From: a virus | Taxonomy: Duplodnaviria; Caudoviricetes | Length of the DNA: 30,410 bases | Virus record (IMG/VR): IMGVR_UViG_3300023116_000213 | Coordinates: 1 to 30,410 of that record | Reading direction: 5' to 3' (one strand) | In this document: positions 1-30,410 of the stretch, one piece after another | Numbering within the stretch: the first letter of the stretch is position 1 | How the letters are laid out: every line of letters starts with the position of its first letter | Program-made: the position numbers and the translations under genes | The notes under the pieces: model-generated | Databases searched by the model: none | Told to the model about the DNA's origin: nothing | The model's input: the letters and a program-made list of their open reading frames with translations, nothing else

Positions 1-77
1 TCAAGGAAGGAAATCTGTAAAGTTCTCCAATAATTTCTCCCGATAAAAAACCAATATAATACATGAAGATAGGTTAC

Positions 78-152
78 GCTGACTTTTTAGCCTATCAAGA
101 TAGTACGAAGTCTCCAACTTGACAGGCTCGGACAAGTCCTTAAAAAGTCAGC
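78..152. repeat. Inverted repeat / hairpin GCTGACTTTTTA...TAAAAAGTCAGC
   Basis: 12-bp perfect arms at 78-89 and 141-152. Confidence 0.8.
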
Positions 153-183
153 ATCATTTCTTAGACTTATTTGGTTTATCTAG

Positions 184-212
184 TTGACATGGAGTCTATA
201 AAGTTATAAAGT
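184..212 (+). promoter_or_regulatory. sigma70-type early promoter P1
   Basis: TTGACA (184-189), 17-bp spacer, TAAAGT (207-212); predicted start ~219. Confidence 0.7.
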
Positions 213-250
213 AATATACATGTATTATATTAATTTTTTAAGGAGAAATT

Positions 251-469
251 ATGAGTTTAAATAATACTTTACAGATTGACTTCCACTGTGAAGACAATTC
301 CTGTGTATCACTATTCTCTTATGAAAGTGCTTTAGCTTTCATGAAAGAGTCTTACTACATGATTAGGTCTATTTGGTCTAATTCATCTAATGTCGAAGAA
401 AAGCTTTTTGAAGCTTATTTCGAAATTCAAGATAACTATTTAATTGAGGAGGAATTATACAATGAGTAA
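251..469 (+). CDS. Hypothetical early protein (acidic, 72 aa)
   Basis: AGGAGA RBS, downstream of P1. Confidence 0.75.
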   Translation: MSLNNTLQIDFHCEDNSCVSLFSYESALAFMKESYYMIRSIWSNSSNVEEKLFEAYFEIQDNYLIEEELYNE

Positions 470-752
470 ATTTAGTTATGAAAACCTAACCAGAAAGCAA
501 CAACTGGCTCCAGCAAGTTTCAATACCTGCAAACATGTTTCGTTGCACTTTGCGGGAGGTGTTGGATATCAACAACGAACACCGCAACAATGGAATCTTT
601 ATAGAAACTTGCGTTCAACTTTGTATAATTTGACAAAGTCGAAGAAAAAGTCCGAAGTATTTACAATGGAAAAAGCAAACGCTTTGCTCCAAGTAAACAA
701 GCTTCCAAGCATTTACAAAAAAGCAATGGAGGACTTTTTGGAAGGTAAATAA
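462..752 (+). CDS. Hypothetical early protein (basic)
   Basis: ATG 462 preferred over the TTG at 444 because of the GAGGAGG RBS; followed by a terminator. Confidence 0.75.
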   Translation: MSKFSYENLTRKQQLAPASFNTCKHVSLHFAGGVGYQQRTPQQWNLYRNLRSTLYNLTKSKKKSEVFTMEKANALLQVNKLPSIYKKAMEDFLEGK

Positions 753-766
753 TTCCCGACCTTCCC

Positions 767-795
767 AGCCCTTGGAGAAATCCGAGGGCTTTTTT
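767..795 (+). terminator. Rho-independent terminator
   Basis: AGCCCTTGGA-GAAA-TCCGAGGGCT followed by a T-tract. Confidence 0.85.
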
Positions 796-1094
796 ATGCC
801 CTTAAAAAATTTCGCCTCGCCTCTTCGAGGCTCGGTCTTAAAAGGTCTTTTGTTTCACAAAAGGCTCCTATCTTATGAACCGAAGAGGTGAGAGCTAACC
901 AACACAAACCATAAAAAATACTGCGAGGATTTCTCCTATACAGTATATTTATATAAAGACTATAAAACTGTATAGTATTCTAAAGGCAGGAAAATTCTTT
1001 GGCGAAGTGTTGATTGCGACTATAAGAATTTTTATATTATTCTTTTAAAGGTATTAGGAGGAGTTGTTCTAAAGCCCGTTAAAGAACTTTAAAG

Positions 1095-1123
1095 AGTGTA
1101 GCATATTTTTTACTAACTTGCAA
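1095..1123 (-). promoter_or_regulatory. Leftward sigma70-type promoter
   Basis: Minus strand TTGCAA, 17 bp, TACACT, with TGn extended -10; no sizeable ORF downstream. Confidence 0.5.
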
Positions 1124-1176
1124 GATTTGTAACACACTCCCTCGCAACACCCCATATTGATAAGTATATATAAGGC

Positions 1177-1205
1177 TTGACGCTTCGGCAAAGCTGTGCC
1201 ACAAT
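1177..1205 (+). promoter_or_regulatory. sigma70-type early promoter P2
   Basis: TTGACG, 17 bp, CACAAT, with TG extension. Confidence 0.6.
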
Positions 1206-1248
1206 GGTTCCAGAAATCGGAATTGTCCCATTTCAAAACGGAGAAATT

Positions 1249-1437
1249 ATGTTATCTTTTGAATCTTATCAAGGAGCTATTATCCACCTTAAAAAGGAAG
1301 GTTATAAGTTCTTATCAGACTTCTCTAACAGAGGAGATGTTCATAAACATTACTATAAAGGGCAGAGAGTTGTTCTTTTAAATGGGAGCTTTGTTCCCTA
1401 TGAAGGTTATAAATACTATTTACAAGAAGTTAAGTAA
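1249..1437 (+). CDS. Hypothetical early protein (62 aa)
   Basis: GGAGAAATT-ATG at 1240-1251; the TTG at 1177 is the -35 box of P2. Confidence 0.7.
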   Translation: MLSFESYQGAIIHLKKEGYKFLSDFSNRGDVHKHYYKGQRVVLLNGSFVPYEGYKYYLQEVK

Positions 1438-1485
1438 ATACATGTATTATAAAAGAAAAACCACATAGTAAATATTATATAGGTA

Positions 1486-1514
1486 TTGACACCGAAACCA
1501 AGCTGTGTCATACT
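1486..1514 (+). promoter_or_regulatory. sigma70-type early promoter P3
   Basis: TTGACA, 17 bp, CATACT, with TG extension; leader hairpin TCGGC/GCCGA follows. Confidence 0.7.
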
Positions 1515-1558
1515 GTTATCAATTCGGCAATGAAGCCGAGTTTAATTAGGAGAAATTT

Positions 1559-1858
1559 ATGTTTGATAGAAACATTCAAAAATCTAGCTCTACATATGAA
1601 GAGGCTAGAAAAATCGAAGATAAAATTCAGAATGCTGGATTTAAAAGAAGAGAGCAAATTAATCAGTTAATTGATGAAATGCTTACTGAATATAAAGAGT
1701 TGCACAAAGAAACTACAGAGTTTCTACACACTAGAATAAATCGTTGGGATACTCTAGATGTTGTTGTTCGACTATCTCAATACGGAGTAGGGTTGCATAA
1801 ACTTGGAACAGCTTACTCAAATGGTATTAACTCAATTGCTTGTAATAAGCCAGACTAA
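1559..1858 (+). CDS. Hypothetical early protein (helical, 99 aa)
   Basis: AGGAGA RBS; first gene of the P3 operon. Confidence 0.75.
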   Translation: MFDRNIQKSSSTYEEARKIEDKIQNAGFKRREQINQLIDEMLTEYKELHKETTEFLHTRINRWDTLDVVVRLSQYGVGLHKLGTAYSNGINSIACNKPD

Positions 1859-1873
1859 AATATTGGAGGGAAT

Positions 1874-2026
1874 ATGAAATATCATTTTAACATTACGATT
1901 TCAACAGACGATACTGTAGAAGCTACTACAGAAACAGAAGCCATAAGCCAAGTTAAAGCAAACTTTATGCAAGACTTTAACATTCCTTTGTGTGATTCAG
2001 AAATAACTTTATTGGAGGTAGAATGA
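1874..2026 (+). CDS. Small hypothetical protein (50 aa, MKYHFNITISTDD...LLEVE), not in the ORF track
   Basis: GGAGGG RBS; stop overlaps the next ATG (ATGA). Confidence 0.7.
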   Translation: MKYHFNITISTDDTVEATTETEAISQVKANFMQDFNIPLCDSEITLLEVE

Positions 2027-2271
2027 AAACAGTTAGTATAACAGGAGATAAAACAGTCGTTACTTACAAGGGTCATACTGTACATTGTTACGGTAAGCTC
2101 AAAGATACTTCAACAATTATCTATGCTTTATCCAATGGTTGTGAAGGTCATACAGATAACTATGATTATGACAACAATGAGCCTTATACAGATTGGGAAG
2201 CCTTTGTTAAAGATTGGGTAGAACTTGAGGGTGTCGATGATTTTAATGTAATACAATTGGAGGTAGACTAA
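2023..2271 (+). CDS. Hypothetical early protein (acidic)
   Basis: GGAGG RBS, translational coupling. Confidence 0.75.
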   Translation: MKTVSITGDKTVVTYKGHTVHCYGKLKDTSTIIYALSNGCEGHTDNYDYDNNEPYTDWEAFVKDWVELEGVDDFNVIQLEVD

Positions 2272-2468
2272 TGATTGTAGAATTATGTGATAGTAAAAAG
2301 TTCACTGCTTTTAGAACAGATTTAGATAAGGTTTTACAAAAGCATTATCCAAATACTGATTATGAATGGGAATATTACGATGAAGGTTATAGCGATGCTT
2401 CATCAACAGATACTAATGCTAAGTGGCGATTAGTAAGAATCTATATGGACTTAGAGGAGGAATCATGA
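2271..2468 (+). CDS. Hypothetical early protein
   Basis: GGAGG RBS, TAATG overlap. Confidence 0.75.
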   Translation: MIVELCDSKKFTAFRTDLDKVLQKHYPNTDYEWEYYDEGYSDASSTDTNAKWRLVRIYMDLEEES

Positions 2469-2632
2469 AAGACCAAGACGTACTTAAAGAGTACTTTTTA
2501 AATCAACACTTTACCCCTACGGATAAACAACGCAGGGCATTGAATGACTACTTTATGACCAACATGCTAAAGGTTATGGAGGGTAACTATAAGAAAGATG
2601 AAGCAGGAAATATCTTTAAGGAGGAGGAATGA
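2465..2632 (+). CDS. Hypothetical early protein (55 aa)
   Basis: GAGGAGG RBS before ATG 2465, ATGA overlap. Confidence 0.7.
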   Translation: MKDQDVLKEYFLNQHFTPTDKQRRALNDYFMTNMLKVMEGNYKKDEAGNIFKEEE

Positions 2633-2820
2633 CTGAGCTAGAAAAAGTAAATTACTTACAAAATATGTCGCAGTTCTTTGGAGACTTTATAGGTATTGCC
2701 ATGGTGGTATTGGTTGTGCTAATCTTTACGCTGTGGATATTTGCTTGGTGGGCTACATCAAGTACTTTCATAGGTTGTCAAAAGACTAAGGAGAAAAACA
2801 ATGAGAGGTCAGATAGTTAA
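2629..2820 (+). CDS. Small single-pass membrane protein
   Basis: Hydrophobic segment FIGIAMVVLVVLIFTLWIFAWWA with a basic C-terminal tail; AGGAGG RBS. Confidence 0.7.
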   Translation: MTELEKVNYLQNMSQFFGDFIGIAMVVLVVLIFTLWIFAWWATSSTFIGCQKTKEKNNERSDS

Positions 2821-2995
2821 TTGGGAATATGATAATTCACTTACAGAATATGAGAACTTTCGAAGATGGTTCGATTGTGCTAATGAAGAACGCAGAAACT
2901 TTAAAGAACCCGAACTTAGCCTACATGAAGCCAAGGTTAAGTACGAGGAATATATGGGTATTAAACTTAATTTTGAGGAGGGATTTAACGAATGA
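2801..2995 (+). CDS. Hypothetical early protein
   Basis: AGGAGA RBS. Confidence 0.7.
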   Translation: MRGQIVNWEYDNSLTEYENFRRWFDCANEERRNFKEPELSLHEAKVKYEEYMGIKLNFEEGFNE

Positions 2996-3219
2996 GTATT
3001 GATACAATTACAACAGAAACATGGCAGAGTTTATTTGGAGAGCAACTTGCTTCTATGAATGAACTGTCTGCAAAGATGACTGCTCAACAATTTGAAGCAG
3101 TTGTTGAAGAAGCTTTAGAAATTGCTTTCATGGGAGACTATGACGAAGAAAGAGGTTTCAAAGATTATGAAATAACACAAGCTCTGAACGAAGCTATCGT
3201 TAGTTTTATTAGAGTTTAA
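2992..3219 (+). CDS. Hypothetical acidic early protein
   Basis: GAGGAGG RBS, ATGA overlap. Confidence 0.75.
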   Translation: MSIDTITTETWQSLFGEQLASMNELSAKMTAQQFEAVVEEALEIAFMGDYDEERGFKDYEITQALNEAIVSFIRV

Positions 3220-3223
3220 AAGT

Positions 3224-3292
3224 TTGTGGCTAGGGTAGGTCGTAAGACCAACAATATAATACATAAATTTCTCCCTTAAGCCTTAGCCACAA
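3224..3292 (+). ncRNA. Stem-loop RNA displaying an anti-RBS loop (candidate antisense sRNA)
   Basis: Stem TTGTGGCTAGGG/CCTTAGCCACAA; inner GGTC-GTAA-GACC hairpin; loop 3253-3274 is complementary to 220-231 and 1549-1562. Confidence 0.55.
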
Positions 3293-3297
3293 TTTAA

Positions 3298-3620
3298 CAT
3301 AAGTGTAAGACGAGCTTACTGTAAAATCCAGAAGTCTGAACTGTTTTGCAGGGTGACGAAGTAGGTCGTAAGATAAAGTTTAGGATGAGTGCTAGAACCC
3401 GTCGCCTATAACACTATGTAGTCGCAACAGGGACTATAAAACCCTAATGGTTAAAGGTGCTGTTGGAGGAGCTTGATAAGTGCTTCGTAACCAAAAACTT
3501 ATCGTTACTTTAGTTTAAATCCTAGAGTTAGTTTGGATTAGCTATCCTTACTGTATCACTAGGCTTACGGACTGCTAGGTAGAGTAGTCACGTTCTTGGA
3601 GGAAAGCACCTTGAACATTT
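3298..3620 (+). ncRNA. Large multi-stem structured RNA of unknown family
   Basis: ORF-free intergenic region with about ten helices, several needing G-U pairs on the + strand; long-range pairing 3454-3461/3605-3612. Confidence 0.55.
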
Positions 3621-3642
3621 CATTACTTGTAGGAGGGTAATT

Positions 3643-4344
3643 ATGTATAAATTATTAGGAGTTGGTAGTAACTATAAAACTGCAAAGTCAGATAAGATAT
3701 CTGAATATCTCACGGCTATCATGTATATGATGCCACTCAATACTAGAATATGTCCGTATCAAGACATTGCTAAGTGCAAGTCTGCTTGTTTGAATACAGC
3801 GGGACGAGGTGCATTCAGTAATGTACAGAAAGCTAGACTTAGAAAGACCGAATGGTTTCTCAATGACGAGCCTAGTTTCATGGAGCAGTTGTTTCAAGAC
3901 ATCACTAAGTTTGTTCGTCATTGTACTAAGCACGGCAGAAAACCTGCTGTCCGTCTTAATGGTACTTCAGACATTCAATGGGAGTACAAAAAGTATCTTG
4001 GTCAAACTCTGTTCGAACACTTTCCAGAGGTGCAGTTCTATGACTACACTAAGATACCAACACGGAACATAAGTAACATTCCAAACTATCAGCTAACTTG
4101 GAGCTACTCAGAAGCCAATCTCAAGTATGCTGACTTCTTTAGAGAAGCATTAGACAAGGGTATGAATGTGGCGGTGGTATTCAATCACGACTTACCCAAA
4201 GAATTTAAAGGTGTCCCAGTCATTGACGGTGACTTGCATGACTTGCGATTCCTTGACCAGACAAATTCAGTGGTCGGTCTTCGAGCCAAAGGCTCAGCTA
4301 AGAAGGACGATTCTGGCTTTGTAATTAATTTAATCAACTTATAG
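3643..4344 (+). CDS. Gp88-like phage protein (CxxxxxxxCxxxC, possibly Fe-S / radical-SAM-like)
   Basis: Motifs CP...CKSACLNTAGRG, VRLNGTSD, FYDYTK, DGDLHDLRFLD, GLRAKG are typical of the GP88 family. Confidence 0.75.
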   Translation: MYKLLGVGSNYKTAKSDKISEYLTAIMYMMPLNTRICPYQDIAKCKSACLNTAGRGAFSNVQKARLRKTEWFLNDEPSFMEQLFQDITKFVRHCTKHGRKPAVRLNGTSDIQWEYKKYLGQTLFEHFPEVQFYDYTKIPTRNISNIPNYQLTWSYSEANLKYADFFREALDKGMNVAVVFNHDLPKEFKGVPVIDGDLHDLRFLDQTNSVVGLRAKGSAKKDDSGFVINLINL

Positions 4345-4352
4345 GAGGTATT

Positions 4353-4574
4353 ATGACTAAATTAATAATTGAAAAAAATATTCCAATCCCGGCTTATTCA
4401 AGAAGCCAAAAGTGGAAAGCCATTACATCGAGAATGGAAAGAGGCGATTCTGTTTTGTTAGAAAATAGAACTCAAGCTTGTGGCTTAATAAACTCAGCAA
4501 AGTTTATACCCTTTGACATGAAGTTTACTACAAGAAAAACCCCTGAAGGTATTAGAGTTTGGAGGATTCTATAA
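4353..4574 (+). CDS. Small basic phage protein, putative DNA-binding
   Basis: IEKNIPIP...GDSV...GIRVWR pattern is common in phage small proteins. Confidence 0.65.
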   Translation: MTKLIIEKNIPIPAYSRSQKWKAITSRMERGDSVLLENRTQACGLINSAKFIPFDMKFTTRKTPEGIRVWRIL

Positions 4575-4909
4575 TGAAAAATTTATTACGCAAATGGCTT
4601 GGTCTTGTTGACCTTACTAAAGCTGTCAACACTCTTAGAGTACAGATTTTGGACGCTACCAAATCTACTGACGACTTGAAAGACGACATCATTAATGACT
4701 TGGAGTATGAGATAGACCGTAAGGTTGAAGATACTGTTGATGACCAAATCTCAAACTACTCAGATAGGTTTGATGACCTTGACAGTATACGATATGACTT
4801 TGATGACTTCAAAGCTGATTTTGAACAAAAGATAGACTCATTAAAAGAAGACGTTGAGTTCCTATCTATTCTCAATAGACTAGAAGCTTTGGAATCTAAA
4901 GTAAAATAA
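4574..4909 (+). CDS. Acidic helical early protein
   Basis: GGAGG RBS, TAATG overlap; ~29 D/E in 111 aa. Confidence 0.7.
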   Translation: MKNLLRKWLGLVDLTKAVNTLRVQILDATKSTDDLKDDIINDLEYEIDRKVEDTVDDQISNYSDRFDDLDSIRYDFDDFKADFEQKIDSLKEDVEFLSILNRLEALESKVK

Positions 4910-4913
4910 GAGT

Positions 4914-5018
4914 TTTGGCTCAGCAATAATCGGAGTTATCCTCAAATTATTTCGATATCATTGATAGGTTTCAATGAGGGCAACGGGGTAGCCTTGAATA
5001 CCCCACCGCTGAGCCAGA
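4914..5018 (+). ncRNA. Four-way-junction (cloverleaf-like, non-tRNA) structured RNA
   Basis: Closing stem 4914-4924/5008-5018 encloses hairpins 4925-4951, 4958-4977 and 4985-5004. Confidence 0.6.
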
Positions 5019-5033
5019 TTTATTGGAGGTAAT

Positions 5034-5255
5034 ATGATAAATAAAACAGAACTAATGAACTTTATCAGAAACCAAATACATGATGATTTGTTTGTCGAAC
5101 TTTCAGAGGAATGGGAGAACGAAGAAACTTATTATTATAATGCTAATTGGGTTAAAAATATCAGAGAAGCAGAAGATATAACAGAACTAAAAGAAACTTT
5201 GATTACAATAGTCAGAGGTCTTAGTAAATATTTACAGGAAACAAAATGGAACTAA
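5034..5255 (+). CDS. Hypothetical protein
   Basis: GGAGG RBS. Confidence 0.75.
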   Translation: MINKTELMNFIRNQIHDDLFVELSEEWENEETYYYNANWVKNIREAEDITELKETLITIVRGLSKYLQETKWN

Positions 5256-5494
5256 CTAAGAACGAATATGCGATTGCTTACGCAGTCTTTAGCACCAACG
5301 ATATTGATAGTGTCATACTATTTTTTCGTTATCAGAAACCAGATGAAGAAGCTATTAGTAGTAGACTGGTCTTGGTGACTGATGTTAAATGCGACCACCT
5401 GATTGGTACTGAAATAAGTACTGGTCTGAAAAAACGTTTTAACCTAGAAAATATCGTAGACGATTCTTGTAAAGTTTGGACTGAAGTATGCTAG
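5246..5494 (+). CDS. Stand-alone WYL-like domain protein
   Basis: Pattern hhFxYxK..E.SxR.V....L.G......RFxLxxI resembles the WYL (Sm/SH3-like) fold. Confidence 0.5.
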   Translation: MELTKNEYAIAYAVFSTNDIDSVILFFRYQKPDEEAISSRLVLVTDVKCDHLIGTEISTGLKKRFNLENIVDDSCKVWTEVC

Positions 5495-5503
5495 AATAAT
5501 AGC

Positions 5504-5794
5504 ATGACCAAGTTTGAATCTAAAAAGAAAAAACCAGATTGGGATAGTATTTCCACATGGGAAGATGCCAACAATGCTCTTGTTATGTGGGTACTAACTC
5601 CCAACTGTATTCGAGAACGTATGACAGAAACCGGTAAATCTTTTAAGGTTTCTAATGAAATGATATACGAATTTTGTTATCACTCTCGTAGAGGGTGGGA
5701 TATGGAGGCATTCAAAAATGCTTTCAAAGATTTTGTTATTGAGAATCTGGAAGAAGAGATAAAGTTTCAAGAACCTAGGAATTTTATAACATGA
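5504..5794 (+). CDS. Hypothetical protein
   Basis: ORF in operon; weak RBS. Confidence 0.65.
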   Translation: MTKFESKKKKPDWDSISTWEDANNALVMWVLTPNCIRERMTETGKSFKVSNEMIYEFCYHSRRGWDMEAFKNAFKDFVIENLEEEIKFQEPRNFIT

Positions 5795-6078
5795 ATAATA
5801 AAAAAATTAAAAAATTAAAAAGTAAAGTTAAACATATACAACTAGGATGGTTTCAAAGTTTATTACCAGAAGGTGAAAAAGAAAAAGCTAATCTGGACAA
5901 TATAAGTTCTTTGATGCCGGACCAGACCCATGTGTTTGCGAATGGTAGAATAAACTTATCCTTCATGACTGATAAATTTGTTATGAAGTGGTTAAAAAAA
6001 TGTCCTGAGATAGAGACATATGAGGAGCTAATGCATTATGCAGAACATAAGACATTACCTAGTAAAGGTAGTGATTGA
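5791..6078 (+). CDS. Hypothetical protein
   Basis: ATGA overlap with the upstream gene. Confidence 0.7.
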   Translation: MNNKKIKKLKSKVKHIQLGWFQSLLPEGEKEKANLDNISSLMPDQTHVFANGRINLSFMTDKFVMKWLKKCPEIETYEELMHYAEHKTLPSKGSD

Positions 6079-6289
6079 CGGAGAAGAAGATGAACTAAAA
6101 AGTTTTGGTGAATCAGAAATGGAGATACTCGATAACATGGTAGAGATACCAGCTGTTGACGAGGTCCTTGAAATTAAAGACTTGGAAACAGGTAAGAAGT
6201 GGATAGGAGGAGGCTCTCTTGAAAAGTTAAGAGAGATTAAAAGTGAAATAAATAAATTCTTTAGCACATCTAAAAAGGAGGTACATTGA
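6038..6289 (+). CDS. Hypothetical protein
   Basis: ORF in operon. Confidence 0.65.
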   Translation: MQNIRHYLVKVVIDGEEDELKSFGESEMEILDNMVEIPAVDEVLEIKDLETGKKWIGGGSLEKLREIKSEINKFFSTSKKEVH

Positions 6290-6543
6290 TGGACTATGAT
6301 ATTGGATTTGTCTCAAAGTTTAGAGACCCACATCCCGAAGCACCCGTAGAAGTTTGCTATTGTCTAACCAAAGACCAAGCAAAATTATTCAAGGATATGA
6401 TTGACAATATCTTTGACTACGAAGATAAAATTAATTGGCGAGTAGATATTACTAACAACGGTAATCTGTTGCATTTCTTTGATGAAGATATGTTTCAACA
6501 GATGCACTTGCATTCTATTTTAGAGGAGGTTATGGATAGATGA
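6289..6543 (+). CDS. Hypothetical protein
   Basis: AGGAGG RBS; TGATG overlap (alternative TTG at 6286). Confidence 0.7.
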   Translation: MDYDIGFVSKFRDPHPEAPVEVCYCLTKDQAKLFKDMIDNIFDYEDKINWRVDITNNGNLLHFFDEDMFQQMHLHSILEEVMDR

Positions 6544-7046
6544 ACATATTTTATTTTTACGATTGTCCACGCAAATGTGCTGAGGCTCAGCCTGATAAGA
6601 TGTTAGTCAAGATGCCTTTAGAAACTGCACAAATGTTATGTACAGCTCACCGTGTTTTAGATGGTGACGAGTATGCTGATATGGCAGGTCTCTATAAGAC
6701 TGCTTACAAGAATCATCCTTGTACTATCTGGGCTAGAGAAACATCCGGTAACTATGCATGGCTCTATCAACACTTCGATGCTTTGTGTTGGGAATACTTG
6801 CACCGTTATGGTCGCACTCATGCTTCGTATCAAAAGTTATCAGTAGCATTGACTAAGGTGCCTGACAACATAGCACAAGCTGAGAAGACACCTGTTGCTC
6901 TGGCTATGCCGGACCAATACAAAGAACCCGATGACCCTATACTGTCTTATAGACAATACTGTATAGCGGAAAAGACATATGCACAATGGAACAAAAGTAG
7001 ACCGAGACCACCTTGGTGGACTGCACCAAATGCTTGGACTGCTTGA
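6540..7046 (+). CDS. Pyrimidine-dimer DNA glycosylase / T4 endonuclease V-like family protein
   Basis: MNIF...DK..VKMPLETAQML...NHPCTIW.R...NY.WL...EY..RYG..H signature. Confidence 0.75.
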   Translation: MNIFYFYDCPRKCAEAQPDKMLVKMPLETAQMLCTAHRVLDGDEYADMAGLYKTAYKNHPCTIWARETSGNYAWLYQHFDALCWEYLHRYGRTHASYQKLSVALTKVPDNIAQAEKTPVALAMPDQYKEPDDPILSYRQYCIAEKTYAQWNKSRPRPPWWTAPNAWTA

Positions 7047-7071
7047 CATGAATTATGAATTGGATTAATAT
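7043..7071 (+). promoter_or_regulatory. sigma70-type promoter for the replication operon
   Basis: TTGACA, 17 bp, TAATAT. Confidence 0.65.
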
Positions 7072-7079
7072 TTACAGTA

Positions 7080-7232
7080 TGAAGATAGAAGGCAACAATC
7101 TAAGAGCATTGAGTGATGTTTGCCCTCGTCTATCTCCATTACTCTCACTCAATCCAATCACATGGTCCCCTCGTGGGTGGGGAACTCTTAAACCCACACA
7201 ACTATTAACTACTTTTAATGGAGGATATATCT
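7080..7232 (+). promoter_or_regulatory. Structured 5' leader of ssb with an H-type pseudoknot
   Basis: Hairpin 7083-7135; pseudoknot S1 7166-7170/7179-7183, S2 7173-7178/7192-7197; A/U-rich tract up to the SD. Confidence 0.6.
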
Positions 7233-7643
7233 ATGATAGTTGAAGGTACTGCGTATTGGGCTTCGATAAGAACCCCTAATACAACTTATGAGCCTATGTA
7301 CACAATCAACTTAGTTGTTGATGAAGAAACTGCAAAAGATTTTGCGGCTCGTGGACATGGCATTCGTGAAATGGAAGAAGGTCCTGCTGTCGTTATCAAG
7401 AGGAAAGTAAATGGTCCTAATGGTATGGTCAGAAAGGCACCTAGACTCCTAGACCAAAATAAGAATGACGTTGATGTTCTTATTGGAAATGGTTCCACAG
7501 TTAGAGTTCAGTATTCTGAATATGATTGGGAATGGAAAGGAAAAGCTGGTAAGGGTTTAGACTTACAAGCTGTACAAATTGTGGATTTAGTTCCTTATAA
7601 AACCGGTGATGGTGACGAGCTGTTAGACGGTGAGGAGTTTTAA
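7233..7643 (+). CDS. ssb: Single-stranded DNA-binding protein (T7 gp2.5 / DUF2815-like)
   Basis: G.AYWA...PNT..., IGNGS.V.V, GLDLQAVQIVDL and an acidic tail ending in aromatic F (DGEEF); lies upstream of primase. Confidence 0.8.
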   Translation: MIVEGTAYWASIRTPNTTYEPMYTINLVVDEETAKDFAARGHGIREMEEGPAVVIKRKVNGPNGMVRKAPRLLDQNKNDVDVLIGNGSTVRVQYSEYDWEWKGKAGKGLDLQAVQIVDLVPYKTGDGDELLDGEEF

Positions 7644-7645
7644 TT

Positions 7646-7882
7646 ATGCAAATTAATTTTGACGGTAAGGTGTATGAAACTGAAAAGCTTACTGACCCAA
7701 AAGTTAGACAACAAGTTCAAGCTTATGTAAGTCAGATTGCTTTTAACAATCAGTTTCAAATCTCACTACAAAAATCCAATGACAAACTACAAGAGGAACT
7801 TAGACCTCTACTAGTTGAAGAGGCATTGGTTGAGCAAGAGGAAACTGCAGAAGCAGAATCCAACAGCAAAAAATCTAAGTAG
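7646..7882 (+). CDS. Hypothetical coiled-coil protein
   Basis: INFDGKVY N-terminus followed by a coiled coil. Confidence 0.7.
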   Translation: MQINFDGKVYETEKLTDPKVRQQVQAYVSQIAFNNQFQISLQKSNDKLQEELRPLLVEEALVEQEETAEAESNSKKSK

Positions 7883-7900
7883 TTTTTTCATATTATTTAA

Positions 7901-7925
7901 CGGGGGTCTTCGGACCCCTGCTTTT
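7901..7925 (+). terminator. cUUCGg hairpin / weak terminator before primase
   Basis: GGGGTC-TTCG-GACCCC then CTTTT, directly before the primase RBS. Confidence 0.65.
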
Positions 7926-7936
7926 GGAGGGCAAAA

Positions 7937-9613
7937 ATGGAAACCAAATCAACATGGGTAGAATTTCACGTACCCTGTAACTTATGTAAATCAAGCGATG
8001 CAGTCTCAGTAAATGAAGACGGCTCAGCTAAATGTTTTAGTTGCGGAGCTTTCTTTCCGGACTACAAAACACCTGAGGGTATTACAAAACCCAAAGAATC
8101 AAACACCTTTTTATCAACATATAAAGGTGATTACTATGACCTAATAGACCGCGGTATTGATAAGACCACTGCAAAGAGATTTGGAGTACGTGCTATCACT
8201 GACCAGAACGGAGACATCCAAGAACATATTTATCCTTATTACAATGGGGATGAAATTGTTGGAACTAAGTCTCGTTATGTCAGAGATAAACGTTTCTCTT
8301 TCGGAGGGACCTTTGATAATACCGGTCTATTTGGTGAGCAACTCTTCCGTAATAAAGGCGGAAAGTATCTCACTATTACTGAAGGTGAGTGCGATGCTAT
8401 GGCGGCTTATCAAATGTTTAATGGTAAGTATCCCATCGTCTCACTAAAACGTGGAGCTTCTGGTGCTGTTAAAGATATCAGAGAATCCATAGAATTTGTC
8501 GAGTCTTTTGACCAAGTTATTCTTTGCTTTGACAATGATAAACAAGGGAAGGAGGCGGCTAAGAATGTCGCAAGGATTATCAAGCCCGGGAAAGTTAAAA
8601 TCATGGGTTTGCCTAATGGCTATAAGGATGCCAATGACATGCTTAAACAGGGTAAGTTCAGTGAATTTACTCAAGCATTCTGGGATTCAAGACAATATAC
8701 ACCTTCAGGAATTATCGAGCTATCCAGTAAAAAGAAAGACTGGCTACATCGAGAGGTAAAACCAAGTATCCCCTATCCTTGGGAAGGCTTAAACAATAAG
8801 TTGTACGGGCTGAGGAAAGGGGAACTGGTCACCTTTACAGGTGGTACAGGTCTTGGTAAGTCTAGTGTTACTAGAGAACTTGAACACTGGATAATTAAAA
8901 ACACTACAGACAACGTTGGTATCATTGCCCTTGAAGAAAATTGGCAACGAACAGCTGATGGTATTGTGTCTATTGAAGCTAACGATAGAATATATCTTAA
9001 TGAAAAAAGAGATAAATATTCGCCAGACCAACTCGAATCTTTGTTTGACAAAGTCATTGAGGAGGGAAGAGTATTTATCCATGCTCACTTAGGAGCAACT
9101 GACATTGACGATATCTTTGCTAAGCTTCGATACATCATCATTGGCTGTGAGTGTGAATGGGTAATTGTTGACCACTTACATATGTTAGTTAATGTTCTTA
9201 CTGAAGGTGATGAACGTAGAGGTATTGATACCTTGATGAATCGTTTACGTAGTCTGGTCGAAGAGACCGGAGTGGGTATGTTATTAGTCTCACACTTAAG
9301 ACGTGCCTCTGGCGACAAAGGTCACGAGCAAGGTGTGGAAGTCTCCTTGTCCCACTTAAAAGGTTCACAAGGTATCGCTCAACTCTCTGATTGTGTTATC
9401 GCTTTAGAAAGAAACCAACAAGCGGAAGACCCTGTGGTCGCTAACACAACTAAGTTACGCGTTTTAAAATCCAGATACACAGGAGATACTGGACTTGCTT
9501 GTAATTTATTGTATGATAATGATACAGGTCGATTACATGAAAAAGAATTAGAAGATGAAATTGATGAATTTCTCATGACAAGAAAAGATTATGAACAACA
9601 ACTCACTCTCTAA
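7937..9613 (+). CDS. T7 gp4-like DNA primase-helicase
   Basis: N-terminal Zn finger (CxxC...CxxC), TOPRIM (ITEGECDA, FDND), Walker A GGTGLGKS, VDHLH, KSRYTG. Confidence 0.95.
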   Translation: METKSTWVEFHVPCNLCKSSDAVSVNEDGSAKCFSCGAFFPDYKTPEGITKPKESNTFLSTYKGDYYDLIDRGIDKTTAKRFGVRAITDQNGDIQEHIYPYYNGDEIVGTKSRYVRDKRFSFGGTFDNTGLFGEQLFRNKGGKYLTITEGECDAMAAYQMFNGKYPIVSLKRGASGAVKDIRESIEFVESFDQVILCFDNDKQGKEAAKNVARIIKPGKVKIMGLPNGYKDANDMLKQGKFSEFTQAFWDSRQYTPSGIIELSSKKKDWLHREVKPSIPYPWEGLNNKLYGLRKGELVTFTGGTGLGKSSVTRELEHWIIKNTTDNVGIIALEENWQRTADGIVSIEANDRIYLNEKRDKYSPDQLESLFDKVIEEGRVFIHAHLGATDIDDIFAKLRYIIIGCECEWVIVDHLHMLVNVLTEGDERRGIDTLMNRLRSLVEETGVGMLLVSHLRRASGDKGHEQGVEVSLSHLKGSQGIAQLSDCVIALERNQQAEDPVVANTTKLRVLKSRYTGDTGLACNLLYDNDTGRLHEKELEDEIDEFLMTRKDYEQQLTL

Positions 9614-11321
9614 TGTTGTCTTTGATATTGAAGCAAATGGTCTAAAACCTGACACAGTTTGGTGTCTCGTAGCCAAGGAAGTTGATGGCACTATACATCG
9701 ATTCGGTCCTAACGAAATCGATAAGGGCATAACCCTCCTTGTAAATAGTAATACCTTAATAGGTCACAACATTCTTGGTTACGACATACCTGTTTTAGAA
9801 AAACTTTACAATGTTAAATTCAACAACAAGATAATAGACACACTAGTACTATCTCGATTATTTAATCCGGTACAAGAAAACGGACACAGTCTAAAAACCT
9901 GGGGTTACAGATTAGGAATGCCTAAGATGGAACAGCCTGAGTTTGAAAGCTTTACTCCAGAAATGTTGGATTACTGTAGTCGGGATGTACAACTTAATGA
10001 AGCAGTCTATAAAGCTTTATTAAAATCAGGTCGCGGATTCAGTACAGAAAGTATTGAACTGGAACACGAGGTCGCTAAGATTCTCAAGACTCAAGAAGAA
10101 CATGGTTTCTTATTTGATGAACAATCTGCAACAATGTTGGTTGCTACTCTTAAAGAAAAAATGTTTACCGCTGAGAAAGAAGTTCACAAGGTTTTCAAAC
10201 CTAGACTTCTTAGAGATAAATTAGTTGTACCAAAGCTTAAGAAGGACGGTACTTTATCTAGGGTTGGACTTACACCGCAGGAATTTGATGACTGCATGGA
10301 CCGTCCTTTTTATCGTAAGAAACTACAAGCATTCAATCTAGGTTCGCGTAAACAAATCGGTGAATACTTAGTAGACTTTGGGTGGAAGCCTAAGAAGTTT
10401 ACTCCAACAGGTCAGCCGATTGTGGACGAGAATATCCTATCTAAGATTGATGATATCCCTCAGGCTAAACTTATAGCCGATTACCTTTTATACCAGAAGA
10501 GAATTGCTCAGGTCGATTCATGGCTTGAAGCAATTGAAGAAGACGGTAGAGTTCATGGACTTGTTATTCCAAATGGAACTATTACAGGTCGTATGACTCA
10601 CCGTAAACCCAACATGGCTCAAGTACCTAATATGGGTTCTTTGTATGGTAAAGAATGTCGTAGCTGTTGGATAGTTCCAGAAGGATTTAATTTGCTTGGT
10701 GTGGATGCCTCCGGCTTAGAGCTACGTATGTTAGCTCACTACATGAAAGATGAAGATTATAAAAATGAAATCTTACACGGTGATATTCATACTGCAAATC
10801 AAAACATGGCAGGTCTTGAAACTAGAGACCAAGCAAAAACTTTTATATATGCCTTCGTTTATGGAGCAGGTGATGCCAAGATAGGTCAAATAGTTGGAGG
10901 CAACAAAGCCTCTGGAAAGGCTTTAAAAGATAGATTCTTATCAAACCTCCCGGCATTGAAAAGCTTACGTGAGAGAGTGAATAAGGCAGCCTCACGTGGG
11001 TTTTTGAAGGGGATTGATGGACGTAAAATCTATGTCAGGTCCGAACATGCCGCATTGAATACTCTTCTTCAAGGAGGAGGAGCCATTGTGATGAAGAAGG
11101 GTTTGACATTACTACAAGAAAAATTTAACTTATTAAATGTGGATGCAAAATTTGTAGGAAATATTCATGATGAATGGCAGATTGAAGTGAAGTCTTGCCA
11201 AGCTTCTAAGGCTGGACATCTTGCAGTTTCTGCTATCCAAGAAGCTGGAAAACATTTTGATATGTTTTGTCCTCTGGATGGTGAATACAAGATAGGAGAG
11301 AATTGGAGTGAGACTCATTAA
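9591..11321 (+). CDS. polA: Family A (T7 gp5-like) DNA polymerase with 3'-5' exonuclease
   Basis: DIEANG (ExoI), GHNILGYD (ExoII), YC..DV (ExoIII), DASGLELR (motif A), AKTFIYAFVYG (motif B), HDE (motif C). Confidence 0.95.
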   Translation: MNNNSLSNVVFDIEANGLKPDTVWCLVAKEVDGTIHRFGPNEIDKGITLLVNSNTLIGHNILGYDIPVLEKLYNVKFNNKIIDTLVLSRLFNPVQENGHSLKTWGYRLGMPKMEQPEFESFTPEMLDYCSRDVQLNEAVYKALLKSGRGFSTESIELEHEVAKILKTQEEHGFLFDEQSATMLVATLKEKMFTAEKEVHKVFKPRLLRDKLVVPKLKKDGTLSRVGLTPQEFDDCMDRPFYRKKLQAFNLGSRKQIGEYLVDFGWKPKKFTPTGQPIVDENILSKIDDIPQAKLIADYLLYQKRIAQVDSWLEAIEEDGRVHGLVIPNGTITGRMTHRKPNMAQVPNMGSLYGKECRSCWIVPEGFNLLGVDASGLELRMLAHYMKDEDYKNEILHGDIHTANQNMAGLETRDQAKTFIYAFVYGAGDAKIGQIVGGNKASGKALKDRFLSNLPALKSLRERVNKAASRGFLKGIDGRKIYVRSEHAALNTLLQGGGAIVMKKGLTLLQEKFNLLNVDAKFVGNIHDEWQIEVKSCQASKAGHLAVSAIQEAGKHFDMFCPLDGEYKIGENWSETH

Positions 11322-11559
11322 CTGTTATTGTAATTCTCGTGAATTGGATGATTTACTTGCAACAACAAATGAATTTTCCGAACCTATTGCAACTTATGTT
11401 GATATAGACGAAGTCATGGGATGGAAAACTGTAGTTACGGATTACCAGATTTATGGTATGGAAACAACTTACTACTCTCCCGACAAATCCACTACAGAAT
11501 TTATTTGTTTAAGTTGTTTATTGGAATGGAGGAAAGATGAAACCTACCAAGAAAGATAG
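11308..11559 (+). CDS. Small Cys-containing hypothetical protein
   Basis: GTG start overlapping the pol stop, AGGAG RBS, CYC...CLSC. Confidence 0.6.
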   Translation: MRLINCYCNSRELDDLLATTNEFSEPIATYVDIDEVMGWKTVVTDYQIYGMETTYYSPDKSTTEFICLSCLLEWRKDETYQER

Positions 11560-11962
11560 AAAAAAGTTTGACCTAGATTTACAGTATGGTCAAATTAAAG
11601 AAGACGAAATTGCTGAAATGTTTGCTAATTGCAAGATTGAAGTTAAATCAGAAAGAGGTATGTGGATGAATACCGGTAACATTGCTGTTGAATATGAAAG
11701 CTATGGAAAACCTTCTGGCATTAAAGCTACAGAGGCAGACTATTGGTTTCACAATTTATGTGTCAACGGTAAAATATATTGTACGTTGGTTTTCCCAACA
11801 GATAATCTTAAGAAGATTGTAGAAAAACTAGATACATTTAAAACAGTAAGTGGCGGTGACCACAATGCTAGTAAGATGTATTTAGTCGCATTATCCAAGC
11901 TGTTTTCTGCTGATGTTCTTAAACAATTTGAGGAGCTAGAAAATGGCAAAGAAGAAACTTGA
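11537..11962 (+). CDS. PD-(D/E)XK-like nuclease family protein
   Basis: G...E, IEVKS, TGNIAVE, SGI..T.ADYW. Confidence 0.6.
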   Translation: MKPTKKDRKKFDLDLQYGQIKEDEIAEMFANCKIEVKSERGMWMNTGNIAVEYESYGKPSGIKATEADYWFHNLCVNGKIYCTLVFPTDNLKKIVEKLDTFKTVSGGDHNASKMYLVALSKLFSADVLKQFEELENGKEET

Positions 11963-12815
11963 AACAGTTGTTGATGATATTTACCACGTAGTTGGCAAAC
12001 TAGGTAACGGTGAAGAACTTAACATAACAGAAAAACAATTTAAATCTTTTGGTAAGTTTATGGAACATGCCTTAAGAGATTGGGCTACTCCAAGAGAAGC
12101 TCAAAGACCTACACTGCGAATGTCTAACATTGGTAGACCAACAAGACAGCTATGGTTTGATATGAACTCAGAACGTACACCTAGCGGTCTTCCTGCACCG
12201 ACCATGATTAAATTTCTTTATGGTCATATCTTAGAACGTTTAGTGCTTTTTCTAGTAGAAATAGCCGGACATAAAGTCACAGACGAGCAAAAAGAAATCA
12301 CTGTTGGTGGTATTACTGGACACATGGACTGTAAGATTGATGGTCAAGTAGTAGATATTAAATCCGCCTCTGGATTTGGCTTTCAAAAATTTAGAAATGG
12401 AACATTAGCTGAGCAAGATAGCTTTGGTTACATGTCTCAACTTGCTGGATACGAAGCTGCTGAAGGTTTAGACTCTGGTGGTTTTCTTGTTATCAACAAA
12501 GAAACTGGAGAATTATGCCTGTTTCTTCCTGAAGACCTTGACAAACCCAATATAGAGACTAAAATTAAAAAGGTTAAGTCTGCAATTAAACGCACTACTC
12601 CTCCTGAGTTTTGTTACGAGCCTATCGCAGACGGAGCTTCTGGAAATTTCAAATTACCTAGAGAGTGTACATACTGCAATCACAAGTTTGAGTGTCACAA
12701 AGATGCGAATGATGGAAAGGGATTGCGGGTATTTGAATATGCAAGAGGTCCTGTTTACTTAACAAAGGTAGAACGAGTACCTAATGTGGTAGAAATTACA
12801 AAGGAGTCTAAATGA
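11943..12815 (+). CDS. PD-(D/E)XK exonuclease (Cas4/RecB-like)
   Basis: GHMDCKIDGQVVDIKS, QLAGY, C-terminal CxxCxxxxxC. Confidence 0.8.
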   Translation: MAKKKLETVVDDIYHVVGKLGNGEELNITEKQFKSFGKFMEHALRDWATPREAQRPTLRMSNIGRPTRQLWFDMNSERTPSGLPAPTMIKFLYGHILERLVLFLVEIAGHKVTDEQKEITVGGITGHMDCKIDGQVVDIKSASGFGFQKFRNGTLAEQDSFGYMSQLAGYEAAEGLDSGGFLVINKETGELCLFLPEDLDKPNIETKIKKVKSAIKRTTPPEFCYEPIADGASGNFKLPRECTYCNHKFECHKDANDGKGLRVFEYARGPVYLTKVERVPNVVEITKESK

Positions 12816-13096
12816 AATATAAATTTAATGAAGATAAATTAGTTGAAGAACTACAACGGTATATATACGACACTTATGGTCAACATTATGCTACAGACAA
12901 ATATCAAGCTACAGATATTATTATTGATTCTGGACATGGTACGGGATTCTGTATAGGGAACATTATGAAATATGCCAAACGTTATGGTAATAAAGAAGGA
13001 AGAAATAGAAAAGACTTACTAAAAATATTACATTATGGAATTATTATGTTACACATTCATGATGAAACAGATAAATTTTTTAAGGCAGGAGAATAA
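12812..13096 (+). CDS. DUF3310 / T7 gp1.7-like putative nucleotide kinase
   Basis: HY...GFCIGNIMKYAKRYGNK...DLLKILHY. Confidence 0.65.
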   Translation: MKYKFNEDKLVEELQRYIYDTYGQHYATDKYQATDIIIDSGHGTGFCIGNIMKYAKRYGNKEGRNRKDLLKILHYGIIMLHIHDETDKFFKAGE

Positions 13097-15018
13097 TGAT
13101 TGATAAAGTCGGGGTTAAACCTTATTTAGGAATTGAAATAGATTACGATAGAGATAAAAAGTTAGATAGATTTAGTATCAGTACCTTAGAAGATAGGTAC
13201 CTTTGGGAAAAAAGAAACAAAGCAGGAGTACTTGAAGTTAAAGAAACTTCTCCACAAGAAGCATTCGCCAGAGCCGCTGTTTTTGTCAGTACATACAAAG
13301 ACCATACTGATTTTGAAATGGCTCAAAGAATTTATGATTATGCCTCTAACCTTTGGTTTATGTTTGCCACTCCTATTCTTTCCAACGGTGGTACTACAAG
13401 AGGATTACCTATCAGTTGCTTTTTAAATTCTGTACCTGATAGTCTTCTAGGTTTAGCAGACCATTATAAAGAAAACATATTTTTATCTTCCTCCGGTGGC
13501 GGCATTGGTGGTTACTGGGGAGGCATAAGAAGTGATGGCACTGCAACATCAAGAGGCTCTAAGTCGAGTGGCTCTATTCCTTTTATGCATGTTGTTGATT
13601 CTCTTATGCTCGGCTTTACTCAAGGACAAACTAGACGTGGTTCATATGCGGCTTATATGGATGTATGGCACCCAGAGATTGAAGAGTTTGTTGCTATGAG
13701 AAAAGAATCAGGCGGAGACTTAAATCGTAAAAACTTAAATCTTCATAATGGAGTTAACTTAAACAATGAATTTTTACAAGCTGTTGAAGAAGATGCCGAT
13801 TGGCGATTGATTGACCCTAAGACTAAAGAAGCTGTAAAAACAATTAAAGCTAGGGAGTTATGGTCCAAACTTCTTGATGCTAGAGCTGAGACCGGGGAGC
13901 CTTACCTTATCAATATTGATACATGTAATGAAGCTTTACCCCAATCTCAGAAAGACTTAGGACTAGAAATAAAACAAAGCAACTTGTGTTCTGAAATAAC
14001 ATTGGCTACCAATGACGAAAGAACAGCAGTTTGTTGTTTGTCCAGTGTTAACTTAGAACACTATGATAAATGGAAGAAGAATGAGTTCTTTATTCCAGAT
14101 TTAGTAACCATGTTAGACAATGTACTAGAACACTTTATCGAAGACATTGTCGATACATCCATGTTAGGAGAATACAATGCCAACTACAAAAGGTTCCAAA
14201 GTTACGTCAAAGCAGAGAAAGAGCCGTTCACAAAAGCAGCCTACTCCGCTTATAGAGAAAGGTCGATTGGTCTTGGAGCAATGGGTTTCCACTCTTACCT
14301 CCAAAGCAAAAACCTTCCATTCGCAGGTCTCATACAGACTTCGCTTAACAGAGAAATGTTTGAACACATCAAGTCAGAAGCTGTTAAAACTAGTGAAGAT
14401 TTGGCAAGAAATAGGGGTAACTGCCCTGACTCACCTAATCTTTTACGTAGGAATTGTCATCTTCTTGCCGTTGCTCCTAATGCCTCTTCTAGTATTATTT
14501 GTGGTGGGACATCTCCTTCGATTGAGCCGATACGTGCTAACGTTTTTACGCACAAAACTCTTTCAGGAAACTTCAAAGTCCGCAACAAGTACCTTGACAA
14601 GGCAATCAAAAAGAAAGACCTCAAGAAAGAAGAAGTAGAAAAGGTTTGGGATAAGATTTTAGATTCTCGCGGCTCAATACAAGAGATAGATATTTTTACG
14701 GATGAAGAAAAAGAAGTCTTTAAAACTGCGGATGAAATAAATCAAATTCAAATTATTGAACATGCACATCAAAGACAAGAATTTATTTGTCAGTCTCAAA
14801 GTGTAAATTTATTTTTTGTTCCTCCTAAAGCAACTGCTCCTCAGGAAGAACACGATAAGTATTTACAGTATGTTAATGACGTGCATTGGTATGGTATGCA
14901 CAAATTAAAATCTTTGTATTACTTTAGGTCAGACACTGCAAAAGCAGCGGAAAACGTAAACGTTAAAATACAACGTATTAAATTGGATGAAGTCACTTGT
15001 GTGGCATGTGAGGGATAA
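13096..15018 (+). CDS. nrdA: Class I ribonucleotide reductase alpha subunit (no ATP cone)
   Basis: ATPILSN, ISCF, SNLCSEI, APNASSS, SLYY, C-terminal CVACEG. Confidence 0.95.
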   Translation: MIDKVGVKPYLGIEIDYDRDKKLDRFSISTLEDRYLWEKRNKAGVLEVKETSPQEAFARAAVFVSTYKDHTDFEMAQRIYDYASNLWFMFATPILSNGGTTRGLPISCFLNSVPDSLLGLADHYKENIFLSSSGGGIGGYWGGIRSDGTATSRGSKSSGSIPFMHVVDSLMLGFTQGQTRRGSYAAYMDVWHPEIEEFVAMRKESGGDLNRKNLNLHNGVNLNNEFLQAVEEDADWRLIDPKTKEAVKTIKARELWSKLLDARAETGEPYLINIDTCNEALPQSQKDLGLEIKQSNLCSEITLATNDERTAVCCLSSVNLEHYDKWKKNEFFIPDLVTMLDNVLEHFIEDIVDTSMLGEYNANYKRFQSYVKAEKEPFTKAAYSAYRERSIGLGAMGFHSYLQSKNLPFAGLIQTSLNREMFEHIKSEAVKTSEDLARNRGNCPDSPNLLRRNCHLLAVAPNASSSIICGGTSPSIEPIRANVFTHKTLSGNFKVRNKYLDKAIKKKDLKKEEVEKVWDKILDSRGSIQEIDIFTDEEKEVFKTADEINQIQIIEHAHQRQEFICQSQSVNLFFVPPKATAPQEEHDKYLQYVNDVHWYGMHKLKSLYYFRSDTAKAAENVNVKIQRIKLDEVTCVACEG

Positions 15019-15170
15019 TGGCAGCTAAATGGAATAGTGGTTCAACTCATGTTTCTGTTACTGGAGTGCGGGGTAAGAAAACTTCGCAGGGTCGTAGAAA
15101 CCTCGCATCATCTTCGATGAACAAAAATAAAAAAAGGAGTTTTAAAAAATATCGTGGACAAGGTAAATAG
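15018..15170 (+). CDS. Small highly basic protein (50 aa, ...KKTSQG...KKYRGQGK), not in the ORF track
   Basis: TAATG overlap with nrdA; the KKTSQG/YRGQG motif is typical of small marine-phage proteins. Confidence 0.75.
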   Translation: MAAKWNSGSTHVSVTGVRGKKTSQGRRNLASSSMNKNKKRSFKKYRGQGK

Positions 15171-15348
15171 ATATCGAGTTTATTTTACAGGGTATGAACA
15201 CCCTAGAGTTAAGTCCGGCTTTAAGATTGTGGATGTGGTAGAAAAAAGAAAGTATGCCTACCTCAGTCTCATAAGTAAAAAGATTAAATTACCGATTACC
15301 GTTTGGGAACAAATGAAGAAGTCTGCTAAGGAAATAGAAAATGTTTAG
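15154..15348 (+). CDS. Hypothetical protein
   Basis: GTG start, fills the operon gap. Confidence 0.55.
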   Translation: MDKVNRYRVYFTGYEHPRVKSGFKIVDVVEKRKYAYLSLISKKIKLPITVWEQMKKSAKEIENV

Positions 15349-15550
15349 AAACAAATTAATAAAAGCCTCAAAGAAATCTTTCGAGGCAGAAATTGAAAAG
15401 CACATAACTAATGTTGAAGTCATGCTTAATAATACTGTTGGTGTTGGTGAGCATTCTGATATAATGGAAACCATTGAAAAAGAAATAGACATCATCGCAA
15501 GTTATGAAGATAAACTAGCAATCGTAAACAAATACTTTAAGGAGGTATAA
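15341..15550 (+). CDS. Conserved phage hypothetical protein (GVGEHSDI motif)
   Basis: N.VGVGEH.DI...E pattern is frequent in phages; coupled to nrdB. Confidence 0.75.
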   Translation: MFRNKLIKASKKSFEAEIEKHITNVEVMLNNTVGVGEHSDIMETIEKEIDIIASYEDKLAIVNKYFKEV

Positions 15551-16539
15551 TGAGTTTATTAAAATTAAGAGATTACTATAAACCGTTTGAGCATCCTTGG
15601 ATGTTTGAATACTATGATTTACAAAATCAAATGCATTGGCATCCTGCCTCTGTCCCTCTTCATGCTGATGTGAAGGATTGGAATGAGAAGTTGAATGACA
15701 ATGAAAAGAATTTATTAACACAAATATTCAGATTGTTCACACAGTCTGATGTTGATGTTGCCTCCGGCTACGTAGATAAGTACTTACCTATCTTCAAAAC
15801 ACCAGAGGCTAGAATGATGATGTTGTCTTTCGCTAACATGGAAGCCATTCATCAACATTCATATTCCTTATTGTTGGATACTGTAGGAATGTCGGATTCT
15901 GAGTATAAAGCTTTTTCTGATTATGAAGAAATGGCTAACAAGCATGATTACATTGAGCAGTTTAAACCTAAAAGAGCCAACAAAAGAGAAATAGCAAAGA
16001 CCCTAGCAGTTTACTCTGCCTTTACCGAAGGTCTACAATTGTTTAGTAGCTTTGCTATCTTATTAAACTTCCCTCGATTTGGAAAGATGAAAGGCATGGG
16101 TCAAATAGTAACCTATTCAATTCGTGATGAATCTTTACACGTTGAAGGAATGACTAGATTATTTAAAGAGTTTATCAAGGAGAATCTAGATATCTGGACC
16201 GATGATTTCAAAAAAGAAATCTATGACATTTGTCGTCATATGGTTGAGCTAGAAGATAAGTTCTTAGATTTAGTATTTGAAATGGGAGACATAACTGGGC
16301 TAACTAAAGCAGAAATGTATAAGTACAATAGATACATAGCTGATAGAAGACTATTACAAATAGGATTGAAACCCAATTATGGACAGAAGGATAATCCCCT
16401 TCCATGGTTAGACGAGGTAACTGGAGTAGAACATCAAAACTTTTTCGAAGGTCGTGCCACTTCTTATATGAAAGCAGGACTTAGAGGAGATTACGGAAAA
16501 CTGGAGTTTGCCAATGTCAAAGGAAGCGAATCTAATTAG
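15550..16539 (+). CDS. nrdB: Class I ribonucleotide reductase beta subunit
   Basis: EAIH, EGLQLFSSF, RDESLH di-metal ligands; C-terminal NFFE...Y. Confidence 0.95.
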   Translation: MSLLKLRDYYKPFEHPWMFEYYDLQNQMHWHPASVPLHADVKDWNEKLNDNEKNLLTQIFRLFTQSDVDVASGYVDKYLPIFKTPEARMMMLSFANMEAIHQHSYSLLLDTVGMSDSEYKAFSDYEEMANKHDYIEQFKPKRANKREIAKTLAVYSAFTEGLQLFSSFAILLNFPRFGKMKGMGQIVTYSIRDESLHVEGMTRLFKEFIKENLDIWTDDFKKEIYDICRHMVELEDKFLDLVFEMGDITGLTKAEMYKYNRYIADRRLLQIGLKPNYGQKDNPLPWLDEVTGVEHQNFFEGRATSYMKAGLRGDYGKLEFANVKGSESN

Positions 16540-16729
16540 CTACAAAATTGTTTTTGATAGTAAAGGAAAGTTAATAAGTGAGAGGAGCATTGCTCAGATT
16601 GAGAAAATCAAAGAGCAATTTACCGCCTACGATTACGAAACTTTACAAGCAGTTTTAAGAAAAGCTAAAGTAGAACTAGATAAAGTACACAATTTAATAG
16701 AAGCGGAACTAAATGCCCGAAAAAGTTAG
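16514..16729 (+). CDS. Hypothetical protein
   Basis: GGAG RBS before ATG 16514; last gene of the + strand operon. Confidence 0.65.
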   Translation: MSKEANLISYKIVFDSKGKLISERSIAQIEKIKEQFTAYDYETLQAVLRKAKVELDKVHNLIEAELNARKS

Positions 16730-16847
16730 ATTTTAATAAAATCGACCTCACAGAATCGCGTGTAACGCATTTTATTGGGGTACCTAAGGGTATTAGTCTC
16801 CTTCTTTAAACTTTTGCTTAGAGAAGCTCTATGAGCCTCTGAGAGTA

Positions 16848-16872
16848 AATGCCCTCTTTCGAGGGCTTTTTT
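16848..16872. terminator. Terminator between convergent operons (probably bidirectional)
   Basis: GCCCTC-TTTC-GAGGGC followed by T6. Confidence 0.8.
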
Positions 16873-16874
16873 AG

Positions 16875-17306
16875 TTAAGAAACCTTAATTTTCACAGGTT
16901 TTTTCTCTTCAGGTACTATTTTTTCTAAAACTATAGAAAGTAGACCATTCTTTAGAGAAGCTTTTTTAACTACAATGTCTTCTGCTAGATTAAAACTTCT
17001 AGTAAAAGAACGTTGAGCTAAACCTTGATGAATTAAATCATTCTTCTTTTCATCTTTCTTTTCGTAAGAAATGGTTAGTACTCTTTCTTGTAACTCAATA
17101 TCCACATCACTAGCAGATAATCCTGCCATTGCCATTTCAATTGTGTACAACTCACCATCCTGATATAAATTATAAGGTGGGTATGAGTTATTAGATTGCC
17201 TATCTAAGTTTTGTAATTTAGATAGTTTATTAAATAGAGAATCAAACCCGATTAAGGATTTGCTAAATGATGGATGTGTTAAATCCAAAAGATATTTGCT
17301 TGTCAT
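16875..17306 (-). CDS. hsp20: Small heat-shock protein (IbpA/Hsp20)
   Basis: IGFD, YPPYNL, IEMAMAG, HQGLAQRSFTRSF, A.LKNGLLSI.LE..VPEEKKP..I. Confidence 0.95.
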   Translation of the reverse strand: MTSKYLLDLTHPSFSKSLIGFDSLFNKLSKLQNLDRQSNNSYPPYNLYQDGELYTIEMAMAGLSASDVDIELQERVLTISYEKKDEKKNDLIHQGLAQRSFTRSFNLAEDIVVKKASLKNGLLSIVLEKIVPEEKKPVKIKVS

Positions 17307-17311
17307 ATTAT

Positions 17312-17363
17312 ACTCCTTATTTAAGCAAGTTAATTTTACCTAGAAGCCTTTAAAGCACTTCTA
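17312..17363 (-). promoter_or_regulatory. ROSE-like RNA thermometer in the hsp20 leader
   Basis: mRNA ACUUGCUUAAAUAAGGAGU pairs UUGCU opposite the SD with a bulged G; upstream hairpin UAGAAG/CUUCUA. Confidence 0.7.
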
Positions 17364-17370
17364 AGCTTTT

Positions 17371-17457
17371 TTACTGTATCGTTATAGATAATAACGTCAC
17401 AATAAAAACTGTTACCAAAACAGCTACTTCGAGCCTGTCTTGACATTGTTCGTTCAT
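17371..17457 (-). CDS. 28-aa membrane peptide (MNEQCQDRLEVAVLVTVFIVTLLSITIQ), not in the ORF track
   Basis: ATGA overlap with the holin stop; single hydrophobic segment. Confidence 0.5.
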   Translation of the reverse strand: MNEQCQDRLEVAVLVTVFIVTLLSITIQ

Positions 17458-17843
17458 TTGTCTCTAGCGACACCATTTATTTTTTCGAGGCTTCTCATGC
17501 CTCCTAGTCCAAGCATTCCTAATAACACAGTCATTAAACTGTTCATGTCAAATTCCGGAAGAGTAATCGCAATACCCGAAAGGGATAAGACAAATACCAA
17601 TATTGGTTGGAAAATAAAATGATACGCGAGTGCAGCAGCACAACACCAGCCGACAAATGGTCTCCAGCCCGAGACAAACATATTCTTATGGGCTGCTTCA
17701 ACTTTGTTGACTTCAATCTGAGCCATATTAGCTCTATGTAATTCTGTGGTAATCTCATGCCTAAGCTGTGCTTTTAAATCTTTATCAACGACAAACTTGT
17801 CGAGTATCTTTGATAAAGGTTCTACTAATTTATCAATCATCAT
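17454..17843 (-). CDS. Holin (3TM, gene-transfer-agent-type family)
   Basis: SGWRPFVGW motif, LLGMLGLGGMRS.EK; lies next to the endolysin. Confidence 0.8.
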   Translation of the reverse strand: MMIDKLVEPLSKILDKFVVDKDLKAQLRHEITTELHRANMAQIEVNKVEAAHKNMFVSGWRPFVGWCCAAALAYHFIFQPILVFVLSLSGIAITLPEFDMNSLMTVLLGMLGLGGMRSLEKINGVARDK

Positions 17844-18087
17844 TTAACTCCAGTTCTAAATCTATGGTATCTCTTATAGACTCTAAAATTTCTGCGGGTA
17901 TTAAAACATCAAAGGTTTGTAAATAGTATTGAGTTTTCTCACCCATTCCAGCAACTTCGATATCCAAACAAGCTTCAAACATTTCCCGGTATTTCTCACG
18001 GTGCATCCAAGGCTTATCTTCTCTGGATTGCTTTTTGCAGTAAGCTCTCCAAGCATCGTCTAGCTGGTTTTCTGTATAGAGAATCAT
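17833..18087 (-). CDS. Hypothetical protein
   Basis: Coupled ORF within the lysis cluster. Confidence 0.7.
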   Translation of the reverse strand: MILYTENQLDDAWRAYCKKQSREDKPWMHREKYREMFEACLDIEVAGMGEKTQYYLQTFDVLIPAEILESIRDTIDLELELNDD

Positions 18088-18452
18088 TAATAACTCCAGA
18101 TTCGAGGTGCGGGTCTTGAAGTATCCATATCTAAATGGATAAATCTAGAATCGACTGGTCCCTTTTGTGAAATACCAATTCTAGGCATTCCATGTTTCAG
18201 AGCCACCTCTACGACAATATAGGCTTCTTCCATGCTTACTAAAATATCTACTGCTTTACCAGAGGCATGGGAGCCGGGACTGTCTTTCTTAGCTTCTATA
18301 GGATGTTCTGGTGACCTATAGCCGCTACTTACAATAAATGGAAAATCACACTCTTCACGGATAGCATCAAGCTTTGCCATGAAAGCATCATCCATATTAC
18401 ACTCACCAGTGTGCTTACACTTTAGTTCTTCTTCTGTAAAGTATTTATACAT
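18087..18452 (-). CDS. Endolysin, peptidase M15A family
   Basis: SSGYRS, SH..G.AVDI, FIHLD Zn-binding motifs; ATG 18452 (alternative TTG at 18467). Confidence 0.85.
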   Translation of the reverse strand: MYKYFTEEELKCKHTGECNMDDAFMAKLDAIREECDFPFIVSSGYRSPEHPIEAKKDSPGSHASGKAVDILVSMEEAYIVVEVALKHGMPRIGISQKGPVDSRFIHLDMDTSRPAPRIWSY

Positions 18453-18604
18453 CTTTCTCTTCTCCAAAGAATAAAAAAGATTAGAATGAGGAGAGGTTGT
18501 AGTATTACAAAAATAACTATATTAGCTAGTTGATATCCTAGCCCTGTAACGTCTCCAATTACAACTAATACTTGAACACACCAATTAAAAAAGTCTTCAA
18601 TCAT
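18422..18604 (-). CDS. Small membrane protein upstream of the endolysin
   Basis: Hydrophobic helix with a basic C-terminal tail. Confidence 0.6.
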   Translation of the reverse strand: MIEDFFNWCVQVLVVIGDVTGLGYQLANIVIFVILQPLLILIFFILWRRERCINTLQKKN

Positions 18605-18614
18605 ACTAGTTATA

Positions 18615-21600
18615 CTAAACTATTTCTTCTAGTAAGTCATCCATTTGTTGTTGAACAGGAGTCTTACCTGAGTATGTTAAACCCGTTGTTTTATTAATAG
18701 TATCAGCGGGATTATCTTTAACATTAGGAACATCAACAAGTCCCTTAACTAATCCGCCTTCTGTAGCACCTAATCTTTCTGCAGAAGTTTCGCCTATATA
18801 ATAAAGAGTAATAGGAGTACCTCCCTTCGCAAATTTAAGTCTATCAGACTGATTAGCAACACTGACTGCATTGTCTATATCTTCTCTAAAATTAAGTCTA
18901 CGAACTAATGCTACATCTTCCTTTCTCAAAGAAAAATCAAAATCATTGTCAAATTGATTTATAAGACGATAGATACCTAAATCTTTTGGCTTTTTGATTT
19001 TACTCATTGGAGTATCAAGAACTCCTGTTTTCGGTTCTTCTTTTAAATGTATAACAACAGGAACTGTGTTTCCGCCTTCTGCTTCAACAAGTGCTGCTCT
19101 GTGTCTTCCTTCATGGCTCAACACTTTTCCATTTTTATCAATATATAAATATATAGGGTAAGACCTATCATCTACTTTATCAGGGTTAAACTTACCAAAC
19201 TTACGACCACCTTCATATCCTTCTTCAACTTCTTTTTTTATTTTATCTATTTGTTTTTTACTAGATGTTGTTAATTTTAAATAATCTTTAGTAGGCATTC
19301 GCATGACAAAAGCATTAGGTATTTGTTCTCCTAAATTATTGTAATATTCATCAAAACTTGTAGCTTCACGAATATCGGCACGAGTCAATCCCATATATGC
19401 GGGTTCTATGTCAGAGGATGCTCTACTTCCTATTTCACCAAACTCTTTCCTAGTTAAATCTTGGATATCTTTTTTATCAAACAGCACATAAGTTGTTTGA
19501 GGTTTAAATATACCCTCTTCACCGACTGGGTTGACTCTATAATTTTGTTCAATCTTTAAACCTTTAAATCCTTGTTCTTTTAAAGCATCTTGAATTAGAG
19601 GATATTTTAAATTAATTGATGTTCCTCTTGTGTCAGATATAGGATTATAAAAATTATCTCTACTAAATAATCTTTCATAACCTTGAATAACTTTATAGAG
19701 ATTACCACTATCTAAATAGTCTTGTAGCTTATCTGCTTCATTATCAAACCCTTTTTCTCTTAAATCTTTTTGAACATTTTTAACCGCTTTAATAATCTTA
19801 TCGGTTTCTTTTTTTGACATTAAGCTATCTGGACCATAATCTCTATCAAGCATTGCTTTTACTTTTAAGCCTTTATGAGGATTAATTAATTCTTCATCTA
19901 AAACATTTAACTTAGTCTTATAAACATTTTTTAGTCCGGCTTTATCACCAGCAAATGTTTTAGCATAATCTTCAACATCAGTGAAATAATAACCTACACC
20001 ATCTTCCATTGCTCCACCCTTTTTTAGGTCATCAAACTCATCAAACTTTGTAGGTGAACCATGATAAGCTGAAGGTCTTTTGTCTGGAATGCCTTTTTTA
20101 AGAAGAGCCTTGCTTAATTTAGAAACCAAAGGACCTCCTATAGATAAGCCTAATCGGTCCATTTGTTCGTCCTCAGAGATATCAGTAATTCCTTCAACTA
20201 ATCCGCCTTCTGTAAAACGTCTTCTACCTTTTTCTTCTTCTTCAATTAGTAAAGCTCTCTTTAAAAATTCTTGTTCTTTTCTTGTTATTTGTCTAGCATT
20301 ACTTCTAACATCTGCTTTGGCTCCGGGTCCCCCTATTAAATCCCACGCAGCATAGCCGGGAAAGTTGGTTGCGACTAAATCGGCAACTGACTTTCTACTT
20401 TGTATCCAATCAAAGGCATCTTGTACGGCTGGACCAAAAGGTGTTTTAGCAGCAGCTGCAGGAAGAGGGTCTCCTAGTTCGATATTTCTTCTAAATCTAA
20501 TACCATAATCTAAAGCACCTAATCCTCCCCATCTTCTAATCGCTTCCATAACCTGAGTACTTGGGTCTTCTCTTAAACTTTCACCTTTACTTCTAATAGT
20601 GTTACCTATAAAAGCACCACCTGTCATCAATAAAGCTGCAGTTAGAACTCTTGGAGTAGCAACTCCACCAGTATCTGCTATTTGATTTGAAAACTTTTTC
20701 AAAACAGTGTTGGTAAATACAGTCGGATAACCAGCAAATTGCATTAATAATTGTCCAGCTGCACTATTAAACCATAAAGGTTTGTTTGCCATAGCTGCTG
20801 TAGGCTGAAGAATAACTTCATTTGTAAATCTACTTGCTCCTCTCATGTACCTATCGGTATAAAAGGTTTGGTTTTCTGCTAAAGTCTGATTAAAATTACC
20901 AGCTTCGTCTAAAGACTTACTATACCAGTTAACAGCATCATCAGCATCAATACCTAATTCCGCAAGTTGATTCCTTAAAAATTCACTTTCTTTTTTCTTT
21001 AATTTTAAAGTACCATTTTTTAATTTATAAAGCTGTTCAGTATTCTCTCTTATTAAACGTTTTCCTGTAGTAAACGAAGCTAACTGAACTGCTTTGGTCC
21101 ATTGTTCTAGAAGAGTTGCCTTAAAGAATCCATTAGAAATATTTCTCATGAATTGATTTTGTAAAGCATCGCCAGTCATACCTTCCAGTCTTTCTACAAT
21201 AGCCTGTTCCATAGCTAGTCCGGTTTTATGAGCCTCTCGCCACGTAGCATCATCCCATTTACTTAAAGTAGAAGCTTTAGTAGATTTTCCAGTTAAGCTA
21301 CGGTATCCAGCAGCGAATAATTTATTTAGCTCCCCACCAAATTCTTTACCAATAGCAGTACCAATGTCTTTCATAACTTTGCCACTGTCTTTAGTAGGAA
21401 CACGTGATAATAAAATTAAAGGCTCGGTAATACTTGAAACAGTTACTAGAGGGAGGTGAGCTAATTGTTGTGATAATCTAACAAAGTCTGAAGCGTTGGT
21501 AAAGTATTTATTTTTAACTCTTTGTTTTTTAGCGAACTCACCAACACCTGTAACACCACTATATAATTTTTCAAACTCTGCAATGACCTTTCTACGATTG

Positions 21601-23666
21601 GCTTCATTAGCTTCTCCAGCAAACATGCCTCCAGACTTTTCTAAATTATCAGCGATACCACCTTCGTTATAAATATAGTTCTTTCTAAAATCATCTAATG
21701 TTCTCATGTTATATTTAGCTCTGGTAATAACTTCAGCAGCACTTGTAATATAATCATCAAGAACATTTTCTAAACCGTCTTCTAAAAATATATCTAAATC
21801 GGCATCATCAATGTTTGTAAAAACTCGGCTTTGTAAAAAAGAATAATTATCATTATAAGAAAAGGTTTCAAAAGGAACGTATTTTCTCTCAAGCATATCA
21901 TCAACGATTTTTTCTGCTTTTAATTTCTTTGCTAAGTTCAAAATAGTTTCTTCATCCGCATCTCTACCAGACAATCTGGTTTTTGCCAACTCAACAAAAT
22001 TTATATTAAATACATTTTCATCCGTTACTAATTCGTTAACATCAACACCCTTAACCTGTTTAACTTCTTGTCCTTCTCTAATAAGTATATCTGTATCAAA
22101 TATTTTTTTATTGGCGGCAGCTTTTTCAACATCAATAGGGTCAGCATGTCCGCCTTTAATAATTAATTTTTCTAAAATATCTCTGTGTTTTTTAACTTTA
22201 CTGTAGTTAAATCTTCTTGGAAAATAATCAAGGACTTCAGATTCTTTAGAAAAAACTCCCACTTTATTACCTAATTTAAAAATAGGTTTTAAAACATTTT
22301 CTTTAATGTCCATTGCGGCTTCAATAAGCTCCGGAGAAATAGCCTGACCTTCATATTCTTTTAGTTGAGGGTTTTGTATGACTGCTCGTATTCTTCTTTC
22401 ATCACCTTTAGAGATTCGTCCCATCCATCCCCATCTATCTAAAGTTTTTAAAGCATCTCCTAAGGCATCTCTAAATTGAGCTTTTAATACCATAGCATCT
22501 TCACCAAAACTAAAGCCTTCTTCTGTACCTAAATCAACAGTTCTTACTTTGCCTTTATCGGCAATTTTAGTCATCGTATCAAAAGCATCATACCTAAAGA
22601 CATTCAATGCCTTTTTAAAGCCGTCCTGTTCTGATAATGTTTTAGCTGTTTTTGCTAAAGCCTGTGTTGGTTTTTCAATAAAACCACGACTTAGTAAACC
22701 GGTAATAGTATTAGTATAATCTTTAGGTTCTTTTACTTTCGTAGCTTCTTTACCAAATTTTTCACCGTCAACAAAATCCTGTACGTTATCGATAGCTTTA
22801 TCAGTTTTAATGATTATGTCTTCATCACTGTATTTTGCTAACTTATCAACAAAAGTTTTAGAACCCATACCAGCACCAATTACACCACCAAGGGTACCAC
22901 CAATAGTTCCGCCTAATGCAGTTGTCAGACCCACTTCACCCCAATCAATCTCGTCTCGGACATTGATGTTGACATCGGTACTTTGGTCCATGTAATTATG
23001 AATACCACCAAAACTTGCTCCTTCTAATGCGGCTACTCCTGCTGGTCGTCCTGCTGATTTTGCAGCGGCTTTTATACCAGATTTAATATATGTTTTAACT
23101 CCCTGTTGGGCGGCAACTCTAGCTGCTTCTTTTGCTGCAAAACTAGTTCCGCCTGTAAAAGGAACCATAACCATAGCTAAAAGGTTTAAAGGGTCTCCTA
23201 CTAAATCCCACGCAAAATTTCTAGCAAAGCCTAAAGTTTCTCTAACTCCTCTTAATTCAGCATTATCAAATTGTTCTCTTAAATAAGCATAATCTTGTTT
23301 TTGTTGTTGGGTCCAATTGCCTGATTCAAAACTACGGACTATAGCGGAGGATAAGCTATAATCAGAATCTCTTAGGTATTCAAAAATATTTTCATTTTTA
23401 CCTATACCTTCTAAAAATCTTTCGGCTGCAGCAGAAAACTCTGGGTCTCTTTCTAACTCACTAATACTTTTTTTACGAGGAGCTTGATTAGGTCTTTTAA
23501 AAGGAACATTGCCTGTATAGTCTTCATCAGACGTTACAGTTATTTGGTTTGGAATAGTTGATTGAATAGGTTGAATAGGCTGAATAGGCTGGATAGCCTG
23601 TTGGTTTTCATCTTCTAATTCTTTTAATTGTTTGAGAAAATCTGAATCGGAATAAATGTTGTTCAT
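18615..23666 (-). CDS. Giant polyvalent internal virion/ejection protein with C-terminal ART-like and ParB/Srx-like domains
   Basis: 1683 aa; Gly/Ala-rich hydrophobic N-terminal part, YFPR and MQF..YP motifs; YHGS..FD.F...G.GYYFT (ART-PolyVal-like); EGRHR (ParB-like). Confidence 0.7.
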   Translation of the reverse strand: MNNIYSDSDFLKQLKELEDENQQAIQPIQPIQPIQSTIPNQITVTSDEDYTGNVPFKRPNQAPRKKSISELERDPEFSAAAERFLEGIGKNENIFEYLRDSDYSLSSAIVRSFESGNWTQQQKQDYAYLREQFDNAELRGVRETLGFARNFAWDLVGDPLNLLAMVMVPFTGGTSFAAKEAARVAAQQGVKTYIKSGIKAAAKSAGRPAGVAALEGASFGGIHNYMDQSTDVNINVRDEIDWGEVGLTTALGGTIGGTLGGVIGAGMGSKTFVDKLAKYSDEDIIIKTDKAIDNVQDFVDGEKFGKEATKVKEPKDYTNTITGLLSRGFIEKPTQALAKTAKTLSEQDGFKKALNVFRYDAFDTMTKIADKGKVRTVDLGTEEGFSFGEDAMVLKAQFRDALGDALKTLDRWGWMGRISKGDERRIRAVIQNPQLKEYEGQAISPELIEAAMDIKENVLKPIFKLGNKVGVFSKESEVLDYFPRRFNYSKVKKHRDILEKLIIKGGHADPIDVEKAAANKKIFDTDILIREGQEVKQVKGVDVNELVTDENVFNINFVELAKTRLSGRDADEETILNLAKKLKAEKIVDDMLERKYVPFETFSYNDNYSFLQSRVFTNIDDADLDIFLEDGLENVLDDYITSAAEVITRAKYNMRTLDDFRKNYIYNEGGIADNLEKSGGMFAGEANEANRRKVIAEFEKLYSGVTGVGEFAKKQRVKNKYFTNASDFVRLSQQLAHLPLVTVSSITEPLILLSRVPTKDSGKVMKDIGTAIGKEFGGELNKLFAAGYRSLTGKSTKASTLSKWDDATWREAHKTGLAMEQAIVERLEGMTGDALQNQFMRNISNGFFKATLLEQWTKAVQLASFTTGKRLIRENTEQLYKLKNGTLKLKKKESEFLRNQLAELGIDADDAVNWYSKSLDEAGNFNQTLAENQTFYTDRYMRGASRFTNEVILQPTAAMANKPLWFNSAAGQLLMQFAGYPTVFTNTVLKKFSNQIADTGGVATPRVLTAALLMTGGAFIGNTIRSKGESLREDPSTQVMEAIRRWGGLGALDYGIRFRRNIELGDPLPAAAAKTPFGPAVQDAFDWIQSRKSVADLVATNFPGYAAWDLIGGPGAKADVRSNARQITRKEQEFLKRALLIEEEEKGRRRFTEGGLVEGITDISEDEQMDRLGLSIGGPLVSKLSKALLKKGIPDKRPSAYHGSPTKFDEFDDLKKGGAMEDGVGYYFTDVEDYAKTFAGDKAGLKNVYKTKLNVLDEELINPHKGLKVKAMLDRDYGPDSLMSKKETDKIIKAVKNVQKDLREKGFDNEADKLQDYLDSGNLYKVIQGYERLFSRDNFYNPISDTRGTSINLKYPLIQDALKEQGFKGLKIEQNYRVNPVGEEGIFKPQTTYVLFDKKDIQDLTRKEFGEIGSRASSDIEPAYMGLTRADIREATSFDEYYNNLGEQIPNAFVMRMPTKDYLKLTTSSKKQIDKIKKEVEEGYEGGRKFGKFNPDKVDDRSYPIYLYIDKNGKVLSHEGRHRAALVEAEGGNTVPVVIHLKEEPKTGVLDTPMSKIKKPKDLGIYRLINQFDNDFDFSLRKEDVALVRRLNFREDIDNAVSVANQSDRLKFAKGGTPITLYYIGETSAERLGATEGGLVKGLVDVPNVKDNPADTINKTTGLTYSGKTPVQQQMDDLLEEIV
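18747..20214. repeat. Exact 19-bp direct repeat AACTAATCCGCCTTCTGTA (18747-18765 and 20196-20214)
   Basis: Direct sequence comparison; both copies encode TEGGLV. Confidence 0.9.
23563..23598. repeat. 9-bp tandem repeat (TGAATAGGY x3, plus one degenerate copy) encoding IQP repeats
   Basis: Seen directly in the sequence. Confidence 0.85.
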
Positions 23667-24475
23667 TATAATATCTTTCCTAAATTAATAGTAACTTTGC
23701 TTCCTTCACCTTCGCCACTACCGAAGTACTTTGCTACATTTCTAGCTTGAGAATAAGGATTTAATCCTGCATTCTTTACTCCTTTTAGAAAATCAGTAAA
23801 AATAAATTGACCTTGTTTATCATTAAAATTATATTGGTCTTCGATAATAACGTTACCATTATCATCAGTTTTAATAACTGCTTGTCCAATAGTTGTTTTC
23901 ATAGAATATGAAGGGTCTTGTAGCTTTCCGTACATATCAAAGAGATTCATTTTACCACCGCCAACATCAGCATATTGATTTTGACCCGTTTGATAATCGT
24001 CATAAGTAATTGCATCGCTACCACGAGCTTTAGCATTTTTAACAACTTGTACTAATGCTTCTCTTTCTTTACTAGATAAATCATCAACTGTAATATCTTC
24101 GCGACCTCCAAACAAATCATGGAAAAACTGCCTAACATTAAGTGGCACTGTTTTATCTCTTTCTCTTGGAGGAGGAGCCTTATCTCCGGCTTTAATAGCT
24201 TTTCTTTCTTGTGCTTTACCTTCTTCTAAAACAAACTGTGGTCCAACGAACTCTTGTTTTTGGATTTGCACAGCTTTGTTATTTTCTTTAATTTTAACTA
24301 GGTCTTCTTGCATCTTTTCCAGTTTGTCTTCTGGTTTATTTACAATTAATCTGGACCCAGCAAAAATTAAATCTGGATTGTCAATCTTATTATCTTTGAC
24401 TAACTGAGAAACTGTTGTATCAAATTTCTGAGCAATCTGCGATAATGTATCACCTCTTTTAATTCTATACTTCAT
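23666..24475 (-). CDS. LysM-domain virion protein
   Basis: YRIKRGDTLSQIAQKFDTTVSQLVKDNKIDNPDLIFAGSRLIV is a canonical LysM domain. Confidence 0.85.
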   Translation of the reverse strand: MKYRIKRGDTLSQIAQKFDTTVSQLVKDNKIDNPDLIFAGSRLIVNKPEDKLEKMQEDLVKIKENNKAVQIQKQEFVGPQFVLEEGKAQERKAIKAGDKAPPPRERDKTVPLNVRQFFHDLFGGREDITVDDLSSKEREALVQVVKNAKARGSDAITYDDYQTGQNQYADVGGGKMNLFDMYGKLQDPSYSMKTTIGQAVIKTDDNGNVIIEDQYNFNDKQGQFIFTDFLKGVKNAGLNPYSQARNVAKYFGSGEGEGSKVTINLGKIL

Positions 24476-26205
24476 TAGTATCCTAATAACCTTTCAAGTT
24501 CTTCGTCTCTTTCGATATTAAATTGTTTTAAATACCTGTTATAAAAAAGTTCTTTTTGTTTTTGGTTAAAGTCGCCTAAACTTGTTACTACTTCTCGACC
24601 ACTTTCGTCTTTCATAATAACACTATTGACTGGAGGATTATCACTCAATACTAACTCTAAGAAAGCCCTATTAAATGCTTGGTCATTACCTCTTGAAAGA
24701 CCTTGTGTAACTTTATCAATTTCACCTTCTAGTTCTAAAATTCTTGCTTTATCAGAGTCACTATATATCTCCTTAGAGATTAATCCTCTGTATTCTTGAA
24801 CTAAACTATCTCTTTGATTGTCTAACATATCATAAACAACTTCTTCAAGTCTTGGAGCCTTAGCCTTAGTTTTAACTTGTTCTTCTGCTTTAATATATTC
24901 TAGTATTGGATTTTTCTTATTAAATTCTTCTCTTACAGCAGCACCCATCTTTTGCAATCCTTCAGGAGTTTGAATTGGATAGTAAGCATAGCCTCCTCCG
25001 GTAACACCAAAATCAACAAATCTTCCTGATTTAGCTAAAAGTCTTAATGATTCTGCATCTAACTCTTCTCGTGTATATCTAGGATAATCTAAATCCGGTC
25101 TTGTTTTTTTCAATTCTGCTGCTCTTACTTCTTGTACGTACATTAAATAATCTGTCATGGTTGCGACATCTTTAGCAATTGCTACTTCAGGACGTACATT
25201 TTCTCGAACAGTATCATCTAAATTTCTAATATCTATTGCACCTGTTAAAATAGTTCCTTGTCCAAATCTATCTTTTGCTAATACCTTAGATTTTTTAGAT
25301 TCGTTACCATCTGGATTAAATACGTCTACTACTAGCTCTTCATAACCACCATTAGCCAATCTACTAGATATCATTACAGACTCACTATTAATTTTGTCGG
25401 CATCTGGGTCCCATCCAGTTTTTCTAAAATATTTATCTATGTTTTGGTCATCGACAATATTTTCATATGCAGCATCTTGATATTGCGAAGCGGTTGAGGA
25501 TTGAGCATAATCAATTAACTTATCTCTATTTTTTCTTCTTTTTTCTAGGTCATTAGCAGCTGTATTTAATTCAGATATTTCTGCGGCACCATAACCAAAA
25601 ATTTTATTTAAAGCCTTTTTAAAGAAACTTTTCTTTGTAGGGTCATCATCTAATACTCTTAGTTTTGCTTCAAACTCTTTAAGTAATGGTTCATTAAATT
25701 CTTCAAATGTTTTAGAAGTTGCTAATGGGTCATTTTTTAATTTTTGCAATCTTTCTATTTCAGCATCTTTAATTTGTTGTAACACTGCATTAATTTCTTT
25801 TTGTAATTCAGGGTCACCATAATCGCCTCTGTTATCAAAACTTAATCCGGGTCTATTCATAACAAAGTTTGACTTATTAAACATAGATTTAGCATAATCG
25901 TTTAGATAAGCTTCTTGGTCTAATCCACCTTTATTGTATTGTTCAAGAGCAAGTCTGTCTTCTTCTCTTTTATCATATAAACCTTTATTGTGTTTTTTTA
26001 ATTGCTCAAATTCTGCAACAACTTCGTTTCTATTTTCTAACCAATTTTGCTCTTGATTGGCTTTTAAGTTACCAAAGAAATTTAAAGCTACAGAAGCTTT
26101 TAAAGCATCTTGAAAACCTCTTCTATCTTGTTTTCTTTTTCGAGCCAATAATGCTCCGGCTATTTCACCGTATTGTCCACCACCTAAAATATCTTTCAAA
26201 TCCAT
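24475..26205 (-). CDS. Putative internal virion protein
   Basis: Helical, charged 576-aa ORF in the ejection-protein cluster. Confidence 0.55.
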   Translation of the reverse strand: MDLKDILGGGQYGEIAGALLARKRKQDRRGFQDALKASVALNFFGNLKANQEQNWLENRNEVVAEFEQLKKHNKGLYDKREEDRLALEQYNKGGLDQEAYLNDYAKSMFNKSNFVMNRPGLSFDNRGDYGDPELQKEINAVLQQIKDAEIERLQKLKNDPLATSKTFEEFNEPLLKEFEAKLRVLDDDPTKKSFFKKALNKIFGYGAAEISELNTAANDLEKRRKNRDKLIDYAQSSTASQYQDAAYENIVDDQNIDKYFRKTGWDPDADKINSESVMISSRLANGGYEELVVDVFNPDGNESKKSKVLAKDRFGQGTILTGAIDIRNLDDTVRENVRPEVAIAKDVATMTDYLMYVQEVRAAELKKTRPDLDYPRYTREELDAESLRLLAKSGRFVDFGVTGGGYAYYPIQTPEGLQKMGAAVREEFNKKNPILEYIKAEEQVKTKAKAPRLEEVVYDMLDNQRDSLVQEYRGLISKEIYSDSDKARILELEGEIDKVTQGLSRGNDQAFNRAFLELVLSDNPPVNSVIMKDESGREVVTSLGDFNQKQKELFYNRYLKQFNIERDEELERLLGY

Positions 26206-26924
26206 TATTTGTCTCCTCTATCTAACAAGCTTTTTTCTTCTGGTTCTCTAGCTGCAAGTAAGCTTGGAATATCTTCGTTAGCAATTTGTTCTCTAATATC
26301 ATTAGGAATAGCACCTTCTTGGATATTACTCATAGCTCCAGATTTAATTTGTTCAAAAATAGTCTCAGCTTCTTTTAGCTTTTCTGCAATTTCTTCTGAA
26401 TCTTCTTCATCAATATCATCGCCATCAATGTTATAAGCAATGTTAGCTTCTTCACCAATTGCCATAATGACATACATAATTGGCTCAACTAATAACAATA
26501 AAGAATTAGGGCTTATTTTACCTTCAACAAATTTAGCATAAGCAATAGAGATAGCTAAGTCACCGACACTTGCTCCTTCTGATAAAGCATCTACCATTGT
26601 TCTTACTGCTTCTGGTTGTAAAAGCTGATTAGTAATATGAGCCAGAGCATCCCTAGGGTTAGCAAATTCTGCTGGTGTTTCCCAAGGATATGGAGTATCA
26701 GGGCTATTAGTTAAAGATTGTCCCGGGATAGGACTACCTTGAGATTTTAACTCTACTAGTTCATCTAAACCTTCTGAAACATTTTTTCTACGTGCCTTAA
26801 ATTTAGGAGAATCTTCAATATCATTTAAATCAATACCAGAATCCATTGCATCGTTAATAACTAAATTAACTGCTTCTGTTAAATCTCGTGAGAGAACGGG
26901 TTTTAAATCTCTTTGTTGTGCCAT
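26205..26924 (-). CDS. Conserved phage structural-region protein (PIPGQSLT...YPWE motif)
   Basis: Motif familiar from marine phage virion clusters; function unknown. Confidence 0.6.
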   Translation of the reverse strand: MAQQRDLKPVLSRDLTEAVNLVINDAMDSGIDLNDIEDSPKFKARRKNVSEGLDELVELKSQGSPIPGQSLTNSPDTPYPWETPAEFANPRDALAHITNQLLQPEAVRTMVDALSEGASVGDLAISIAYAKFVEGKISPNSLLLLVEPIMYVIMAIGEEANIAYNIDGDDIDEEDSEEIAEKLKEAETIFEQIKSGAMSNIQEGAIPNDIREQIANEDIPSLLAAREPEEKSLLDRGDK

Positions 26925-26928
26925 AATT

Positions 26929-27846
26929 TTATCCTGTAATTGTTACGGTTGGTTGCCTATATAAATCTCCTACATTAGCCATACCTAAATCACCTGTACC
27001 ATAAGTCATATTTCTATATGCATCTCTGATATCAATTCCTAAATTTTGATAGTTAGCCTCAACATCATTGTATCTGTTGAGTGCTTGTTCTTCTGGGCTA
27101 CCTGAGCCATATTGTCCTTGTGGGTCAGGCTCTCCCATTACTTTAGAAGCTAAGTATCCTCCAGCAACAGATGTTACTGCGGAGCCTACTGCCGAACCTA
27201 TTGCACTTCCAACAGTACCTACTGCACGTCCAGTCATTTGAGCTGCTGCTTCACCAAACCCACTTAACGGTGCTGTTGCACCTGCTGGACCTGCAAAAGT
27301 AGCGGCTTGGGCTGTAGTACCTTTTAATATCTCTGAAGTTCCAAGTTTAGCTATTTCTTCAGAGCTTAATGTAGCTACATTACCTAACTGTGATACTTGT
27401 GTACCTTGAATATACGCATTGGCTTGGGATATTTTTTCAGCTGAACTTAAACCCTGTATTGCCGTAGCATCCATTCCCGCTGCTTGTAAAGTTTTAGCAG
27501 CAACGTCTGCTTCTTTAATAAATCCTAAATTAGCACCTGCGGTATATAAAGCTTCACCGGCAAAAGCACCTGCTTTCGAAAACGGAACAGTAAGTTTACC
27601 TACAACTGGTAATGAACTTATCCAGTTACCTGCTCCAATAATTCCCTGTACTATTGGGTTGGTACCAGCAGCAAGTCCGGGGAAAGCACTTAAGGCGGCA
27701 CCTCCTGTTACCAAAGCAGCACCTACAATTGCTATAGTTTTAAGGAGTTTACTTTTCGTAATTTTCTTTACGACTTTCTTTACACCACTAACGAGTTTCT
27801 TAACTCCTTTTTTAACTTTCTTTACTACTTTCTTTAAAAATCCCAT
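26929..27846 (-). CDS. Putative DNA-ejection/pilot protein with a Lys-rich amphipathic N-terminus
   Basis: MGFLKKVVKKVKKGVKK..., Gly/Ala-rich hydrophobic helices; AGGAGA RBS. Confidence 0.6.
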   Translation of the reverse strand: MGFLKKVVKKVKKGVKKLVSGVKKVVKKITKSKLLKTIAIVGAALVTGGAALSAFPGLAAGTNPIVQGIIGAGNWISSLPVVGKLTVPFSKAGAFAGEALYTAGANLGFIKEADVAAKTLQAAGMDATAIQGLSSAEKISQANAYIQGTQVSQLGNVATLSSEEIAKLGTSEILKGTTAQAATFAGPAGATAPLSGFGEAAAQMTGRAVGTVGSAIGSAVGSAVTSVAGGYLASKVMGEPDPQGQYGSGSPEEQALNRYNDVEANYQNLGIDIRDAYRNMTYGTGDLGMANVGDLYRQPTVTITG

Positions 27847-27854
27847 TTTTTCTC

Positions 27855-30410
27855 CTATCCAGTTATATCTTTAGTTATTAATGCAATTAAGTTTTCAATG
27901 CCCTTAGTACTACTACCATATCTACTTGGGTCAGAAGCTAGAGCAGTATTTACTAAAGTTGCTATTCTATTCTTTTCATTTTCAGTTGCTCGGAATGTAT
28001 AGTCTGCATTATCTCTTAATTCCTGCCACATAAATGCCATTGCAGTTTGTGACATGTTAAATGCATTCTGAGCATTCTGCATATTAATAGCATTCTGTGC
28101 TGCGGTATCCGCTGTATTAACCTGTCTTTGCCACTGAACGTTAGAAGCTTTAACAGCTGCTTCGTTCTGAGCATTCCATTGATTTCTTGCAAAATCTTGG
28201 TTGGCATTGAATTGGTCAATCTGTGTTGATAGCTGAGCATTAAATTTATTTAAGTCAGCTTCTCTTTGTGCATCACGAGCTGCGGCTGCGTTATTTTGAC
28301 TTGCATTAAATTGCTTCATAGCATTATTTTGCTGAGCATTAAACTGATTAATGTTATTAGCTAAAGATGCCATAAATTGATTTGTTTGCTGTTCATTAGC
28401 AGCACCAAATTGTCGAGCAGCATTTTGAGCAGCTTGGTCAGATAATAAAATCTGTTGAGCTTGTTGAGACTTAAGCATGTTAGCTTGTTGCTGATTGCTT
28501 AAGTTAGCTAAATCCATCTGTAAGAAGTTTCTAGCATTCTCAACTTTTAACTTAGTTAGGGCATCAAGATTTGCCATATCTAACGAAGCCAGTGCTGTCG
28601 CATTCTGCATAGCAGCTTGTTGCTCATTATTTAAATTTGTTAATGTAGCAGTTTGTAAGAACTTACTATTAGCTAAAGCTGTTTGTTGCTCGGCATTAAA
28701 GTTTGCCATGTCCATATTGAAGTTCAACTGAGCATTGGTCATAGCTTTATTTTGCTCAAAGCTTAATTCAGCAAGACCCATTTGTTGAGCTAACTGAGCA
28801 TTAACCTCAGATATCTTCATTTTCTTATTTAGGTTAGCAAGTTCAGCTTGATTGGCTGCAGTCATGCTTTCACTATCAGCTTGGTTCTTAGCTGTTAAAT
28901 TAGCAAGTGCTATTTTTTCTTCAGCACTTAATTTAGCAAACTCAGCTCTTTGTCTTAACTCAGCATTTTGTGATAACACATTAGCTGCTGTGGTAAGCTC
29001 TTGTAATCTAAATTGATTAGCTGCTGTAAAGTTTGCTGAATCTGCGGCTGCCTTTTCTTGTAGGTTAGCCAACTCCATTTGATTTTGAGCTGACATATTA
29101 GCTAGGTCCATTTGCTGAGCTAATGAAGCATTGGTCTTTTTAAAGTCTACAAGAACATTTAAGTTAGCCAATCTTGTTTGTTGCTCTGCGGACATGTTAG
29201 CCCTATTGGTAGCATTCAACTCTGATAAGTTAGCTAATTCAACTTTTAAAGCAGCATCTAAGTTAGCTTCTTCCATTCGCTGATTAAGTTCAGCTTGTCT
29301 GTCTTGTCTAGCAACGGTAGCTTGATATTCAGTTAATCTTGCTTGTTGCTCAGCACTTAGGTTTTCTCTCCCGGCAGCATTGAGTTGTTCAAGATTTGCT
29401 ATATCCATTCTCGAACCAGCATCTAAATTAGCTATAACAGTTTGTTGTCTTTGTGCAGACTCTTGCATAGCTCTTTGCTGTTCGTTCTGTAAGTTTTGTA
29501 ACCTAACTTGTTGCTCCTGCTGAGCAGTGGTCATAATAGCTTGTTGTTCAAACTCAGCCTGTCTAATCTTAACTTGCTGAGCCATTTGTGCGGTCTGCGA
29601 AGCTGCTGTTTGTCTATTAGCCAAGTTAGCCATTCTTTGTTGCATGACTTGACTTGCTTGTTGTAAGTTAGCCTGTTGCTCATTACTTAAATTTTGAGTA
29701 GCTCTAGCTTGAAGGGCTTGAGCATTTGATTGAGCTATAGGTAATGCACTTTGAATAATTGCATTAAATAAAGCATCTCTACCTACTGTAGAAGCTCTTA
29801 AACCTCTTCGTGCCATCATAGAATTTACAGCATCAACTGCTGGTCTAGCCCATGTAGGTATTTGGTCTTCTTCAATACCTGCAAGTAAGCCTTCCATTTG
29901 TGTTGACACTAAAGCTTCTTCTGGTAAAGCTGCAACAGCTGCTTGAACATTAACAGGTTGATTATCTAATTGTGCTTCAACGGTTGCTGGGTCTTCTATA
30001 ATAGCTTCAGTAACTTCTGGTGGCATTTCACCAACAACTGCCAACATATCAGCCGCAGCTGCTTGTCTAGCTGTACCAGTCACTGCTTGTCTTGAAGCAG
30101 CTTCTAATGTTGGTACACCACCTATCTGAGAAGCAGTACCTTTAGCAATACCGTCTGAAGTAATGGCTTCCCTTTGGGCTGCATCAGCACTTGGAGCATC
30201 ACCAAGCTCTTGGGCTATTCTAGTATTAGCTTCACCTACTTGTGCAGTTCTTTGAGCCGCTACTTCAAACTGAGGAATATCTTCTAAGTTAACTCCCTCA
30301 CCTGTAACGTTTTGTAATATATCTGTCTTTTGTTTATCACTAATAATTTGAGCTTGTCTACCTCTTAGTTCAACATCAGCAACTGGAGCCATTCTTTCTG
30401 CGGCTACTTT
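27855..30410 (-). CDS. Long Gln/Ala/Asn-rich coiled-coil virion protein (5' end outside the window)
   Basis: Frame stays open to the window edge (KVAAERMAP...); ANL/ANM repeats with 11-residue spacing. Confidence 0.75.
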   Translation of the reverse strand, partial: KVAAERMAPVADVELRGRQAQIISDKQKTDILQNVTGEGVNLEDIPQFEVAAQRTAQVGEANTRIAQELGDAPSADAAQREAITSDGIAKGTASQIGGVPTLEAASRQAVTGTARQAAAADMLAVVGEMPPEVTEAIIEDPATVEAQLDNQPVNVQAAVAALPEEALVSTQMEGLLAGIEEDQIPTWARPAVDAVNSMMARRGLRASTVGRDALFNAIIQSALPIAQSNAQALQARATQNLSNEQQANLQQASQVMQQRMANLANRQTAASQTAQMAQQVKIRQAEFEQQAIMTTAQQEQQVRLQNLQNEQQRAMQESAQRQQTVIANLDAGSRMDIANLEQLNAAGRENLSAEQQARLTEYQATVARQDRQAELNQRMEEANLDAALKVELANLSELNATNRANMSAEQQTRLANLNVLVDFKKTNASLAQQMDLANMSAQNQMELANLQEKAAADSANFTAANQFRLQELTTAANVLSQNAELRQRAEFAKLSAEEKIALANLTAKNQADSESMTAANQAELANLNKKMKISEVNAQLAQQMGLAELSFEQNKAMTNAQLNFNMDMANFNAEQQTALANSKFLQTATLTNLNNEQQAAMQNATALASLDMANLDALTKLKVENARNFLQMDLANLSNQQQANMLKSQQAQQILLSDQAAQNAARQFGAANEQQTNQFMASLANNINQFNAQQNNAMKQFNASQNNAAAARDAQREADLNKFNAQLSTQIDQFNANQDFARNQWNAQNEAAVKASNVQWQRQVNTADTAAQNAINMQNAQNAFNMSQTAMAFMWQELRDNADYTFRATENEKNRIATLVNTALASDPSRYGSSTKGIENLIALITKDITG

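What the first reader, a model, noticed from the sequence alone, without database searches (positions are those of the whole stretch)
5..284. Upstream antisense copy of the first early mRNA: complementarity starts exactly at the predicted TSS
Seen: 5-65 is complementary, in five blocks totalling 48 bp, to 219-284. That target covers the leader, SD, start codon and first ~11 codons of ORF 251. The complementarity begins at 219, the predicted +1 of promoter P1. The block ATAATTTCTCC (30-40) is also the perfect complement of the RBS of the first P2 gene (1240-1250). Inference: a + strand RNA starting left of the window, with hairpin 78-152 near its 3' end, could silence the immediate-early genes, as antitoxin RNAs do in type I toxin-antitoxin systems. 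A read-through transcript could instead fold back on this RBS.
Basis: partly seen in the sequence, partly recalled or inferred. Interest (0 to 1): 0.75.

Follow-up and report, generated by a model that had tools for sequence, protein, structure and literature searches.

The report
Mirror copy of phage's first operon
This marine phage and its relatives keep a non-coding mirror copy of their first two genes beside the likely genome end; it co-evolves with those genes and likely lets one DNA strand fold back into a working promoter, as known for conjugative plasmids, although single-stranded DNA has not been shown here.

Summary
The complementarity is real (five blocks, 48 bp; fold z -7.6 to -9.4) and larger than reported. 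An overlapping contig extends it leftwards in collinear blocks into gene 2. Among 60 relatives, all 25 with this two-gene operon carry a 70-620 nt mirror arm; the other 35 have neither. The arms show compensatory double changes, so this is not decay or an artefact.

The + strand antisense-RNA reading is only partly supported. Mismatches favour pairing on the minus (template) strand (128 vs 43). Relatives pair beyond both ends of the mRNA. The inner hairpin rebuilds a -35/16-nt/-10 promoter aimed at the same +1 as P1. Its apex recurs in an unrelated contig in front of an ssDNA-binding gene.

Best reading (0.45): an Frpo-like single-stranded-DNA promoter whose fold extends over the first operon. 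Main rival (0.25): read-through RNA from a perfect upstream promoter folding back to silence the operon. No route to ssDNA is shown, and one clade folds better on +. The scan noted a similar kilobase fold-back in another marine phage before (e1-9703416).

The parts
1..70 (.). Non-coding mirror arm: imperfect reverse complement of the leader, SD and first codons of gene 1 (214-295). It continues left of the window to about -48 with blocks matching 400-413 and 492-502.
   Evidence: L004
76..154 (-). Inner hairpin. In the minus-strand fold it is a 21-22 bp duplex running from the -35 box to the edge of a bubble, with an 18-nt apex (100-117) conserved in L009, L012 and the unrelated contig L097.
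71..98 (-). Predicted non-template strand of the fold-dependent promoter: TTGATA (98-93), 16 nt, TAACCT (76-71). Predicted +1 at 65/64, which pairs opposite 219/220. Variants: TACGAT (L091), TACATT (L009), TAACAT (L012).
   Evidence: function inferred
119..124 (+). TTGACA, the gene-side half of the -35 duplex. In dsDNA no -10 box follows it at the right spacing because 128-140 is inserted.
130..139 (.). Small side hairpin looped out of the spacer, with a G131/C138 to T/A double change in L004.
184..212 (+). Conventional sigma70-like promoter P1 (TTGACA-17-TAAAGT, 10/12), predicted +1 at 219/220; looped out in the fold.
251..469 (+). Gene 1, 72 aa, no known family; beta-beta-alpha-beta-alpha model (pLDDT 89). 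Homologues are the first gene in all 25 arm-bearing loci.
462..752 (+). Gene 2, 96 aa, helical, no known family; 70 environmental homologues without Pfam domains.
767..797 (+). Intrinsic terminator-like site ending the first operon. Long arms in relatives end at or just beyond it.
814..940 (-). Two minus-strand terminator-like sites (831-814 and about 940-913) that would block leftward transcription into the operon.

Best explanation
The 5-70 segment is the inner part of a conserved mirror arm that likely lets the minus (template) strand of the phage's predicted left end fold back on itself when single-stranded, rebuilding a sigma70 promoter in hairpin 76-154 and stapling the first two genes into a pseudo-duplex, so that host RNA polymerase would start at the same +1 as P1. 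Shown: the arm, its co-occurrence with the two-gene operon, compensatory change, the strand bias of the wobble pairs, and -35/-10-like boxes with this geometry. Inferred: that the G+C-rich motif about 150 nt left of the window is the genome end; that the minus strand is ever single-stranded there (candidate routes are a 3' tail after replication or end resection, or a nick in the top strand); that RNA polymerase uses the fold; and whether the product is mRNA for genes 1-2 or a primer for second-strand synthesis. P1 would take over once the DNA is double-stranded.
For: (1) The arm is present in 25 of 25 loci with genes 1-2 and in 0 of 35 without them. (2) Watson-Crick double changes: 14 of 18 both-side changes in L057/L073, 11 of 13 in L060/L084, 4 of 4 in L009/L012, 3 of 4 in L066/L079. 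(3) + strand A.C 128 vs G.T 43 over 10 lineages, i.e. G.T wobble on the minus strand. The asymmetry product is 7.2 (bootstrap 2.1-19), against about 1.3 that I derive from the local GC skew of -0.12 in arm-less relatives. (4) Pairing extends outside the P1 mRNA: over the P1 -35 box in long arms, and between the putative end motif and DNA downstream of the terminator in 8 of 9 loci tested, each with 0 of 200 shuffles as good. In L066 and L059 the terminator hairpin itself is left unpaired. (5) The template-strand DNA fold places a TTG -35 box in duplex, with a break 20-26 nt later, in window/L004, L091, L059, L060, L061, L071, L073, L084 and L097. In the window lineage this promoter is separate from P1, and its -10 keeps T-12, A-11 and T-7 in four sequence variants. 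(6) The same apex and bulged architecture occur in L097, a 97.5-kb contig unrelated to the phage, upstream of and overlapping a PC4/YdbC ssDNA-binding gene (A.C 6, G.T 0; z -10.4). (7) The F plasmid region upstream of ssb gives a similar imperfect hairpin that folds better on the template strand. (8) Frpo features and 3' single-stranded DTR tails are described in passages of PMC9849209, PMC11541004, PMC12672017 and PMC6775973.
Against: No single-stranded state and no genome end is shown. No strand-biased nick-like motif was found in the window. L059 has the opposite wobble bias (0:6), and whole-region RNA folds favoured the + strand in 4 of 5 short or skeletal arms (L059, L066, L067, L082). 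The -35-plus-bubble geometry is absent or unclear in L008, L011, L012 (MFE), L041, L057, L058, L066, L067, L079 and L082. The -10 box on the arm is poor in L071, L084, L041 and L059. In long arms the -35 duplex is simply P1 mirrored. The window lineage lacks the end-motif/post-terminator helix (190 of 200 shuffles as good), and those test windows were chosen by eye. Long perfect helices are depleted most when minus-strand wobbles count as breaks (7 vs 21 expected; 27 vs 41 if they count as pairs), so A.C pairs could instead be selected interruptions of a + strand duplex. The nature of L097 is unknown, and 0 of 5 plasmid ydbC genes have such a hairpin. RNA contigs cover the arm in 2 of 4 runs.
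Confidence: 0.45

Rival explanations
1. Cis silencing of read-through RNA: on concatemers or circles, the perfect + strand promoter beside the TerS promoter transcribes across the genome junction. The arm then folds onto the leader and genes so that only P1-started mRNA is translated. In long arms it would also disable the terminator.
For: The 12/12 promoter is present in all 14 loci listed and in L004. Pairing is densest on the gene 1 start, with blocks near the gene 2 start. One RNA-library contig (X15, L004 5172-5579) bridges arm and gene 1, and X16 covers 5253-5506. + strand RNA folds are better in L059, L066, L067 and L082. Helix length is capped, as would suit avoidance of long dsRNA (inference).
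Against: G.U pairs are depleted on the + strand. Outer helices lie beyond an unpaired terminator in L066, L059 and L009. This model gives no reason for the -35/-10 geometry or the L097 apex. The same promoter exists in arm-less relatives and in HTVC103P/115P. No listed RNA contig crosses L004 5088-5171 (a hole proves nothing).
Confidence: 0.25
2. Trans-acting antisense RNA: a + strand RNA ending near hairpin 78-152 binds the P1 mRNA and perhaps other early leaders.
For: The arm starts at the predicted +1 and covers SD and start codon. The shared leader GGAGAAATT at 242, 1240 and 1549 could be a common target. An upstream promoter exists.
Against: There is no terminator after the hairpin. The wobble bias is on the wrong strand, and pairing extends outside the mRNA. 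A right-end copy under the promoter would need the terminal repeat to include arms of up to 620 nt. Cobavirus DTRs are 159-173 bp (PMC6775973), and the phiM6 record starts only about 55 nt from the homologous motif (whether that is a physical end is not known).
Confidence: 0.1
3. End-processing structure without promoter function: the 3' end of the minus strand folds back to its partner beyond the terminator, and is protected or primes DNA synthesis during replication, concatemer formation or terminal-repeat duplication.
For: The motif pairs with post-terminator DNA in 8 of 9 loci, with matching motif variants (GGTCACC/GGTGACC, GGTCTCC/GGAGACC). The minus-strand wobble bias fits. Cobavirus DTR 5' ends carry a conserved G+C-rich region.
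Against: The window lineage lacks this helix. Thirty-five relatives with the same packaging module have no arm. The strict link to genes 1-2 points to their expression, unless the proteins act on the structure.
Confidence: 0.12
4. A leftward (minus-strand) RNA, perfectly antisense to the operon and masked by its own imperfect 3' arm, like the outward-facing P001 transcript of LUZ19.
For: The wobble bias fits a minus-strand RNA equally well. LUZ19 has a leftward early-region promoter (PMC10914365).
Against: No conserved leftward promoter lies right of the operon, and minus-strand terminator-like sites stand in the way in the window and L008. No RNA polymerase gene was noticed among the window's ORFs (only 25 were scanned against PHROGs), and the record is 59% complete.
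Confidence: 0.05
5. A by-product without function: an inverted duplication refreshed by template switching.
For: Template switching can copy changes between arms (established knowledge, not tested here). Cultured relatives HTVC103P and HTVC115P have no arm.
Against: The arms keep regular bulges, a cap on perfect runs and a strand-specific mismatch spectrum. Skeletal arms keep collinear 9-15 bp blocks across about 1 kb. Co-occurrence with genes 1-2 is complete.
Confidence: 0.05

Closest known systems
Frpo1/Frpo2 of F and ssi1-3 / class 1-3 ssDNA promoters of IncI1 plasmids (passages of PMC9849209, PMC11541004, PMC12672017; Masai and Arai 1997 seen only as cited there)
   Same: Imperfect long hairpin upstream of the first genes. 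-35 and -10 boxes are rebuilt in the folded template strand. The template strand folds better than the coding strand (F control).
   Different: This lies in a tailed-phage genome, not a conjugative leading region. I saw no sequence likeness to the F ssb hairpin by eye. The arm runs over whole genes, up to 620 nt, to the terminator. A normal promoter P1 sits beside it. No ssDNA stage is known.
Type I toxin-antitoxin antisense RNAs and hok mRNA fold-back (recalled, not looked up)
   Same: Complementarity covers the SD and start codon of a small gene.
   Different: No hydrophobic toxin; no terminated sRNA; wobble bias on the other strand; pairing extends beyond the mRNA.
LUZ19 P001 outward-facing promoter of Phikmvvirus (passages of PMC10914365)
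   Same: A promoter-like sequence pointing toward the left genome end, next to the early genes. In dsDNA the arm's boxes would also point left.
   Different: P001 is read by a phage RNA polymerase, and no mirror copy of genes is described in the passages seen.
Terminal inverted repeats reported for roseophage SIO1 (passages of PMC6775973)
   Same: Inverted repeats of several hundred bases near the ends of a two-armed marine podovirus genome.
   Different: Those were judged probable misassembly. The arms here are imperfect, lineage-specific and covary, so they are not assembly products.
HTVC103P-type pelagiphages (TerL 62-63%, TerS 50-54%; passages of bioRxiv 2019.12.14.876532)
   Same: Closest cultured relatives, with the same divergent promoter pair and G+C-rich motif beside TerS.
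   Different: HTVC103P and HTVC115P show no arm above shuffles; HTVC104P was not examined. The host of this phage is unknown.

Membership tests
Frpo/ssi ssDNA promoters | Large imperfect stem-loop in the template strand upstream of the first genes | tested here: met
   (z -9.4); covariation in relatives
Frpo/ssi ssDNA promoters | -35 and -10 boxes rebuilt by the fold | tested here: met
   Window lineage: TTGATA/TTGACA-16-TAACCT and three variants. Not met in several other lineages, and the -10 is only 3/6 in the window.
Frpo/ssi ssDNA promoters | Sequence similarity to known Frpo/ssi | tested here: inconclusive
   Only F regions were folded and inspected; the published Frpo set (supplement of PMC11541004) was not read.
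Frpo/ssi ssDNA promoters | Location in the leading region of a conjugative element transferred as ssDNA | tested here: not met
   The context is a tailed phage with TerS, TerL, portal, primase-helicase and DNA polymerase.
Frpo/ssi ssDNA promoters | Active on ssDNA, silent for the gene on dsDNA | not testable with these tools
   Needs in vitro transcription.
Type I TA antisense RNA | Small hydrophobic toxin target | tested here: not met
   Gene 1 is hydrophilic/acidic with a soluble fold and no family hit.
Type I TA antisense RNA | Discrete antisense RNA with its own promoter and terminator | tested here: inconclusive
   Promoter about 420 nt upstream; no terminator after 152; RNA contigs are unstranded; no Rfam match below E 0.95.
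Assembly artefact / chimera | Perfect or near-perfect repeat confined to one assembly | tested here: not met
   74% identity. The same arm occurs in several near-identical contigs, and different arms occur in other lineages.

The most novel reading that the evidence does not exclude
A group of marine double-stranded-DNA podoviruses exposes the template strand of its left end as single-stranded DNA and carries a co-evolving mirror strand that folds it into a pseudo-duplex transcription unit (promoter, two genes, terminator, end cap), so that the first genes are expressed from a folded single-stranded genome end.
Probability: 0.3. Interest if true: 0.92.

Novelty: new variant of a known kind. 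Interest (0 to 1): 0.72.

Why it matters
ssDNA promoters are established for conjugative plasmids, where DNA enters as one strand. A tailed phage is assumed to transcribe duplex DNA. If this fold is a promoter, these phages have an unrecognised single-stranded stage at one end, and the two unknown genes become prime candidates for first-minute host takeover or anti-defence functions. Under the RNA rival it would be a gene-length, deliberately interrupted antisense copy that silences a whole operon in cis, which is also unusual. Eight literature searches listed no paper describing either for this phage group; the library lacks most subscription papers.

Tried and rejected
Family and structure searches. 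Rfam on 1-5100 gave three matches at E 0.95-4.1, all far below gathering scores. BLASTn of 1-1600 against cultured phages gave only short chance hits. Genes 1 and 2 had no significant match in PHROGs, Pfam, Foldseek-PDB or the ESM Atlas, and gene 2 none in VIA (best Z 4.5); VIA was not run for gene 1. This does not show that the folds are new.

Apex and L097 follow-up. The apex pattern gave 0 hits in genome contigs, and a relaxed pattern gave 2 hits inside coding DNA with no hairpin. The L097 hairpin had no plasmid match, its record is not held, and 5 of 5 plasmid ydbC genes lack such a hairpin.

Genome ends. Contig ends of 20 short loci did not cluster at the motif. The record classes of 5 relatives were all 'linear'. 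No strand-biased nick motif was found. Read-level data from DNA runs were not obtained, so termini and within-population covariation stay open.

Method notes. The first inverted-repeat scan used scoring that was too loose and was redone. L031 (score 52, AT-rich, far from the motif), L055 and L081 (scores 55 and 59, arms more than 700 nt apart) were not counted as arms. The minus-strand ORF starting at 64 (MYYIG..., 59 aa in L004) has no SD and no counterpart seen in relatives; I rejected it as a gene. The promoter weights are recalled approximations.

Full report
OBSERVATION. The 1-300 region folds far better than shuffles on either strand, as RNA or DNA (z -7.6, -8.8, -7.8, -9.4), and BLAST gives E 3e-6. 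The match of 30-40 to 1240-1250 is exact but follows from a leader shared by three early genes.

CONTEXT. The window is a whole linear virus record, 59% complete. It has T7-like primase-helicase, DNA polymerase and SSB genes on a + arm and converging minus-strand genes. Its closest cultured relatives by terminase are the HTVC103P-type pelagiphages. Contig L004 is 99.7% identical over 3,555 nt and adds 5.2 kb on the left. It carries portal, TerL and TerS, two divergent perfect sigma70 promoters (L004 4780-4752 toward TerS, 4790-4818 toward the window) and a G+C-rich motif at about 5078-5106. I read that motif as the likely left end by analogy with cobavirus terminal repeats, whose 5' ends have a conserved G+C-rich region (passages of PMC6775973). 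This is not shown. With L004 the arm extends to -7..3/289-304, -37..-24/400-413 and -48..-38/492-502; the chain of outer blocks was matched by 16 of 1000 shuffles.

CONSERVATION. A TerS search returned the best 80 of 580 confirmed loci; 60 had enough upstream DNA. Twenty-three show an inverted repeat well above shuffles next to the motif (70-620 nt), and L067 and L082 have skeletal arms of collinear 9-15 bp blocks. Exactly these 25 encode homologues of genes 1 and 2; the other 35 encode neither. The profiles were built from arm-bearing loci, but L067 and L082 were found by their genes first. Many of the 25 are near-duplicates; they form roughly eight to ten lineages. Long arms span promoter to terminator of the two-gene operon. 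Each arm mirrors its own lineage's genes, although the proteins share only 8-53% identity with the window's.

COVARIATION. Of 16 pairwise comparisons, 11 had both-side changes, mostly Watson-Crick to Watson-Crick: 14 of 18, 11 of 13, 5 of 9, 4 of 4, 4 of 6, 3 of 4, 3 of 5, 2 of 2, 2 of 2, 1 of 1 and 1 of 2. Four very close pairs had none, and L006/L009 could not be mapped. Only columns paired in both loci were counted, which leans toward the structure. Among near-identical contigs of the window lineage there is no double change in the main arm. A11C and C52T each add a pair, C15T would break one (its partner is not covered), and the side hairpin has a G131/C138 double change. HTVC103P and HTVC115P have no arm. 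Perfect runs of 15 bp or more are depleted in seven long arms (7 vs 21 expected), so interruptions appear to be selected. The feature is therefore not an artefact or simple decay.

WHICH STRAND. Over 10 lineage representatives that I chose, + strand A.C oppositions outnumber G.T by 128 to 43. Both orientations are enriched, and 9 of 10 lineages agree; L059 is reversed, 0 to 6. These oppositions are G.T/G.U wobbles on the minus strand. The local GC skew is the same with and without an arm (-0.10, -0.12) and by my derivation predicts an asymmetry near 1.3, against 7.2 observed (bootstrap 2.1-19). Against this reading, whole-region RNA folds favoured the + strand in L059, L066, L067 and L082. The cap on helix length is also weaker when minus wobbles count as pairs (27 vs 41), so A.C could be selected breaks in a + strand duplex.

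RNA OR DNA. Pairing reaches outside the P1 message. Long arms include P1's -35 box. The end motif has an inverted partner about 30-180 nt past the arm end or terminator in most arm lineages, against 2 of 27 arm-less loci at p<0.01. A duplex test on windows chosen by eye was significant in 8 of 9 loci; the exception is the window's own lineage. In L066 and L059 these helices lie beyond a terminator that the arm leaves intact, which a + strand RNA could reach only by read-through. A minus-strand RNA would need a leftward promoter and would meet terminator-like sites at 831-814 and about 940-913. That leaves single-stranded DNA as the simplest carrier.

PROMOTER GEOMETRY. In the minus-strand DNA fold of the window, TTGATA (98-93) pairs with the template of TTGACA (119-124). 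The 16-nt spacer is duplex with 128-140 looped out, TAACCT (76-71) is unpaired, and bases 65/64 sit opposite 219/220. This explains why the complementarity starts at the predicted +1: the arm would be the non-template strand of a promoter with the same start as P1. L091, L009 and L012 have TACGAT, TACATT and TAACAT at the same spacing. A duplex -35 with a break 20-26 nt later also appears in L059, L060, L061, L071, L073 and L084. It is absent or unclear in L008, L011, L012 (MFE), L041, L057, L058, L066, L067, L079 and L082, and several arms have a poor -10.

THE L097 CONTIG. A pattern scan with the apex found 9 metagenome stretches. Eight are this phage group. One, L097, lies in an unrelated 97.5-kb contig, where the apex tops a 144/163-nt bulged hairpin that overlaps a PC4/YdbC ssDNA-binding gene, with the same strand bias and a -35 duplex followed by a bubble at 23 nt. 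What kind of element L097 is could not be determined, and five plasmid ydbC genes lack the hairpin. The F plasmid region upstream of ssb, used as a control, gave a comparable imperfect hairpin that folds better on the template strand.

EXPRESSION DATA. Six salt-marsh RNA runs hold part of the stretch; four were laid, as unstranded contigs. X15 bridges L004 5172-5579 and X16 covers 5253-5506, while the X17 and X18 contigs start about 40 nt after the P1 start. No listed piece crosses 5088-5171, and 6320-6420 is empty in all four. DNA carry-over is not excluded. This keeps the read-through RNA rival alive but gives no strand.

THE GENES. Neither protein has a family or structural match. Gene 1 is not toxin-like.

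COMPARISON AND VERDICT. The element works most plausibly like Frpo/ssi promoters, which rebuild -35 and -10 boxes on ssDNA and can also prime replication (passages of PMC9849209, PMC11541004 and PMC12672017; their supplements were not read). It is not a member of that family: it is not in a conjugative leading region, and its arm covers whole genes. The missing step is a single-stranded minus strand. Precedents seen in passages are 3' tails at terminal repeats during T7-like replication and top-strand nicks in phage tf (PMC3517423), but I found no nick-like motif here. LUZ19's leftward promoter (passages of PMC10914365) and phage Matilda's terminal repeats (abstract only) are different things. 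Odds: ssDNA promoter fold 0.45, read-through RNA silencing 0.25, end-processing hairpin 0.12, trans antisense 0.10, minus-strand RNA 0.05, no function 0.05. Interest 0.72.

Noticed in passing
window 3224-3292: A 13-bp + strand hairpin after ORF 2992 whose loop holds TATAATACATAAATTTCTCC, 18 of 20 complementary to the SD/start of ORF 1559 (1549-1568). No homologue was found in L008, L009 or L012.
   Followed up: partly
window 1001-1014; L008, L009, L012: Conserved non-coding motif GGCGAAGTGTTGAT downstream of the first operon, twice in L008. Found in 4 of 22 arm loci and 0 of 31 others. Possible protein-binding site or leftward -35 region.
   Followed up: partly
window 3300-3640: A 340-nt non-coding region before the GP88 gene, with segments 87-95% identical in L009 and L012. 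Could be a structured RNA; no Rfam match.
   Followed up: no
window 216-229 and 1438-1451: Exact 14-nt repeat ATACATGTATTATA with a palindromic core, at the P1 start and just before promoter P3. Possible operator.
   Followed up: no
window 220-264: A leaderless 14-codon ORF starting at the predicted +1 overlaps the gene 1 SD. A similar one is visible in L009; in L012 it is in frame with gene 1.
   Followed up: no
L097 1460-1785: Frpo-like hairpin (z -10.4) overlapping a PC4/YdbC gene next to a DUF5688 gene in a 97.5-kb contig of unknown kind, sharing its apex with the marine phage.
   Followed up: partly
L019, L025, L054, L076, just past the G+C-rich motif: Arm-less relatives carry many short TTGACA/TGTCAA and AACTT repeats at the same position, perhaps a different RNA-polymerase-binding device.
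   Followed up: no
window 16875-17306; 23666-24475: An Hsp20 gene at the junction of the two gene arms and a LysM-domain protein in the virion module.
   Followed up: no
L004 2809-4159: A run of small, very lysine-rich ORFs between TerS and TerL.
   Followed up: no

Follow-up and report, generated by a model that had tools for sequence, protein, structure and literature searches.

The phage sRNAs described so far are mostly single RNAs, encoded by temperate phages that infect model hosts. The c4 RNA of phages P1 and P7 displays sequences in loops that pair around a ribosome-binding site (RBS), and differences in these sequences go along with heteroimmunity between related phages, according to the accessible part of the account (PMC12197685). 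For the CI RNA of P4, the available excerpt describes a small hairpin processed from the early transcript, which base-pairs with seqA and seqC on either side of it and leads to premature termination (PMC4825925). Unpaired anti-Shine-Dalgarno (anti-SD) motifs are also found in the α-r14/cuckoo (NfeR1) and AbcR sRNAs of alphaproteobacteria including rhizobia, where they are predicted, in the sections of the article at hand, to block translation initiation in trans (PMC7143759).

The element described here, module A (positions 3224 to 3292), is a conserved RNA hairpin of roughly 70 nt and the first unit of an array of structured RNAs in a marine phage. The window, i.e. the whole stretch of 30,410 nt that was analysed, is a fragment of a podophage-like genome. 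Module A opens a 420-nt gene-free gap in front of a gene of the GP88 family, and the tandem array that starts with it extends over approximately 400 nt (Table 1). The sequence-only reading had described a 12-bp stem holding a GNRA hairpin and an open loop, and this fold was confirmed: the plus strand revealed −22.8 kcal/mol with a z-score of −5.19 and none of 200 shuffles was as good, compared to a z-score of −1.85 for the minus strand. No intrinsic terminator was called at module A, which has a 43-nt interior and no U tract. The GNRA hairpin of the window's loop is formed by a 13-nt stretch (3235-3247) identical to positions 3361-3373 of module B, and the anti-SD word is left open.

Table 1. 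Position of the RNA units, candidate targets and promoters within the window.
Feature	Position	Strand	Remarks
Inverted copy of 214-284	5..70	+	colinear, degenerate; has two words in common with the module A loop
P1 leader and start of ORF 251	214..284	+	includes the 12-nt match and one of 9 nt; predicted to pair in cis with 5-70
Sigma70-like site, strong	1486..1514	+	opens a run of small ORFs leading to the array; weaker sites in between
RBS and start of ORF 1559	1549..1562	+	best own candidate target; complementarity, shuffles, cofolding
Module A, closing stem, 5′ strand	3225..3236	+	pairs with 3280-3291; 12 bp, kept in relatives
Module A, GUAA tetraloop (GNRA) hairpin	3238..3249	+	private to the window's lineage
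Module A, variable loop (candidate guide)	3250..3279	+	predicted mostly unpaired; 8 types among relatives
Module A, CAU (start-codon complement)	3262..3264	+	loop sequence comparison
Module A, anti-SD word CUCCCUU	3271..3277	+	CUCC part invariant in all variants
Module A, closing stem, 3′ strand	3280..3291	+	fold and 13-variant comparison
Module B	3298..3419	+	conserved pseudoknotted RNA unit, optional insert
Module C	3427..3497	+	separately conserved; other orders in other arrays
Module D	3515..3608	+	separately conserved unit

Relatives of module A were retrieved with a pattern from its 3′ flank that did not include the loop. This pattern yielded 12 viral and 20 metagenome loci (redundant), 29 of which contained module A with altogether six loop types, all ending in CUCC(C/U)U. 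A second pattern, which required the stem and CUCC, contributed two further loop types and raised the total to eight (T1 to T8); in these two, CUCC is kept by construction. The closing stem is 100% paired in the 13 distinct variants. Of its 12 pairs, seven are invariant, three show one-sided (G-U) and two show two-sided changes, and the G-U changes favour an RNA of the plus strand. The loops differ widely, while CUCC is invariant across the variants. They share runs and look related by descent. The GNRA hairpin occurs in only one of the eight types, most of the others having at its position a GGAG-like stretch that pairs with the anti-SD. This internal GGAG/CUCC helix is 77-85% paired across the variants (counted as alignment cells), and since most types possess such an intramolecular partner, CUCC could be purely structural. 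On the other hand, the 5′ partner varies among the types (GGAG, GGGG, GAGA or absent) and CUCC stays fixed, which suggests a second constraint. All eight types contain (C/U)AU 4-8 nt upstream of CUCC, four of them as CAU; the chance of this arrangement is 0.37-0.61 per loop type and, as the types are related, they do not represent eight independent events. Due to the CUCC(C/U)U end and the (C/U)AU upstream of it, the loop looks like the complement of a Shine-Dalgarno/start region. The genes of one carrier, G255, are arranged differently: its early operon is divergent, and its terminase, portal and coat genes lie on the other arm (by eye), indicating that module A moves between phage groups.

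A comparison with 81 loci showed that the gap consists of separately conserved blocks. With a 15-nt pattern taken from the second block, 63 viral loci were found, of which 43 were recognized as true arrays by a second motif. Besides module A, 15 landmark motifs occur in changing orders in 76 loci (redundant; landmarks defined by eye, some of which may be parts of one unit). Shuffled units, a dozen or more, are present in the window at 3298-3608 and in loci L082-L144 and L254-L263, with one anti-SD unit per array, and many arrays lie directly behind a promoter-like site (by eye). In 15 variants of the short form of module B, 11 of 22 pairs showed two-sided changes, a value reached by none of 500 shuffles. 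A paralogous form of module B exists in L020, L078 and L125. Rfam, including its C4, self-cleaving ribozyme and cuckoo-type sRNA families, gave no credible hit at E values up to 10 for the window (1-8000 and 3200-3660) and none at E values up to 1 for 14 array-bearing loci; a resemblance of module B to the hatchet or twister ribozyme was dropped because of the missing Rfam match. The array had no significant match in 50,697 annotated phage records, and the literature searched contained no account of the hairpin or the array, though the motif lists of large RNA-discovery screens could still hold some of the units. The RNA family is real, and both the family and the modular array in which it resides are apparently undescribed. 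Farther downstream in the window, a second GC-richer intergenic stretch (4915-5015) is closed by a TTTTGGCTCAGC/GCTGAGCCAGA stem and is possibly another RNA unit.

The stretch with module A is present in RNA libraries. At least a part of it was contained in 24 runs, 20 of which are on record as RNA; three hold half or more of its words. In four metatranscriptomes the array is covered by RNA contigs, which span all of module A in three cases and its 3′ part in one. These contigs show neither strand nor ends nor processing, DNA carry-over is possible, the runs were picked with this very stretch, and contig depth cannot rank the array against genes. The strong sigma70-like site (Table 1) is likely the source of the array precursor, which would arise by read-through into the array.

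To understand the relation of the loop to its own genome, complementary sites within the window were identified and analysed. The two longest matches named in the sequence-only reading are exact: 3261-3274 is the reverse complement of 1549-1562 (14 nt), covering the RBS and start of ORF 1559, and 3253-3264 that of 220-231 (12 nt) at the 5′ end of the P1 mRNA. The matches claimed for the RBSs at 242 and 1240 are likewise exact, 3266-3274 being the reverse complement of 242-250 and 1240-1248 (9 nt each), but there was no cofolding gain at the corresponding starts (251 and 1249); the pairing proposed for the gp88 start is present, but weak and also without a gain. Since cofolding forbids loop-loop geometry, these values are conservative. 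A word shared by the first gene behind each early promoter had been postulated as well. It does exist: GGAGAAATT has only three occurrences on the plus strand of the 30-kb window (242, 1240 and 1549), in each case at the gene that comes first after a sigma70-like site (184-212, 1177-1205 and 1486-1514). The loop match exceeds chance, a match of at least 14 nt in the early region being obtained with only six of 3000 dinucleotide shuffles of the loop. For the whole window 34 of 3000 shuffles reached this length, and 20 of 3000 did so when CAU and CUCC were held fixed; a match of at least 12 nt is weaker evidence (70 of 3000). In view of the eight loop types examined, the 14-nt match is significant, though not overwhelmingly so. 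ORF 1559, an orphan without a family, has two database relatives. It ranked first among 57 own predicted gene starts on cofolding with the loop (−6.5 kcal/mol). Counted together with its complement, the 10-mer ATGTATTATA is found four times in the early region and array of the window's phage, and the word was absent as a leader motif from the other carriers checked.

Some further elements of the early region deserve mention. The word ATACATGTAT lies at 216-225 and 1438-1447, each copy overlapping a very short ATG-led frame, and is a possible operator. A leader hairpin TCGGC...GCCGA followed by GGAGAAA is located at 1525-1545, and in L086 on the minus strand near 3035 and 2125. It is found repeatedly between an early promoter and the first gene, these first genes being unrelated, and may thus constitute a mobile promoter-leader unit. 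Positions 465-749 show weak similarity to L315 (3304-3636; 27% over 78 aa, E value 0.043), where the gene is oriented oppositely with respect to the array, a hint at a possible inversion of the first cassette.

Is the complementarity to own early genes a general property of the family? In nine other carriers a comparable self-match was not found, the longest own upstream match being 8-11 nt, which falls within the range of cross-phage loop matches (7-12 nt). A T3 record that is 91% complete contained, with its own 21-nt target pattern at two mismatches, no site besides the module. T4, T5, T7 and T8 carriers possess zero to one own copies of their 8-nt target word. Within the window, the longest own match downstream is 8 nt, and the complementary site upstream is confined to the window's lineage. 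The best own starts ranked 1, 2, 2, 3 and 6 of 439 for five loop types (expected rank about 4-11), and 32 and 97 of 439 for two others. In T1, T2 and T3 the preferred RBS spacer follows the loop, a weak trend that T4, T5, T7 and T8 do not show. Hence, of the expectation that the stem is kept while the loop co-varies with early RBSs, the constant stem and the variable loop with its anti-SD end stood, but the co-variation did not. A conserved network of antisense guides shutting off early genes with delayed feedback, as put forward in the sequence-only reading, is therefore not supported.

The same reading had regarded 5-65 as a second free guide of this network. This is not supported, since for 5-70 a pairing in cis with 214-284 is predicted (z-score −7.64). 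In transcripts that begin farther upstream, the RBS of ORF 251 would be sequestered by the predicted long cis hairpin (5-284), inside which the promoter at 184-212 starts. In a near-identical strain (L226), a perfect TTGACA-17-TATAAT promoter is located at 4790-4818, about 420 nt upstream of the position where the window starts; it points into the window and adjoins the start of a divergent gene (by eye). Owing to this upstream consensus promoter and the cis pairing, 5-70 might silence in cis within long transcripts instead of serving as a free guide.

The earlier fallback, a target in the host or in a competing phage, has gained ground and is now the more likely reading, but the candidates obtained among viral gene starts and SAR86-order genomes were not convincing. 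For none of the loops was a near-perfect partner detected among 2,425 predicted viral gene starts. Contiguous pairing from SD to AUG with real gene starts exceeded that of shuffles for T1 and T2 (6 of 300 each), and was not above shuffles for T3, T4, T6, T7 and T8. For T2, 28 of 1,634 viral starts can be paired all the way from SD to AUG, compared to 2.6 for shuffles, and several loop types with rare spacers (4 nt, or containing G/C) pair with one to three starts only. The T1 pattern was present in 17 of 251 SAR86-order genomes (control, 8); of 18 matches three were translated, with one gene start. The T6/T7 pattern occurred in six of 266 SAR86-order genomes and none of five translated matches opens a long frame, while a viral scan for this target returned the module itself and one unrelated gene start. 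Two loop words searched together gave 77 viral matches, the hairpin being present only in the near-identical strain. A 19-nt match of T5 was rejected as a target because it falls on an internal methionine of an endolysin. With one or two bulges, about 21-23 nt of the window's loop can pair with the start of a 94-aa gene (L313 19064-19348; L326 4882) near the coat gene in the structural region of G255-type phages, a different group that also carries module A. This start was second among the 2,425 for the window's loop, and other loops reach such energies by chance. None of 80 loci with the gene was linked to the window's phage and the loop-fitting start is confined to one small clade, so that it is a lead only. 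As to the host, the DNA polymerase has its closest isolates among HTVC103P-type pelagiphages (50-52% identity), whereas the closest cellular relatives returned for the phage Hsp20 (16875-17306) are mostly SAR86 or unclassified Gammaproteobacteria (43-47%), a weak hint at SAR86. In 266 SAR86-order genomes no such array was detected, which says nothing about the host.

We infer that module A is cut out of a longer early transcript. Pairing would be nucleated by its A/U-rich open loop at the start codon and the first codons of a target, in most loop types it would then displace the internal GGAG partner, and CUCC(C/U)U would cover the SD. In this way the hairpin would prevent the initiation of translation in trans. 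Its loop would be retuned from lineage to lineage and directed chiefly against targets other than the own early genes, namely host genes or a co-infecting phage. The outside targets are probable since carriers with other loops lack self-matches, even though in the window's lineage the loop may also reach ORF 1559. For this mechanism as a whole we see about an even chance. The alternative that module A represses the own promoter-proximal genes, chiefly ORF 1559, once the array is transcribed, draws on the 14-nt match beyond chance and the first rank of ORF 1559 on cofolding, on the restriction of GGAGAAATT to three promoter-proximal genes, on the repeated ATGTATTATA that other carriers lack as a leader motif, on the spacer trend and, as a mild point, on the high ranks of own starts for five types. 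However, the short own matches of the nine other carriers, the T3 record and the rarity of own target words in T4, T5, T7 and T8 speak against such a feedback, as do the missing cofolding gain at 251, 1249 and gp88, conservative as this value is, and a gene start in another phage that pairs with the window's loop better than ORF 1559. We thus consider it unlikely.

It is also conceivable that module A is a structural or protein-binding RNA that serves, as its constant neighbours would, as a decoy, a scaffold or a processing signal, and in which CUCC merely partners the 5′ GGAG and the loop drifts. The well-paired internal helix, the covariation in the constant folds of the neighbouring modules, the relatedness of the loops and the lack of a target found match this assumption. 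It fits poorly with a CUCC that is invariant although its partner varies or, as in the window, is lost, with (C/U)AU at start-codon distance in all loop types and with the self-match of T1, and appears rather improbable. Read backwards, the loop consensus resembles a generic strong start region (AAGGAG, A/U spacer, AUG), and a decoy that damps many host messages as a class would explain the 28 starts matched by T2; many mRNAs are addressed by the α-r14 and AbcR sRNAs through unpaired anti-SD motifs, as the available sections state (PMC7143759). By contrast, the types with rare spacers match too few starts, and the phage's own GGAG-led genes would be hit as well, which leaves this explanation with a small chance. 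Finally, the conserved word might belong to the opposite strand or to the DNA itself. The minus strand does contain a 49-codon ORF (3264-3115) with an RBS, and the loop could be a half-site of the palindrome ATACATGTAT, which occurs twice near early promoters (216 and 1438). But four of the eight loop types have ATA and not ATG, several reach a stop within 4-7 codons, the G-U changes in the stem favour a plus-strand RNA, and the palindrome is absent from the other carriers checked, making this reading far-fetched.

The trans-acting block of translation initiation with outside targets, as preferred above, can be extended. Marine phages might share a pool of a dozen or more interchangeable RNA cassettes, in which module A would be a reprogrammable guide with a fixed scaffold and a loop rewritten against the gene start of a host defence or a competing phage; we put this forward tentatively and regard it as doubtful rather than probable. 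If true, a constant scaffold with an exchangeable anti-start loop in a marine phage array would represent a new layer of host take-over or of conflict between phages, and module A would lend itself naturally as a model for programmable translation repressors. Should the guide idea prove wrong, the array still provides several new RNA families, one of them strongly covarying.

What are the closest counterparts of module A? Regarding the genome, the HTVC103P-type pelagiphages (bioRxiv 10.1101/2019.12.14.876532) have a similar run of small early genes in front of SSB, primase and polymerase, but there is no such array in the annotation of HTVC103P 1-13,000, and neither "non-coding" nor "small RNA" occurs in the accessible text of that preprint. 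With P4 CI, as described in the excerpt available, module A shares the small hairpin in an early transcript, from which it would be processed, and complementary sites in the same region; it differs in that the flanking targets are not conserved and that the conserved word is an anti-SD. The α-r14 and AbcR sRNAs have the unpaired anti-SD motif and the predicted block in trans in common with it. According to the sections at hand, however, these chromosomal sRNAs comprise three hairpins and keep the loop motif while the stems vary, whereas module A keeps its stem, varies the loop beside the anti-SD and resides in a phage array. The likeness to c4 lies in a loop that shows the complement of a ribosome-binding region. 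In contrast to c4, module A has no Rfam match, forms a single large loop instead of the c4 fold and belongs to a shuffled array of multiple RNAs; an antirepressor or immunity operon was not seen at module A, nor was a conserved cognate target in its transcript or a co-varying own target in the nine other carriers. Judged by these comparisons, module A would work like c4, P4 CI and the rhizobial anti-SD sRNAs, yet it does not appear to belong to any of these groups.

Follow-up and report, generated by a model that had tools for sequence, protein, structure and literature searches.

The early gene run of a tailed-phage (Caudoviricetes) genome fragment contains one conspicuous stretch without open reading frames, which raises the question of what that stretch encodes. 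The fragment is a 30.4-kb virus record (IMG/VR IMGVR_UViG_3300023116_000213), estimated to be 59% complete; all 30,410 nucleotides were analysed and are referred to here as the window. The window encodes a T7-like ssb, primase-helicase and DNA polymerase, as well as a Cas4-like exonuclease and ribonucleotide reductase. The top match of its polymerase among cultured phages is Pelagibacter phage HTVC103P (52%), which on sequence grounds is too distant for naming a host. An Hsp20/IbpA-like gene (16875-17306, minus strand) is common among marine contigs and gave no host lead.

A preliminary description of the locus had called the ORF-free stretch (3220-3642, 423 nt) the only large gap in its operon. 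Within the run of genes from 1559 to 4909 no other gap exceeds 40 nt, and the stretch lies among small early ORFs without family matches. A larger gap of 806 nt (752-1559) exists upstream of this run. It contains terminator-like hairpins (767-790 and 844-866) and promoter-like sites (1177-1205 and 1486-1514), is not matched by profiles of modules A, B and C described below, and may be a genome-end or control region.

The preliminary description read positions 3298-3620 as one ~330-nt, two-domain RNA. Sequence comparison instead resolves four separately inherited cassettes in that range and another such cassette immediately upstream; we call them S, A, B, C and hairpin c and conclude that five independent cassettes, each predicted to fold, make up the gap as an array. 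The features of the locus, all on the plus strand, are as follows.

1486-1514, plus: putative sigma-70-like promoter (10/12 matches, extended -10), the nearest strong candidate upstream of the array's gene run
2992-3219, plus: 75-aa ORF with no assigned function, its stop codon abutting the array
3221-3295, plus: cassette S, a long hairpin with a 13-bp terminal stem and a variable AU-rich interior (folding against shuffles)
3298-3418, plus: module A, predicted pseudoknotted junction RNA (122 distinct cores)
3330-3363, plus: optional insert in the variable loop of A (4-62 nt in relatives)
3420-3504, plus: module B, predicted double pseudoknot of pistol-like topology (covariation, 35 sequences)
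3517-3589, plus: module C (12 sequences; 18-row alignment)
3592-3616, plus: hairpin c, a strongly covarying stem with a constant 9-nt loop at 3600-3608
3631-3636, plus: Shine-Dalgarno-like site of the next gene (sequence)
3643-4344, plus: GP88-family gene (PF17338, phrog_1617), a neighbour only (family matches)

No terminator-like sites are listed between the promoter at 1486-1514 and the array, and no plus-strand promoter- or terminator-like sites are listed within 3220-3642.

Structure is supported by covariation rather than folding energy

Minimum free energy (MFE) folding of the whole 336-nt stretch was no better than that of shuffled sequences (z -1.29; 12 of 100 shuffles equally good), and was rejected as proof of structure. 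Folded singly, A, B, C and c gave z values of -0.9 to -1.6 by the same approach, which ignores pseudoknots. Covariation among homologues is strong within A and B, pseudoknots included. Variable positions retain G-U and not A-C, in agreement with the earlier assignment to a plus-strand RNA. All helices listed in the preliminary description are able to form; homologues back some of them and do not back the closure of its second domain.

The locus also matches no known family, as had been supposed. Rfam 15 covariance models gave no match at the gathering score in the window and none at E<=10 in 3100-3800, and ARAGORN found no tRNA or tmRNA gene. A search of 10 loci with Rfam returned three unrelated sub-threshold matches, and a search of 14 array loci returned none.

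Module A

Module A is predicted to be built from P1 (3302-3306/3411-3415), P2 (3309-3312/3400-3403), P3 (3315-3319/3368-3372) and P5 (3379-3384/3405-3410), with conserved unpaired A-rich linkers. P5 crosses P2, forming a pseudoknot. We parsed 122 distinct cores on fixed anchors. Within P2, 3311-3401 is paired in 122/122 cores and 3310-3402 in 120/122, each with four pair types. On a tree made without these columns, 3311-3401 needs 10 and 10 changes on its two sides and 11 jointly, and 3310-3402 needs 8 and 8 and 9 jointly; the joint counts barely exceed the per-side counts, so the changes are coupled. Four positions of P5 are paired in 42-43 of 43 cores in one of two main sub-classes, and three positions in 70/70 cores in the other; nine of the 122 cores belong to neither. 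The P3 register was picked by best pairing, and counts for the first pair of P3 and for P4 are out of register in part of the rows; neither is taken as proof.

The closing helix that had been drawn for domain 1 (3298-3306/3411-3418) is P1 of A, and its pairs are conserved by eye across the table of homologues. The conserved arms, by sequence, differ from the three inner arms of that drawing: the arm at 3305-3319 is formable in just 50/122 cores, and those at 3319-3351 and 3352-3406 use the optional insert, which is missing from many homologues. In relatives, the variable loop of A holds units that elsewhere stand alone in arrays.

A 13-nt exact repeat is common to the inner hairpin of S (3235-3247) and to A (3361-3373). 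Other S variants do not carry it, and A may have been the source of a local copy.

Module B

Module B comprises P1 (3420-3423/3432-3435), PK1 (3425-3430/3460-3465), P2 (3448-3452/3489-3493), P3 (3468-3471/3483-3486) and PK2 (3474-3479/3499-3504), modelled on 35 copies chosen from 64 distinct ones. Across the five helices, 97.0% of 874 cells are paired, and helix positions slid as controls reach 31-58%. Compensatory cells number 34 against a shuffled mean of 8.6 (0/500 shuffles), a comparison that ignores relatedness and concerns helices picked after the alignment was viewed. PK1 is paired in 98.6% of cells with one-sided changes only; P2 is paired in 100%, with double changes at 3/5 pairs. We discarded an initial model containing a pair of local hairpins, whose helices were 77-79% paired, in favour of the long-range P2. 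Both halves of B have the form of H-type pseudoknots with an A-rich loop. Six of 119 metagenome B loci lacked the fold and were dropped, leaving 113 true B loci.

The hairpin reported at 3418-3437 is P1 of B and is supported by homologues, as are the reported arms at 3475-3503, 3521-3563 and 3570-3589. Two pairings that had been offered as alternatives hinting at pseudoknots or switching (3425-3430/3460-3465 and 3448-3453/3488-3493) are indeed pseudoknots; they are mutually compatible and so belong to a single fold, not a switch. Our covariation-backed models predict new, compact pseudoknot folds for A and B.

Module C, hairpin c and cassette S

Module C has an outer helix (3521-3525/3559-3563), an inner stem, a second hairpin (3570-3575/3584-3589) and a possible loop-loop pairing (3542-3545/3579-3582). 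Among 12 copies of C with c, double changes occur at 11/30 pairs, seven of them in c, where they affect 7/8 pairs of the stem. The hairpin stems of C covary. The outer helix and the loop-loop pairing are invariant or nearly so in the 12 sequences, without covariation support, and are modelled as plausible.

The helix thought to close domain 2 (3446-3461/3605-3619) would join B to hairpin c, units that are found apart and in reverse order in relatives. Its AGCA sits in a loop that is unchanged in 14/14 hairpin-c-bearing copies among 18 aligned C sequences; in the other 4/18 hairpin c is swapped for another unit.

Cassette S lies outside the range considered earlier (3298-3620). Its fold is better than that of shuffled sequences (z -4.5, 0/200), its stem is retained in 13 distinct variants, and it occurs in 15 of the 118 arrays described below. 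The loop of S is complementary at 18/20 bases to the ribosome-binding site and start region of ORF 1559 (1549-1568). An antisense role at this start was rejected: controls in 10 genomes lacking S reach 16-19/20. An anti-Shine-Dalgarno-like stretch is retained in many S variants.

Arrays in other phages differ in content and order

Among 80 gp88 loci, the gap was matched piecewise only, and in a different order in locus L020. Pattern scans for the pieces led to several hundred loci. We grouped 265 IMG/VR pattern loci into 130 clusters and dropped 12 without an A, B or C motif, leaving 118 distinct arrays. These form 81 different strings built from 27 module labels, a set made by eye and incomplete, in a sample biased towards A, B and C. 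Module A is present in 85/118 arrays, a figure subject to this ascertainment bias. Up to seven labels occur within one array, and no unit is common to all 118. The window's own string, SABCc, is found in 0/81 strings and in 1/119 metagenome loci, a near-copy.

Arrays that share flanks differed in content in 17/19 pairs, a ratio inflated by the prior collapse of near-identical arrays. L086 (AE) and L111 (AHB) have flanks that are 100% and 99% identical and carry different strings; L143 and L298 have flanks 100% and 99.5% identical, and C with c is exchanged for another unit. Unit order is non-random: P is first in 23/23 arrays and B is the last recognised unit in 48/51, the window being an exception in which C follows B.

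Arrays are on the sense strand in the early region, upstream of ssb, primase or polymerase where those were matched. A profile search of 24 fetched records and the window found one array site per record, with two in G002; by motif labels, G003 has a second small site. The window has one copy each of A, B and C, and none of 119 metagenome B loci has more than one copy as tandem near-identical repeats. In GenBank phages, blastn gave no match to the window gap or to the array of L157, and local A, B and C profiles found nothing in HTVC103P 1-13000 or HTVC115P 1-11000.

Several further units and records were noted. Unit D (L078 2355-2403, L074, L039) is a long hairpin, and within its loop lies a small stem capped by 7 nt with CAU at the centre. 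This 7-nt loop resembles an initiator anticodon loop, and D is a candidate tRNA-loop decoy. Units E, F, G, H and I (arrays L078, L280, L139 and L180) have a common chassis of a short 5' helix starting with AGU, an A-rich linker and a pseudoknot strand; the loop of G covaries, as judged by eye, with its 3' partner. The two arrays of G002, AHB at 1155-1399 and AE at 52097-52209, are different and have apparently the same gene context; two population variants may have been assembled into this record. In G005 (10113-11821) stop codons of all three kinds interrupt the polymerase match in several frames, and frameshift errors in the record are the probable cause.

Arrays are independent of gp88 and of the next gene

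The preliminary description tentatively linked the RNA to the Gp88-like protein. A unit lies within 200 nt upstream at only 1/76 evaluable gp88 loci, gp88 is the downstream gene in 4/106 arrays, and six records that are 91-100% complete hold arrays without a gp88 match. The genes downstream of 106 arrays belong to 36 families, and thus lack the consistent downstream family of a riboswitch or leader. Since arrays are independent of both gp88 and the next gene, a gene-specific cis-regulator is unlikely.

Gp88 itself has three cysteines spaced C-x7-C-x3-C, a spacing suggestive, by analogy, of a metal cluster. We found no solved structural relative of Gp88.

Units cross phage lineages and occur in RNA libraries

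Module A or B is present in G006, G007, G008 and G020, which have a different terminase-portal set, and in G021, which has an HK97-type head. G020 also has no T7-like polymerase match, and its 125 nt around B are 93.6% identical to podovirus G015, while the remaining DNA common to the two is at most 69% identical. G021 and fragment G026 have only a 146-nt, two-module stretch in common (93.8%). From these identities we infer recent transfer of units among phages of a common host. Such cross-lineage exchange suggests that the partner belongs to the shared host and is not a phage protein.

We identified 19 RNA-library runs that contain part of window positions 2700-4400. Contigs cover the array in all four runs examined, out of 24 listed sequencing runs, although these are contigs only and DNA may be present. 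The longest aligned pieces listed for X5 and X8 are 3267-3575 and 3312-3596, respectively; X1 and X5 also contain a variant with C directly after A.

What the arrays may do

Sequence comparison establishes that the units are conserved separately, covary, are shuffled and exchanged between lineages, and are independent of the next gene. Units that are independent, traded and not tied to the next gene would behave as accessory genes under host-driven diversifying selection. Our preferred reading, held with a little less than even confidence, is that the array is a set of exchangeable non-coding accessory genes whose products act in trans as decoys, binding host proteins early in infection. Host sigma-70 RNA polymerase would transcribe the array inside the early operon, and each unit would fold into a compact, nuclease-resistant pseudoknot and outlive the surrounding mRNA. 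The units would then titrate host anti-phage or RNA-metabolism proteins, a different unit for each protein, and array content would turn over like the adjacent small early protein genes. Module A would also act as a display scaffold, with other units carried in its variable loop.

The best precedent for a phage RNA decoy is the pseudo-ToxI of phage PhiTE, an instance of RNA mimicry (PMC3475682). As outlined in the reports cited here, the type III antitoxin RNAs ToxI and CptI are short pseudoknotted units, ToxI consisting of 36-nt tandem repeats (PMC5086642; PMC3475682). In the terms of those reports, our arrays share several traits with type III antitoxins and pseudo-ToxI: they are phage-encoded rows of short non-coding units with pseudoknots, and they are gained by recombination. 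They differ from ToxI, one unit repeated beside a toxin locus or copied from it, in that their units are heterologous and about 25-120 nt or more in length.

Several observations weigh against the decoy reading. No binding partner was found, and the B loci are not tandem. Exact-pattern scans, which diverged templates would escape, found no toxin gene or host antitoxin template for the units, and the A pattern gave two chance matches in 185,579 GTDB genomes. No terminator separates the array from the following gene. The high cross-lineage identity could partly reflect constraint, and different units may have different functions. The constrained order of units and the proximity of some arrays to promoter-like sites fit cis roles for some units.

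These last features are the basis of an explanation that we consider possible, if unlikely: the units may act in cis on the early polycistronic mRNA, stabilising or cutting it as roadblocks or processing signals. A promoter-like site occurs within 110 nt of 27/108 arrays (6/600 controls), so that a quarter of the arrays begin right behind such a site, and in 34/50 arrays no more than 45 nt separate the end of B from the next start codon. Compact H-type pseudoknots with A-rich linkers would suit stabilisers, which we presume to be analogous to exoribonuclease-resistant pseudoknots (xrRNA); S, a long stem directly after a stop codon in the window, would presumably correspond to an RNase III-type site. 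One stabiliser would suffice, however, and this explanation does not account for 27 or more units, up to seven labels per array and exchange between identical flanks.

A doubtful reading, with a small chance of being right, is that the early transcript is cut by A, B or C acting as new self-cleaving ribozymes, B being pistol-like with a different core. Accounts of the pistol ribozyme (RF02679) describe P1, P2 and P3 with a 6-pair pseudoknot that connects the P1 loop to the P2-P3 junction, a two-nucleotide P3-P2 junction that is often G-U, and a core with a purine at position 32, a G33-C41 pair and the conserved general base G40 (PMC6154101; PMC6795133). The helices of module B follow one another as in pistol, from P1 through a 6-pair pseudoknot to P2 and P3. 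Its P3-P2 junction is likewise short; it reads G3487-U3488 in the window and G-G in most copies, its second base being pairable in some. Many unpaired residues of A and C are invariant, as those of a ribozyme might be. Unlike pistol, B has an extra 3' pseudoknot. Mapped by topology, the equivalent of purine 32 is an invariant U (3458, 35/35), that of C41 is an invariant A (3467, 35/35), and that of G40 (3466) is A in 9/113 true B loci. The RF02679 model gave no match at E<=10 in five records. With the model silent and three core positions different or variable, we do not file B as a pistol ribozyme. Contigs from all four RNA libraries read through the candidate site, which argues weakly against cleavage, as DNA may be present.

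Signals in the nascent RNA to host RNA polymerase or ribosomes, driving early transcription and genome entry, are very unlikely. Arrays are always early and sense, and a promoter-like site precedes unit P in 20/21 cases and A in 7/39, as might be expected of put-like antitermination, an analogy that we assume, or of translation enhancers. Yet 81/108 arrays, the window's included, have no promoter-like site within 110 nt, near-identical phages differ in content and there is no universal unit.

We regard a role as recombination anchors or selfish passengers that promote the shuffling of early genes, with RNA structure secondary, as highly improbable for these units. Shuffling of this kind is reported to be mediated in T4-type phages by PeSL cassettes, dispersed repeats of a promoter plus a terminator that number about 50 per genome (PMC2839356). 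The arrays are like PeSLs, as reported there, in being non-coding, situated in hypervariable early regions and tied to modular shuffling, and their units do move between phages. They differ in consisting of dissimilar pseudoknots, mostly without a promoter of their own, at one or two sites per record rather than dozens of dispersed repeats. No repeat common to the units was seen, and the covariation of these intricate pseudoknots implies that the fold is under selection.

A single ~330-nt RNA or cis-regulator acting with Gp88 is scarcely credible and largely refuted: gp88 is adjacent here and in 4/106 arrays, as against the 0/81 strings reading SABCc, the C-before-B order of relatives and the 1/76 gp88 loci.

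Relation to other phage RNAs

The crAss-like phage phi14:2 has abundant and persistent early intergenic RNAs (bioRxiv 10.1101/2020.03.07.982082), a second precedent for the decoy reading. As described there, these long non-coding RNAs are, like the arrays, early, sense and intergenic; they come from a different phage group, no structure or modularity is described for them in that account, and the likeness is one of description, not of compared sequences. Fremin et al. (2023; PMC10690425) reported candidate structured RNAs from IMG/VR, using the same database and the same covariation logic. The words 'tandem' and 'array' are absent from the main text of that study; single modules may be among its candidates, a comparison that concerns the main text only. 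We found no description of heterologous RNA cassette arrays in the open-access library searched.

The arrays described here are variable, are built from at least 27 hand-labelled unit types, are traded between lineages and occur in abundant ocean phages. They suggest a layer of non-coding accessory genes that is missed by gene callers and by Rfam. A and B are short enough for direct synthesis and for tests of cleavage, nuclease resistance and ligand or protein binding. The phage RNA counter-defences that we know of are single cases, such as pseudo-ToxI. We tentatively suggest, as something less probable than its contrary, that marine phages have in common a library of folded RNA effectors, dozens in number and traded horizontally, in which each member would be directed as a decoy or aptamer at a single immune protein or signal of the host, with A as a natural display scaffold and with some units perhaps representing new ribozyme classes. 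If true, this library would be an RNA counterpart of anti-defence protein islands.
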